Part shown: one piece after another, positions 1 through 64,000 of the stretch
Numbering within the stretch: position 1 is the first letter of the stretch
How the letters are laid out: each line of letters starts with the position of its first letter
Source of the DNA: Lobosporangium transversale
Taxonomy: Eukaryota
Assembly (NCBI RefSeq): GCF_002105155.1
Contig: NW_019028988.1
Location: forward strand, 372,001-436,000
Reading direction: 5' to 3'
DNA length: 64,000 bases
Position numbers and translations under genes: made by a program
The notes under the pieces: model-generated
What the model saw: the letters and a program-made list of their open reading frames with translations, nothing else
Databases searched by the model: none
What the model was told of the DNA's origin: nothing

Positions 1-1327
1 CTTCCTCCAGCGTGTCATTGGATTCGACTCTGTGGATGATGAGTCCAAGGCAGAGCGCCGCATTTATAAGAAGTACCCATACCCGCGGGTCTGGAATACG
101 TCTATGAACCCACCTTACAGCTATTATATCTACTACATGTTTGCCAACATGACGAGCCTCAATCGCTTCCGTCAACAGCGAGGATTCAGTAAGTTATCTT
201 TTTTTTTTTTATTTATTTTTATTTTTATTTTTTTTTTAAGCTCCTGCATGTGGAGATCAACAACCCATTTTTTTTTTTTTTTACTTTTTAAAAGGCACTT
301 TCGTATTTAGACCTCACTGTGGCGAGGCTGGCGATACGGACCACCTTACTTCTGCATTCCTGACATCGTTTGGTATTTCTCACGGAATCCTTCTTCGCAA
401 AGTTCCTGCTCTCCAATACATGTATTACCTGACTCAAATGGGTATTGCGATGTCGCCCCTATCTAATAACGCTCTATTCTTGGATTATGAGCGCAACCCC
501 TTCCCGGTCTTCTTCCATCGCGGACTAAATGTCAGTCTGAGCACTGATGACCCACTGCAATTTCACTTCACTAAGGAGCCTCTTATTGAGGAGTACAGTG
601 TTGCTGCACAGGTATTTTTTTTTTTTTTTTTTTTTTTTTTCAATCACGATTAAAACTAGGGAACTTACTTTTCTCTATGTTTCTATGTTGCTAGATTTGG
701 AAGTTATCTGGAGCAGACATGTGTGAAATCTCTCGCAATTCGGTCCTCCAATCTGGATTCGAAAACAAGATCAAGAAGCATTGGATTGGCAAGAAATGGT
801 ATCTCCCGGGCGTCCAAGGCAATGACATGGAGAAGACTAATGTGCCCAATATCCGTGTCTCCTTCCGTCATGAAACATTGCGTGAAGAGCTGGATATGCT
901 TCAGCGTTACTCTCAGTTGGCGCATCCCTCCATGTTCACGAACTTGCATCATGATTTGAGTAAGCGTATGGCTTCGAGCACAGCTTCGCCCGCCATCTTT
1001 GCTCACGGTAGTGGTATTGGCAATAGTGGAACGGGCCAATCGCTTGTTTTAGAATCGCCTTTTGCACTTAACCCCCAGAGTCCTCCGATCGGATGTGGAC
1101 CATTCGAGACGAGTGACATCGGTTTGCTGCAAATGCATCCTCACCTACCAAGAGCTTCTATAGAAACTAGCCGTGAAACTAGTGGTCATACCAACGTGAT
1201 GACGGTCGCACACCAATTGGGAATGATTTCAGTAGTATCAGGCGTCTCGGAGATGGCTGAGCGTGCTGCCGCCAAGAAGAGAGAGAGAAAGCGCCTTGCT
1301 GCAGAACAGAAAGTGGAATTAGAGTAG
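1..1327 (+). CDS. AMD1: AMP deaminase, 3' part (5' end outside window); exons ~1-188, 295-611, 695-1327
   Basis: Spliced translation gives [46 protein letters not shown] and [12 protein letters not shown], the canonical AMP deaminase motifs; GT-AG introns at 189-294 and 612-694. Confidence 0.96.
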
Positions 1328-1422
1328 ATGTAACGCAACTAATTGAGCTATTCTCTTGCGAATTTGAAGTACCAAAATAAATTTTATTATACACACGTAA
1401 CATAGCTACTGATTTTTATGCT

Positions 1423-2352
1423 CTATGCCTTGGTCTTTTGTTTCTTGTTTGGAGGTTTTCTCCTCTTGTCATTACTGCTGGTATTACTACTACCAAAAGA
1501 ATCCGATCGTCCATTTCCTCTGAGCTCATTAGTAACTTCTTTGGTCCCCATTTTCCCTGCCTTCACGATGTTGCCAACAGTCTCCTCCGGCCCGATGATC
1601 TGCCTCTCTGGGTTGTTCTTGGCCTTACTATTAGATCTTTCAATCAATTTTTCCTCTTTCTTCTCCTTAATTGAAGGTGACCCAGAGATAGCACTGCCAG
1701 TAGTGGCCATGCTGGCCATTTTCCTCTCCCATTGTCTTTTCTTCTTCTCCTTGAGCTTCTGTTTCTGAGCAGCCTTGCGCTCCTCCTTCTTTTTGAGCGA
1801 CTTTTCGCGTTTCTTTTGATTCTTGGCTTTCAGCTTTTCGATCTCCTCCTTTGTTCGCTCCTCCTTCAATGCTCTCTTGTACAATCGGAGGTTGGTTTTG
1901 TGTTCGTGTCCCTTGAGATGTACTTCTACCATGGTCTTGTTCTTAAGGATCTTTTTAGGACAAACTTTGCAGCGAAAATGGGTGTCTTCCTCCTGGTCCT
2001 GCTCTTCTTCTTCTTCTTCTTCTTCTACTTCTCCCTCTCCATCTACCTCGTCGTCGTCGTCTGATGATCCGCTTTTCTCATCACTCCCTGATCCATTTCC
2101 GGCACTTGCTTTTCCCTTCGTCTTTGTCTTCTCGTCCTTCAGAGATCTCTCATACTTCATAATATAATCTTCTAGCTTAGCATCCTCTTCGCTACTGATA
2201 TCATCGTCGGACGAAGAGCTGTCAGAGTCAGACCCTGAGTCACTGAACTGTGCCAGAGCCTCTATTTCTGCCATGTCATCATCATCGCCTGTAGGCATAA
2301 CATCAGTGTAAATGGCGTTTTTGGCTAATTCTTTATGAGCACGTTTAAACAT
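1423..2352 (-). CDS. Acidic/Lys-rich protein with one C2H2 zinc finger, probably nuclear/nucleolar
   Basis: 309-aa intronless ORF; CKVCPKKILKNKTMVEVHLKGHEH motif, D/E tracts and K-rich coiled coil. Confidence 0.7.
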   Translation of the reverse strand: MFKRAHKELAKNAIYTDVMPTGDDDDMAEIEALAQFSDSGSDSDSSSSDDDISSEEDAKLEDYIMKYERSLKDEKTKTKGKASAGNGSGSDEKSGSSDDDDEVDGEGEVEEEEEEEEQDQEEDTHFRCKVCPKKILKNKTMVEVHLKGHEHKTNLRLYKRALKEERTKEEIEKLKAKNQKKREKSLKKKEERKAAQKQKLKEKKKRQWERKMASMATTGSAISGSPSIKEKKEEKLIERSNSKAKNNPERQIIGPEETVGNIVKAGKMGTKEVTNELRGNGRSDSFGSSNTSSNDKRRKPPNKKQKTKA

Positions 2353-2526
2353 GATGGTGGTGCGTGTGGGTTTTAGAAACGATATTTGAAAAGGAGGTTT
2401 TTTTTTTTGTTGTTGTTGTTTACCTCCTCCAAAAATGGAAGCGGTGGCTTACTAACCTCGCAACAATCTCACAAAGACAGTCTCTTTACAACGACTTGAA
2501 TCCTTATTCATCCATTTTAAACAAGG

Positions 2527-3184
2527 ATGGGCGACTACGAGACAACGGGGGGTTCCCTCAGATTCAAAGGTGGCGGAGGAATCACCAAAAAGTAATGTAG
2601 ATGATAGCTTATTTGCTCCTAATCGTTTCATTTACTATTAAAAAAAAAACTTGCTTGCTGACTCAGTGGACATATATTGCCATCATCATTGTTTTATGTT
2701 ATAATGGCTGCACTTACAGAAAAAAGAAAAAATCAGAAAAATTGGATCCATCCAAAGTAAAGGCAACATTAGAAGCCAAAGAATCCACGCCACCGCCATC
2801 AAAGCCTATTAAAGTAATCGAAAAAACCGCTGCAGAGCTCAGGTTTGAGGAAATCCAGAAGAAACGCGTATGTTTTTTTTTTTTTTTTTTTTTTTTTTAA
2901 CTTTCTTTATTAAAACCTATTCGGATAATGTGTTGAAGTATGAAGATTAATTTTTTTTTTTTTTTTTGCTAAAGCAAGAGGAAAAGGTTCTCAAGTCTGC
3001 CATGAAGTCGCACAAGGAAAAGGTCGCCGTAAGTAAACAATACCTACTAAACATGCTTTTAGGCGCTAATCACTTGATTAATGGCTTTTGTCAATCATTG
3101 TTTTTAACAATCAACTAGGAGCTGAATCGAAAGCTAGAAGAGATGACTGAGCACTACGATATCCCCAAGGTCGGACCTGGATAG
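2527..3184 (+). CDS. FAM32A/DUF1754-family small nuclear protein (4 exons)
   Basis: Spliced MGDYETTGGSLRFKGGGGITKK...KTAAELRFEEIQKKR/QEEKVLKSAMKSHKEKVA/ELNRKLEEMTEHYDIPKVGPG*; the C-terminal EHYDIPKVGPG is typical of the family. Confidence 0.88.
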
Positions 3185-3878
3185 ATTTTTTCTCTTATTA
3201 TTTTCAGCAAAAACTACATAATGATCCCTCTATCACCAATCTGTCAGATTTCATATCCTTTTATACAACAAAATAAATATACACGTTGCTATAGGAAAAG
3301 CTTCAGTCTTTATTGATAATGGTTTTCTTTTGAGGAACATGTGCACAAGTAAGCATGAAGACAATGGTCATCATCTGATAAGACGAACTAAAGATATAAG
3401 AGATAAAATTGTTTCCGCATCCTAGACGGTGATACGAAAGATAAAGCAAAAGTGGAAAACTACCATTCCTGAGTCGTACAAAACCATCGAATTTGCCAGA
3501 GTTTTTTATTTTTTATTTTTCTGGTTCATCGAGAACCTTATTTTATGCGGATGCAGCATCAGTGTTGACGTTGGCCATTGGCTGTGCGTCGATGTTGTTT
3601 GTATTGTTGTTTTGCAGACGGCTGAAAGTCTCAGCATCGATCACCTGCCGTGAAAGGGTGATATGGTACAAAATGATTCCATTAATACGTACATTTCAAA
3701 TGCATGATCGCGTGAGAAAAGTATATTTTATTCATGCGTATTGTGGACCATGCAAAAGTCTTTCGTCACTTTACTCTGAACTTACCATAATCTTGTTCTC
3801 AGGAGGAGAAGTGGCCGTAGCTCTGTACAATCAATCCCCAAAGCGCCCATTATAACGATGTAGTCATCGCGAGCATTT

Positions 3879-3913
<35 letters not shown>

Positions 3914-6900
3914 ATAAAACATGGTAAAGACGGTGTTAGAATAGTTTTCTATCGAGGACTGCTTTGTGGAGGAAATTGGAGCTCTCACTGTTGGTGTACA
4001 AGCTCAATGAAGCAATAAACATTTTTTTTTTCTTTTTTTTTTTTTTTTTTTTTTGTTTATTCGACATACCCTAATGCATTTTGCTCCTGCCGATCCAGTT
4101 CACATCCTGGCACGCCCCAGTTGCCGTTTCCAGCACCCGACTTCTTTGAAATAGCCCTGGGATCTGCGCCATTCCTATTATTGGAGAAGAATGAAAAAAG
4201 GGGTTAGAATGCAACAGGATGAAGAGACAACCGGCAAAGAAAACATGAGGTGTTTTACCTCGACTGGTGGCGATCTTTTTGGGCAGCAGCGGGACCCTTG
4301 TATTCACCAGTGCGGGTACGAGTCATTGTTATAATTCTTTTTTTGAGTGAGTGCAAGAAGCGTTATTAGGCTATGTGAGTTAAGAATCAAATGAATTCAG
4401 GAAGGGATAGATGTATTGCATAAAGATGAAGGAAGGAAAGAAAGAAAAAGAAAGAGAACGAAAGAAGAGGCAAAAAATAGACTCAGACCTTTTCTCTCAT
4501 TCATCACACGCATTGGACTCTTGAAACGAAACAGTGCGCGCCTTCCGCTTCCACAAATTACTACCAAATGCGGTACTAGTGGTGAATAAGTGTGTCACTC
4601 CAAACCAAACCAAACGCAATTCACCTCTGTTGTGTTGTCATTTATTCTCGTAAATGTGCATTGATGCAAATGTTAATAATAATAAAAGAATCGGTCTTCC
4701 TCACGGTCGAGAGGCTTAGTCCTCTCTACAGAAGAGGCATTGAGCGCGCTTGGTTATTCACTTGTAAAGCTTGAGAATGAACAGTTCCTTTTCCCTTCTT
4801 TTGGTTTATTGAGAGTAGGAGCAACAAACACACCTGTGGGCCCAAGGTAATGGCGGATGGAGCTATAGACAGCGTTCTCACGTCATCCATTGCCTGTGGA
4901 AGTAACTCAACCCTAGAATCTATAACACTGTTTATGCAATGCTGTGTTTCAAAGGAATGTTAACGAAGTAAGGCACCATGCAGCCTGTGCTTTATGGATA
5001 CCTTTTGCCTACATCAGATGCAGTAGGCGATTCGCCTTTGCACCCTTGATATGACTCATCGTTCTTCTCGTTAATAAACTCGCTCTTCGGGGTGCAATAA
5101 AAGGCTATATCAAGCCCACAAGGATGTCGACTTGATCGTCAATCTTACACACCAATCAAAATTTTGACGAATCGTTTCAAGCGTAATTGCCGCAGGCGGT
5201 ATGGCACTTGGTCCCGAGATTCATTTCTTCGAGTCAGAGACCATCGAAGAGATATCGCATCCACTCTTAATTATCCTACTCTTTGAAGCCGTAAGGCCCT
5301 TTTATTTCTTGATAAGCTGTGTGAACAATCCTCGTGGAATAACTATGTCTCCTTGCTAGTAAAGAAAACATCCATAAATACTGTCAATGGTAGCTTATCC
5401 TCTGTCTTAGCAGAGAGGGAGATGGGATTTACCACTGCTTTTATCAGTAAGGATTGATCTTAGTGGAGCTGCTTCAGCAGGAACCAGTGTAACCGGGTTG
5501 AAAAAACGTATTGCAGAATAAAGGTGAAAATTGACTTTGGAAGCAGATCGTTTTAATGTCATACGTTGATCATTTCAGTCATCAGTGATATCGTTATTTT
5601 CTGACATTGATGAAATACGCTAAAATCACAAAATATAAAAGACCTCTCATCGTTGCTTGTCCTGCCAGAAACGCCTTGTCTGTTGAACTCCGATATATAT
5701 TATTTATTTTGCATTCGTAGCGCCTATACAAAGTAGAAAAGAAGTGTAAGTTTTGTAAATCTGAGTTGATGAAGCACAAATCAGATAATTATTCTCAACT
5801 TTCCACAGTAGTCAGGAGGCGTGAGGTTGATATTTTTATCGTGGCGAGCTCATGTAATTTAGAAGCCCTTCTACAAGTAATGTTACCATAGGATAATCCA
5901 TTACGTCAAAGGCTATGTTCTATTTATGTTGGGTGTGACACCCTCACAATGATCCCAATCATTGATTTTAGTGATCAATTTAGGTGATAGAGGTAGCTTC
6001 TGGGCTTGCGAGCAATTGCAATCCCTCGCTGTGCTTCGTCGATAGCCTTGAGGGCAGTGCGTTGTCATCTAATATATTCTAATTAATATTTTTCTGACAG
6101 GTGCCTCAATTATTCCTGAACTCTGGACTGACTTTCTGGCATCCTAAGAGTTCTTGTAAAATAGCAGCATCTAAAACGGTCGTACTTGGAAAAAGCCAAT
6201 AGAGTAAAAGGGAAGCTTGATCTAATGAACTTTGAAGTAAACAAAGGTTCCCATTCACATTTCATAATTACTACCTCACTGCTTTGACTATGCTACCTAG
6301 TTTCCTTGGTTTTCTCTATACCTTTCGCCTCGGGTTGAACCGAATTCATTTCTGCTGTCATACTTCGACTCCCTAGCAATGTGAATAAAAAGAACCTTTC
6401 GGTTGCACATCCATGTATCTTTAACAAAATAATCGTTGCTAAAGTACTTGATTCTATTTCGGCTGTGGAACATGTAATAAATGTATGCATATCATACACG
6501 CTGGACGGTGTGTCCTGTGAGTCGAAATCTGCGAGGATTCATCTGAGAGGTACTCAAAGCATAGCCATTCAAGCTTAAATTGTGGCGGAGCCAAGTTTAT
6601 ACCTATTCCCAATACAAGGGGGCAACCTTCATGTCATCACAGTCGATGAACATCAGCACAGTCGACATAGAGTACATGTATGAAGCAATTGTTCAAGTTA
6701 TTCATAAAAACAAAAAAGGTTATACCTTACAAGTTGTACAAAAGATCCTTTTCTTTTTTTTTGGTCAACAGATTTTTCCAAACAAGAGGCGGTGCTTTCT
6801 GTTTTGTCTTCTGCACATTGCCACCAAGTCATCAAATATACTGATTGAAGAACTGGTATCAGCTATTATTGAAAGGCTCATTTGATTTGATCTTTTTTCT

Positions 6901-7393
6901 TTTTGGAGATGAGAAGTCTACTTGGAGTGAATGAATATTTATAAATGACATTTATGATGATATGATGCGTCTTTATAAACTCGGCAATAAAAAATTGGTT
7001 TTTAATGGCACTGCCACGACGGAGGGAAAAAAACATTTTTTTGTAAAAGGGAAAGGCGGTCCAAGCTTTCGCTAATCCTTTTTCGCGGCCTAGATCATTC
7101 TGGGCATCTGTCATAGCAATTTGCCGCAGCGGCATTCAAGAAGCGAAAAGAAAAGTGGATGGGCTCTTGACTTTGTTATTGAGCATGTACCTTTTAAGTT
7201 TTCCTTCATCCCATCAGCATGCATGTAGCATTATAGGAGTCGACGTCCACTGGATTAGTGTATAAGTATAACAAGGACGACAACAGCAAACAGCAAGGGA
7301 CTTGCGAACAAGAAGATGAGGCATTATGTAACGAATCAACATGTTTTCTTGATCCTTGTATAAAAGGAAATTTCTTCTGTAGAGAGGAATACA

Positions 7394-7428
<35 letters not shown>

Positions 7429-7588
7429 GCTTTAACTTTTATTGTAACTAGTATTCACTCCATCCTTGCCACTTTCTCGTGTTACATTATTGATGGAGAA
7501 CAATTGCTTTTAGTCCCTCATTTAACTCATATCACTTTTTGCTTTTTTTGTACTTTTATTACACCCTGCAATCTCTTACACAGCTTGG

Positions 7589-9487
7589 ATGGCCGTTGTT
7601 ATTCCTCCTCCTGTCACCACTTCAACCAACCCTCCTTCTACAACAACTACTACTACAACCACTACAACTACAATGTCTGAATGGCCAATTACCAATACAA
7701 CAACTTGGACACCGACCACTACCACTACCACTACAACTACTACTACAACAACCACATGGACAACTACAACAACATCGACTACTACTACACGCTCACCTAT
7801 CCGAACAACTGATCCTCCTATCCGAACAACCCCTTCACGGCCTAGCACTTCTCAACCGCCTTCTCGTACACTGTCGCTGTCACCTTACCCACCCTCACCT
7901 TCATTTACAAACACTACGGGATACAACACTACATCCTCAATCACTTTAAGCCCTAGTCCGACGTCTCTTACGGACTCTGGACCGGGTTTACCAAAAGTTG
8001 CAATCATTGGCATCTCAGTTGCCGGCGTTGTCATCATTGGCTTCATATCCACTGTCCTGATCATGAAGAACAGAGGAAAGAAACTCAACCGTCACAAGGC
8101 ACTAAGACAAGATGATTTATTCGACCATCTTCCTATAGAGCCCAATTCTCCTGCACCACTTATGACCATAGCAGGTCACCATCCTCATCATCACTATAAG
8201 GGTGGTAGTCATGACCAGGGTGGAACGCAACAGCATGAGCTTGAGCCAATGTATTACTACAATGGCGATGAATACAATCAAATGCAACAGATGTCTTATC
8301 AAGGTGGCGAAAATGGCCACCATGACTATCAACGTCACCACAATTCAGATTACCAACATGATCCAAATCAGGGCCAAGCATATCAGGGGGGGCCAGACTA
8401 TCAGACCTTTTCCGATCAGGGACAAGCGCAATACAGTGGTCAGGAGCATCAAGGCTTTGGTGACCAAAGCCAAGTCCATCAAAGTGGTCATGGCGACGGT
8501 CATGGCTCTCAAGGTAGTCAGGGTGGTCAAGGACTGAATCAAGGTTTTTCTGATCATGGTCCCGCGCATCAACATCATTTCCAGCCTGATCATCAAGGAA
8601 TCACTGACCAGGGCGGCGCCAGCCAGGGGGGAGGGGGAAGTCAAGGTCAAGGACTCTATGATTCTACTACACAAGGGCCTTACCAGCAAATTCCTCAGAA
8701 TACTTCAACTCCTGGGCAAGGTATCACGAACCAAGCACCTGGCTCTACTGGCCACGGATTCCCGCATCAAACACCAGTTCAGCCCGTTGGTGGAGGCCAC
8801 GCACCTCCTCCTGCAGTAGTGCAAGGTGTGCCCCCAACTAACTTCAATCCTCCTTTGGGTATACCCATTCCCCCGCCTCTCGTCAACCGGCCCAAAACTA
8901 GTTCAATCATTCGACCAGAGTCCTCATCCCAATACTCAATGCTTTTGCCAGCATCACCCACTAATACAAACTTTAGCGCAGATCTTGGATCCACGGATGA
9001 AAGTTCATTGTCAGGACGAGGATCCGTGGTTGCACCGTTGCCACTTTCAATCGATCGCGTCCCTTCCACGACATCATCACATGGATCCGGCGGCTATAGG
9101 AACCAGGCTGTCTCAGCCGATTGGAGTGATAACAGTAGTCATATAGGACAGCAAGATTATGGATACTCACCTGTCAATAAGCAAGCGTTATTGAATCAGG
9201 CTCGCTATCATGACGCTATCTCATCGCAACATACATCTACAAGGGTTCTCCCAGCGGCTTCACCGAGGGTTGCAACGATTCCAACGCATCAAAGTCCCAC
9301 CGTACGTTCACCCCAAGATGATAGCCAAGCTGATGTGGTTGGCTCAATCGTAACAACAGGAAACGTGTCGAGTTTGAATACATTTGATCGCAGACACCCT
9401 CAGGTGCATAATGGATCTGAGGGTAGCGACAGCTTGTTTACTGCAATCCCAGCGCCAATGAGTCGCAACCCACAGGATCGACATTAA
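7589..9487 (+). CDS. Thr/Ser-rich single-pass membrane protein (Mid2/Wsc-like cell-surface sensor architecture) with a Q/G/H-rich tail
   Basis: 632-aa ORF: poly-Thr N-terminus, TM helix VAIIGISVAGVVIIGFISTVLIM followed by basic KNRGKK, long disordered tail. Confidence 0.7.
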   Translation: MAVVIPPPVTTSTNPPSTTTTTTTTTTTMSEWPITNTTTWTPTTTTTTTTTTTTTTWTTTTTSTTTTRSPIRTTDPPIRTTPSRPSTSQPPSRTLSLSPYPPSPSFTNTTGYNTTSSITLSPSPTSLTDSGPGLPKVAIIGISVAGVVIIGFISTVLIMKNRGKKLNRHKALRQDDLFDHLPIEPNSPAPLMTIAGHHPHHHYKGGSHDQGGTQQHELEPMYYYNGDEYNQMQQMSYQGGENGHHDYQRHHNSDYQHDPNQGQAYQGGPDYQTFSDQGQAQYSGQEHQGFGDQSQVHQSGHGDGHGSQGSQGGQGLNQGFSDHGPAHQHHFQPDHQGITDQGGASQGGGGSQGQGLYDSTTQGPYQQIPQNTSTPGQGITNQAPGSTGHGFPHQTPVQPVGGGHAPPPAVVQGVPPTNFNPPLGIPIPPPLVNRPKTSSIIRPESSSQYSMLLPASPTNTNFSADLGSTDESSLSGRGSVVAPLPLSIDRVPSTTSSHGSGGYRNQAVSADWSDNSSHIGQQDYGYSPVNKQALLNQARYHDAISSQHTSTRVLPAASPRVATIPTHQSPTVRSPQDDSQADVVGSIVTTGNVSSLNTFDRRHPQVHNGSEGSDSLFTAIPAPMSRNPQDRH

Positions 9488-9990
9488 AGCCTCCATTTTT
9501 CCTTTAGTTCATTTTATTATCCATACACATCATACACATGTAATAGAAAAAAAAAAGAAAAAAAAGCTATTTGTAGAGGAATGAAGTATTGAAAGTGGTT
9601 TGGCGTAAACTATTCTGAGGATGTTAAGCCCCATGTCGAATAGACAAAGATTAGACGGGCCATCGATTCGGTTTGAGTTTAAGGGAAAAGGGATATTGAA
9701 AAGCAAATATTAAGTATAGACAGAAAAAAGAAAATGGGGCTAGAGTCCTATTACACCTTCATTATTAGCTTACTGCAAAACTTCATACATGAGTAAAATA
9801 CTCGACCCAGTGCTGTTACCCTTTGATGTCTTTGCATGCGATGTGTGTAGATGATGTGCAAAGGTGCAATGTGACGTGATATGTCTGTGACACAAACATG
9901 GTGCAAATATCGGAAATGGAATAGAAACTCAATATGCTCTCGCCTTCTCACATCATTGCTGGTTCTCATCCTGAATATTCCATTCACATC

Positions 9991-11140
9991 ATGTCCAACC
10001 CAACTCTCATTGTCACTGGCGCTTCTCGTGGCATTGGCCGTAGTATTGTATTAGCTGCCCTTCAAAACTTCAATGCCAATGTTATTGGCGTTGCCCGTTC
10101 GAAGGATGCGCTCCAAACCCTATCGCAACACATTGAGAATGATCTTCAGCTCCACAATCGTTTCAAGTTTGTCGTTGGAGATGTCACTGCAGAGTCTACA
10201 TCTAAAGAAGCCGTTGAGCTTGCTAAAAATTCATGGAGTGGTCGTCTTGATGGTGTCGCTCTCAACGCAGGGTAAGAACCGTATAAAACATCAAGGCTCT
10301 AACTAACTGTGATCTTAACCAATTAATAACTTTTTTTTTTACCCTTCCTAACTATAGTGTTATTGATCCTCTGGGATCAATTGCCACTACGACTTTGCAA
10401 GAATGGAAACAGTATGTGAAATGGATCTCCTTTTATTTTTTTTAGGAATTAGTAGATGACGCCCTACTGAGTTAATCCAACATTTATGTATACCCCTTGT
10501 TAGATGCTTTGATATTAACTTTTTCTCGATCATGACTTTTGTCCAGCATGCTGCCCCTGCCCTTCGCGAGTCTAAGGGCCGTGTCATCTTCGTGAGCTCT
10601 GGCGCTGCAGCTAGCCCATACTATGGATGGGGAGCATATTGCACGTACGTATTTGTGCTTTCTCACGCATGTATTCGCGCTTTCACCGTTTCAAGAATAG
10701 AACTGATAAATCGTTTCTTTTTGAATTTGAACTTGTATTTGCACTTGCCAGATCTAAGGCTGCTCTCAAGATGTTTGGTGAAGTACTTGCTAAGGAGGAG
10801 CCGGAGCTTACTTCCATCTCGATTCGTCCAGGAGTCGTTGACACTGAGATGCAGTCATCCATTCGTACTAAAGGTATTGCCCCCCTCTTTTTTTTTATTT
10901 TTTATTTTTTATTTTTTTTCATAAAATCTAAGTTCTTCCTCATATCTACTATTATTAGGTGCTGATACTATGGTTCCTGAGCAGCATGCGCGGTTCGTTG
11001 AACTGCATACTTCCAAGACCTTACTCCATCCTGATGAACCTGGTCATGTTATTGCTAGCTTGGCTGTCAAGGCTCCTCATTCACTCAGTGGTCAATTCTA
11101 TTCTTGGGATGATGAGGAGTTGAAGGCTTACCGCAAATAA
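9991..11140 (+). CDS. Short-chain dehydrogenase/reductase (Irc24/YIR035C, sepiapterin-reductase-like), 5 exons
   Basis: TGASRGIG Rossmann motif, LNAG, VSSGAA, YCT/SKAA (YxxxK split by an intron), IRPGVVDTEMQ; last exon ends LSGQFYSWDDEELKAYRK*. Confidence 0.9.
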
Positions 11141-11503
11141 AAAGAAAAAAATGCTATACGCTGACTGACTCGTATCAATAGAAAAAAAAAAAAAGATTTC
11201 GCGTAGAATTTTATGAAATAAACTAACAAAAAGACGCAACCTTAGCATCTGATTAGCAATTGAATCAAAAGAGCTTCGGTCATCGACGCATTAGCTTTTA
11301 AACAATCGACTTCGTGCCTTTCATATGAGCCACTATTACCTCTTGATTGCGCGATCGACATGAAATGAGGCATAGAAGATGCATACAGAGTTCCTGAGAA
11401 GAACTAATTGGACACAATTTGACAATTTAGGATTATCACAAATGGTACAAAGGAGAAAGGGTGTAACAAAATAATGGCGCAATTGTCCTGCCTACTATAT
11501 TTC

Positions 11504-11534
<31 letters not shown>

Positions 11535-11986
11535 AAAGAAAGTAAGGTGAACAGCTTTTCAATATTTCTGAACCATATTCTTACATTTAAGAAGCACTCA
11601 TAGGGGAATTCTACTTTGTAATCACGATAGTAATCAGCAGCTGAACCAAGGCAGGCAAATCAGGCACTGTCTGTCCATGTGTGAACTTTATGCTCGAAGA
11701 TGGAGATGCGCAGACTTGTAAATGCGAGCAAATGAGCAGTTGTATTATTCAGCAAGGCGCATTTGTTTTTAACTTGGAATTGATTGTACGCTCCTACACG
11801 CATGCAGATACCTTCTCTGCAAGCGTATGAGTTCATCGCGCCAACTGACGACGCCAGACTATGAAAAAAAAAAAAGTATAAAAGGAGACTCTTCCCTCTG
11901 TCTATAATATCTTCATTCTCATCATCGCTAGTTCAATCCCACAAGCCCATAATAAAAAAGAACTTAATCTCATTAAAACACGCACA

Positions 11987-12827
11987 ATGACAGCTTCTAC
12001 CACCATCGCTTCTCTTCCTACTCCAACCCAGGCAGACAGCGAGACTCTCAGCCGTGCTGCCCAGTCTGGAGACTCGACCTTCAAGTATCTCTATTTCGGC
12101 CTCCATGGTCGAGGCGAATTGACTCGCCGCATCCTTGCCTTCGCCGGTGCCAAATGGGAAGAACTCCCAGTGGTATGTCTCGTAAAAGAGTAATGCTTCC
12201 TTATCTCGTTTCTAAATAGGTCTTGATTTTAACCATATTTACATCAATTATGATTAGGATTGGCCTAGCCAAAAGGAGAGCGTGCCATTCAAGGTCCTGC
12301 CCGTTGTCTACGAAGTTACGTCCGATGGCACAGTTATCGAACTTGCAGAATCTCAAGCCATTGAGCGCTATCTTGCCCAAAAATTCAACCTTTATGGCAA
12401 GAACGTATATGAACACCATAAGGTGGAGCAGTACCTGAGCTCAATCGATGGTGTCTTGATCCCCTTTGGCACCAAGGTCCTCAACTCTGCTGAGAACCGT
12501 GTTGAGGAAGCTAACAAGATCTATAGCAACATCTTGGACAAGTTCATTGCCATTCATGAAGAACATCTTAAAAAGAATGGATCGAACGGACACTATGTTG
12601 GCAACACCACTACTCTTGCAGATCTCAAGTTAGCATTATTGGTCGATCGTTTGTTCTTGTTAAAGCCAAAGGGCGCAAATGAGGTCCCTCTTTCGGCTGA
12701 AAAGAGCCCCAACATCTGGAAGGTTTATGAGACTGTAAACAGCGCTCCTCATTTTGCTGCTTGGAGAAACTCGGATAAGTACCGCGAACTCGACGATGGC
12801 ACTAAGAAGCTCTTCAAGTTCGACTAA
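11987..12827 (+). CDS. Glutathione S-transferase (sigma-like, Tyr-type), 2 exons
   Basis: YLYFGLHGRGELTRRILAFAG, PFKVLP, ESQAIERYLA, HYVGNTTTLADL; one intron at ~12174-12258. Confidence 0.9.
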
Positions 12828-13314
12828 GCGTTGTGCCTGTACACATTATATCATTTAGCCAATTCATTAGCTTTTATATCTGAATAAAATCGATCAATAT
12901 AACAAACTTGTTCTACTAGGAATGCTGGCATCAGCTCAGTTATCAAACCTGTTTATCAGCCGATCAGTGATTAATATCGTCACTCAAAACAAAATTAAGT
13001 AGACCCCCTGGCATAGCATAACCAACAGTGACAAGAATATGAGCCAAATTGGTAAATGGATGTGGATCACAACAGCAAATTGGTATCAATCATTTCACGA
13101 GTCATGCTCACTTTATTTCATATTGAGGATTCATTCATAAAAGTGATGAGCTTCGAAGAAAAAAAAAAAGAAAAAATGGTTGCAAATAACGGAAATAAGA
13201 GTAAAAGTACACAGGTCCCAGCGGGTGTTCTGTACATGTAGTAAAAAAAATAAACTAATGTACATCTTCGTGAATGCTTGGTCCCAGGCCGCAACCCGGA
13301 AATCCTCCTCGGAG

Positions 13315-13529
13315 CTAAGATAAATGGAAGCTACCTTGCCCTTCTTCATAAGCCATCTTGAACTTGGCTAGTGTTACCTCTTTGCATGAGTAATCCGGCA
13401 TCTTGAGATAGTTCGCACACGTCATCACTGATGGTAAATAGTCATCTGCTTTCAGAGGCGCTTCGAACGGCTTGCAAACAACTGTGAAAGGTGGATGGAG
13501 ATTCTTGAAACCTGTGAAGCAAATGGAGT

Positions 13530-13587
<58 letters not shown>

Positions 13588-16500
13588 AAACATATAAATG
13601 TTGAAATTGAAATACAGTCAGCCATACCTCCAATAGGCAGTTTGGGACTACCGGTAATAAATTGCAGGAACTGCCTTCTCTCTTGATTATTGAACTCGCT
13701 CATGATTGTAAGCAGATTCTTGAAAGCACGGCTTTCGCTTCGGAAGCCATGATCAGCCTTTACTGTATCCACGAGCGCTAGATACCATAATTTTAACAAC
13801 AAATTCATCAACCACACTACAATAACATCACTTTACAACCTTAGGCCACTTGAACGAAAGCTATTTCTTCTGCATTTTCGAATAAAGTACTTACTCTCGT
13901 ACGACCAGTCTTCTTCACCCAAGCCAAACAAATTGACCAACTCTTCTGATGTAAACCCTGCCAAATCTTGAATGGAAAAGACGCTGTTGAATCCTGCACG
14001 AAATGCGGATAATTGAGCCTCGACACCACGACCTACAGTCATATCTACGGTCAACCTGATATATTCCTCGACATTGTAAATAGTTACTGGAACGCTAGCT
14101 CCACCAGTCTAAACAGCATCGACGCATAAAAAAAAAAAAAGAATGGTTCAATTACGATGTTCATGCGAGCATAGTGCCTTTCATAGAATGAATTGCCAAG
14201 CCTTTGATCGAACCTTGAGTTCAATATGAGGATAACCTGCAAGTGTAAAGTCAAGACTCATATCCTCCAATTTCGTTCCATGCAGCTTGATATTTTTTAG
14301 GGCAACTTCACGTTCTTTACTAGGAAGCTTCATCCCGTATATACGCTTCTTTTCGGTCACAAAGGCATGAAGACTCTCTAGCGATCGTGCAAGGACAGGG
14401 TCAATGAGAGAAACTAGCTGAAGGTGTGTCTTTAGATTATGACCAAGTAGCTGGTTGACAAACAATGGTGAGAGCGGCACGTCGATAATTCGAGAATCCA
14501 GCATAGCCTTGGCAATGAACTGGCCAAGAGATCTAAATAACTTCAGAATTTTTCTACAAATAAAAAAAAAAGAAAAAAGATTTAGGTGTCTGTCTACTTC
14601 TACAAGGTCATGATACATCGTACTGCTTACATACTTTTCATCGTCAGAATCGGTCCTATGATACGCCATCGGTCTGGGGAACAATCCTTGTGGAGCCGAG
14701 ACATACTCAGTCAGAGATTCAGAATCCGCATCGCGCCAGAGTTTCAGTGACTTTTTACAGAACTCCTTAGAAACTAACGAATAAAACTCGAGCGTAGGAC
14801 CTAATCCTGTTCCAACTTCATCAAAGAACTCAACTTCTAGCATGGCCTGACTCGCTCCATAGAGATCCATGACGCGAACTGCTGATTCGAGTGCCTTTTG
14901 TCTGGAAATACGGACTTTTTGTCGTTGAATTCTACCTAAGAACGTCTGAGAATCATCACGATGATCTGTATGCCCATTGCGCTGCTGTTGCGTCTGCCAA
15001 CGCATGATTGATCGTGAGAAACCAAATGCAGTTGACTGAAGATATGTGTATCGGGTCTCAAAAGGGAACAAGAACGGGAAACCTTTTACGAGCCCAACAG
15101 TCCAATCAGGCAAACATGAACTAGCAACAATCAATGGCTCTTCTAGCTGACGATTCACTTTGGCAGTGATTTTGCTGTTAACGAATTCACGGTTTGGTAG
15201 CCTTTGAACAGGAGTAATGGGTAACTGATCATCAGATCCAAAGAACCGCCTCCAATCATTGTTGAGCCCATGAAGAATGCGCAAGAGTCCAAGGATAGGA
15301 CCATATTCTGCTTGCTGTGGCAATTCTTTGGGCATCTGCGCAGTAAAAGTCAAATCGGTGTCTTCCGGACTTTGAGTGTTTGCAGCCAAGGCGAGCTGCT
15401 CTGGAGGGGAAGAATCGACGCGCCTGTATTTGATAGGGTACATCGAGGACCACATGCTACGCTGCGATGCATTCCGGCCATTCTTGCGCTCGTATTCGTG
15501 GATGGCTCCATAAACTGTCATATCTGTGTTAATTGGATTTCCGTAAAGAGAAAATTGGATATACCATGGCGAAGACGATTCTTGGGATGAGTTGTGGGAG
15601 CTCTTTTCCTTTTTCGGCAAATTTGCATTCTCTGTTTTTTGCAGACAGTTGTCAGTTTCGCTTGCTCCGCTGGATATGTTAGTTTTGGACATGTCTGCCA
15701 TCTTGACATCCGACTCAAAGTCGATGGTGGAGGATTCAACACCTTTACTGCTCTGAACACTGCCTCTGCGCTCAAGATCATATTCCATCTCTTCGACATC
15801 GCCCTCGCTGTCCTCATAAGAGTCATCTGGACTACTTCCACCAGCATCCACCGGCCTCTTGACAGGTGACGGTTGAGCATCGGTATTATCAGTAACTTTC
15901 TCCTCTGAGCCTTTGCTAGCAAGCTTTTGCAGCCGGCTGCTCCTCCTCGGTGTAGACTCTTTTGGGTTAATGCCCGTAACACGACTCTGTGATGATCCAT
16001 TTTTGCTACCGTCATTATATTTAGTATCTGTTGAAGAAAGTCTTGGTTTCAAGCGAGGTCGAAGATATTCATCTAGTGTTCTGAATGTAGCAATGGCGTG
16101 GATCGATACAACCAAATTTTGATAACCAGACGGCACCTCAGTGCCCTCATCAGGAGATAGTTTGAGTCGAACCTGTGTAGCAAGGCTGGACGATGAATTA
16201 TTTCTCACCTCGCCTAATGACGATTGCGCCACCTCAACCTCAAACGTCTCCATGCGAGTCAATGCCTCCTGCATCTTTTTCACAAGTAGGATGAAGGGTG
16301 AAGTTGCAGCTGATGTACCTGTTTCCTTGCAAGGAGTATTCATGAAATGTTCAACAAAGTTGCGCATCTTTTCATCCTGACTAGAGAATCCTGCCCTCTT
16401 GGGGTTAGCAAGGTAGCTTAAAAGAGCCTGGGGCAACCCACTGTTCAAAAACTCAAATGATGATATGCCTGTTGAGCCTAATCTAACAAAGTACTTCGAA

Positions 16501-19500
16501 AGCTCCTTGATTGTATTTGAAGCTAGACCGCGCGATTCTCGAAGTTCAGTTGCCATCCGCTTGAGATCGCTTAAAACAGACGTTCCCTTATAAATCCCAT
16601 CATCTGGTAAGGAGCCGGTTCTTTGGAACAATTCAATGAAAATTCTAGCCCGTTCAAAGATCCATTCCTTCGCTTTGCCTGACCCTAATCCCTTTTCCTC
16701 CTTCTGAGCTGTTATCACAGAGCGAGATCCACCTGTAATCAAGCGTTGAAGAGTACGAACATGCTCAAGAGCAGACAATCGAGAATCAGGTCCTTGCGCT
16801 CCATTTTCACCATCACTTGGTCTCGAGAGCATATATTGGCCCCATGCTGCTTCAAGTTCTCTTCCAATAGCATCTAACTGCTCGTCTATTGTCCCCTTCT
16901 GATCCTGTTGAGTACGCATGCCACGCAGTTCGGTAATTAGATCTATCAATCGCTGATTATTGGTCGAGGCTATCGTGTGTGATTCATGCGAATTTGCATC
17001 CGATCTCTCGTCTATTCCTGAATTCGAAGCACCGTTGAATATATTATCTTTGGCTAGTATATTCTGGTCTGTCTCCGTAGTAGTTGCCTTAACTATTTCT
17101 TGATTATCGCTGTTGGTAATCTTTGTACTATCTTCTACCATCGTATTGGTGCATTTAGCTTCCTTAGCTAGGCTTAACTCTGCTCCTAGATATGCCAACT
17201 TCGAAATCTCGAATGTCACGCCCTCCCGCTCAAAGAAAAATCGGTAGACCGATGGAAGCTTCATCATAAGGAGAGTAGATATTTGGAGCGTTGCAGCTAC
17301 CAAAGACTGATGCTCTTGTTGAGAAAGTACAATTGCTAAAAAGCTGGCAAGTTCCACATTCTAATACAGGGACGGCAATATAATTGAGTTTCCTTCTTTT
17401 TCATCCAAACTGAAGAATATAAGGCTTATGGTCAAATAAATGTGATGGCGACAAGAGTAACTTTTTTCCTACCTTAAGAACTCCTTTCAGAACATCATCG
17501 GGTGTATAGTATATCAACTTCACAAGCGCATGAATGGCTCTCTGTCGGACTCTCAGGTGAACTGTGGACGAATAAACCTCGATTAAAGTTGGGATCATGA
17601 CCTTGCCCATCCTTCGTATACGCTCAGGATGTGATTTTAAGAGCTCTTCCCTTTTATCGATCTCAATACTGGCTGAAGTATTTGCCATATCGACGTCATC
17701 CTCTTGCACATCTTGATTCTCTTTGTTTTTTTCATCTTTTTTCAGCGCAAGATATCGGTACTCTGTATCAAAAAGTGCATCGTCTATAGATATTTGTGAC
17801 CAAGCAGTAAGTGTGCTTAGTGATATGCTCAAATATTACTTTTTTTTTTTTTTTTATCATTGGTCGAACTTTACCTTTCGGTAGAGAAGGAAGTAGCTCT
17901 GTAATAATACCAATGACCTCGGAGACTTGCTCCTTAGATCGGGATCCGATGTCCGGTACCAACAGTGGGTCCTCGTTCTCTGAATCAGTATTCGGAGCAT
18001 GAGTTCCTGTGAGTACAAGATATAATGTGTCGATGATATCCATTTCAAGCAATGCGAAACCGAGCGTTGGGGAGTGTTCGGCTACGGTGCTCAAAAAATG
18101 CAAGAGTAGGGTATAAACGTGAGGTCTGAAGAAAGTCATTAATACCTGTTACTTGTTTAATTTCGAATAACTTTGTAAGGCTCAGATATTGCCATTCTAA
18201 GTGGTCATTCATATCATCTACAATCTTACCCTACAACAACATTTGCATTGGGCGATAAAAGGGATAATACCGCTCTCAAGATACTCTCAGTGATGATAGT
18301 CTAAAATAAACAAGGAACAATGTCAGATACATTAATTCTTCAGATAGTAGTTGAACAATGGTCATTGACTAGAAGCAGGCTCATGGATTTATAGCCTTAA
18401 ATGGAAAATGAGCATTATAGATATTACCTGTAGATGTACAGCACTTGATTTGTAGCTGTCGGCAAGTCGAACAAAGCAAAGACACGCCTGTTCAACAATT
18501 TTTTGGTCCGAGTATTGCAGGATGCTCTCAAGGTTCGGCAATATGTCTTGTACCATGGAAACGCTGTCATGCTGGATTCCTCGGCAACAATTGGCAGCTG
18601 TTTTAACTGCAGTTCGTTGCACATTAGTCGAAAAAAAGTCAAGAAACATTAAAACAGCCGCTAGCCCCCCTTCTTTGACGACAGTGTGAGGGTATTCTGA
18701 AGAAATCTTTTCAAGGGTCTATAAAAGTTATCGACGTTGGCCTGGATTTAGCAAGCGTATTAACCATCACACAGTGATTGTTGATGCATATAACTATTAC
18801 TACTTACTGTCAAAGACTGCTCTGCGACATCAATGTATTGAATCTCAATGAGTTTTGCACAGAGAACAGGCACAGCTCCTCCATGAACGACGTTTCCAAG
18901 AGAGCCTGGCATTGCTTCCATCAGGTTTGACAAACAGCGGCATGCAAGGAGCATAATTTCAGGGTTATCGTCACCATCGCCATTTCCCCGCATCAACAGG
19001 ACCAGTTCTTTGACGAACGAATCGGTGCTGAAGTAGCCTTGTAGTGTCTCTTCTGTGGAAACAGAGAGAAGGACAGCCAAATCTTGGAGGGCGATTAGTT
19101 GAAGCGAAGGATCTTGATAAGCCCGAAGATTGCTCAATATGCCTTTCAGTCGTGATGATATTCCAGAGACCATGCCGCTCATGTTACCGCCCGAAGAAAA
19201 GAGCCCTTCCTCGTCGTCCTCATCCTCCTCATCTTCATCTTCATCCTCGTCTTCATCTTCTTCTCCATCATTTTCTTCTTGCTCCGCCATATCCTCATTT
19301 GTCTGCCGATCGGCCTGTGGTGGCACAACACTACTTGCACTATTTGCTTGCCTTTCAGCTGCGACGACTTCATTGTCCATGTGGCAATTTAGTGCATCTG
19401 GCTCAGCTACATCCTGATCATTCGTATTTGCGGGTTGACTACCGCCAGTGCACAAGTCCTGAGTGCTGGAGGAGCTCATGTCTTGAGCGGACTTTAAAGA

Positions 19501-20106
19501 AAGTTTTCTATTGTTTGAATAGGATCTCTTTTGGGAAGTGCTGTTTTTGGACTGTCGCATAAAGGACGGGATGCCCTGGATTTGCTTTTGATGCGGTCCA
19601 GACGCTTTAGTTTGAAATCGACTAGCTGCAGATGATGAAGATATCGTGGAGGATGACGAAGACTTCTTTACTACGGTTATCCGAGGCTGCTTAGATCGAG
19701 TGCGACTACTAGGGCTTTGAGCTTCGTCGTCGTTTAATCTCTGATTGTTACTGTTACCCTGGTATTCAGACGCAGTATCCTCACTAGCGCGTTTTTGGGA
19801 CGATGAAGTAATAGTAGTGGGGTTTGAAGCAGGAAGCGAGGAGGAAGAAGAAGTACTAACAGAAGAAATGGGAAGTGTTCCGTCGATGCCAGACGAGAAT
19901 GTAATAAAGTCAAGTCGTGCTTTCTTTGAGACTCTAGCTTGATGTCGAGTGATGGCGTGCGAAGTCAAAACTGTTGCCTTTGTGGGCAGGGAAGAAGATG
20001 CCGACGATAAAGATAACGACGGTGAAGACGTTGAGAATGTCGGTGATGCTGGGATCTGACTTGTCCTAGTGTTATGAGTACGAGGCGAATTCAATCGAGG
20101 AGGCAT
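13315..20106 (-). CDS. UFD4: HECT E3 ubiquitin ligase, UFD4/TRIP12 family (multi-exon)
   Basis: ARM region EIMLLACRCLSNLMEAMP, KLIEIQYIDVAEQ, FLDFFSTNVQRTAV; HECT motifs RQKVRISR, EVGTGLGPTLEFYSLVS, FITGSPKLPIGG, catalytic LPSVMTCANYLKMPDY; ends GSFHLS*. Confidence 0.95.
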
Positions 20107-20701
20107 GAAGAATGGTGGGCCCAGCAATTGAATGGCACAATATTAGGCCGAAATGCCGTAATAATGAAGCGACGAGCAGTTGTAATGCACAAGTTGCGGC
20201 GCGAGCGTAATGTTAATGTTGGAAAGAGTAACAATAAAGAAACAGAGAGAGGGTTAGCCAGTAAAAGACAAGAAAAGAAAAAAAAGGGAAGAATAGCTGC
20301 GGTACAGCTCAATGTAAAGAATGATATGACTTTGAAGTGGATAGACTTTTATACGAAGTAACGATGTGGGACAGGTAACATGAACTGAAAAACCAAGGAA
20401 AATAGATTAGAAAAGGAGCAGTAATCAGACGGACACAGGCAAGAAAATAAACTCAATGCTTTCGCAAGGAAAAAAGAATCGTCAAAAAAAAAAAAAAAAA
20501 AAAAAAGTGAGAGAGAGGGAGATAGAGAAAGCGTTTCTTGGAATGAATGGAGAATTACCAGTTGGTGGCGTGAATGTACGATTTCAATTTGCAATGACGA
20601 AGAAAAAAGTTGGGATAGGATGGAAGACAAAGTGAAGGAAGGAATATTGACGGAGACAACAATCAAATCTCATATCACCACAACCGCCATCACCAGCACT
20701 A

Positions 20702-21548
20702 TCAGGCGAGATAAACTTGATTTGTCCTTGTGCTCCCTCTTGTCACGCTTCTACAAGTAAAGACCCAAAGAAAGGGGAACAGAATACACACAAAACGCAG
20801 TCCCTTGGATCCTTCCCACACGGTTTCCCCACCTTGCACCTTCTCCAAACATGCCAGATTGGCGCCATTGCGGAGGGAAACGTTACCTTTTATGGTGTAA
20901 CAAGTTTCCATTGTCGTTACTGCCAATCGACACTGTCGATTTTATTCCATCTGGAAGAGTAAGAGATTCTGAGTCTGTTGGGCCTGTGTCTATACTTATA
21001 TCTGCATTTTGTCTTATGCAAGCTGTGCTACGATGCGATACGGTGCTGCTCTGGCTGGAACTAAAGCTTTCGTCCTGAACAGTGTGTGGGACCTGAACAG
21101 GTTGTGATGCAGTGAAGATTGTTTGGCCAAGATGGCACGGGAGAGATGCTTCATGATTATTGTGATGAGACATTGTTGTTGAATTTTTACACCTCGGGGA
21201 CAGTTTGGCTAGTGGCAAAGAAGACGATGTGATGACAGGTGATTTTATATCATGCACCATCATTCCATACTGATGTAAATGATGCTGCGAGATATTTCGA
21301 TCTGTTGACAGCTTTGAAGCCTTTGTTTGCTTCATGGGATTGCTCGAACGCAAAGGAGAAAGCCTTTGGGGAACTGATTGAACATGGATGTCTTTTGACG
21401 AGGTATCATGGCTTTCGTGGCCTCTTTTACGTAATTCGCTAGGAGGTGGTGACTCCAGTCGATTCCTTTGGCTCACATGCTTCTTATTTCCGGAAGTTGG
21501 TCTGCTTGACGACTGTGAAGTGGATCTGGTCGAAGGCAGACTCGTCAT
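20702..21548 (-). CDS. Hypothetical Ser/His-rich low-complexity protein; one possible intron near 20755-20885
   Basis: Open frame 20883-21713 with first ATG at 21548; GTAACG donor and pyrimidine-rich TTGTAG acceptor; no recognisable domain. Confidence 0.35.
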
Positions 21549-22782
21549 GGCATCGGTCAAAATATATATCCTATAGCCGCAATAATTACCACCGTTTTTC
21601 AAAAGTGGAAGAATATCTTTGAATCCAATACCTGCTCTTGTCTCTCTTATGCTATAAGCTGATGTGATCCTTTCGTCTTCAGGTCGTCCCTTAACAATGA
21701 ATGCGAAAAGCAATGAGAGAGATGGAGTTTATATAAGTCGGCTGTGGGACAATGAACTAAAAAAAAAAAAAAAAAAAGCAGTCTCCAGGAAGAACTTGCT
21801 CACTCGACAATCATGAACATCTTTATTATCAAATTAATTGCGCCAAATATGTACCTGAGTACTACAAGTATGGGTTAACGGTATTCTTTTACGCTCGTGA
21901 AGCGCAATGGATTGTCTCAATCTTGTCAGTAAAGCCAAGATTTAATTCCTCTTCCCCCGTCAACAAGAATAGAAAACATAAAGCTTTTTCGTTGTTAAAC
22001 GTTGGTCAAAGAGCGCAGTATACAGTGCAAATCAACACAGCCTGTATTTAGCTTTGGCGACTCGCCTCCAGATAGACACAACTCCCGGTCGGCTTTATAA
22101 GTCTTATGTCGTTACGCAAGGAGTATTTATACTCGTTGGCATGAACGGCGACATGCCTTGCAACAGTAAGATGTAGTAAGTATCAATAAAATTCTTTTGG
22201 GACAAGTCTGACCACAATTACTCATTCGACCTGGACGGCACGGTATATTATCTTTATGGTGTCAGTGGCATATCCTAGACTGTCATCAGAGCTTCGCCAA
22301 CAAAAACCTTTTACTGAAGGACGAAATCGCAGAGCTGGTATCTTATGCTATTGACCTGAGTCAGCTATTGCGCTGATAGAAAGCAGCTCCTCGTGAAAGA
22401 GCTAGAGCCAAGCTGAAGCTCCTATCGTTCGCATAAAATGCTACCCTTGTAATGCTTCGGCCAAAATCATCGCAAGTTGTTATCAAGATTGGATCTACAA
22501 GCATGTAGTCGCGGAGAAAGCTCGCCCAAAATTGGCTAAAATGTATTATTTCCTGAGGAATTTTCTTCCAATGAAGGGTTGGATCGTTATTTCCATAAAC
22601 ATACTACTAAAACGGTATCAGTTTATCTTTACAGAGGGTAAAAATAAAATATCTTGACGCCAGGAAATCCATTAGCTCACTGGTTCCTGTTCCTGAACCA
22701 TTGCGCCATTTTTATGGGCATAGTTATTACTTCATTCCTCACTCATTAACCAATTTTTAATATTTTTTCGAGTTACAACACT

Positions 22783-23290
22783 ATGTCCAGCCCTTCCGCT
22801 ACAGCTTTCACCATGCGGCTTCCCAGAGTAGTTGTTACTCCTTCAACTCCTCCCTGTTTAATTAACAACACATCGAAGGGTGGGTCGCGTGCTACTATTG
22901 GGGTACCTCAAAGGAACAAACTCAGCAACCGCCCTCTGCCGGCGAGGGGAAGGAGGAGGGCAGGCAGGAGTTCGGGGAGTAGACCTCAACGAAGAGGATT
23001 TTGTCGAAGATGATCTGGTGGATAAAGAGAATGTGCCCCCTGTCGTCCCCTTGGTGAGGAAAAGGAGGTCGAGACGGCCTCACAAAGAACGATCCCAGAA
23101 GGGGCGTTTCAATAGTCTTTTTGCTCAAGAAATGAGGCTGATGAGTCAAGAGCTACGTGAGCAGCAGCCACGTCGGGCCAATATGATGGGGTCAAACCAG
23201 GAATATGACAAGCTGGTACATAACGACCTGGCTTCCATGACGCTGCTAGAACAGGGCCCTGCTGTGACGCAAAAAATATTAGAACTCTAG
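22783..23290 (+). CDS. Hypothetical small disordered protein split over two frames (frameshift or 46-nt intron 22880-22925)
   Basis: Overlapping ORFs 22783-23013 and 22880-23290, GC-richer than the flanks; LPRVVVTP and DKENVPP motifs. Confidence 0.4.
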
Positions 23291-24024
23291 GCCACTCAAG
23301 AGAACAATAAAACTCATGGTTTTGTACAAAAGTTCGAAAATAGTTACTTTACAAATATTAGAAGCGTCATTGCTTGAACTAATATGATTTTTGACTTAAC
23401 GATTGATATCGTGCGCTTTAACTATAAAACCCTAACCGAAGATCACTCTATAATTCTAACTGTGAAGATTGTCATAATACTTATTCAAGGACGAAGATAC
23501 CAAGAGCTACTCAACTTCATTTAAAGCAGCTCTCTCTCGCTCACGCAAGTCACCTTCCATGGCGAGCATTCTATCGAGAATTGAATATATCACGTCTTTC
23601 TTAAACTTGTATCATCTAGCCGCCTGGTGATAAAAATGGACCTACGCAGTACTTACTATCAATCATTTTGCCGACCACACTGTCGCTATTCCGAGCACTC
23701 GAATTATTTTCATTATCTGTGTTCATGCAACTAAGGCAGCCTTCTTCTACTTCTTCATCCACTTACTTTTTGATACAAGAGCAGTTCCCTACACCATGAC
23801 AATAATTAGTGTTTAGCAGAACTGTTAGATTACAATAGCGACACTGATTAGCAATTTTTTAGTAGACCATAGGCCAACCTGTCCCTAGGAGCAAAGTCAT
23901 TAGGTCAAGAGTTGCAGCGCCTGAAAAAGTGTAGGCTCCATTACGGGTGCTTATTGCCGACCTGACCATCATACATGCTTAATGATAGCCGATACTACGT
24001 TCCATAATGCGCCTCTATCAATTC

Positions 24025-25161
24025 CATAAATATGTGGCGTCAAATTCGTGAGTTTTTTATTTGTTGAGATGCTCAGGTGTAGAAGCGACCCAAGAGTTCG
24101 CTTCTGTACTCCAGGGAAAAATCCCGGTTGGCCTGGCGGATCTACCCACAACAAATTTCGGATGCAGTGCTTAGAATGCTGTCATTGATGTGGCCTGTTA
24201 ATGTTTCCCGGCCATGAAGATCTTAGCGTCGTACATGCATCTTGATCTTTCCAAAGACCCACTCGGCTGCATTTAGCTGAGGGGTATAGGAAGGCAGCCG
24301 CAGGTAAATGTGTTTACCACTGGTGACATTTTGTACATCGCCAACCTGTGAAAAGACGCGCTATCCATCATGATGACTCTTGGGATTGGGAGAGCGGGGA
24401 TGAGCTTGTCGACCAGGAAGACTTGGAAAGTCTGAGTGTTGAAGGTTCCCAAGCGTACTTACCAATAGCGACTACGACAGAAATGTTTTGTCCCTACTGA
24501 GTAGGACGAATTCTTAAAACCTTTTTTTCCTCGTGGTGCCCGACCAATCTACGCGTAAGATACAGGTTAAACCCGGCTTCGTCAACAAACACTGCGTCTG
24601 TCAGGTTTGTGCCATTTATGATCAGGTCCTGTCTTCATCGAACACGACCAGCAATCCTCTCTGGGCCATTGTGGTCCTCAGGTCCACAGCGCATTAGCTT
24701 GAACATGTAGCCTACTTGTTTACTAACCGCTCTGTTGACGGCAGATAAGAACACAGGCGAATCGAAGCGAAAAGTCTCATTGAGGGACTGTGTAGACTGG
24801 CAACAGTCAGGCCAGGGTTTTCATCAAGCTGACCTTTTAACCATGCAATATGCTTGTCCTGAAGTGCTGAACGGTGATTACCACGCCCCTCCTTTTCAAA
24901 CGTCTCAGTGATACTTTTTACTGTTGTGTACGAGAAGCTAAATCGACGGGCAGTCTCTGCGTATGTCATCCCTTCATCAAAAATGAATGCAATTATTTTT
25001 AGGCGAGCGAAAGTGAGGGTCAATACGTTTGAACGTGGACAAATGGTGTTGTATTATAAAAAAAAGAGAATGTTTAGCGTACCACAAGGTCCTACTTGTT
25101 CTTTTATCTAGCTCTATCATTATATTTTACTATTTTTGCGAAATTGACACACATATTTATG
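24025..25161 (-). mobile_element. Degenerate IS630/Tc1-mariner DNA transposon (HTH + DDE_3 transposase pseudogene) with imperfect TIRs
   Basis: Minus-strand fragments: HTH GMTYAETARRFSFSYTTVKSI, AVFVDEAGFNL, GQNISVVVAI, VIMMDSA, LPSYTPQLNAAEWVFGKIK, with stops and frameshifts; TIR CATAAATATGTGGCGTCAAATTCG (24025-24048) vs reverse complement CATAAATATGTG-TGTCAATTTCG (25139-25161). Confidence 0.88.
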
Positions 25162-27328
25162 ATATTCCAGTTGTTGGGATGCGTTTCAGATCCATGTTTT
25201 ATTAATATATATTTAATATTCTCTCATGAACGTTTCATGAAATGGATACCTCGAGCGGAGTTTTATACCATGTGAATGCTATTTTTACATCGTGGTTTTT
25301 TTTTCTTCCTTCTTTCCAACATGCCATTGCTCTGCATTAGATTTTGTTATGTTGCTGCATGATGACACTTGCCAGCATATTCCCATGTTAACAGATGTAT
25401 CAATATGCTTGTATATTGTCTATATTGTCTATACATGCATCGAACATTTATACTTAAATAATCATAGTATTGCCTTTTGTGAAAAGCAATTCACCTTAAC
25501 GCACTGAAATGTATATGTGATAAATAGTATATATATGCTCGTAGGCAAGCATTATGCCACAATATATTACTGGTTTCATCTCTAAAGTGTAATATAGACG
25601 CCAGATGATCTTCATATGTCATCCTAAAGCAGTCAATGCTTACATCTTTTTTCTTTCGTTGTACTCACCTATAAGTTTAGTAGTTCACAGCGTAGTAATT
25701 CACAATCCCATTTTGGTCGAGCTGTAGGTTCTTTGCAGATTCGTGTATAATGTGAACAGATGACATGTCTGCAATCATGATAAAAAAAGCTGGTTTTCCC
25801 TCAGCTTGGACTGTACCTTTTGATTCCCCACGCTCGTTCATCTTGTATTATCGAATGACTGAGCTTCCTCGTTAGAGACTGCAGGCACATTGGCGGCCTC
25901 GTTGGAATTTCTGTAAACAATATCCATTGCCCTTTCGCTGCCACGTTTTTTGAAAAGTTCAAACTCATCTTTTTAACCGATTATAACAGGCTAATTATGT
26001 TTTTTAGTGTTTAGTGGAAATGCTATACAAATGTAACACAGCTGGCGGAGGAAAAAAAGTTGCGCCAAAGCAAACAAACGGAGTCCCAACAAAAGGTTAA
26101 AGGCAATATGGCCGCATTGCTCTCATGACCACTAAGACATGAAGTAGACCTCAGCCCAGACTCAGAACCTTTTTACTCGGCTCCACTCCAAACTCTATGC
26201 ATACAAAACAAAGTGGTTAGCAAAGCAACTTTTGAGTAGGCAGTATATTTATTGAAAAATATTATTATATATATATTTATATATTATATATATATCTATA
26301 TGTATTTATACTTACATGCCTCAAGTGTATCGGCAAGTTCATCGCAGTGGAATGTAAAAATTAGCCACCATTACAATTCAATCATCGTCTTTTGGTATGA
26401 ATCACACCAAGGAATGGGTATATGTATACATGTGGCGGGACATGCCTGTTCCAAGCAAAGTTCATCCTTTTTTTTTCTTCGGCGGTTTTAATCCCAATGT
26501 CATTTCATGTCTAGCCTGCATGTGCACGACCACATCTGAGCATGGTGATGCTTTTATTCAATGATGAGCCATATTTTTCCATCTCCTTCTCCGCGGAAAG
26601 GACAAAAACGATCAAACAAGCTGAGCAACAGGGTCAAAATGTATGCTATGCATATCATACTCTTGCGAAGCTCTTAACGTGGAGAAAAGGCTTCAGCCTC
26701 ACAAATCACACAGACGACTTCAATTAAATATCTAAATTCGTTCTACTTCTTCACATTCTTTTTGGTTTTGTATCTTGTCACGGACTGATGGATTCCAGAC
26801 TTTTCTCTCATACTTCTTCCTTTCTTTGCCTGGCCATGAACCTAACTGCGAGGCTCACTATTTCGTACGGTAGTATACAATAATACGTATTCAATATATA
26901 TATTTATATATATATATTATATATATATATATTTTTTATATTATGGGTATAAAAATATAATGTATATATTAGTCTGCGAAACCTTGGGGCTCATTTGTTT
27001 AGAATGGAAGTAGAGAAACATGCAAAGAAAACATTATGATGGCACCATGCGTCTTGCTAAACCTTTTTTTTTTTCTCCTGCTCAGAAAGAATCGTATAAG
27101 AAGAGAGGATCCCCTTTTTTTTTTCTTTTCTTTTTATTTTTTTAATCTATCTTCTAACACCAACCTTTGACTTCGTCTCAGTTTCGGATACTCCATTTCG
27201 TTCGAGATTACTATACCCTAATAATACTTCTTTATCCAACAGTCTCAGCAACTTTTATTCATTTTTTCCACCAGGCTCCTTAGCTCCTTAAAACTTCATA
27301 TACTACCACCTATAAACCATTTCTTGCT

Positions 27329-27730
27329 ATGACTCACACATCTTCTGCCACTGCTACCATGACCAACCCTTCCAATAACACCGGAAAGAACCGTCGTCTC
27401 TCTTTCATCCGTCTCTTTAATGGCAAGACAAAGGCCAGTGAGGGTGTTGAGTCCGTAAATGCCTCTGAGGTCCCTCCAGTACCAACATTGCCGGTCCATT
27501 ACCGCCATTCGATGGCTTCATCTATGAATACTTTACAGACTGAGATGATGCGTCAACGCCGCAAGTCTATTGCAGCCATGGCCGATGGAACCGGTCGCTC
27601 TGTCAGCCTCGACTTGAAGCACTCTACTGAAATGACAGACAAGATGCGTCAGTTCGATGAACTTCTCCAGAAGCGTCGCAGTAGCACGATTCGTATTTCA
27701 CTTACCCCAAGTCTACTTCAAGATTCTTAA
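27329..27730 (+). CDS. Hypothetical 133-aa basic, disordered protein
   Basis: Clean ATG-initiated ORF after a TATA-like site and pyrimidine-rich leader; several RRxS motifs (RRLS, RRKS, RRSS). Confidence 0.6.
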   Translation: MTHTSSATATMTNPSNNTGKNRRLSFIRLFNGKTKASEGVESVNASEVPPVPTLPVHYRHSMASSMNTLQTEMMRQRRKSIAAMADGTGRSVSLDLKHSTEMTDKMRQFDELLQKRRSSTIRISLTPSLLQDS

Positions 27731-28347
27731 GACAAACCTCGCTGTCGGAATTTTCATTCCCTACTTCAATTTGCTTTTTTTTGTATTACTCTTCTCATTG
27801 TTTATTGTTTTTTGTCCATTTCTGTTCTGTTCGCTTTCGAGATCTTCTTTATACTTCATAGTTATTTTTATTATTTGTTCGTCATTCTTGTAAAATCGCA
27901 TCCTTGTACAATAGCAATAGATTATTACACATATACTACAAAACATAATATCAATATTTCAATATATATATATCATTGCATTCACGCCACACCAATGACA
28001 AGTCTTGAATGAAATTGCAGTTCCTGTTACTAGCGAATAAGGTTCTTAGTCAAGATTAAAAGGCAACATTGCTGGGGCCAAAGATGAAATACCATTATAG
28101 TCCCACTGTGTGGGGTGGATAGCTTTGTCAATAATTGGGAAGATCGCGATATCCTTGTGCCACGATGGCATGCATGACATGGTGGCAACATTTGAAAAAA
28201 GAGACACAGACATGACAACAGTCACGTCCTTTTTTCAAGCAATACTCCCATGGTGCTTTTTTTTTTTTTTTTTTTTTTTTTTTTTCTTCACATCTCTCAA
28301 CACTCAGCATTCTTTTTTTTTTATACAAATCAATATTCTACGACCGA

Positions 28348-30223
28348 ATGAACTTGTCAAAACCATCACCTTACTCTGCTGCAGACGTCCCAGGTTTACT
28401 CTACGCGTCCTTTAATCAGGGTGAGCATAGCTTTCATTCTGCTCCCATTACTTAACAATGCATTGCAATGCAACTCAATGTGATGCAATGTAACGTCTCT
28501 TTTGACTAGATATATACTGAATGATTAACTTGTCATTTTTGTCCACAACTGTCTATATTACATCCTAAGACTATGGATGCTTTTCCTGCGGGCTCGACAC
28601 TGGGTTCCGAATATATAACTGTGACCCATTGAAGGAAAAAATGCGCAAAGGTTTGTCTAAAAAGGGGCAAAGGTGAGCGATATTGTGCTCACATGGTCTG
28701 ATTTTTTTATTTTTTTATTTATTTTTTTTATAGAGTTTGAGGATGGAGGTATCTGCATTGTTGAAATGCTTTTCCGTTGCAATATTCTCGCTTTGGTTGG
28801 TGGTGGCAAAAACCCAAAGTATCCACCCAACAAGGTGATCATTTGGGACGATCAGAAGAATAGGGCTGTTATCGAATTAGAATTTAGGAGCGAAGTTAAG
28901 GCAGTGAAATTACGGCGCGAAAAGTATGTTATGACAGTTTTTTTTTTTTTTTTTTTTTTTTTCCTTCAACTTGAACCGGCATTTATTTCATGTTCATAAA
29001 ACTTCAAGCGTTCTGTCATTTAATTATTACTTTTAGATTTGTCGTAGCTTTGAATAATAAGGTCATTGTCTACAGCTTCGATCAAAATCCCACCAAATTA
29101 CATGTCTTTGAGACTGTCGATAATGACAGAGGTAAGTACTAAAAAAGAATAAAGAACTAAAATTCCTTGAAGTATAACCCTTTTAATCATCAGAATTTTA
29201 TTCTCAATAGGTCTCGTAGCATTATCCTCATCCGAGAAACACGCAATCTTAATTTTTCCGGGGCGGCAAAGTGGACACATACAGATCGTGGATCTCAATA
29301 ATATCGTACCTACAACAGCTGTATCAGCTTCTGCGGCGCTACCGTCATCTCAACCCAACCCATTCTCTTCCAACCCTCAACCGAAATATCCAATGGCTAG
29401 CACGCGACCTTCAGCCAACATTTCCATTATCCCTGCACACACAAGTCCACTATTTTGCTTGGTGACGAATGCCGATGGAACAAAGTGCGCCTCAGCATCT
29501 GACAAAGGGACGCTAATTAGAGTGTTTGATACTGGGTCCAGCAAACTTTTACATGAGTTCAGACGAGGCGTCGATAGAGCGGAGATTTACAGCATTGCGT
29601 TTAATAGCGACTCCACTAGGATCTGCGCAGGATCTGACAAAGGCACTGTTCATATTTTCAACCTTGAAGGTGTAAATGGATCCAGAGTTTATCAATCAGG
29701 AGTAGGATCACCATCTGCTGGGCCTCACTATGGCGAAGTCATTCAACCGCATCATACAACCCACATGGTGACTGGGAATAGACAATCAAGGTAATTAAAT
29801 AAAGCCTCAGTGCGGCATACTGACAACATTGGGCGAAGCATTTTGGTATAGAACTAGCTTCTGATGATTCGTTGATACGCATCTCTGCTCTCGGTCTTTG
29901 AAATATACAGCTTAGCGTTTATGAAGGATTTGTTGCCGAAATACTTCTCATCAGCATGGTCCTTTGCACAATTCAAAGTTGCTGCTGATTGTCGTTGCAT
30001 TTGTGCATTCGGCGGCGAGAAGAACACAGTGATTGGTAGGTCTTTTTTTTTTCACTTGCCGCAGCTGTTCCAGCGTAGTATATGTAATTAACTATTTTGA
30101 AACGGATGATTAGTGATTTGCGCCGATGGAAGTTTCTACCGATTTATGTTTGATCCACAGAAAGGCGGTGAATGCGTACGGGAGAGTTACAGAAAGTTCT
30201 TGAAGGACAGCGATGATGATTAG
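28348..30223 (+). CDS. HSV2: PROPPIN WD40 phosphoinositide-binding protein, Hsv2/WIPI3-4 (Atg18 family), ~7 exons
   Basis: [76 protein letters not shown] lipid-binding motif, [21 protein letters not shown]. Confidence 0.93.
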
Positions 30224-30681
30224 CACTTCTAAGCCTGAACCATGGACCCTACGATTGTTATTTAGTGGTGATATCTATTATAGCTCTTACACCATTATAC
30301 AGGCAGAATGCCTATTTAAATGCCTTTGAAATGCTAATAATCAGGAGTAGATAGAAAGTGTTTGGCTCCGCTCAGCAGATTACAAAAGAGTCCTGGTCGA
30401 GTCTAAGAAGGTGTATTTGAATTGTGCCATGTTTTAGTAATCCTCAATCACCCTTAATAACTACGGCTATGGTTAAAGTACCTTTTGGAATCTTTCGAGA
30501 CAAACTCTCTAAGTGAGACAGCAAAAAAAAAAAAAAAAAAAAAAAAAGAATAAAAAAAAAATAGCTTCCAAACCGCCAGACTGGCACCAGATCCATCTAG
30601 CTTGCCTATACTCCCAACGAAAGCTGACTAGCTTCCAATGGATAATATTTTCTACTTTTCTATCTCTTTCCTCTCTTACAA

Positions 30682-31839
30682 ATGTCGTATATTACCACGA
30701 ATACATCGCCTTTTGAGACAACCTCCTCGCTGGCACCAACTATAACTCCAAGTGAGCCGTCAACACCCTCGGGGACAACAACTATAACAATTACATTTAC
30801 ACCTGAACCAACAACAGCTACCACAACCGTAGAATTAACGACAATAACGGCCACTACAACCGTAGAGCCAACAATAACAACGACTACTACAGCCGTAGAG
30901 CCAACGATAACAACGACCACCACAACCGTTGAACCAACGATAACAACAATCATCAACACTACAGCTACCTCAGTATCTGACATTACATCGGTCACAAGCT
31001 ATACGCAAACGCAGTTGACACCACCTTTTTCCGGAACGAACGTCGTTACAAGCGTATATCCTAGTATTGTACCAACACCAGCGCCCAAAGATGATCACTC
31101 AAATAAACTCCCAATCGGAGGTATTGTTGGAATAGTCCTCGCTGCTGCAGTTGTCTTGATTGCCCTTGTACTGTGCATAGTCTTTGCAATGCATCGTCAA
31201 CGCCGCAGCGCGAAGCGCAATAGCAATGACATGGCTATGCATGGAGGTCGTCTTTCAAGTGGAGCAGACGTTGACTTTCAAGGAAGTCGATTTGGCGCTG
31301 AGAACATGGACACAGGGATATCACAAGGCCCTATGAATGCGACATCGTTTGAAGAAAGTGGTGTCTCCAATGTATCTTCTAACGGGATGTACCCTTTGGA
31401 AAATTTTGGGACTAGCGCTGCAGCGGCAACAACTGGGACAGATACTGGTATGCATGGCTACGGATCAGATGAATACTCATGGAGGCAGCAGCAACCGTAT
31501 TATCCTACATCAAGTTATGTAGAGCCGTATGGCAATCGACACGACCCTTACTACGCCGTACGGCAAGAGACAACGGCATCGTACATGCGACGCCATCACC
31601 AAAAACAACAGCAGCAGTTCCCACAGCAATTTCAAGAATACACAGACACAAATTCAATGCCCGAAGGATATTTTGCTGGACAACAAAGCCGCCCTTCTGG
31701 CCACGACAACTACTATGCCGATCGATACTATGCAGCCGATGACGGCCGTTATCATCTCCATCAGTTAAGGCATGGCTATGGGATGGATGCAAGATCAGGC
31801 CCAGATCCTGGAACGAATACCTCCAATCCTACCATCTAA
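30682..31839 (+). CDS. Thr-rich single-pass membrane protein (mucin/Mid2-like) with Tyr/Gln-rich tail
   Basis: 385-aa ORF with tandem TTTVEPTIT-type repeats, TM IGGIVGIVLAAAVVLIALVLCIVFAM, then HRQRR stop-transfer. Confidence 0.72.
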   Translation: MSYITTNTSPFETTSSLAPTITPSEPSTPSGTTTITITFTPEPTTATTTVELTTITATTTVEPTITTTTTAVEPTITTTTTTVEPTITTIINTTATSVSDITSVTSYTQTQLTPPFSGTNVVTSVYPSIVPTPAPKDDHSNKLPIGGIVGIVLAAAVVLIALVLCIVFAMHRQRRSAKRNSNDMAMHGGRLSSGADVDFQGSRFGAENMDTGISQGPMNATSFEESGVSNVSSNGMYPLENFGTSAAAATTGTDTGMHGYGSDEYSWRQQQPYYPTSSYVEPYGNRHDPYYAVRQETTASYMRRHHQKQQQQFPQQFQEYTDTNSMPEGYFAGQQSRPSGHDNYYADRYYAADDGRYHLHQLRHGYGMDARSGPDPGTNTSNPTI

Positions 31840-32450
31840 TGAGTATAGTGTAATGATTACTGGTCGCAATATTGTTTCGTCTGAGAATGTCGATCCTCGC
31901 AGCATGGCCCGCTCTATCGTGAGGATATCGTGGTCTAAGGACGCAGCAACAACACCATTAATGTCTTGCTATCAGTTTTAGAATGACAATAGGAAAAACT
32001 ACTACATTCTTCAGAACTTACTCTGAACTACAGAAGTTAGCAAGCTTTCCAGGCAGTCTGGTCAGGTACTGTCGCCATTATCGACCTCAAAAACTGCTTT
32101 ATGGTCAAAGTTACAGTAATCTCCTTGTGTAATGTGTACAGTTACTTTAAATACAATAAACATTATGACTGAAAAGAATGAGAGCCCCATGATAGACGCA
32201 AAAAGGATGAGCTAGATAGGCTATTAGAAATCTATTGAGAATCCATATTGAATTAGTGGGGCCAGTCACTGTTGCTCTCACCAACAGATCTGCCTTCATC
32301 TTTACGCTTATTGGTGCTGCATCATCAGTCTTCATTGTGTTCTCTTTTTCACTTTACTCATCATCAGCATCCTTTCTTTAATCGTCCTCACCCCTTTCTT
32401 TCCTTGCTTATTTATTTCTAACGCAACTCCAACCTAACCAATCAACTATC

Positions 32451-34069
32451 ATGACTGCCTCTGCTGCCGATACACCTAACACCGTTTGGGATACAAAAAC
32501 CCAACAATTTCATGGAGGACAGGATTGGAAGTTTCTCAGCAATTTTGTTGAAGACTTCTCTGTTACCACCAACTGCCTTGGCACTCCTGTCAAGGCTCTT
32601 CAAGCAGCTCGTGATGCGGTATGAAGCTTTTATCAATAATCATTTTGTTGATCTTGTCTTGTTGCAAAGGAAGCTTAAATAACAGTGATTTCTACGATTG
32701 CTCGTCTTATTGTCACAGATCGCAACTTGTCACCATTATCCTCCTGCTAACCAAGAGCCCGCCAAGTCCTCTCTAGCTGAATGGATCTGGCCTGAGCACT
32801 GGGAGGCGAACAGAGAGCGTCTGTTGCTCGGTAATGGTGCCTCTGAGTTAATTGACCTCGTCATTCGTTCAGCGCCCCAAGGATCATGGAAAGCTGGCCC
32901 ATGGGATGTTCAGGTATGGAATGGCAACCAGTAAAGAGCATAAGGCGCTTTGGGGATGAAGATGATACGCCAAGGGACCATTACAGACATTTTTCCATGT
33001 GTTCTGCGCGTGATCAGTCTATACTCCACAAAGAATAGTCTTAATCCGCCAATCTGATCTGAGTGATGAAGCCCACATACTCCTTTCTTTTTTTTTTTTT
33101 TTTTTTTTTTTTCGTTTTTGCCTGGCAAAGTCAGTGTGAAAGTCCCGATGTTTAAGGGTCCATATACTAATAGAGAAAAAGAAAATATGTTGATAATGAA
33201 TATAGTACAAGGAATACCAGCGATCTGCTGAGACCAATGGCCGTGACATTCTCTCGCCTAAAGGCGAAGACAAGGCTAACGTCGTGTGCATTGTCAACCC
33301 TTGCAATCCTACTGGAGACTACAAATCGATTGAGGAGCTCAAGTCATGGATCTTGAACAATGTTCAGGACAATGGCGTTGTTGTTATTGGTATATGTCGA
33401 CTAAATACCCATTTGATGCATTGCTGACCACAGAGCGATGAAATAACATCTTCAACCCACATGACTCATCATATTTATTCATCAAAAATTTTATCGTGTT
33501 TAGATGAATCGATGCAAATTTGGGTCGGACCCAACTTCCGTGAAGATTCCATGACAGCTCAGACCGAGTTCTTAGAAAAAACTTTCAAGGAGCGTAACAT
33601 CTCCATCTATGTAATTCACTCTTGGACAAAGATTTGGTCATGCACTGGTCTTCGCCTAGGTTCTATTGTGTGTCCTACTGTGGCTCATTGTGTCGAGCTG
33701 AAGCGTATTCAGGTTCCCTGGAGCGTCAACAGTCCAGCACTGGCGTTTTTGGATGAGGTTGTCCGCGATACTGAATATTTGGAAGAGACATGGAGAGTGA
33801 CACCGATCTACCGTGCTCAGCTGATTGAGCGTCTTAAGTCGCTTGCTAACGGTCGTTCTTGGGAATATTTTGGCAAGCCTTACCTCAGCTGGGTGTGGGC
33901 TGATCTCAAGGATGTTCAAACGGCCGAGAAGGCCGTAGCTTTGGCAAAACAAGCCGGCGTTCCTGTCCGTAGTGGCAAGCCAGGATATGAACGTCCAACG
34001 TTTGTGCGTATTGCAGTTCGTGAGCCTAGTCAGGTCGATGTTCTCCTCACAGCTTGGAAAGATCTTTAA
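32451..34069 (+). CDS. PLP-dependent class I/II aminotransferase-fold enzyme, CobD/HisC-like (4 exons)
   Basis: FHGGQDW, DFSVTTNCLG, HYP, LGNGASELI, VNPCNPTG, IDESM, SWTKIWSCTGLRLG (PLP Lys), VRIAVR. Confidence 0.88.
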
Positions 34070-34272
34070 AAAAAAAAAAAAAAAGATCCTCTTCAGGCAT
34101 ATAAAATACGCACCATAATGAGCATGAGTAGCCCTATATATTGATAATCACGTGTATTCGTAAACATTCAAAAAAAACCTTTGGTGGCAAAGCAAGATGG
34201 AACATCTAAGGATCATTGCACTTTTTTTTTTTTTTTTTTTTGAGTAATCTTACCTTCAGGATAATAAATCAA

Positions 34273-35053
34273 ATGGAGATCATCAATGCTGATTCAGCGA
34301 TGCTCAGCAATTATGAGGTCTTAACTTTGTTGAATGACCAGAAGGCACAACGTCAAGCAAATGAGGTTGCAGGCACACGTGAGGTCGCAGAAAACTTGCG
34401 AACAGTAGAGTTCGAGGTATTCAGTCAAGATATTAAGAATAATGATAGTTGTTTGCTACCTTGTCTTTTTTTTACTAAACTGAAATGGATAAATGGGCAG
34501 CACTAACAAATAGAACGTAAGTCATGGAGGATTAACAAGTAGATCGGTCGTGCTGTTTCCCAATTAGGTTCAAAAGTATCTAAGTGCTTCACCGTGCACA
34601 ACACAATCGCCAGAGCAGATCGTAGCACTAAAGAAAGCGCTTTCAGCATACGAGTTGATGAAGGTTGAACTGTTACAGATTCTTAATCTTCGACCAAAAT
34701 CCCCAGTTGAGTTGTTGCTGGTAATAATATTATAAAAACTGTGAAGAAAACATGTGAGAACTCAAGAGTGAGGCATGTTTGGGAAAGAGAATAGGCGAGG
34801 GGCTCCTCGCCCGGCCATATGCTTTTCAATAAGGCATATAGGGGGTTGCTTCTATTTCATGATCTTCAACTGACACTCTTTTTATTTCTTTTTATTGTGT
34901 ATTTAATGAAAATAGGTCATTGAAGAATTCGAAGAACGGTTTACGATGGAGGATTGTGAAGCTATGCTTCGGATCATTTTGGAGTCACTGCCAAGAGACG
35001 ACGACGAAGTTATGGCTGAGGCAGAGAATAATGTAGAAGACCAAGAGGCATGA
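34273..35053 (+). CDS. RPC17: RNA polymerase III subunit C17 (Rpc17/RPC9, Rpb4 family), 3 exons
   Basis: MEIINADSAMLSNYEVLTLL, ENLRTVEFE/VQKYLSASPC, YELMKVELLQILNLRPKSPVELLL/VIEEFEERF. Confidence 0.88.
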
Positions 35054-35942
35054 TGCAGGAGAAATTTAACCTATAAAAATAAATTTTTTTAAACAACATT
35101 CAGAATATTTATATTTGTATAAATATAACAAATTAAAGAACCCTAGGCTTAAAAACCTCCCAGATGCACTAAGGCGTGGGATGGGGTGCTCTTGAACTTC
35201 AGGAAATATACAACAACATATCCCTTCTAAAATACAACGCAGAAATGATGGTTCATAAATCTAACAGAAGCAGCAAAACAGGAGAGAGTGAGGCGGGAAA
35301 GCATTAGAATGATGAGCGGACAAGAGATTGACCCCTGTCAATTTGGGATTATGATGGAGGAAAGAAAACCTTGTCTCCAGAATCCTTGCCTTGTCCAACT
35401 TTTATTAAGTAGAGTTTTTTTTTGTATGTTTTCAGCCTTTGCTGTATTCTTGAGCCCCTGTCTCCATTATATACCCCATGCACTTTGGAATCGGTTCCAT
35501 TTATACTGGACGGGGAAAATATTATTTTACAGTACTGAGTTACCTTCTTGATGTTAGAGGGGGCTATTCAGGCTATAATTGTCCTTTACCTACATGTATT
35601 TTATTTTCCCTTTTCCTTTGGGATCGCAAAGAAACACCGACAACCCTAATTCTGCTGAATCGTTTACTTCCCAGTTCGTGTGCATTCTTTAGCCTCCCTA
35701 TGCGGCACACAGCTCGTCTGTCAACCCCTTTGCATTTGACTCTCAGCATTTCCTCCTTTTACCTTCCCCTTCCTTCGTTTCCTCTTTTTTCTCTTCTCTC
35801 TCTACCTTATCTTTACCCATTTTCAGCCATAACTTACTATTCTGCACTTTATCCCACAACATCATTGTCATTCACATCCAATAAATTGCTATCTAGTATT
35901 TTCTCCTCGCTACTAAGCTATCATTAATCTACAGAAAAAAAA

Positions 35943-37127
35943 ATGTCTACACGTCCTACGATTACCTGTCAAAGTCATTGGATCAGTCCCAAGGACTCCC
36001 ATAACCTTAAACGTCGCCATACCCGAGGCAACAGTTCATATTCGCGCTCTTCTCGAACTACCTTCTCATCTTCATTGTCGTCCAACATCTCATTGTCAGA
36101 CAGCACATATATCCATAGAGACCATCACCCTTACCAGGATGAGGAGCTTTGCTGTACCGATTCGCTTTGCACCAAGAATAACATTAGATACGGTGGATAC
36201 AATAATAATATCAATGATCTCGAGAAGCCAATGCAATCTTCGGATGTACCGAGTTGGTTTGGGTCTCTTAGGAGCTTTGCTATCTCTGCTAGTGCCACTT
36301 CAAGGGGGGTATTCACATCTCTGAACGCCTCCTTACCATCCCACTCATCTAAATCCAATCCTTCATCATCACCATGCCGAGGCAAGTCGTCCTCCATCTA
36401 TTACGCAGGCCTTCTAGACGATGACAGCGACAGTGGCTCTAGCAACAACTATGATGAACCTATCACAAGCAAAAACGGACTGAAGGAGAATCGTGTACGT
36501 GGGCCACGGATGAACTGGGCCAAGCTCGATCCTTCACTAGGGAGTATTTTTTCACAGCCATACAAGGCTATTCCTGAACCCGAACTTTCATCTCCTTCCT
36601 CTCCCTCAACTGCATCTGCGTCTTCACTTCAGTCACCGACTTTTTCGGATGTCGAGCATCTAGCCGTCTCAGAAGCGTGTCGCCATGACGATGATGCCAG
36701 CATCTACCACGCCGAGATTGACAGGGTTACGAGCAATGGTGACGACGAATGTCCTAAATTCTCCAGTTATCGCCACTATGGCCGTATGCTTAAAGAAGAT
36801 GCTGATCTTGGAAATGGGCCAACCTCAAACGCGTATGCGAATGCTTATCTTGGCTCGAAATCGACTCCTACAACCTCTGCTTTTTCATATATCAAATCCT
36901 ATGTTCCATCATTACCAGGTTTTAATAATGAAACAAAACGGACAGGAGCTAGGTCACCGACAACAGTATCATCGTCATTATCCTCCTCTTCTGGAACGGG
37001 ACTTTGGTCCATTCGAAAATTATCCATGACTCTATTGAGTAATGACCTATACGCGCCCATCGATCCCTCGTCCGACGAGGCTTTCATACCAACCGACAAT
37101 AGGAAGATGCATGGCCAACAACCTTGA
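35943..37127 (+). CDS. Hypothetical Ser-rich disordered protein
   Basis: 394-aa intronless ATG-initiated ORF; no domain recognised. Confidence 0.6.
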   Translation: MSTRPTITCQSHWISPKDSHNLKRRHTRGNSSYSRSSRTTFSSSLSSNISLSDSTYIHRDHHPYQDEELCCTDSLCTKNNIRYGGYNNNINDLEKPMQSSDVPSWFGSLRSFAISASATSRGVFTSLNASLPSHSSKSNPSSSPCRGKSSSIYYAGLLDDDSDSGSSNNYDEPITSKNGLKENRVRGPRMNWAKLDPSLGSIFSQPYKAIPEPELSSPSSPSTASASSLQSPTFSDVEHLAVSEACRHDDDASIYHAEIDRVTSNGDDECPKFSSYRHYGRMLKEDADLGNGPTSNAYANAYLGSKSTPTTSAFSYIKSYVPSLPGFNNETKRTGARSPTTVSSSLSSSSGTGLWSIRKLSMTLLSNDLYAPIDPSSDEAFIPTDNRKMHGQQP

Positions 37128-37749
37128 AGGAATGGTTATAAGGACCATAAGACTGCTACAACTGCTATAACACCTACTACTTGCTGTTACGACGAATGCA
37201 CTATCGATCTCTCCTATAGCTATTTCCTCCAAGGATCCTTGATATGTCTACACCAATACACTAGGCAATCCTAAACATCTTCCCATGTCCTTCTGCAGCA
37301 GGGGCATGCGGAAGATTATGTGGACTGATTGAGAAGCTATCACCAATATGTATTGTTATTTTGCAATTGTAATAAAATAAAGCGTAGAGATTTTATGCGC
37401 AAAAGTAAGAACGACGAGTTATACTCAATGCTTCGTATAGAATCTTCCCCAATAATCTCATATTTTGCAAACGCAGTGTTCCCATTTTAAATAATGCAAC
37501 GAGTAATGAGCCAATGATGCAGAGGGGAGAAATGTAGAGACTAGAAAGTAAAGCCTGCTAGATCATAGACAAGGAGTAAAACTTCAGAACGATTCGGCAT
37601 ATGGAACTCTTTGGTAAATGAATGGAATAATTGAGTAAACCTCGTCGGCTCTATGGCTTTTAGGAGAACCTCCCTTTGATTCCCAAAAGCTTAAATATAT
37701 TCTCATCATTTTCTTCTTCTATCGCTTCCACTCCCCTTTTATCATGATC

Positions 37750-38985
37750 ATATCGACAGCGCCTCAATTGTTTGATGCCCTGTTTTATATCTGCAAATAT
37801 CTATTTATTAGATTCTCTGGTGTCAGGCTCTGCAGCCTACTCTGTCCTCGAGTACCGGAGTAAGTACTCAATGTTCGTAGTTTTGAATGATCTGCGCGTT
37901 TTTAAGAGCAAATCTAACTAACGAATATTCGATCGATAGATATAAAGACGAGCTGTAGGAATTTGTTCAACAAACGCCTTCGAAATGAATAGGGGCTCAA
38001 CGATGGTGATAAGGGTATTTACCCTCAGCCAAGAATTATTGAAAAATCCAGTCATTTAAAACATAATGTCTTTTGGGTCCTATTATCAACCACAAGACTT
38101 CGACGCCTGCTCCTCCGTTTGAGAAACCGCCAGGACGTCACGAGATCCTGGGGACCTCTACGTTTCAGACATTGAGACAGCTGGCAATCAAAAAAGTCTT
38201 GGTAGACTACTACGGCTTTGTCCTTCCTAAACAAAGTTCACGGTTTGCTCCGTAAGCTTGTTCTGGAGTACACGAAATAATAGACCCCAACATCCGTCGT
38301 TTGCTCTAGAGCTAACCTACATTTGGAAGAGTTTGCCATTATTGAGCAACGTTATGTCTCGATTAGGTTACCAACATCAACCCAAAGCTCCGTGCGCTCA
38401 TGTCTGCATGTGCTCCTCCTGATGGCTATGACGAATATGGGAAATTGGGGCTTACTTCATTGGGTCTGTATCCTTTTTATTGTTCTTTTGAAACCTTTCA
38501 CGACTACTGACCGAACCACTGATACGGGTTAAGGCCCATGAATAATCGGATGGCATTTGTGGATATACAATTCAACAATTTCACCCAGTCACTAAGAATA
38601 TAATCATCTCTTCACCGTCGCTAAAATACAATTCTCTTGGGAAATACAGCTGAGAAGAGTAGTTAACGTAGAAGACATCTTTTGGACGATCCGATTCTGC
38701 AGAGACAGAGACAGAAGATTCAGATGTCACCCAATTATTGCAGAGCGTCAGGTAGCAGCAAAGAAATCCAGAGTTGTGGTTTACCATGTGTCTATTCGTT
38801 AGCAGTTATGGATCCGCGAATATGGACTCTCACAGGAGCATAGGGGTTTACGGAGCAGGACCATGGCGTAGAGCGCATGCTGGGACTCAAAAAGCTGGAG
38901 AAGCTCTCGATTACCCCCCAGTCTGTGCTAACGCCCAAGTAACCATTTAATTTTACAAAGTGGATAGCGATGTATAAAAATATTT
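37750..38985 (+). pseudogene. Possible decayed F-box/LRR-like gene remnant
   Basis: Broken Leu-periodic fragments (QTLRQLAIKKVLV; HGVERMLGLKKLEKLSIT...TKWI) interrupted by stops; family assignment is an impression only. Confidence 0.3.
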
Positions 38986-39764
38986 ATACTCTGCATGCAT
39001 TTTAAGTTGATGCGTATGAATTTGGTTGGTTCGTTTCATTCAGATGTACTGACACTGTGCTACCTGATGATCATGTTTTTCTGTGGAAAGAACACTTGAA
39101 TTTTTCCGTATTTTCCGATCATTTGCTGGAGAGAGTCTCAGACGCTTTTGTTTGGCCAACTACGCATTTATAAAAACGTTGGAGTATATTGCGGGTCCGT
39201 TGAACCGAAGTATTACAATGTATTTGTTATTTATGTTCATGTAGTTGACAAAACAGCTCGAGAGCCCAGAGCTGTGATAGCTTTTGTATTTTTATAGCCT
39301 ATTCGAATGTGCTCTTCAAGTGGATGCAGAATAACTGGGGCTACTGTAGGCTCATAAAAGGTGGACATGTGTGGTGTAGAGTACATAAAAGAGAACAAGA
39401 GATACAATATGCAATTGGTACATGAACTCAATGAAAGTTTATGTCACGCCCAAGTTCAAATCGAGGGTGCTTGTCTGTTATCCTCTCAATAAAGTCAAGT
39501 CTTCAGCATGCACTTCACATTCATTCTCAGTCATTACTTTCCTTCTCTCATACTCTCACCTTCTGTTCCTCTTCTTTGACCATTCATTTATTCTCCCTCC
39601 ATCAAATCTCAATCACTACATTGCATGTAGCAACTCTCATTCCTCTAAGCTCTTTTTGGATTGGTCTTCACTTGCCTAACCTTTTGTAGCATTTCATATT
39701 ACAACAACAATACTGCAGTAAATACCTTTTCTTGTCCACCGAAAACTCTCTCTTACTTCCTGTT

Positions 39765-41747
39765 ATGAACAACGCTCACTTTTCTCGGGATCTTTCCTAC
39801 TCGGAGGATGACGACGACCTGGTTTTCCAGGACCGTGACGATGACATGGATATGGCTTATAGTCAGTCAATGGATCATCATAGCATGGGCCTTCATTACA
39901 ATAACACCATTGGCACCTCTTCCCCTAATGCAAACTATCTGACTCCTTACAATTATGCTGATGGCAACAATCATATACACCACATTAACAACAACAACAG
40001 TAACAGCATCCATAGTTCTGGACAAAGCACCTATGCCAATCATAGCACTAATCTCAATAATAATGTTAGTATTAACGATCATAGTAATAATATTATCAAT
40101 GGCGTTCTCCATAACAACACCATTGGCAATCATGCTACCACCATTACAAATCAGTACGACAGCAATAATAACATTGATAGTAACAGCAACGAGTACTCCA
40201 ACAATAACACAAATCCTCCAGAAAAGATCCGTAAGAAACCAGGCCGAAAGCCCGGGCCAACTTGCCCTGCTTTACGCAAGGAGCAAAACAGAGCAGCTCA
40301 ACGGGCCTTCAGAGATAGGAAAGAGCGCCATTTGCATCAGCTTGAAAACATGATCAAGGATCTTAAGAACCAGCACTTTCTTGTTACGAGCGCCTATCAG
40401 CGCGAGATACGTCAGCTCAAGGCTGCTATTGAGTCGCTTCAGAGCGAAAACTATTACCTTCGCGAAGTTGTCTTTGCCTTCGAGTCAGCATTAAGCAAAA
40501 GTAATCATCTTGACATCCTCAAAGATGTTAAGCAGGAGTTATTCCGTCGTCATTATGAAAATCGCGCCGCAAACGCTGCTGCCAAATCCGCATTAAACGC
40601 ATCCCCAGTTCCAGTCACTCCAGCTACTCCGGGTACCCCCATTACTCCAGCCACACCAGTGACACCAGCGACTGGACCAACAACCCCCCCTGCAGCTTTG
40701 GTTGCTTCTTCTGATATCCCGAAAAGTACTGCACCAGCAACGCCTCACTCGCCTGCCGGTACTATGTCCCCAGGCGTTGCAGCTGCGGCTGTTTCTTCGC
40801 CTCACCATGCTTCATCCTCGTCTTCATATGCTGTCACGGCTCCAGCCCCAATTACATCCATCAGCGATGTTAATAATAATGACAATATGGATACAAGTGA
40901 AGACCATGGAGCAGGACAGAATCAATCGCAGATCCACACCGCTGAGGAAGGTATCTTATCGTTGGACGGAGATATTTTATATAAAGCTCCGCCACTCTTC
41001 ATCTCAGAGATTTCAGGTGATGGAAAAGCAGGCGTACCATCATCCCTCTATGTCCCGTTGTCTGTGCCACGACCCACATATCGCCCACCTGGTACGACTT
41101 TACCCAAGCATACGGATTACACAAAGCACCCAACCGTCTTTGATGAGTTGCAGTCATCGCTCTTTCCACCTGGAACATTGGAATCGTTTCATATTAGTAT
41201 GGCAACTCCACAGGAGGTCGTCAGTGATGATTCGTTGTTTGCAGATCCAACGCAAACGGGGGATGGGACTTCTACATCTCAATCTATTGGACACGATAAA
41301 GACGGTAGCGAGTCCCCGTTAGTGAATGTTAAGGAATTGGATGATGGCAGCGATGATGAACAGTTTTTCCACTGGGTTTCTTCAACATTGGGAATCAAAA
41401 AGGAAGTTGCACGGGAGCATCGGTTGCGAAAAGAGTTTAGGATCCTCGCGCAGGCTAAACCACAGGAGAATCCGAATATTGATCCACATATCTATGAATT
41501 ACCACACGATCCACGCATTGACTTTATCCCCTGTGCCAAGCTGCGCGCACAGATGATTGTACATCAGCATCGATACGATCCAGACGAATTATTCCAGCTG
41601 TTGATTGATGGAGCGATCTGTCATGGACCGCCACTCCATAAAGATAGCTGGCAGTTACCCGAGGCTTTCTTTGAGCGATTTGGTTTTCTGTTGGGTCTGG
41701 AGTTGGAGCGCATTAGAAACAAGAAATGGCCTCCCAAGAAGGACTAG
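39765..41747 (+). CDS. bZIP transcription factor (Yap/AP-1-like basic region) with a C-terminal DUF3425-like domain
   Basis: RKKPGRKP...RKEQNRAAQRAFRDRKERHLHQLENMIKDL; C-terminal PHDPRIDFIPCAKLRAQMI...SWQLPEAFFERFGFLL; Asn-rich N-terminus. Confidence 0.88.
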   Translation: MNNAHFSRDLSYSEDDDDLVFQDRDDDMDMAYSQSMDHHSMGLHYNNTIGTSSPNANYLTPYNYADGNNHIHHINNNNSNSIHSSGQSTYANHSTNLNNNVSINDHSNNIINGVLHNNTIGNHATTITNQYDSNNNIDSNSNEYSNNNTNPPEKIRKKPGRKPGPTCPALRKEQNRAAQRAFRDRKERHLHQLENMIKDLKNQHFLVTSAYQREIRQLKAAIESLQSENYYLREVVFAFESALSKSNHLDILKDVKQELFRRHYENRAANAAAKSALNASPVPVTPATPGTPITPATPVTPATGPTTPPAALVASSDIPKSTAPATPHSPAGTMSPGVAAAAVSSPHHASSSSSYAVTAPAPITSISDVNNNDNMDTSEDHGAGQNQSQIHTAEEGILSLDGDILYKAPPLFISEISGDGKAGVPSSLYVPLSVPRPTYRPPGTTLPKHTDYTKHPTVFDELQSSLFPPGTLESFHISMATPQEVVSDDSLFADPTQTGDGTSTSQSIGHDKDGSESPLVNVKELDDGSDDEQFFHWVSSTLGIKKEVAREHRLRKEFRILAQAKPQENPNIDPHIYELPHDPRIDFIPCAKLRAQMIVHQHRYDPDELFQLLIDGAICHGPPLHKDSWQLPEAFFERFGFLLGLELERIRNKKWPPKKD

Positions 41748-42116
41748 TTACAAGGATAACAACAACATCATTCAAGAGGCCTTCCAGCTACATCTACATG
41801 CATTCATATAATTGGATTTGTATGTTTGTGCGTATTTCTTCCTTTCAGCATCTCGTCTACATTATTCGCATATCTTTCATTCTTTTGTTTCATCAAACTT
41901 GTATCATAATCTTTTCTTGACAATCGAGGAAAGAAAGAAAAAAAGACAGATAATATATATGTTATAGTACTAAACCCATAACCTTCTAGAGCTTTTTCTA
42001 TTTGCACTCATTTTTTCGAAGAATAAAAAATTGGAAAAGAATAAAAAAAAAAAAAAAAAAAAAAAAAGGCAGATTAAGAACTTTATTTGTTTAGTAATGT
42101 ATATATCGTCACATTT

Positions 42117-43171
<1,055 letters not shown>

Positions 43172-43282
43172 TTAGAAAATGAGGAGGAAAAAAAAAAAAA
43201 AAAAAAAAAAAAGTGGAGTGCGTGCGGAAATAGAAAGATTAAACGACGCGTCTTTAATTTTTATTTTTTTTATTCAGGAGGG

Positions 43283-43318
<36 letters not shown>

Positions 43319-45380
43319 GAGGTCCTCCAGATCAAAGGTCTAAAAGATATTTTGAAAGGGGTAGAAGTATTTTCGGCCCAATGGATATCAAGACGTGCTG
43401 GAGACGAGATGATACAGGGTGAGCAGAACAAGTGACTTATCTCAAGGACCCCTTTCTTGCAAGATGAAGAGATGGCTATTTGAAGCTGAAGGAAAGAGGC
43501 CATAGTTGTGCGTGCGAAAGTGAAAAGTGAAGCGTTAATTGTTGTGAACCTATTGATCTAGATGTGAAAATGCTTTGGCCATCTTGGAGATGCAACTAGA
43601 CGTTGTGGGAAAGAAACAAGAAACAGGACCCTGGACCAATAAGTTTCATTGATGCAAATTAATAACAATAGGCGGGAAAAAAAAAAAAAAAAAAAAAAAG
43701 ATGTCTGTCTTTTTCCTTTTTTGCCGCGAAATGCAATTTATATACATGACAGTGGTGTATTTGTTACATTTATATATACGTGTAGATATACATGTATACA
43801 TGTATACACATTGTTGACATACTCCAACAAGCACCTGTTATTCCATCACGCGTGAATACATGTGGAGAGGGAGAAAAAGGGAAATTCAAATGCAAATGTA
43901 AAAATGAAAAAACAACCCGAAACAAATATTTTCAGATTCTATGCTATGTTCGGGGATATCTTCACGATTCAATCTTTGAATACATACACATGTATAAACT
44001 GTTCACACAATAGAGCATATCAGACTTGTACACATGTACGATAGGACAAATTGCCGACCATAGTCTCTTTATTTTATTTTAGTGAGAGCATTTTATTTTT
44101 TATTTTTTTTTTCAAAAGGGGGAATTCTGATGACAAAGGGTTTGGCGTTAAAGTGGAGGGCGTGCAGATATCATTGACGTTGCTGTAATGAAGAAGAGTG
44201 AAGCATGTGGACAAAAAGGTGACACAGACCTGGATTGAACAACACCATAGAAGAGGAGACAAAAGATACACAAGGCTGGAGCATAGAGATGTGACATGGG
44301 ATTTCTTGACCTTCCCTTTGGCGTTGACAGAGGAGGAAAAGGAAGCATGAGAAGGAAAGAGGACATGAATTTTGTTTTTTTCGATGTCCGAAATTCTTTG
44401 TTTATAGAACTCATTCCTTTGGTATGTATTATACATGTATAAATATGCGTGTATGTGTAGATGTATTATATATATAATATAATAATTAATAAATATTCAC
44501 AAGTCTAACATGTATATTCATGTAAGAGCAGTTATTCAAATGTGTAGATGCAAACGTTTAGGATGACAGTGACATGACAGGTGTTGAAGATGGGATATAC
44601 AAATGTAGAACGCATTTGCTAGAGATTTTTTTGGACTGGATGGAGATGGTGGACAGGATGACTTTGTCTGTTTGGTTTTGTCAAGGTCAAGAGAAGGGAG
44701 AATGGCCTGATCAAAATAAGGTCTGTAAGCATGAATGTGTTCAAAAAGTATAAAGTCAACAAAAAATAAAAAAATAAAAAATAAAAAATAAAAAATAAAA
44801 AATAAAAAAAATAGGAGGAACAAGGAGAGCAAATCACGGTGTGTGCAGTGCGCGTGTGTCAGAAGCAAGGAGGGAAACCTTGATGAATTAGAGTTGCAGC
44901 TGAACGATTTGTCGTGTTGCAGAAGGGTACGAATCCATGTAAAATAAAATAAAATTCATAAAATACACAAATGTGTATATTTGCATTATAAATTTATTTA
45001 GTCTGCATTTTGGCACTTGATTCATCCCTTGCATCCCCCCACAGTTCAGAGCCACCCGACCTCACATCCATCATCTCTCTCTCTCCTCAAGAAACACCAA
45101 GCACACCCCATTGCTGCCCTCACTTTCTCACTTTCTCTCTTTCTCTCTTTCACCTTCTCTTTCTTCTCTTTCTCAATTTCATTTTCTTTTCTCTTTCTCT
45201 CTCTCTCCCCCTCACTCTGTCTTTTGTTCGTTCTCTTCCTCTCCAACTTTCTTTTTATTCTTATTGACTCATTCTCATCACACTTGTCTCTATTTGTCTT
45301 TCTTTCCCCCCCAATAAAACTAAAATAATTCATATTCTCACTCATCTTTAATAACAAATTCAACTAATACATATGCAAAC

Positions 45381-47414
45381 ATGGCTGCTTCAGTAGATAC
45401 CTTCAACGGCCCACAAACGCTTCAACAGAAGCATAATCAACGCTCTTCTCAATGGAGCAAGCGTACTGTCCCTAGTCCTGCATTAGCCCTAGCTTCTTTG
45501 CGGACGTCTTTCTCTCGAACATCTGAGAGCAAAAATAACAGCAAGAGCACCAGACATTCAACCTCCACCCCATCACCACCCTCCTCCGCATCCTCTATCG
45601 AGGAAGCTAAACACTACAGCAACAGAAAGAAAATCGACTCGGGTATTGACCTGCAGACCATCTCTCCCACTAAATTGCACACGATTAGAAATGGTCCCGC
45701 TGATGATTCAGAGGGTGGCTACTTCGATATCCTAGACAAGTACTGTCACTCGGATGAGGATCCAACCTCACCCTCTACTGCCTCACCAACCACGCCTTTT
45801 TCCTCCGGCCATGGATGGTCGGATATTCGTTCACCACAACCGCCAACACCTCCTGTCAGCTCTAATAAACATCAGCAACATCAACAGCAACAACCTCAGA
45901 AAACCTCTGTACCTGTTCCTCCTCCGAGGAGAACTCCTCTCAGAAGCTCATCGGCCCCAGTGCTTGATTCTACTTCAGGCGCGCAGAACTACAACAAACC
46001 CAGCTACAGCCCAATGCTCGCAGCCTCTGCACGGTTCAATGCTTATCTGCAATCAACCTCAAACAGGAACAGCCACGACTCATTACCTCTCAGCTATAGT
46101 TTTAATCATAACCTGCAGAACATTAATGCGTATTCGTCATCCAACCAATCATCGCCAACGACAAGTTTGCGCTCAAAAAGACCTATTCCTACACCAGGGA
46201 CGAGTATCACTACCCTTCCCACTTCTTCGCCCAGCCTTTCCGGAACCTCAAATCCCTCGTCTCAGGGTGTTGGTCGCGAATCTAGACCCGAGACCCCTGC
46301 CAAAGACAATTCCAGAGCTCTATTGAATGCACCAAACCAGTATGATATCGCCAACAGCAGTAACCCACAGTTACCTCTGCAAAGCCAACAGCAACCTTTG
46401 AACCATTTCTCGACCGTAGTCGAAGAAACTATGAGACGAAACAAAACTACTTCCGTATCCAGTTCCATGTCATCTTCAGGGGTGACAGAAGGACTAATGA
46501 CAGTCAATCCATATGCGGACAATGCAATGTCGACACCAACATCACAGCGTGGACGAAGCAATTCGGATCAGACTCAGAAAGGTTTCATATCAGGGCATCC
46601 AAGAGGGGATCGGTATTACATGAGCGATCCGCATTTTGGTCGTGGTCAGGGAGAGCAGTCCTACTTCAGATCGAGTCAGTCATGTCTCTCACCTTCATCC
46701 CCTGTGCCATCGGCTTCTTCGTCTGCTTCATCGCCAGTGACACCTTCCGAAATGCTATTTCGCCGATTCGATGATCGCACACGAACTCTCAGCCAGAGTT
46801 CATTGTTGACTCCGAAGTCAACAGCCTCAAAGTATGCTGCCGCTCTACCTCCGGGCACAAAGTCAGCACTGGTCAAGAAACCTCCATCACCCTTCGGTCG
46901 TCCACGGTCCAAAGATGGTGTTCTAGCCGCAGCCGCAGCCCTGAATCCTGATGGGTCTGTGCGAAAGGTCGTCTTTGGGGATATGATCACGATTGTAACT
47001 GTAGAGCGTGCAGAGGTCCCTCCACCAATGAATCCAGCATTGAGGAAGAAGAAAAAGGAGAAGCTCAAGTTGCGCAAGAAGAAGAAATCAACCAAGGCAG
47101 GGCCACACCCGGATCCGGAATACGACTCTGATTACTATAATGAGCCCTATACCCCAGAGCCGACCGAGGTGGTGGTAACTCAGGCGCCATGGATAGGAAA
47201 TCCAAATTACGACGAAGAAAAACAAAACTCGAGCTTTTATTATGATGACAGTGACGATTACGATGAAGATGATGGTTATGAGTACGAAGCCCCTGCTGAG
47301 TATAGTGACGATGAGGATGAGGATGAGGATGAAAGTGAAGAAGAGGTCTCGCCTAAGAAAAAAGGTGGAATCTTCAAGTTCAAACGTGCAGTCAACCGTC
47401 TTCTCCGTAATTGA
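45381..47414 (+). CDS. Hypothetical Ser/Pro-rich disordered protein with an RVxF-like motif and acidic C-terminus
   Basis: 677-aa intronless ORF; RKVVFGDMITIVTV, poly-Lys NLS-like stretch, Tyr/Asp-rich tail. Confidence 0.7.
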   Translation: MAASVDTFNGPQTLQQKHNQRSSQWSKRTVPSPALALASLRTSFSRTSESKNNSKSTRHSTSTPSPPSSASSIEEAKHYSNRKKIDSGIDLQTISPTKLHTIRNGPADDSEGGYFDILDKYCHSDEDPTSPSTASPTTPFSSGHGWSDIRSPQPPTPPVSSNKHQQHQQQQPQKTSVPVPPPRRTPLRSSSAPVLDSTSGAQNYNKPSYSPMLAASARFNAYLQSTSNRNSHDSLPLSYSFNHNLQNINAYSSSNQSSPTTSLRSKRPIPTPGTSITTLPTSSPSLSGTSNPSSQGVGRESRPETPAKDNSRALLNAPNQYDIANSSNPQLPLQSQQQPLNHFSTVVEETMRRNKTTSVSSSMSSSGVTEGLMTVNPYADNAMSTPTSQRGRSNSDQTQKGFISGHPRGDRYYMSDPHFGRGQGEQSYFRSSQSCLSPSSPVPSASSSASSPVTPSEMLFRRFDDRTRTLSQSSLLTPKSTASKYAAALPPGTKSALVKKPPSPFGRPRSKDGVLAAAAALNPDGSVRKVVFGDMITIVTVERAEVPPPMNPALRKKKKEKLKLRKKKKSTKAGPHPDPEYDSDYYNEPYTPEPTEVVVTQAPWIGNPNYDEEKQNSSFYYDDSDDYDEDDGYEYEAPAEYSDDEDEDEDESEEEVSPKKKGGIFKFKRAVNRLLRN

Positions 47415-47642
47415 ACATCAAATCATTGTTGAGAGCATTTTCGCTCTTTTTTCATGTGCGAGCCGCATTTTTATTATGTACAGTATATTTTTTTTTTGTA
47501 ATTATTATTATCGGTTATAGTCCATATTCCTTAATTAAAGATTATTCTTGAAGGAAAAAAGAGAAAAAAAATTCGATTACTTGTATATACAATCTCCTGC
47601 GTTTTTTTTTTTTTTTTTTTTTTTTTTTCTGCCTTGACTCCT

Positions 47643-48245
47643 TCATTCTGTCTTCTCTTCCTGTGATAATCCTTCGAGTAATTTCTTAAGAGCATCTTCA
47701 TTTGCGTTTTTGAGTTCTTTGTCCTTTTGTTCTTTGATCCGTTTCAGCTCCTCTAATGCTGCAGCTTGTTGTGCCTTTCGGACTGCAGCCTCTTCTGCAG
47801 ACGTAGCCGAGATCTTGGATAGTTTGTATTGTAAAGGAGGTGGGACATCTGGATCATCGCAGCTGGATGATAATGAGGACACGTCTCCTATTGCTGTTGC
47901 TGTTGTTGTCGAATACCGGGCGGCATTCAATGCTCGTCTTGGTGAAGTTGGGGATGTGATGGTAGCCCAGGAATGCTCACTGTCCTGATCATCATCACAG
48001 GAACAGATCTGTTCGAGTGATAGACCAGCAAGTGCTTGAGCAATATGAAGTCCACATCCTAAAAGCAAAAAGGAGTGAGATCCATGGTGTCAAAACATAA
48101 ATACTTCCGACGTCGATTGATGGCCATGGCGCCACACCAGTGGTTGCTGCTCTTGTTGTAAAAAAAAAAAAAAAAAAAAAAAAGCGCGCTTCTTACCTTC
48201 CCAGGTATACTTGCCACAGTCATGACAAATCACTCGGTGGCACAT
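47643..48245 (-). CDS. Small protein with N-terminal Cys/His metal-binding module; intron ~48059-48196
   Basis: Spliced MCHRVICHDCGKYTWE/GCGLHIAQALAGLSLEQICSC followed by a charged coiled-coil tail. Confidence 0.75.
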
Positions 48246-49216
48246 TGTTACAAATATCGACTGAGTGTGAATAGGGGATATGAAGCAACAATCAGTAGAT
48301 CGGATGAGGGGACACTGAAAAGTAAAAAGTCGTTCTTATTAATGGAAGGAATGAGTTGAATGAGCAAGAATCTGGTAGAATGAGAATCGAGTGAGAATGG
48401 GAAAAAAAGGTACAAACAAGGAGTGATATTGCGCAGAGGAGGAGAGAGAAAGAGAAGGAGGAAAAAAATATATGTATGTATACATATACGCCGAGCGGCC
48501 CTCTTGCTTTTTAGACGGGACAGAGTTACCTTATTCTGCTACAACAGCCAGAAGCCATTGTTTGTCCTTGTTCTGTTCGCGTCTGTGAGGATTGTAAACA
48601 GAATGTGAGCACAAAAAAGAAATTTCCCCACCATTTTCTTGTGCTCGGTCTTGTTAGTTATTTCCAAACAAAATCCGAGATTGTGTTCCTTTAATTCCCT
48701 ACAATGATACCCAGAATAGTTCCCAGCACTTCATATAGGAGAAATTGGTCCCTGAATGTGCCCGCAATGAGCAGCGAGTGTGTGCGCATGGGTATATGGA
48801 GTAAATGGTATTGGAGTAAAGGGCACTGGAGTTAGTCCTATTGCCGATATGAAGAAGGAAGTAAGGGAGAATAGATAGATTATTAAAAGAACAAAAAGAT
48901 ACAGACTTGCCTCCGTAACCTTTTCTACTGGTGTACTGTGTTGACAAGAAGACAATAATAGGCAATTCTCCAAGCGCAAGTATTCAACTGCTCTGTAGGG
49001 GACAAATGAGACGATCCTTGCATTTTATCACCATCACATCATACCAAATCGCTACCTATTGTACGAAAAGGCGGTGCAATCATTCCATTGGCTTGCAAAA
49101 GAAAAGAAAGTAAATCGGCTCAAAAAGCTTGAAGGCATTCACATCCGGACCCATGGAGTGGTGTCTTTATTGAAGGATTCTTTTTTGTATGCACAATACT
49201 GGTTTTTTTTTTTCTT

Positions 49217-49255
<39 letters not shown>

Positions 49256-49966
49256 AAGCAGACAGGATATATTATAAAAATGGTGGCAAAGGACACAAAG
49301 AAAACAGCTCACTTTAAAAAATATGTGTATTCTTCCCATGCTCAAAATTCCTCCGGACTATCCCGTCGTCCGAAAGATACGCCAATAGGCTATTTGTCAT
49401 CAACAGTCTCATGTCTCGATAAACACTCTAGACTTTACTGATCAAGCTGGAATAAAAATAACGCGTCCATCACAAGTGATTTTGAGGACTTTTTGATCAA
49501 TACAAGACCTTCTACATTGCTCTTTATCTGTCTCTATTCCTTTCTTCCTTTCTTTTTTTTTGTACATAAGAATATAAGGCAGACTAGACTTAGCAGACTA
49601 AGTCCCCTTGGAAGAGGTATCACTTGTAACGAACTTTCTTTTATATTCCTTTATTGTTCATTGCCTTTACACCTTAATATGTTCTTGTTATTATTCCAAT
49701 CTTTTTACTCAGCCACGCAAACATCCATACCATTTTATACAATTCATTTTATACAATTATTTTTCATACAAACACAATGTTGTGTTCGCTTAGATCTGAA
49801 GAAGTAGCAGAAGAAAAAGAGTTTGATCACGATGCCTGGTTGCTCACTATCAATGCACACATATATAGTCCGTCCCATTAAAAAACGAGACATTCCATCT
49901 ATTGTAAAAAGAAGAAATGTATTAGAACACAGAAATAAATAAATAAATAAATTAACCAAGAAAAAA

Positions 49967-50039
49967 AAGTATTATCAAGCCAATACTTACAATTTTTTTA
50001 AGACGAAGGCCTTTCTGGACCTAGTCATGTTTGTAGTAG
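49967..50039 (-). ncRNA. Candidate Fanzor omega-RNA scaffold (3'-end copy)
   Basis: Begins 8 nt after the Fanzor stop codon; nested stems TACAA/TTGTA, GAC/GTC, AGGTC/GGCCT and hairpin AAGTATT/AATACTT. Confidence 0.5.
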
Positions 50040-50047
50040 ATTGTGTC

Positions 50048-52925
50048 CTACTGTTGTTGCCGGCTTGTCTCTCCCCCTCCTCCTGGACCCAGCAAAGGTC
50101 CTTTCGGTGGTCTTGATCCCTCTACTCCTCCTCCTCCTTCATCTGAAAATTTCCTTTTTGTGGATCTGCTACTACCACCACCACTGCCACCACTACCTCC
50201 ACCGCCGCCACTACCGCTAGAAGCTTGGCCTTGAGTTCCTCCGTCCGGCGGCATATATTTTGCAGGTCGTTTTTGCTCTCTTATCTGCGACTCACAGACC
50301 CTTGCGATGTTCTCAGCACCAACAGCATCTCGATCAAAGTATGCTTTACAATTTCGACAGTACTTGGATCGAAAAGGAACATTCTCCAATATACTGTCAC
50401 AGTGAGGCCGTGGACACTTGGCAGATGTGTAGTATTTATGACAACCTACAATGGGGTAGTCTAGAGATTTTGCCTGTTCGAGCCAGATTTAATACTCGTT
50501 AAAAAAAAGACTCAAAAATTAAATGTCATTGATCAAAGGATTTTTTTTTTACCTTTTCAACAAGCTTCTTCATCAATATCCCATGCTTCGATACTTGTCC
50601 TCGGTTTGTCTTGAATGATCCTAGTCCAATACAGATCACCGCATTCGTATTGGCATCTCTTCTTCTTCCATTGCTTCCGCCCGCAAGCTTCAGAATTGCC
50701 TTGATCACATAATCAACGCATCCGTTCTGTGCTTTTCTATTATCCCAGCTATTCCGAACAAACCACCCGTCATTATAGAAATCGACAAGCGCCCTATATA
50801 TAGTCTCCCTATTGTCGTCACTGGTCCTAGATCCACTGCTACTACTGGCCTCAACTCCACTGCTACTACCGGTCCCTGCTCCACTACCAGAGAAACTACC
50901 TCCAGTACTTGATGGAGCTTGATTTAGCGGCAAGCTCATATAAGCGAAATACTGTGTTAAAGTAGGCCTTGAGAATGTCGGAATATTGCTTTCAATCTCT
51001 GTAATTCCTCTTCTAAGCTTTCGCCTCTCTAGCTCGCCCTGAAACTTCTTGGATGGTTTGTAAAGGTACGCTCTAGAAATCCGGAGGATCTCACGTTCGT
51101 TAGGTTTCCTTGGATCCAACTTTGCAATTGTCATCGAGTACCTCTCGCCTGGATCGATCCCAATGATAATGGTACTTTCGGGGGGAGGGCATGCTGCCCG
51201 GGTGTCATATTTAACTTCTACATTCTCGAGGAGACGGGATCTCTGCTTCCAGTTGATCTCACGCCGGGGACTGGGACTCACCGGGGACAGTGGATTTGTG
51301 CTCGATGTACCTTCTTCAGCTGCTTCTTCTCCCTCGTCGCCTTCTAAGAATGGTTCATCAACTTCCAGCAAGTCAATATCGCTGATACCCAGCAAGATAT
51401 CGTCATCTTCATTTCCGTCGTCGTCTCCATCATCACCACCATCACCTGCACCATGGCCTGAAGACGAGGATCCCTGCTGAGCACTTGAAGAAGCCTGGAC
51501 TGCTTGAGATCTTTGAGTATCCGAAGGTTGGGCAGCTTGCGAACCTCTACCTCTTTTTGCTTCGATGTGTCATAGGCAAGAAGTGTTAGGGTAAGGCCGT
51601 TTGTAAAGAACGATGTCCGTAGTTTCCTTCTAGGTCCATCATCAGATTGCAGTCCAACGTCCTTGTATCCTTTCAAGGAAAACAGCTCCTGCAACAATAT
51701 CCCCTTGTGGTTAAGGATCTTGTCCTCTGCAGCCCCCTTGGTACTCATGTTTAGTTCCAACAATTGGACTATTTCCTCTCGAACTGTTGGGTTAGACCAT
51801 AATATATCCAGGAGGCAGGCTTCCGTTAGGCAGAGAGACTGAGGCGGGAAAGCAGACGTAGGGAAATCCAGATATTTTTTGGCAGTTTTTTGCTCAAAAA
51901 AGAATTGGATGGAACTTCTTCCATCGCCTGGAATATCTATGTCAAACTAGACATTATATTGAAGAAATGATTAGGAACATTTCTATAAACATATTATATT
52001 TACCTGCGCATTCCGATAGTGAGACCTTAGCGCTGCTTGAACAGGGACCATGACCATCCGAGGCGACTTGCCGATCACCAAATCGGGATAGATCTGGTTT
52101 AAAGGACCAAGCCCTGTCTTTGCATAGAAGTTTTCGTATGCTTTGAGCTGGGACGGCTTGGCTACGTTCCCTTCGCCTTTTTTCTTCACTTCCCTGCTAT
52201 CAAGAACTTCATCTAGGAGTTGTGGGAGATCAGCTGGATTGGATGGCCCAGTGGTAAGCAGGTTATCGATCCACAAGGCGCAGGCCCAGAAAGCTCGAAT
52301 CCGTGCCTCATTCAACATTTAATAAATGATTGAATGAGCCCTTGAATTGTTGCAGCAAGTTGCTCGGGATTGAGATTGGGATCGGAAGTAGAGTCCAGCT
52401 TGGCAACTACACATGTCTTTAACGTGCCCAGCGTTAATGCAACAGTGGGGTGGACCCTCTTCAACCGTCGGTCCTCGGCAGTAGCCTCCTTCACTTTCCT
52501 GGTCTTATCAGTCTTTCTGATATACTTGGCCTTCCCTTTGTTCTTCTTTTTTTTCTTCTTTTCCTCCTTAACCTCCTCTTCTTTCTCATCCTCTTTTTTT
52601 TCCTTTTCCTTTTTTTTGGGGGACTTTCTTTGATGGCTGGAGCTGACGGGACGGTCGTGTTGTTTGCGATTCGGCTTTGCGCGTTTAGGGATATAGAATC
52701 TAATTAGGAACAACAATGTCAAGTGTTAGATGACTTTTTTTTTTTTTTTTTTTTTTTTTTGTATATGCTTTGGAAAATGTTCATTTGAAGGAGCTTACCT
52801 GGGTTGAGGTTGATTATTTTTATTCTGGTACCTAGCAGATATCGCAGTCCTCATTCTATCATGGTAATGAAGGAATCTTTCAGCGGTTGGTTGCTGCGAG
52901 GCCTGGGTTTGGATCCAGTTGCATA
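50048..52925 (-). pseudogene. Fanzor (TnpB-derived RuvC RNA-guided nuclease) gene; spliced, frameshifted, 5'-truncated
   Basis: SFFTNGLTLTLLAYDT, RuvC-I IIIGIDPGE (51147-51161), ICIGLGSF, GCHKYYTSAKCPRPHC...YCRNC zinc finger, RuvC-III FDRDAVGAENI (50327-50335); introns 52700-52798, 51947-52003, 50474-50552; frameshifts near 52315 and ~51500. Confidence 0.85.
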
Positions 52926-53130
52926 TTTCACAGTACACGTGTTACATGAAAATTTATAATACAGACATACTAACAGTTCTATGTCCCATGGTGTGGTGCC
53001 CGAGACAAACTTGCAGTTTTATTTTGATACAAATTTGGATAAATGCCCCATGGATGTGATGTGTGAACCCACATCCTATTCTCACTTCTGCTCCCTGGTT
53101 ACTATTTGTCTGTCTAAAATTTTTCATGAG

Positions 53131-53203
53131 CTACTACAAACATGACTAGGTCGGAAAAGGCCTTCGTCTTGAAAAAATTGTAAGTATTAGCTTGACAGTG
53201 CTT
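53131..53203 (+). ncRNA. Second, outward-facing copy of the candidate omega-RNA scaffold
   Basis: 89% identical to 49967-50039; differences lie mostly in loops or create G-U pairs. Confidence 0.4.
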
Positions 53204-53778
53204 TCTTGACTAAACTCTTTATTTCTATGCTTGGTCTAGATGGTGTTTTTTTATGGGGAGAACTATTTAGACAACATATAGACCCCACATATCTTAATCC
53301 TAATAAATTGACTTGGTGGCATTGTTGTAAAAAATATCTTTGCTTAAGGGACAGAAAGATAGACACAATCAGGAAAAGGTAGGACAAAGAGTGTCAACAA
53401 GATTGACAAGAGAAAATAGAGTCAAATAACCTTGACTACAAACAGCGCCATAGAATGTCAAAAGAAAAGATGGGAGCTTTATAGGTGAGCTCACAAACTG
53501 AGTTACCGGAAGACAAATGCTTGTTGTGAAAAGGGGAAAAAGATAAATGGCAAGATGAACTGCGGATGAAGAATAAGACATGTGGGGAAAACTGAAGACT
53601 TTATTAAGAAGGAAGTTTCTTTGGCTTTTATACTCGGTAGTTTCTAGGTGAGGCGGACCCGCCTATGACTACAAAGGCTTTGCGCAAAGATTCCTTTAAG
53701 CTGGTTCGACAGATTAGTGGATACAAGATAAACTGAAATTAATTTTAATGACCAGTTGACCAGTCACACCACTTGCAA

Positions 53779-54024
53779 TAACAAGCGAGTCAATTGGCTG
53801 CCAATACATTTAAGAGTATTCAAAAAATATAAGGGATCGCGACCAAATGGAACGGGCTATACCTTATATTTTTAATCTAAAAACGATGATTGAATTGTTC
53901 TGGTGGCATCTCACTACGTGACGGACTTGCAACAATACTCGTAACAAGCGAGCTAATTGGCTGCCAATACACTCGAAAGTATTCAAAAAATATAAGGTAT
54001 CGCGACCAAATGAAACGGGCTATA
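53779..54024 (+). repeat. Imperfect direct repeat of ~83 bp (53779-53861 and 53942-54024)
   Basis: TAACAAGCGAG..AATTGGCTGCCAATACA..AGTATTCAAAAAATATAAGG.ATCGCGACCAAATG.AACGGGCTATA occurs twice. Confidence 0.9.
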
Positions 54025-54555
54025 TCGTGACCAAATAAAATTGGCGATACCAAACTTTTCGTGCCATTGATTTTATTGAACATTGCTGACCAAAAGTATT
54101 CCAAAATTAGACGAGGAGGTGAATTGTTCGGTTTCTGCATCATCAAAGTGTTGAAGAGAGAAGGACAGGGGAAAGAAAGTCCTTATTTTTCGACTTTGCA
54201 AATATCGTCGTTACACGAACTAAAATATGGAATTCTTCACATTCTTTCGTGGGCTTCGATCGTCATTTATTGGTGCGACCGTACCGCAGCTGCCAATAAA
54301 AGTGCAACTCAAAGCTGCAACAGCCCACTTTGATGAGAGAATATAGCCCACTCTTTAGTGTAAAAGTTTATGTCACTTAAACTTCCGCGGAAGCTTTTTC
54401 CGGTGCAAAAAAACGCCGTCTTATGCAGATCCTTCATGTTTAGATTTCTACTTTGAACATGTTATAAAAGGGTTACTGTTCCCTCAACAGAAACCAAAAA
54501 AAAAAAAACCCCCCTCAGTCACTCATTTAGACTATCAGAAATCATACAGTGTACC

Positions 54556-55222
54556 ATGTCTCGTCCAAAAGAATATTGCTGCTGCTGCGTTCCTCTAGGC
54601 TTTGGAGTCATCATTATCTGCCTCCTTGCATTAGTTCATGGCATTTTCAACCTTGTGACCACCCAACAGGGAGAACCCATTTGTAAAATATTTGAAAAAA
54701 AAAATTTTTTTTTTGTTCTTGTTATCTGATCAATAGCTCCTAACTAACCTTTTTTATATCTATATATATTTAGCACTCACGTCTAATGTCCTTGCATTGA
54801 TATCTGGTGGTCTCTTCTTGCTGCTTGGACTGGGTGGTGGTTATTGCGCTCTCTCCAAGTCCTACAAGCGAGTCAAGGCTTTTTCAATACTCTGGTGGAT
54901 AGCGACTGCTGTCATTACAGCATTTAATATCGTGGACTTTTCTCTGGTATCCCGACATAAAGAAGATATCAAATTGGCTTGCCAAAAGGAATTAGGGGAT
55001 ATAACTTATTCTACTTCTTTGCCGGAAGATTGCTATGGAGCTGTAACGACGATGCTAGTCCTCTTTCTGGTCCTCGACATGATGCTCATGTTGTTTTTCG
55101 GACACGCTATCCACCTCTATGCTAATCAGCTCAAAGGCCCTGATGATAATGTTAATCAAGACCACCCCCTATCTGAGATTGAACCACAACATAAAGTAGA
55201 GTTGCCTGAATACAGGCCTTAA
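54556..55222 (+). CDS. Small multi-pass (about 4 TM) membrane protein with N-terminal Cys cluster; one intron
   Basis: MSRPKEYCCCCVPLGFGVIIICLLALVHG..., four hydrophobic segments, two Cys in the loop before the last helix; intron ~54683-54773. Confidence 0.75.
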
Positions 55223-55713
55223 GAAGAAATATACCAAGATAAATGAATATAATATGACTAGAATGTAAAACAAATTATATAATAAAAGATATAAGCACTA
55301 GAACGGCATTTATTAAGTTCATGTATTATTCATGACACTGAGTACGATGGGATCTCATTCTACACAAGACGATATTTGTACTGTATGTAGTATGATACTA
55401 TTCCATGCTTATTTAGACTATGAATTTAAGCCAATTGACCAAAAGCGGATTGGTCAATATCGCTTATTTGTTGCTACAAAAACGACTACTGCAGCTCGGA
55501 GGTGAAAAGGGTCAACGGTCAATTGTACAGGAGGTCAAAGATAATGCCAGTGCTTTTTTACATTTACCAAAATTCCACAAGACCAACACCTGACGCTTTT
55601 TTTTTTTTTTTTTTTTTTTTTTTGCAATTTATGCATGCAGACATTTTCATTCGCATTCTTCATTGGCCCATATACATTAAGCCTAATTCAAAACATTCAA
55701 ACTACTAATCCGA

Positions 55714-58193
55714 ATGGATTCCCTTCCACTCAGGAACATCACATCTTCTGCAATCCATGCTGCCCCCAATGCAGGTTCCTCCTCTCCTGGTTCTTGTTCT
55801 TCTTCGTCCATACCACACACGTCATATCCACCGCTTCAGCAGCAACTCGCAGAAATTCCTTCTGAAACAAAAGAAACACAAGCACGATTTCAGGTACAGA
55901 CAAATGCACAGCGTACACAGCCACAACCACAATCACAGCTTTCCACTCTGTCATATCAGGATCTTGCTCAGCCATCATCACGCTCGTTCTCCACACATTC
56001 TACCCCATTAAGGCCAGTACGCCCGAGGATGCTTTTTTCACGTCCATCGTCTGCTCGATTGTCTCGTTTTGGGGGGTTGCCTCAGGCCCGTTCGAGAAGT
56101 AACAGTCATGACTATAACAGCCCGGCTGAGGGTTCAGTCTATGATTCTAATTTGACTTGGGCACAGCGACTCAATATGATGGCTCAACACAAGGCAGCCG
56201 AGTCCCAGGGTTTTATCTGGGACTCTCTCGATAATAAGTAAAGCTATACACCTTTATTCAGTTCATTTTTCTGTTTAAATTTCACCTTAAACATGTTTAC
56301 TGATCAATCTATTTTGATTGCTGAGTATTGAAATAGCATGGAAGGGGTGCAGGAGGCAAGGCAGATGCGCAAGCATGGACTCTTACGGCATTTCACAAAC
56401 CGAAAAGACACATCATACAATGCCCTTCGGTCAGCCATTCGGCTTCAGAAGGCTGAGAAGAGGTAATGAAAATTAACCGATATGAATTGTCCTACCCTTA
56501 TGTCCTTATTCCTTTTCTTCGTTTCCACACAGTCAAAGGCCCGCTATATTTCTCCATCTACAGCTTATATGCGTCATTACCTGTCAAATGGCCTCTGTAA
56601 TATTAGTATCATTTTCATTTTAAAGGAAAAAAAAAAATCTAATCTCATTTCTACAAATGCTTTAGGAACAGTGACATTCGAAATCTTGTCAGCTCCATTC
56701 GTTTGGGTTTAGACTATGATCTATATAAAGCCAAGATGATGGCGCTTTTGAACTCAAAGGCTCGAACTATCTTCTTTGTAAGCATAAGAGGCGAATTGAA
56801 AACTCATAAAAGGGGGGAAGATTGATGTGATTATGAGCAATTTATTTTATTATGTGTCTGATGAAGCATGCGAGTATATATATGCTTGTGTAGATCATGA
56901 TGGATCTGGTAGTTGACGTCCTGTTCTGTGTACTATATCTGGTTGAAGTGCAGTACCTTGTCAACAAGGATATATCCGACACTGAATATGCAACAGAGCC
57001 GAGTTGGTTATTTGTGCCTCGACCTAAGGCTATCTGGCTCGTGGCTGTGGCCATGAGTAGCTGGAACGTGATGTCTGCCATGATCCGATTTATCTTTGCT
57101 GATAGCAAGTAAGCCATAGATTCATTCCAGATTCCAGTTTTTCCAGGAAACCCAGACGATTGCAATATTAATATAATATGGACTAATTTTTTTTTTTTTT
57201 TTTTTTTTTCTTACTCGAGGCGTGGGTTCATATTTTCATCACAAACCTTGTTGGATGTAGTCACCGCGACCCCTTTCTTACTCTCCGGGGCATTTTTACC
57301 CAAGGGCCAGTGGTTATATGTACCGTATTTCTTACGGAGCTGGAGTGTTATTTCGCGTCTACAACGGGCATTAAGCATTGGTGTTGATATCGGTATCTCG
57401 GGTAAGTATTCGTTTTTTTTCTTCAATTTTTTATTCTTTGAAATGCTACTTAAATTTTATTTACTTTTTATTAGATCAACCATTCGATCCTGTTAAAGCA
57501 AAGCTCATTGCGCTTGTCGCTTATTTTATTGCTATTATGTACAACGCAATGGCAGCCTTCCTCTACACGGAAACGATGTTTGCTCCCAAGACCGAGTCTC
57601 CACATACGATCGGTGATGCGTTTTATTTTATTCTTATCACAGCATCGACAGTCGGGTATGGTGATATCACTCCAAAATCGTTTGAAAGCAAGGTTGTGGT
57701 CATGTTTTTCATCATCATCACACTCTCGATTGTCCCAGGCCTAATTGCAGGGGTGATCGATACCCTCAAATCTTCAAGGGCTGGGGGAGGGTCATACATC
57801 CAGAGCCGAGGCATCGACGGAGTTGCTAAACAATACCTGGTAATGATCGGTAATTTCCAGGATGTTAAACGTATCTCTGACATGCTGAGCGGGTTCTTTA
57901 ATAAGGTAAAATAATATAAAATATAAAAAAATGCTTTAGCAAGATCTGCCTATAACTTCCCTTTTTTTTTTTTTTTTTTTTTTTTTTTGGAAATACTGCA
58001 GGAGTTCTCAGATAGTGATGTACGTGTCGTGTTCTTGTCTCGGAATAAGCCTCCGAGAGATGTCAAGACATTGCTGGGCATGCCAATGTATAAGAACAAG
58101 ACTACGATGCTAGTTGGTAATGGTTTAAACGAGGACGATCTTAAAAGATGTCAAGTTCGAGATGCTGGCGGCGTATTTATCATTCCAGGTCAG

Positions 58194-58228
<35 letters not shown>

Positions 58229-61200
58229 GCGAAGGAATAGGCCGTAATTTTTCCTAAATCGGGACCTCTAATAATTTTTTTATTTTAGATCGAATGAGTT
58301 TAGACATGGAGTCGCAAGATACAATGACGACACTTCTTGCGTGGTCTCTTCATCTTTATGCACCCGATACTCGCGTATTCACATATAATCTTCTTCCGGA
58401 AACTGAGTCTTTCCAGTGGGGTATCGTAGAGCAATCCATGTGTATTAACGATGTGAAACAGCTCCTATTAGCCTATAATTGCCGACACCGAGGTGCTGCC
58501 ACCTTGATCCTCAATTTACTCCATCCTTCCGAGCCCCTCGATAGTTATACAGAAGGTTGGCAGGCCCAATATGGCGATGGAACCGGTAATGAGCTCTATG
58601 TGAGTTCTGTGCCCGAGGTCTTTGTCGGATGGACATTTGCCCAGGCTTCATGGTTTATTTTTCAAGAGTTCCAAACGATTCTTATTGGAGTGGATATCTT
58701 TATGGAAACAGCAATAGAAGGAGATTATGATGGCTCTCATTTTCATGGCGCGCACAACATGCCCAATGCTAGATCAAGAGGATCGAGTCGTCGTAATAGT
58801 GGTGGCAGCGGGTTTGGCTTGAATGATATCGGAATCAGTCTGGGATTAACAGGACAGCGCCACCCACAAGACAATGGCTTGACTGGAGACTGTCCAAGTG
58901 GGCAGTACCATTTGAGTCTCAACCCTGGTAACAGTTACAGACTTGGTAAATTTGATCAACTCATTTTTATAGCTCAATCTCCTGAGGAATTGGAAGCCAT
59001 CAATGGCTTTACAAAAGAGCAGTATGAGAAGATGTTGAATGATGAGAAAGATCCCCTAGGAAATTCGCGAGTGGACTTCGCGAAAGCGATGAATATGTAC
59101 CATGATCTGAAGTTATCGAGATCGGATGCTCGTGCAGCTGCTATGAAAAGAGCTGAGCATCGAAATACCAAGAAGATTAGACTTGAGGAGTCCACGCGAC
59201 AGCAGCAACTTCAACATCAGCAGCAAAGAACGCGTCTTACTTCAACTTCCGGTAGGTCGGGTGATAGCTCCAACACCACTGCCTCCCCCGCGATATACCA
59301 ACCTATGATCAGTGAGAAGCCTGTACCTCGTAAGATCGTTAAATCACCTACTAGTGATCAGCTTAATATGAAAAAAACCAAGTTAGCGCGTCCTGCCTGG
59401 AACATAGCCTTGTATGATGATGATGACGATGATGATGACGACAATGATGACGATGATGATGACGACGATGATGACGATGATGGCGGCAATGGTAGCGTGC
59501 TGAGCGACAGTAGCAATCTGCAAAAATCAAAGAGCGCCCACGTTGATCAAGGTATACGTGCTCATGAGGCACGTCAGAACAGGCATAATATGCAGAATTA
59601 TCGAGGCGTTGTGACTACCGAGGAAAATAATTGCCTATTAAGGGACCCAGAGGATAGCTCTGGTGATATAGATCAATCCGTAGATACTCGCAGTCGACGA
59701 GACCTGTCTCGGCTCTCTTCGGAAGGAAAGTCCTCGGTAAAGGATCTCGAAAATCAAGCCAGATTACGAAAAAACCTAAATAACACGACTGTCAACAATA
59801 ATACATCTAATAGCGCCGATTTTTATTCGACCATTTTCGACCTCAATGCTGCCGCTGCTGCAGCCGAAGGCACCGATAGGACGATAATGGCTCGAGGTTT
59901 GGATGCTGAAGGAAACACGACTACCATTAAGGGTCCTAGAGCATCAAGCGCTGCAGAAATTTTATCCATGCCGACAGTTGATGACACAGTGCAAGGACTT
60001 GGTTTGCCTATAACTGTCACTGCACCAGAGATACACCCCCATAGTTTATCTCAAACTCTGAAGAAGCCTCTCTCTCGACGGATGTCAGGCAAAGATAGGC
60101 AACCCCCTCATCAAACAGAAACACGTAATGGACACTACTCCATCAAAGGCTCATTCCAGCCTCTGGATGACACGACCTACATTGGCCAGACATCTGTGAC
60201 TAGATCAGAGACAAAGGACTTGCCGCTCTGTCATCTGTTGCTTGATCCTCCAGCGTCTGTCAGGTCACTTATCCGAGAAGATCTCTCCGCATTAAAGGAT
60301 CACATTGTCGTCTGCGCTAATGCGGGAGAGGACCTCTACCGCTTCATATCTACGCTTCGACTAGCTCAGATCCCCAAACAGGATTTCAAGACGATCGTGG
60401 TCTTGACTACCAATCCACAAGAGAAGCCCCATTTCAATAACGTCCCCCTAGCGCGAGAAGCGTCTGATGAGCGAGGGGACGAAAAACTCGATGAGAACGC
60501 GATATCAGCCTTGATTGATGGCTTGGCTGTTGCTGATGGCACTGAGCGTGATCTTCCTTCTAGTTCGATAAAAGTGGGAGTGGGACCCTCCAAGAAACAA
60601 ATGAAATCTGAAAAATGCGGAGGCGGAACCTGGAACGCCATTTTGTCCTTTCCTCGTGTCTTTTGGGTTATTGTAAGTGCATAGTGCATTTTTTTTTTTT
60701 TTTTTTTGTGAAGAAAAACACTATTGCTGATTATATCGGAACTTTAGGGAAATTGTCGGCATCAACGCGACTTGGTCCGGGCAGGTATCCTTGGTGCTTC
60801 CAGTATTGTAGTTTTGTCACATATTGCCCACGGCCTTGATCGAGGCGAATTTGTGGATAGCACTGCAATTATGGCCCACCATATGATCCATAAAACACTA
60901 CAGCAACGCAATCTTTTAGGCAAGCAGCACATTGTTGTTGATATCCGTAAGTGGCTCTCTGTCGCTCACTGTTATGTTTACAGCTGTAGCTTTTCGTAAT
61001 CAATTAATTTCTTTTTTTTTTTTTTTTTTTTTTTTCCTTCTTCCCCGCTTCATATTTCCCATGTATACGTAGTGGAAAGAAGTAGTATCCGATTCTTAAA
61101 TATGCACGATCTAGCTTTGGTTCGATCTTACCAGACACGGGACCATATATCCAAAGCTCAACGTAGCGGACCCAGCGGGTTCTGGATGACACCCATCTTT

Positions 61201-61391
61201 GCTAGTGGTCATGTACTGGCGAGTAGTTTACTCGACAATGTTCTGTTTCAAGCCTATTCTAAGACCCATATCCTGGACCTCGTGAAGCTCTGTTGTGGTG
61301 TCCGGCTCAAGCAGGCCATTGAGCTGGACCAGATCTTGGGTATTGACTGCTCCAGTATCTGCTTGATTGAGACTCCCATACAATTTGTGGT

Positions 61392-61426
<35 letters not shown>

Positions 61427-61678
61427 ACCAACAATAATAATAATGAAAAAGTTTTCATAACCACCACTAATTACACATCCATCTATCTTCCGGCCTCATA
61501 GGGCAAGTCTTTCTTGGCTTTGTTCCAGACATTGGCCCTTCAATATGGCATTGTATCATTGGGTCTATATCGAGCACCAGACCGTGAGCTTAACAATGCG
61601 CTGCCTTTTATATTTACAAATCCATTGCCTGGCATCCTACTCAAAGATACAGATATGATATATGTCCTCAAATCTTAG
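55714..61678 (+). CDS. Slo/BK-type potassium channel with two RCK domains (multi-exon; 5' exon structure uncertain)
   Basis: Pore GDAFYFILITASTVGYGDITP; TM segments LDVVTATPFLL, YVPYFLRSW; RCK motifs GNGLNEDDLKRCQV, LLAYNC..GAATLILNLL, YGDGTGNELY, DHIVVC, TPIFASGHVLASSLLDNVLFQAY, GLYR, FIFTNP. Confidence 0.9.
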
Positions 61679-61860
61679 ACTTGTACAAGCCAGCATTAAG
61701 CATGTAGATAATTTAACCCAAATGAGAATTGGTCATAAAGTTACACAAAAAACGGAGTAAACCACGCTTCTTAGAAGACGAACTTGTTTCTTTCAAAGCT
61801 TTAATAGGCTATAAACTATAAATCTCGGTTATTGCTAAAACTCACAAGAAGAAATCTTGC

Positions 61861-63475
61861 TTACTGCCGGTGCCCCATCCTCTGCTTCTTCCGATCTCGT
61901 CTCTCATCTGCAATTCGATCCCACTCTAGACGGTCCGGTGTTAGCGGGAAATCTGTATCCCAAAAGCCTGGTGGAGTCATGGGTGATTCATGATGGACAC
62001 GGTGCCTTGAGATTTGTTGGATCCGATCTTGCAGCCGCTCTTCTGCTGTCTTCTCCCATACCTCTTTCTCACCAGGGCGAGGTGCAGGTGTAAAAAATGT
62101 ATTGTATCCATCCGGAAGTGGTAATGGCCCAGTCAATTCGTAAAATCGACGACAACATGCGCAATCGTGTCCATGCATTTGTTTCCTCTTATCTTTTCGC
62201 CGCTCAGTGTAGTTATATATCCTTTGTGCAGAGCTGCCACTACCGCTGGAAGCTGCTTGCTTGTGATGCGCGTCCCTGTCTATGTGTGAAGCGTCATCTT
62301 CTGGCTCCCCCTCCCGTGGCAGGTCCAGCGGCTGCTCATTTTCCTTATCCGCATCGTCACCCACAGCCTTGGCCTTTTCGGAAGCCACACCATGCATCTC
62401 GTCATCAAGGTCAATGGCAATAGTCTCTACTGCCGCTTTGTCCATAGTGGACTGCTCTGGTGTCCGTTGAGCCCTTATCATTGCAGCTAAAGATAGCTGA
62501 TGTGTAGCTGATTTATCCTTTTTTGGCGTGATGCCATGCTGTTCTAGTGGCGTTGCTGGAACAAAAACCGTTCGTTTCTCTCTTGAACTGCTATTATGTG
62601 GATGGTGAGACATAGGAGTTTTTGCACGAGCACTGCTCTTCACTTTCGGAATGCGAAGGCTCCTTGTATTTGCTAAAACTTCATCCTCAGTATCCGCAGA
62701 GATTTCAACTCTATGGCCCTTTTTGGAGAGTTGAGGCGGTGGCTGTTCCTTAATCGTCTGCTCAGTCTTTATCGAAACATTCTGTTGTGGAATTGCTGTA
62801 GGTCTAGTAGATATTTTCAAAAAATCGGTATCAAACATTGGAGGCGATGAACGATCGGATTCAATATTGGGTAGCGACATGCTTGTTTTGTCTGTTGAGG
62901 CACGTCGTCTTTCATAAGAGTGATTCCCAATTGCCGTAGCTGATGCTTCTTGCTCTCTTATCGGTGATACCCGAGCGGCTGGTGTGACGCTGTTGTATTC
63001 TTTCTGTTCCCCACGAACAACATGGTTTTCGTGATTATAATCTTCACTATCGTCACTATCCTCAAGGTCGGAGTGGCATTGACGTTGACGAAGCGCAAGG
63101 TCGGAGGGGAAAGTCAGCGATAGGGGTTGCTCTTTATACGCAATCGACGTGTCATTATCGTCAGAATGTGTGGCATGCAACGGTGACTTTGATCCTCTTT
63201 GTCCAAGACTAGTACTTTCATGTGTGCTCGAGGTGTCTTCATCATCAAAAATCACATGAGGCTCCTCCATGGAGCCAGGACGATTTGCATGCGTAGATTC
63301 CCTTGAGGATTCGAGCCTTACAGAATATCTTGTGTTGAACTGGTTGAAAATTGTATTTCTTTGCGTTACTTCTTGTCTTTGTTGCGAGGTATCGCTGCCT
63401 TCAGTCACAAAATCGCTTCGCTCAGTATCCTTTGTTTTAGGGTGGGATGGCATCGGCCTTGATAATATTTGCCGA

Positions 63476-63553
<78 letters not shown>

Positions 63554-63976
63554 CTACTGCTCGGAGGTCTGGGGGTATCAAGCGTCATGTATCGAATTGC
63601 CTGTGGGGACATATGCTCCTTCATCCTACGCTGGTACTGTTCCCATAAAACCCTTTCTTTCCATTGTGTCCATTTAGCCTTATAGGCCTCAAGAATCACA
63701 GTTGAACGCTCACAACGCAGCTCCAATAATGTGACTCGATTTTCAGCATAGTCACAGCGAGCCTTCCATGCCTTAAGCTCTTCCTGACATCCACATACGC
63801 AATATGACTTTTTGGAGGAGTTTGAAGACTTGAGTGCGGATTTTAGAGGATTGCTAGACTTCATAGATCCTCCTGCTCCGGCTCCTTCACGACTAGAAGG
63901 GTCCGTGCTTTTGAATGAGTAATTGCCTTTGCTTAATGGAGGTAGACGTGGCTCATGTGAGTTCTTGGAAGGTGCC
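61861..63976 (-). CDS. SAE2: CtIP/Ctp1/Sae2 DNA-end-resection factor, 3' part; the gene probably continues beyond the window
   Basis: C-terminal RRKDKRKQMHGHDCACCRRFY...ISRHR...TPPGFWDTDFP (CxxC and RHR motifs); frame open to a CAG acceptor near 63977. Confidence 0.88.
63476..63553 (-). repeat. (CAGCAA)n microsatellite encoding a ~25-residue poly-Gln tract
   Basis: Tandem tgttgc units on the + strand. Confidence 0.95.
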
Positions 63977-64000
63977 CTGGGTCATTTTTATCAATATGGA

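Follow-up and report, generated by a model that had tools for sequence, protein, structure and literature searches.

A dead copy of a Fanzor1 element in Lobosporangium transversale, with a predicted omegaRNA divided by an intron and the remains of a FEN/XPG-like head

The minus strand of a 64,000-nucleotide stretch of the Lobosporangium transversale genome (the window) contains broken open reading frames with nuclease-like motifs, lying inside long inverted repeats, which raises the question of what element they belonged to and how its intact form would work. The locus is a non-autonomous, multicopy Fanzor1 element of a Mortierellaceae fungus, without a transposase, and is present here as an internally deleted, dead copy. 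As an explanation of all observations together we consider it probable that the full-length form is a fusion of a FEN1/EXO1-type 5' nuclease with Fanzor, and that its predicted omegaRNA is assembled by the spliceosome.

A multicopy Fanzor1 element

The spliced transcript structure is defined by five GT-AG joints in contigs of a single run, X7, which was taken as RNA by guess and was compared with three DNA runs. The features are as follows.

49849-49863, minus strand: predicted guide segment of the window copy, in the flank just past the right end (single-copy depth below ~49866)
49864-49879, plus strand: right end, with TA (49864-49865, likely target-site duplication) and a 14-nt terminal inverted repeat (TIR; 49866-49879)
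49864-49898, minus strand: 3' exon of the predicted omegaRNA scaffold, with stem-loop 2, closed with TA (from folding)
49899-49990, minus strand: 92-nt GT-AG intron within the predicted omegaRNA (X7 joint; donor column common to six relatives)
49991-50047, minus strand: 5' exon of the predicted omegaRNA, with stem-loop 1 (about 50026-50002) and an A-rich linker
50048-50473, minus strand: last coding exon, with the rearranged RuvC-II site, C4 zinc finger, RuvC-III Asp (50329-50327), Gly/Ser tail and stop
50474-50552, minus strand: intron 3, 79 nt (X7 joint)
50553-51946, minus strand: coding exon 3, with WED/RuvC-I (Asp 51155-51153), a canonical RuvC-II site occupied by Gly, and acidic and Ser/Gly inserts
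51947-52003, minus strand: intron 2, 57 nt (X7 joint)
52004-52699, minus strand: coding exon 2, with a basic linker and the beginning of the REC lobe
52700-52798, minus strand: intron 1, 99 nt (X7 joint)
52799-52916, minus strand: coding exon 1, leftover tail of the FEN/XPG-like head, ended by an internal deletion at ~52917
53125-53269, plus strand: inverted copy, internal to the element, of everything from stop to right end, its intron shortened to 60 nt (53180-53239)
53343-53506, minus strand: GT-AG intron of 164 nt, situated in the transcript's 5' part (X7 joint; GT/AG checked)
53779-53861, minus strand: inner copy of an 83-nt direct repeat, starting with TA and a TIR-like motif (53859-53846); alternative left end
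53942-54024, minus strand: outer copy of this repeat, with TA (54024-54023) and a TIR-like motif (54022-54009); best left-end candidate

All three coding introns are bridged by X7 contigs and by none of the three DNA runs. They correspond to the three GT-AG introns of the original prediction and are located at 52798-52700 (99 nt), 52003-51947 (57 nt) and 50552-50474 (79 nt). That set was correct as far as it went; it is joined by two further introns with X7 joints, at 49990-49899 and 53506-53343. The acceptor of intron 3 lies at the same place in all eight related loci showing the EYxTS motif. When the exons are read by coordinate, with an X placed at two 1-nt losses in A-runs (~52317 and ~51553), a single frame of 857 aa is obtained, and these losses account for the two frameshifts that had been proposed. 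The motifs IIGIDPG, ICIGLGSF, CHKYYTSAKC...CxxC and DRDAVGAENI follow each other in the predicted order, the residue that had been left unspecified before YYTS being Lys. The frame has the Fanzor1 motif order D-x(125-275)-TS-x-x-C4 zinc finger-x-RD, and the family combines Gly/Pro at the canonical RuvC-II site with a Glu moved beside the zinc finger (CHEYYTS in seven sibling models and in contigs of four runs). The foreseen low-complexity inserts are acidic and Ser/Gly stretches in exon 3.

The last exon passes the curated cut-off of Pfam PF07282 (28.3 bits against 26.3). A profile of 92 relatives gave SpuFz1 as its best solved-structure match (E 2e-12); such matches needed profiles as queries, and solved-structure searches with single sequences gave low-complexity matches only or none. 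A single search with the AF2 model of P0022 (pLDDT 83.6) returned both SpuFz1 (E 1.4e-11) and FEN1/EXO1 (E 2.5e-9). Since SpuFz1 ranks first by profile and by fold, the protein is nearer to Fanzor1 than to Fanzor2 or TnpB, and the RuvC/TnpB-like match and Fanzor1 identity that had been anticipated are thereby borne out. A transposase had been said to be lacking, and a Pfam scan of eight ORFs in and around the element detected none. The only Rfam match, snR42, was sub-threshold and outside the element.

The gene is eukaryotic (spliced introns) and lies in a multicopy element (high depth) with a fixed right end and a candidate left end. Collapsed contigs reach roughly 12-27x flank depth in the three DNA runs, although depth can serve only as an approximate guide, and L. 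transversale has 12 gene models that are nearly identical and are spread over 10 contigs of differing length. The original prediction spoke of a probably uncharacterised fungal family; it is indeed unstudied, but already catalogued as Fz1, as Supplementary file 3 of Saito 2023 (PMC10432273) lists sibling XP_021884711.1 (P0015) under FZ1. Viral contigs gave 46 pattern matches and no relatives. A search of proteins of 2387-5000 aa, uninformative by its restriction to that length range, also gave none.

The intron in the predicted omegaRNA

In the interval from stop codon to right end, the region where Fanzor1 omegaRNAs lie, a spliceosomal intron is found. Its X7 joint (49898-49991) has a depth of 241.5, the deepest of the five X7 joints, and is absent from the three DNA runs; the spliced X7 transcript, presumed to be RNA, passes the right end. 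Among the related loci, six of 12 of which come from one metagenome and two of which (L003 and L004) are 94% alike, a GTAAGY donor occurs 25-75 nt past the stop in 8/11, against 0.023 expected per 50 nt. It stands at the window's exact column in six of these 11 relatives and is missing in three. One locus, L010, which retains the coding intron and so is genomic, resembles the spliced form of the scaffold. L003 and L004 differ by 20 gap positions, all of them intronic; the 70 exon bases are free of gaps. Removal of the intron yields about 90 nt with two hairpins, as in the SpuFz1 omegaRNA, and the exon upstream supplies its final base to the outermost pair of stem-loop 2. Folding gives z -2.5 for the spliced 92 nt, a value matched by 4 of 300 shuffles, and z -0.7 (66/300) for the unspliced form. 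Of the five relatives whose spliced forms were folded, none did better than shuffles (z -0.4 to +0.6); the ends of two loci, L009 and L011, had been picked by eye. The consensus stem-loop 1 has just 4 pairs (-3.4 kcal/mol). Because the intron splits the predicted scaffold, the guide RNA would, judged from sequence, likely need splicing before it can function.

Alternatively, the intron may be tolerated as a passenger or act as an off-switch, with the omegaRNA functioning while the intron is looped out or arising from unspliced RNA, so that splicing is neutral or competing. Stem-loop 2 lies mostly within the 3' exon and forms without splicing, the length of Fanzor1 scaffolds varies (75-150 nt) while the part past stem-loop 1 is reportedly weakly constrained, and L003 folds better when its second intron is retained (z -2.35). 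A precedent is offered by the group I introns of IStrons, where splicing competes with the omegaRNA. IStrons are also the subject of work by Zedaveinyte et al. (PMC10690162). We regard this alternative as unlikely, since the intron-less L010 resembles the spliced product, indels concentrate in introns, and the joint of the omegaRNA intron has the greatest depth of all five.

A need for splicing would have practical implications. The omegaRNAs of characterised Fanzor1 systems derive from DNA without interruptions, and the post-stop sequence is used unaltered by mining pipelines; we found no intron within the scaffold described in print. If the scaffold is indeed interrupted by the intron, such Fanzors would seem inactive when expressed from genomic sequence, and guide production would be tied to splicing.

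The FEN/XPG-like head

Full-length Mortierellaceae relatives carry an N-terminal nuclease of the FEN1/EXO1/XPG fold, joined to Fanzor in one chain. The head profile matches XPG/FEN1/EXO1 at E 3.8e-9, and a model of the head (pLDDT 93) matches human FEN1 with E 5e-12 and TM 0.66; it has a PIN-like fold with a helical arch and an H3TH/H2TH motif. Seven acidic metal-binding residues, which we take to correspond to FEN1 residues (a mapping drawn in part from the profile alignment), are kept in 10 of the 11 rows that cover all seven positions. Among the proteins of at least 750 aa that were examined, 17/19 have the head (14/16 without the seeds and their twin); carriers with a name belong to Mortierella, Entomortierella, Linnemannia, Dissophora and Benniella. 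The fold (TM 0.65-0.68) and the seven acidic residues are shared with the Rad2 enzymes FEN1, EXO1 and XPG, including poxvirus G5 and FEN-like proteins of giant viruses. The head differs from these in its low identity (13-17%), in scoring below the Pfam XPG cut-offs, and in its fusion, within a transposon, to an RNA-guided nuclease. No Pfam family was detected in P0006 and P0007, nor in the P0022 head. A viral origin of the head is not claimed, as giant-virus FEN matches (Atlas, BFVD) were not tellingly better than human FEN1.

In the window copy the head is deleted save for its tail, encoded by exon 1. This exon matches P0090 just after the FEN domain with a score of 47, reached by none of 100 shuffles, and P0171 at the same place (E 0.001). 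The remnant rises above shuffles in only 1/11 relatives, and a profile search of the exon-1 region gave nothing. The 12 near-identical gene models of L. transversale all lack the head; from loose contig ends and from P0007 we infer that an intact fusion exists in this species.

A FEN/EXO1–Fanzor fusion was not found in the published literature. On balance we favour the view that the tethered head trims 5' ends or flaps at the break that Fanzor would make. FEN/EXO1 enzymes also act on RNA-containing substrates, and the head might instead work on RNA, releasing the omegaRNA from the spliced 3' UTR by 5'-to-3' trimming of the mRNA or by a flap cut. An omegaRNA must indeed be released from a long capped mRNA, and XRN-type folds are among the weaker matches of the head. 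This role appears considerably less probable, as the top matches are DNA flap and resection enzymes, SpuFz1 obtains its omegaRNA without such a head, and the poxvirus homologue G5 is required in double-strand break repair. Taking such trimming of the DNA break together with the intron, we propose, tentatively and with some reserve, that this Mortierellaceae Fanzor1 clade is characterised by a spliceosome-built guide RNA (its exons separated by one or two GT-AG introns, the interruption lying at a conserved site between the stem-loops) and by a two-enzyme cut-and-trim fusion. If so, the RNA part of an OMEGA system would rely on host mRNA splicing, and the nuclease would steer its own repair outcome. 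The fusion bears on how RNA-guided homing pays in end-joining-prone eukaryotes. Editors have been engineered with nuclease-exonuclease fusions, of which it would be a natural model.

Ends, mobility and decay

The long inverted repeats that had been described are real (49963-50039 with 53131-53207, 77 nt, 88%, E 7e-22; with gaps, 49862-50045 with 53125-53269). The left repeat is not the left terminus, placed earlier at 53265, because a depth of about 25-60x that of the flank extends out to 53700, where the stretch covered by the depth comparison ends. This repeat sits on a high-depth contig common to the family and lies within the element, the best candidate left end of which (54024) is about 750 nt farther out. 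At the right end, depth is single-copy below ~49866 and other X7 contigs diverge in sequence from 49863 on; the CTATA end is also found in relatives L003, L004 and L007, the first two diverging immediately beyond it. TA and a 14-nt motif occur at both candidate ends, and three terminal motifs were found against 0.11 expected, a circular comparison as the motif pattern was drawn from these same sites. Within the window, the opening 10-12 nt of the predicted guide in the flank have no other occurrence.

Such a TA-flanked element is likely mobilised by a Tc1/mariner-like transposase encoded at another site of the genome. The absence of a transposase from the scanned ORFs and the maintenance of the FEN–Fanzor fusion across at least five genera could also suggest that the family is domesticated, or that the head is the mobility enzyme. 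This is very improbable in view of the many near-identical dispersed copies, the decay of the window copy, and the TA with short candidate terminal repeats, as in SPu-1. To our knowledge, FEN folds do not serve as transposases.

For the mariner-type passenger, the following cycle can be envisaged. After transposition by the transposase encoded elsewhere, a single RNA polymerase II transcript would cover gene, right end and flank. Once the 92-nt intron is spliced out, stem-loop 1 would be continuous with stem-loop 2, TA and guide, and the ~90-nt scaffold with its guide would be excised as omegaRNA. Fanzor would then cleave empty donor sites adjoining a TA-ending motif, and the FEN/EXO1-like head would trim the break, biasing repair to homologous copying-back of the element (restorative homing).

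A guide role for the flank beyond the right end is proposed after the Fanzor1 work of Saito 2023 (PMC10432273). The closest known system is SPu-1/SpuFz1 of Spizellomyces punctatus (Bao and Jurka 2013, PMC3627910; Saito 2023, PMC10432273; PDB 8gkh, 9ceu-9cez), with which the family shares the Fanzor1 fold, the rearranged RuvC, the lack of a transposase, short terminal repeats with TA (candidates here), and a stop-to-right-end omegaRNA region of about 75-90 nt with two stem-loops (predicted here). The base of stem-loop 2, TGG...CTA, is also common to SpuFz1 by eye, and the SpuFz1/PpFz1 layout is similar (stem-loop 1, one further stem-loop, target-site duplication inside the scaffold, 75-90 nt). 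SPu-1 lacks introns and a FEN head and consists of one ORF of about 635 aa, whereas the Mortierellaceae proteins have 1100-1300 aa, a 5' nuclease head and long disordered inserts, with introns not only in the gene but in the omegaRNA region as well. CrFNuc of Chlamydomonas reinhardtii (Jiang 2023, PMC10530073) is likewise an intron-containing Fanzor1 with its RNA in the mRNA 3' UTR; it is Helitron2-associated and is reported with no RNA-internal intron, no extra nuclease head and no detected cleavage. IStrons also combine splicing and an omegaRNA on one transcript at the transposon right end. As described in a review (PMC13565253), their self-splicing group I introns span the entire element and splicing destroys the omegaRNA, whereas the intron of the present family is short and spliceosomal and sits within the predicted scaffold, which splicing would build.

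The window copy is a dead Fanzor1 member, because the catalytic Glu of the rearranged RuvC-II site is replaced by Lys (50437-50435), while contigs of all four runs and seven sibling models have Glu; one sibling model, P0013, carries the same Lys. Compared with siblings, exon 3 has lost 1 nt at ~51553, 3 nt at ~51887 and 24 nt at ~50878, and exon 2 has lost 1 nt at ~52317, 69 nt at ~52195 and about 66 nt at ~52667; other copies have additional sequence at 52916-52918, where the head deletion sits. That the copy is actually intact, with both frameshifts being homopolymer errors of the assembly, is very improbable: the extra base of each A-run is present in contigs of all four runs, but these contigs show the family consensus rather than the window copy since single-copy alleles are dropped from them, the Glu-to-Lys change (shared with P0013) and the 69-nt, ~66-nt and head deletions are no homopolymer errors, and six other window ORFs of 650-1060 codons are open.

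The original prediction had overlooked the loss of Glu, the deleted head and the intron of the omegaRNA region, all of them more unusual than what it described. Its expectation of intact siblings agrees with the L. transversale siblings, which look intact and retain D-E-D; the window copy itself is a relic.

Gene structure, copies and decay of the Fanzor1 relic

Taken alone, the window copy is an ordinary Fanzor1 relic; what it points to is a variant Fanzor1 clade, with a natural 5′-nuclease fusion and a guide scaffold that is likely built by splicing. The original prediction of three GT-AG introns on the minus strand of 49866-53265 is borne out by the coordinates and by contigs of X7, a sequencing run taken as RNA by guess, which also join across two further introns.

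Introns of the window copy joined across by contigs of X7 (RNA by guess)
53506-53343, minus strand: further X7-joined intron
52798-52700, minus strand: GT-AG intron
52003-51947, minus strand: GT-AG intron
50552-50474, minus strand: GT-AG intron
49990-49899, minus strand: further X7-joined intron

Contigs were compared over 49400-53700 for four of the eight listed runs (X7 and three DNA runs), and none of the five joints was seen in contigs of the DNA runs (15 of 16 joints listed). The exons give one 857-residue frame (a coordinate-based reading, with X at two single-base losses, both in A-runs, at ~52317 and ~51553), so that the expectation of one protein across two frameshifts holds. The predicted RuvC and zinc-finger motifs are all read in this frame (IIGIDPG, ICIGLGSF, CHKYYTSAKC...CxxC, DRDAVGAENI), and the last exon exceeds the Pfam PF07282 cut-off. 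Since SpuFz1, the Fanzor1 of Spizellomyces punctatus, is moreover the top solved structure both for a profile of 92 relatives and for the AF2 model of the full-length relative P0022, the Fanzor1-type reading is supported. The family had been thought probably uncharacterised; no study of it was found in the literature, but it is already catalogued, since the related protein P0015 (XP_021884711.1) is an FZ1 row in Supplementary file 3 of Saito 2023 (PMC10432273).

The closest named proteins are Lobosporangium transversale models with 89-96% identity, and the 12 near-identical models are spread over 10 contigs that differ in length. Collapsed DNA contigs of this multicopy element reach ~12-27 times the unique-flank depth in three runs, a depth that does not give a copy number. 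Compared to its siblings, the window copy has Lys in place of Glu at the rearranged RuvC-II site and, besides the two frameshifts, has lost stretches of 69, about 66, 24 and 3 nt. All three catalytic residues are retained in sibling models P0014, P0015, P0016 and P0017. The same Lys is present in one sibling model, P0013, and a nuclease-dead lineage may thus have been copied after inactivation. The inserts of the window copy resemble a basic linker (386-416) and an acidic insert (806-905) of P0022, both predicted to be disordered (pLDDT under 50).

Element ends and an intron in the predicted omegaRNA region

Three lines of evidence fix the right end at 49866, next to a TA at 49865-49864: single-copy depth starts there, the flanks of other X7 contigs differ from 49863 onward, and L003 and L004, two related metagenome loci with 94% identity until the same CTATA, are unrelated beyond. 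The omegaRNA (guide RNA) of SpuFz1 is described as the stop-to-right-end stretch plus 14-15 nt of flank (Saito 2023, PMC10432273). Fanzor1 scaffolds are reported to have a first stem-loop of ~7 pairs, SpuFz1 and PpFz1 (another Fanzor1) with one more, and to include the target-site duplication (PMC10711439, PMC11423790).

In the window copy this stretch measures 184 nt and contains a 92-nt GT-AG intron, over which the contig of X7 (RNA by guess) has a depth of 241.5, the highest among the five joints. The spliced 92-nt predicted scaffold consists of two hairpins and an A-rich linker, with the TA and the final base of the upstream exon closing the second predicted hairpin; its folding z is -2.5 (4 of 300 shuffles as good) versus -0.7 (66 of 300) when unspliced. 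Eleven of 12 metagenome loci, six of the 12 from one metagenome, extend past the stop (L006 was dropped and the stop of L009 read by eye). GTAAGY occurs 25-75 nt past the stop in 8 of these 11, where 0.023 is expected per 50 nt; the donor lies in the window's column in six loci and 3 nt later in one. L010 keeps the last coding intron, lacks the omegaRNA-region intron at that point, resembling a spliced product, and has a donor-like site 15 nt further on. Between L003 and L004, all 20 gap positions fall in introns and none in 70 exon bases. Spliced forms of five folded relatives (two ends chosen by eye) give two hairpins each, no better than shuffles, and stem-loop 1 of the consensus is held by four pairs, each showing compensatory changes but disrupted in as many as 3 of 10 rows. 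Three loci contain a probable second GT-AG intron, whose 3′ boundary lies 7 nt short of the element end (L003:547-642, L004:1797-1885, L007:755-835); L003 folds better with intron 2 retained.

Flanking long inverted repeats had also been proposed. The repeat exists, but its left member is no terminus: 53125-53269 (plus strand) is an internal inverted copy of the whole stop codon-to-right-end stretch, with a shortened intron, and depth is still high to 53700. Much like a 'ghost' unit without a Fanzor, it covers the predicted omegaRNA region nearly exactly, and its stem-loop 1 differs chiefly in the loop. The transcript also carries an antisense version of this region in its 5′ part, and this version could pair with the 3′ end. 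A 14-nt motif resembling the right terminus, preceded by TA, lies at 54022-54009 and 53859-53846, heading each copy of an 83-nt direct repeat; the pattern was derived from the very sites it was matched to, and 54024 is the likely candidate for the left end. A motif like TTGGTCRCGATA recurs in both orientations at 53840-54050, also just beyond this candidate end, and may be a transposase-binding motif or place the left end further out.

The FEN/XPG-like head of long relatives

Long relatives carry ~330 additional N-terminal residues, so that two folds occur in one chain. A profile of this head (21 sequences) matches XPG, FEN1 and EXO1 structures (E 4e-9 to 1e-5), and its predicted model (pLDDT 93) matches human FEN1 (E 5e-12, TM 0.66). 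Atlas neighbours of P0022 residues 1-330 are Pox_G5 and XPG clusters, the nearest made up largely of FEN/XPG proteins from giant viruses and of poxvirus G5. All seven acidic positions are kept in 10 of the 11 rows covering every one. Among 170 proteins (the best 150 of 483 hits plus earlier hits) 27 match a profile of this N-terminal part, including 17 of 19 of at least 750 aa (14 of 16 once the seeds and their twin are set aside). Named carriers belong to Mortierella, Entomortierella, Linnemannia, Dissophora and Benniella, and Podila and Linnemannia rows in the table of Saito 2023 (PMC10432273) begin likewise, by eye.

The window copy has lost its head by deletion, since exon 1, whose frame is open back to 52914, matches the sequence of relatives P0090/P0171 just past the FEN domain, and at 52916-52918 further sequence follows in other copies. 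Read in frame, 30 loose letters at this point encode ten residues which, with the window's next four, match P0171 at 8 of 14 positions (by eye). Of 11 relatives compared with the exon 1 remnant, only one gives a score above shuffles, a profile search at exon 1 found no head remnant, and the head is absent from all 12 near-identical L. transversale models.

Possible mechanism, literature and neighbouring features

A mariner-type transposase acting in trans would move the element, as suggested by the TA and short termini, of the kind described for SPu-1, the element encoding SpuFz1 (Bao and Jurka 2013, PMC3627910). One transcript would cross the right end, and splicing would build the omegaRNA, which we consider fairly probable. 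The Fanzor could then cut empty sites and so bring about restorative homing, a role proposed for OMEGA systems in a review (PMC13565253), which also mentions that eukaryotes favour end-joining, a hindrance to homing. The head would trim the DNA break, to which we give slightly better than even chances; poxvirus FEN1-like G5 is required for break repair (PMC9415595). That the head trims RNA instead is unlikely.

No published description of a FEN-Fanzor fusion or an intron-split omegaRNA was found in a search mostly without subscription papers, patents and Repbase. The literature compared, in the parts available, comprised PMC3627910, PMC10530073, PMC10432273, PMC10711439, PMC11423790 (Xu 2024, Table S3), PMC13565253, 10.64898/2026.06.03.729735, PMC9415595 and PMC10690162. 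The genus name had no match in two supplement files of Jiang 2023 (PMC10530073); the supplement of Yoon 2023 (PMC10711439) has Mortierellaceae rows, and XPG or FEN1 was not found in it.

Next to the element, 47643-48242 (minus strand) holds a small spliced host gene with a Cys/His-rich motif at its start and no Pfam match in its last exon. A weak Rfam snR42 match at 49009-49287 (minus strand; 22.5 bits versus a gathering score of 61) is probably due to chance.

Follow-up and report, generated by a model that had tools for sequence, protein, structure and literature searches.

Background

Among the closest described counterparts of the locus reported here is the SpuFz1 system. According to the available sections of PMC10432273, its omegaRNA scaffold lies between the stop codon of the nuclease gene and the right end of the element, the 14-15 nt guide comes from the flank, and the last stem is closed by TGG/CTA. 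The same sections describe ghost loci, scaffold copies without a protein gene that are followed by variable flank. In the solved Fanzor1 RNAs, as presented in part of PMC11423790, the first stem-loop has 7 bp, SpuFz1 and PpFz1 have one more before the guide (4 bp in PpFz1), and the region past stem-loop 1 is described as unconstrained. The letters of the target site form part of the scaffold (PMC10711439, available in part). PpFz1 is from Parasitella parasitica, a related early-diverging fungus, and has the motif ATN; in the accessible part of PMC11423790, yeast served to define its RNA, which was taken to be contiguous.

Splicing and guide function occur on one transposon transcript in the IStrons (excerpts of PMC10690162 and PMC13521648). 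Fungal U3 snoRNAs with spliceosomal introns are structured and non-coding and likewise depend on processing by the spliceosome, but they are host housekeeping RNAs, not nuclease guides, and are not mobile (PMC5832005, in part). How Fanzor guide RNAs are processed in their hosts was called an open question in the available text of PMC10690162. The word intron was absent from the main text, as far as available, of PMC10432273, PMC10711439 and PMC11423790; the intron passages of PMC10530073 concern Fanzor genes (12 of the 26 places), and the Fanzor passages of a 2026 review, PMC13565253, name no intron in the RNA (12 of 15 places). No report of a spliced Fanzor guide RNA was found in literature searches, whose scope did not extend to subscription papers and bioRxiv supplements.

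The locus lies in a 64,000-nt stretch of Lobosporangium transversale DNA (contig NW_019028988.1, positions 372,001 to 436,000), referred to as the window, whose numbering is used throughout. A broken Fanzor1 gene is flanked by two scaffold copies in inverted orientation, designated A and B. Copy A resembles the SpuFz1 scaffold in that it lies after the stop codon and before the element end with variable flank beyond and has a predicted terminal stem closed by ATGG/CTAT, and it resembles the PpFz1 RNA in having, as predicted, a 7-bp first stem-loop and one short stem-loop. However, the 75-nt SpuFz1 scaffold is contiguous, whereas that of copy A is split by an intron. Copy B may, like the ghost loci, be a scaffold without its own protein gene, but fixed sequence follows it where the ghost loci have variable flank. 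What is known here is a Fanzor1 system and what is new is a spliceosomal intron within its guide-RNA scaffold. The features are as follows (a colon within a motif marks a splice site).

50048..52916, minus strand: Fanzor1 gene, 5'-truncated and broken (PF07282, E 2e-06; protein matches; contigs)
49991..50039, minus strand: copy A exon 1 (leader, stem-loop 1, A-rich linker), beginning 8 nt past the Fanzor stop codon and homologous to the stretch after the stop codon of a distant metagenome locus, L001
49899..49990, minus strand: copy A spliceosomal intron of 92 nt (49898 and 49991 joined in X7 alone of the four runs; motifs)
49865..49898, minus strand: copy A exon 2 with the terminal stem-loop, in which ATGG/CTAT closes the stem (depth, contig ends, folding)
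49850..49864, minus strand: copy A predicted guide in the host flank (from the element end and the 14-15 nt SpuFz1 guides)
52916..53130, plus strand: non-coding multi-copy stretch before copy B, cut at 52916 in the window and extending further in contigs
53131..53179, plus strand: copy B exon 1, 45/49 identical to A
53180..53239, plus strand: copy B predicted intron, 60 nt, at the same position as that of A (TT:GTAAGT ... TAG:ATGG signals)
53240..53266, plus strand: copy B exon 2, ATGG ... CTAT (alignment with A)
53267..53515, plus strand: fixed sequence beyond copy B, common to about 23 copies (contig depth)

Results

A broken Fanzor1 gene between inverted scaffold copies

The pieces of the gene were 91-100% identical to proteins of Lobosporangium transversale and 28-57% identical to Mortierella proteins. 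By sequence match it belongs to the Fanzor1 branch: the pieces match P0197 (XP_021884711.1) at 83-98%, and this protein is classed as FZ1 in the supplement of PMC10432273, as far as that was available. Three introns (52798-52700, 52003-51947 and 50552-50474) interrupt the gene. The window's own copy is dead; it is truncated at the 5' end, has frameshifts near 52317 and 51553 and a short in-frame loss near 52666, and at codon 50437-50435 its RuvC-II Glu is replaced by Lys. No remnant of the 5' half was found in the window. Sister-copy contigs retain the reading frame and the Glu codon. The DPG motif, the Glu before the zinc finger and the third Asp were all present in four of ten annotated family proteins (P0006, P0196, P0197, P0198), while the catalytic motifs of the remainder were partial or altered. 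The depth of the Fanzor exons was 16-21-fold, with 13-15-fold in the bins at 52700-52915.

Four full-length Mortierella relatives (P0003, P0005, P0007, P0008) have an N-terminal XPG/FEN1-like nuclease domain (residues ~1-300) fused to Fanzor1, with profile matches to Rad2, Exo1 and FEN1 (E 9e-05 to 3e-03) and to XPG_I_2 (E 0.0017, below the cut-off). None of the best 12 literature matches treated XPG/FEN1 and Fanzor together.

The arms, 49963-50039 and 53131-53207, span 77 nt, are 88% complementary (blastn E 3e-24) and constitute the longest inverted repeat of the window, homopolymers aside. A first-pass annotation had recognized a putative scaffold duplicated in inverted orientation, with 8 differences in 73 nt, and both the arrangement and the positions of the differences were confirmed (9 differences in 77 nt): three are in the first loop, one of them private to the window's own copy of B by contig comparison, one is in the A-rich stretch, two flank the second loop, and two convert A-U to G-U pairs. 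The identification as a Fanzor omegaRNA scaffold also held, stem-loop 1 being backed by L001. An Rfam search gave no family at either arm, just weak chance matches, and identity with an IStron was rejected, as the Rfam search of 49000-54500 gave no self-splicing group I intron.

The differences had been taken as a sign of selection on RNA structure, which two sequences do not show. When 8 changes with the same transition bias were placed at random, all 15 pairs were kept in 15-19% of 200,000 trials; the pattern is not significant because few positions are paired (30 of 73) and the changes are mostly transitions (7 of 8). The outward strand folded better than the inward strand in both copies, clearly so only for B (z -2.17 vs +0.57, compared with -1.31 vs -1.17 for A).

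A spliceosomal intron in copy A

Four sequence runs, all of them in the form of contigs, were compared over 49400-53700. X1, X2 and X4 are DNA. No listed run is recorded as RNA, and X7 likely behaves as RNA, a status that is taken from its behaviour and comes with no strand or level: its depth was zero across the single-copy flank 49400-49831 and its contigs end at the coding-exon borders 52004 (exactly) and 50475 (with 2 shared letters beyond). The copy numbers given here are contig depth ratios and thus rough.

Copy A very probably contains a GT-AG intron. On the minus strand it begins with GTAAGT and has a branch-like CTAAT 27 nt before the end, a pyrimidine run and a final TAG. Contig 16 of X7 consists of 519 letters, 485 (49991-50475) joined exactly to 34 (49865-49898), so that the missing 92 nt have GT..AG ends; this contig accounts for 241.5 of the depth of 245.5 at 50289. 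The join 49898/49991 was found in no contig of the DNA runs X1, X2 and X4, and the removal in RNA-like sequence is seen in one run. Among the 127,816 places where the window could have a 92-nt skip, 395 give GT..AG ends and copy A alone gives GTAAGT..YAG. Since the spliced contig holds the alleles of sister copies rather than those of the window copy, splicing is shown for the family and not for the copy in the window.

The exon structure accounts for two further statements of the first-pass annotation. The intron's opening 24 nt, which lie over the 5' splice site, make up what had been called the second hairpin of the scaffold, and the last exon corresponds to the "outer repeat". The inner core is indeed better conserved than the outer repeat, but the cause is the presence of an intron followed by a short last exon: exon 1 is identical in A and B at 45 of 49 positions, the introns differ in length (92 vs 60 nt, 32 gap columns), and the last exons share 22 of 27 positions with one 7-nt gap.

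The right end of the element was placed at 49865 +/- 2 bases, behind GGACTAT, from the drop to single-copy depth left of about 49865 and from two contigs that diverge into other flanks before 49863. The spliced contig also stops at 49865. No close target of either predicted guide was found within the window, the best having 3 mismatches in 15.

Folding of spliced and unspliced forms

In the spliced copy A (83 nt), the predicted pairing probabilities were 0.76-0.98 for stem-loop 1 and 0.64-0.97 for the terminal ATGG/CTAT stem, as against 0.10-0.42 and 0.02-0.22 when the intron was retained, and the fold z was -3.2 vs -1.0. As modelled, the spliced form of A matches the known layout of stem-loop 1, short linker, terminal stem and guide, and the unspliced form does not. 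Copy B behaved in the opposite way. With 8-20 nt of its fixed downstream sequence, the terminal stem had probabilities of 0.98-1.0 unspliced vs 0-0.03 spliced (0.01-0.43 when majority letters were used): in the unspliced RNA the fixed tail pairs with the 3' end of the intron, and in the spliced RNA it disrupts the terminal stem.

A distant relative with the same layout

Protein scans of metagenomes yielded a single relative, L001 (one locus of 120 candidates), so that just three homologous loci were available for computation. None of 66 candidates in viral contigs and none of 38 in prokaryote contigs qualified in the protein scans, and the scaffold pattern was absent from the viral contigs. 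The homology of L001 to exon 1, located after its stop codon, scored 53.5, whereas none of 300 shuffles exceeded 45. Copy A, copy B and L001 share the borders TT:GTAAGT and TAG:ATGG around middles of 92, 60 and 99 nt, respectively, and conservation in all three extends past the splice site to cover the intron's first 24 nt. In L001, 6 nt separate the 99-nt intron from a second GTAAGT, and a further 89 nt lead to AGCTAT; a second intron, with a weaker AAG acceptor, is predicted from the sequence. A structural reading keeps the 7 pairs of stem-loop 1, two of them altered on both sides relative to A. The fully spliced L001 RNA would have 60 nt with 7 + 4 pairs, although the terminal stem has a probability of just 0.33. 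Folding the three spliced forms to a consensus gave no useful information, with -1.2 kcal/mol and a shifted register, and the MAFFT alignment, which misaligned stem-loop 1 of L001, was set aside as a basis for counting pairs.

The end of the L001 element has an independent check. It is inserted in a sorting-nexin gene, for which 22 of the 27 listed homologues have M[GN]FW(S) as their last residues, and the sorting nexin breaks off exactly at the predicted end of the terminal stem. At L001:1865-1891 the element end supplants the conserved last residues of the nexin and supplies a new stop codon. The splice junction is 57 nt past the stop codon both in A (49991-50047) and in L001 (1635-1691), the protein tails being different.

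Copy B and the surrounding repeat

Copy B retains the splice signals, and the X7 contig over it, among the contigs listed, was unspliced at a depth of 16.8. In the three DNA runs a single contig extends from 52916/52918 through copy B to 53334-53515, at 22.5, 23.5 and 22.8 times the single-copy depth in X1, X2 and X4, respectively, and multi-copy depth continues to the right of B to at least 53700. Since the sequence beyond B is fixed in about 23 copies, B likely yields no flank-derived guide, and it is a homologous cassette in fixed repeat DNA. Consequently, the proposal that the element makes two guide RNAs, one reading into each flank, did not survive, B not being an element end. The alternative offered with it, a stand-alone locus from a second element, is possible.

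To the right of 52854 the window contains no Fanzor-like coding match, and the part upstream of B is missing. Both sides break at 52916: one contig reads on in the Fanzor frame (by-eye translation), and the contigs of B carry letters before 52916 that are absent from the window, 42 in X2 and X4 and 245 in X7. These breaks fit an internal deletion in one large element. X2 and X4, on the other hand, have four contigs each with unrelated letters before 52918 (agreement 0.53), which fits the end of a separate repeat. That copy B belongs to the same full-length element as the Fanzor gene has, in our estimate, an almost even chance.

Several other features of this region were noted. Upstream of B, in 52933-52976, there are a TATAA (52955) and an acceptor-like CTAACAG (52970-52976). 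The fixed sequence 53266-53285 is an imperfect inverted match to 53097-53118, just upstream of the scaffold, at a level reached by 0.2% of 3000 shuffles for a region chosen after the match was seen, and the fixed downstream sequence of B can also pair with the 3' end of the intron. No tandem array was found to the right of B. Two direct copies of an 83-nt sequence (53779-53861 / 53942-54024) lie 163 nt apart at 90% identity, shorter echoes of them extend to 54109, and they may represent subterminal repeats of the repeat that carries B. A 29-nt inverted match, 90% identical, links 53879-53907 and 26364-26392. The stretch between 53335, where several other contigs join, and 53632, where they leave, is thus common to further repeat families.

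Possible splice signals at Mucorales and Parasitella ends

The right ends of 14 Mucorales families in the available part of the DNA supplement of PMC3627910 (ROr-1 to 4, PBl-1 to 3 and MCi-1 to 7, with MCi-2A-D counted once and MCi-8 to 10 left out) were read by eye, on sequence only. GTAAG was present in the 3' non-coding end of eight families (ROr-2, 3 and 4; PBl-1 and 2; MCi-1, 4 and 6), for which the chance is roughly 2e-4, the families not being independent. ROr-1 and PBl-3 have a weaker GTA site, MCi-2 and MCi-3 have the motif only in the apparent coding tail, and MCi-5 and MCi-7 have none. The site is directly preceded, in ROr-1, ROr-2, ROr-3 and MCi-1, by letters complementary to the element tip together with the TA duplication, and in PBl-1 a pyrimidine run and TAG lie two bases from the tip.

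The two Parasitella omegaRNAs in the accessible part of the PMC10432273 supplement (rows ID58 and ID59) both hold CAG:GTAAGC at positions 36-44. Their "guide" letters are near-identical at both loci, and CTAAT with a pyrimidine run forms the end of one of the two RNAs. The splice motif and the common "guide" letters suggest that the PpFz1 RNA retains an intron; the Parasitella omegaRNA behind the PpFz1 structure, judged from its letters, may thus be an unspliced precursor. For both Parasitella entries no motif was found in the first screen, according to the available text of PMC10432273. PpFz1 cut DNA in vitro with the unspliced scaffold that holds CAG:GTAAGC (PMC11423790, in part).

Discussion

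The data are best accounted for, in our judgement, if splicing builds the working guide of copy A by joining stem-loop 1 to the terminal stem, which we consider probable. The transcript, presumably an RNA polymerase II mRNA, would span the Fanzor gene and the scaffold and run into the flank, as X7 contigs do. The spliceosome would then take out 92 nt, 57 nt past the stop codon, as seen for sister copies in one run, and the product would be a scaffold of 83 nt with the predicted fold plus about 15 nt of flank, if it is trimmed as in other Fanzors and TnpB. Once loaded with this guide, an intact sister protein could cleave empty sites that lie behind a motif whose last letters are AT. The conservation of the first 24 nt of the intron suggests that the hairpin may matter, whether by covering the splice site or by contributing to an unspliced RNA that is itself active; more speculatively, it may adjust the level of splicing from its place over the 5' splice site.

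In a different reading, which we regard as unlikely, the intron exists but guide activity belongs to the unspliced RNA, and splicing, which takes away part of the scaffold, produces an mRNA that is guide-less or marked for decay, an arrangement likened to the antagonism in bacterial IStrons. The conserved 5' end of the intron with its hairpin across the splice site would be explained, as would a leader for which pairing across the splice site appears feasible at each of the three loci, the formation of both stems by unspliced B, and the in vitro activity of PpFz1. The mRNA decay rule places the limit at 50-55 nt, and the junctions in A and L001 are near it. Against this reading, the unspliced A RNA loses both stems in silico, neither the length nor the middle of the intron is conserved, and L001 would require a 248-nt scaffold. 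By-eye reading of several Mucorales ends also places the tip-complementary arm 130-290 nt from the tip and directly ahead of the splice site. The assembly of the guide of copy A by splicing is retained as the preferred reading.

The role of copy B can be weighed separately. It may have been built into the 5' region of the same element and transcribed away from the Fanzor gene, giving a second guide of fixed, element-encoded sequence, with the window copy having lost the stretch between B and the gene by internal deletion. The copy numbers are similar (about 23 for B vs 16-21 for the Fanzor exons), both sides are cut at 52916, and B has lost neither stem-loop 1 nor the splice signals nor the terminal motif. 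However, unrelated letters such as those before 52918 would be expected where a separate unit ends, the fixed tail makes spliced B misfold, and the X7 depth on B (17-26, unspliced) could be explained by DNA carry-over from a 23-copy repeat. We consider a working second guide from B improbable; this judgement concerns the guide and not the mere membership of B in the element, for which the chances were put higher above. A pair of long terminal inverted repeats, both reading into host flanks, would account for the inverted orientation around the gene and for homology that extends out to the CTAT end, but the same sequence lies beyond B in about 23 copies and multi-copy depth continues to 53700. 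A terminal inverted repeat pair is rejected on this ground, unless the contigs were mis-collapsed, and its probability is very small. A cassette homologous to A, embedded in fixed repeat DNA, is the favoured description of copy B.

A wider scheme is offered tentatively, and we would sooner expect parts of it to fail than the whole to hold. The Fanzor1 guides of Mucorales and Mortierellaceae may be made by the spliceosome, with introns that bring stem-loop 1 and the terminal stem to the guide and that, in some families, excise a long terminal repeat which the transposase needs in the DNA. The hairpin at the 5' splice site would then act as a switch. The Parasitella omegaRNA, as published, would be a precursor that has yet to be spliced and whose "guide" is intronic, and a constant guide encoded by the element would come from copy B.

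Conclusions

The intron in the scaffold links an RNA-guided nuclease to polymerase II transcription and to host splicing. It offers a way for one stretch of DNA to be both a transposon end and a compact guide. If this is true, screens in yeast, E. coli and cell-free systems, as well as scaffold predictions based on DNA, would misplace the guide in this clade.
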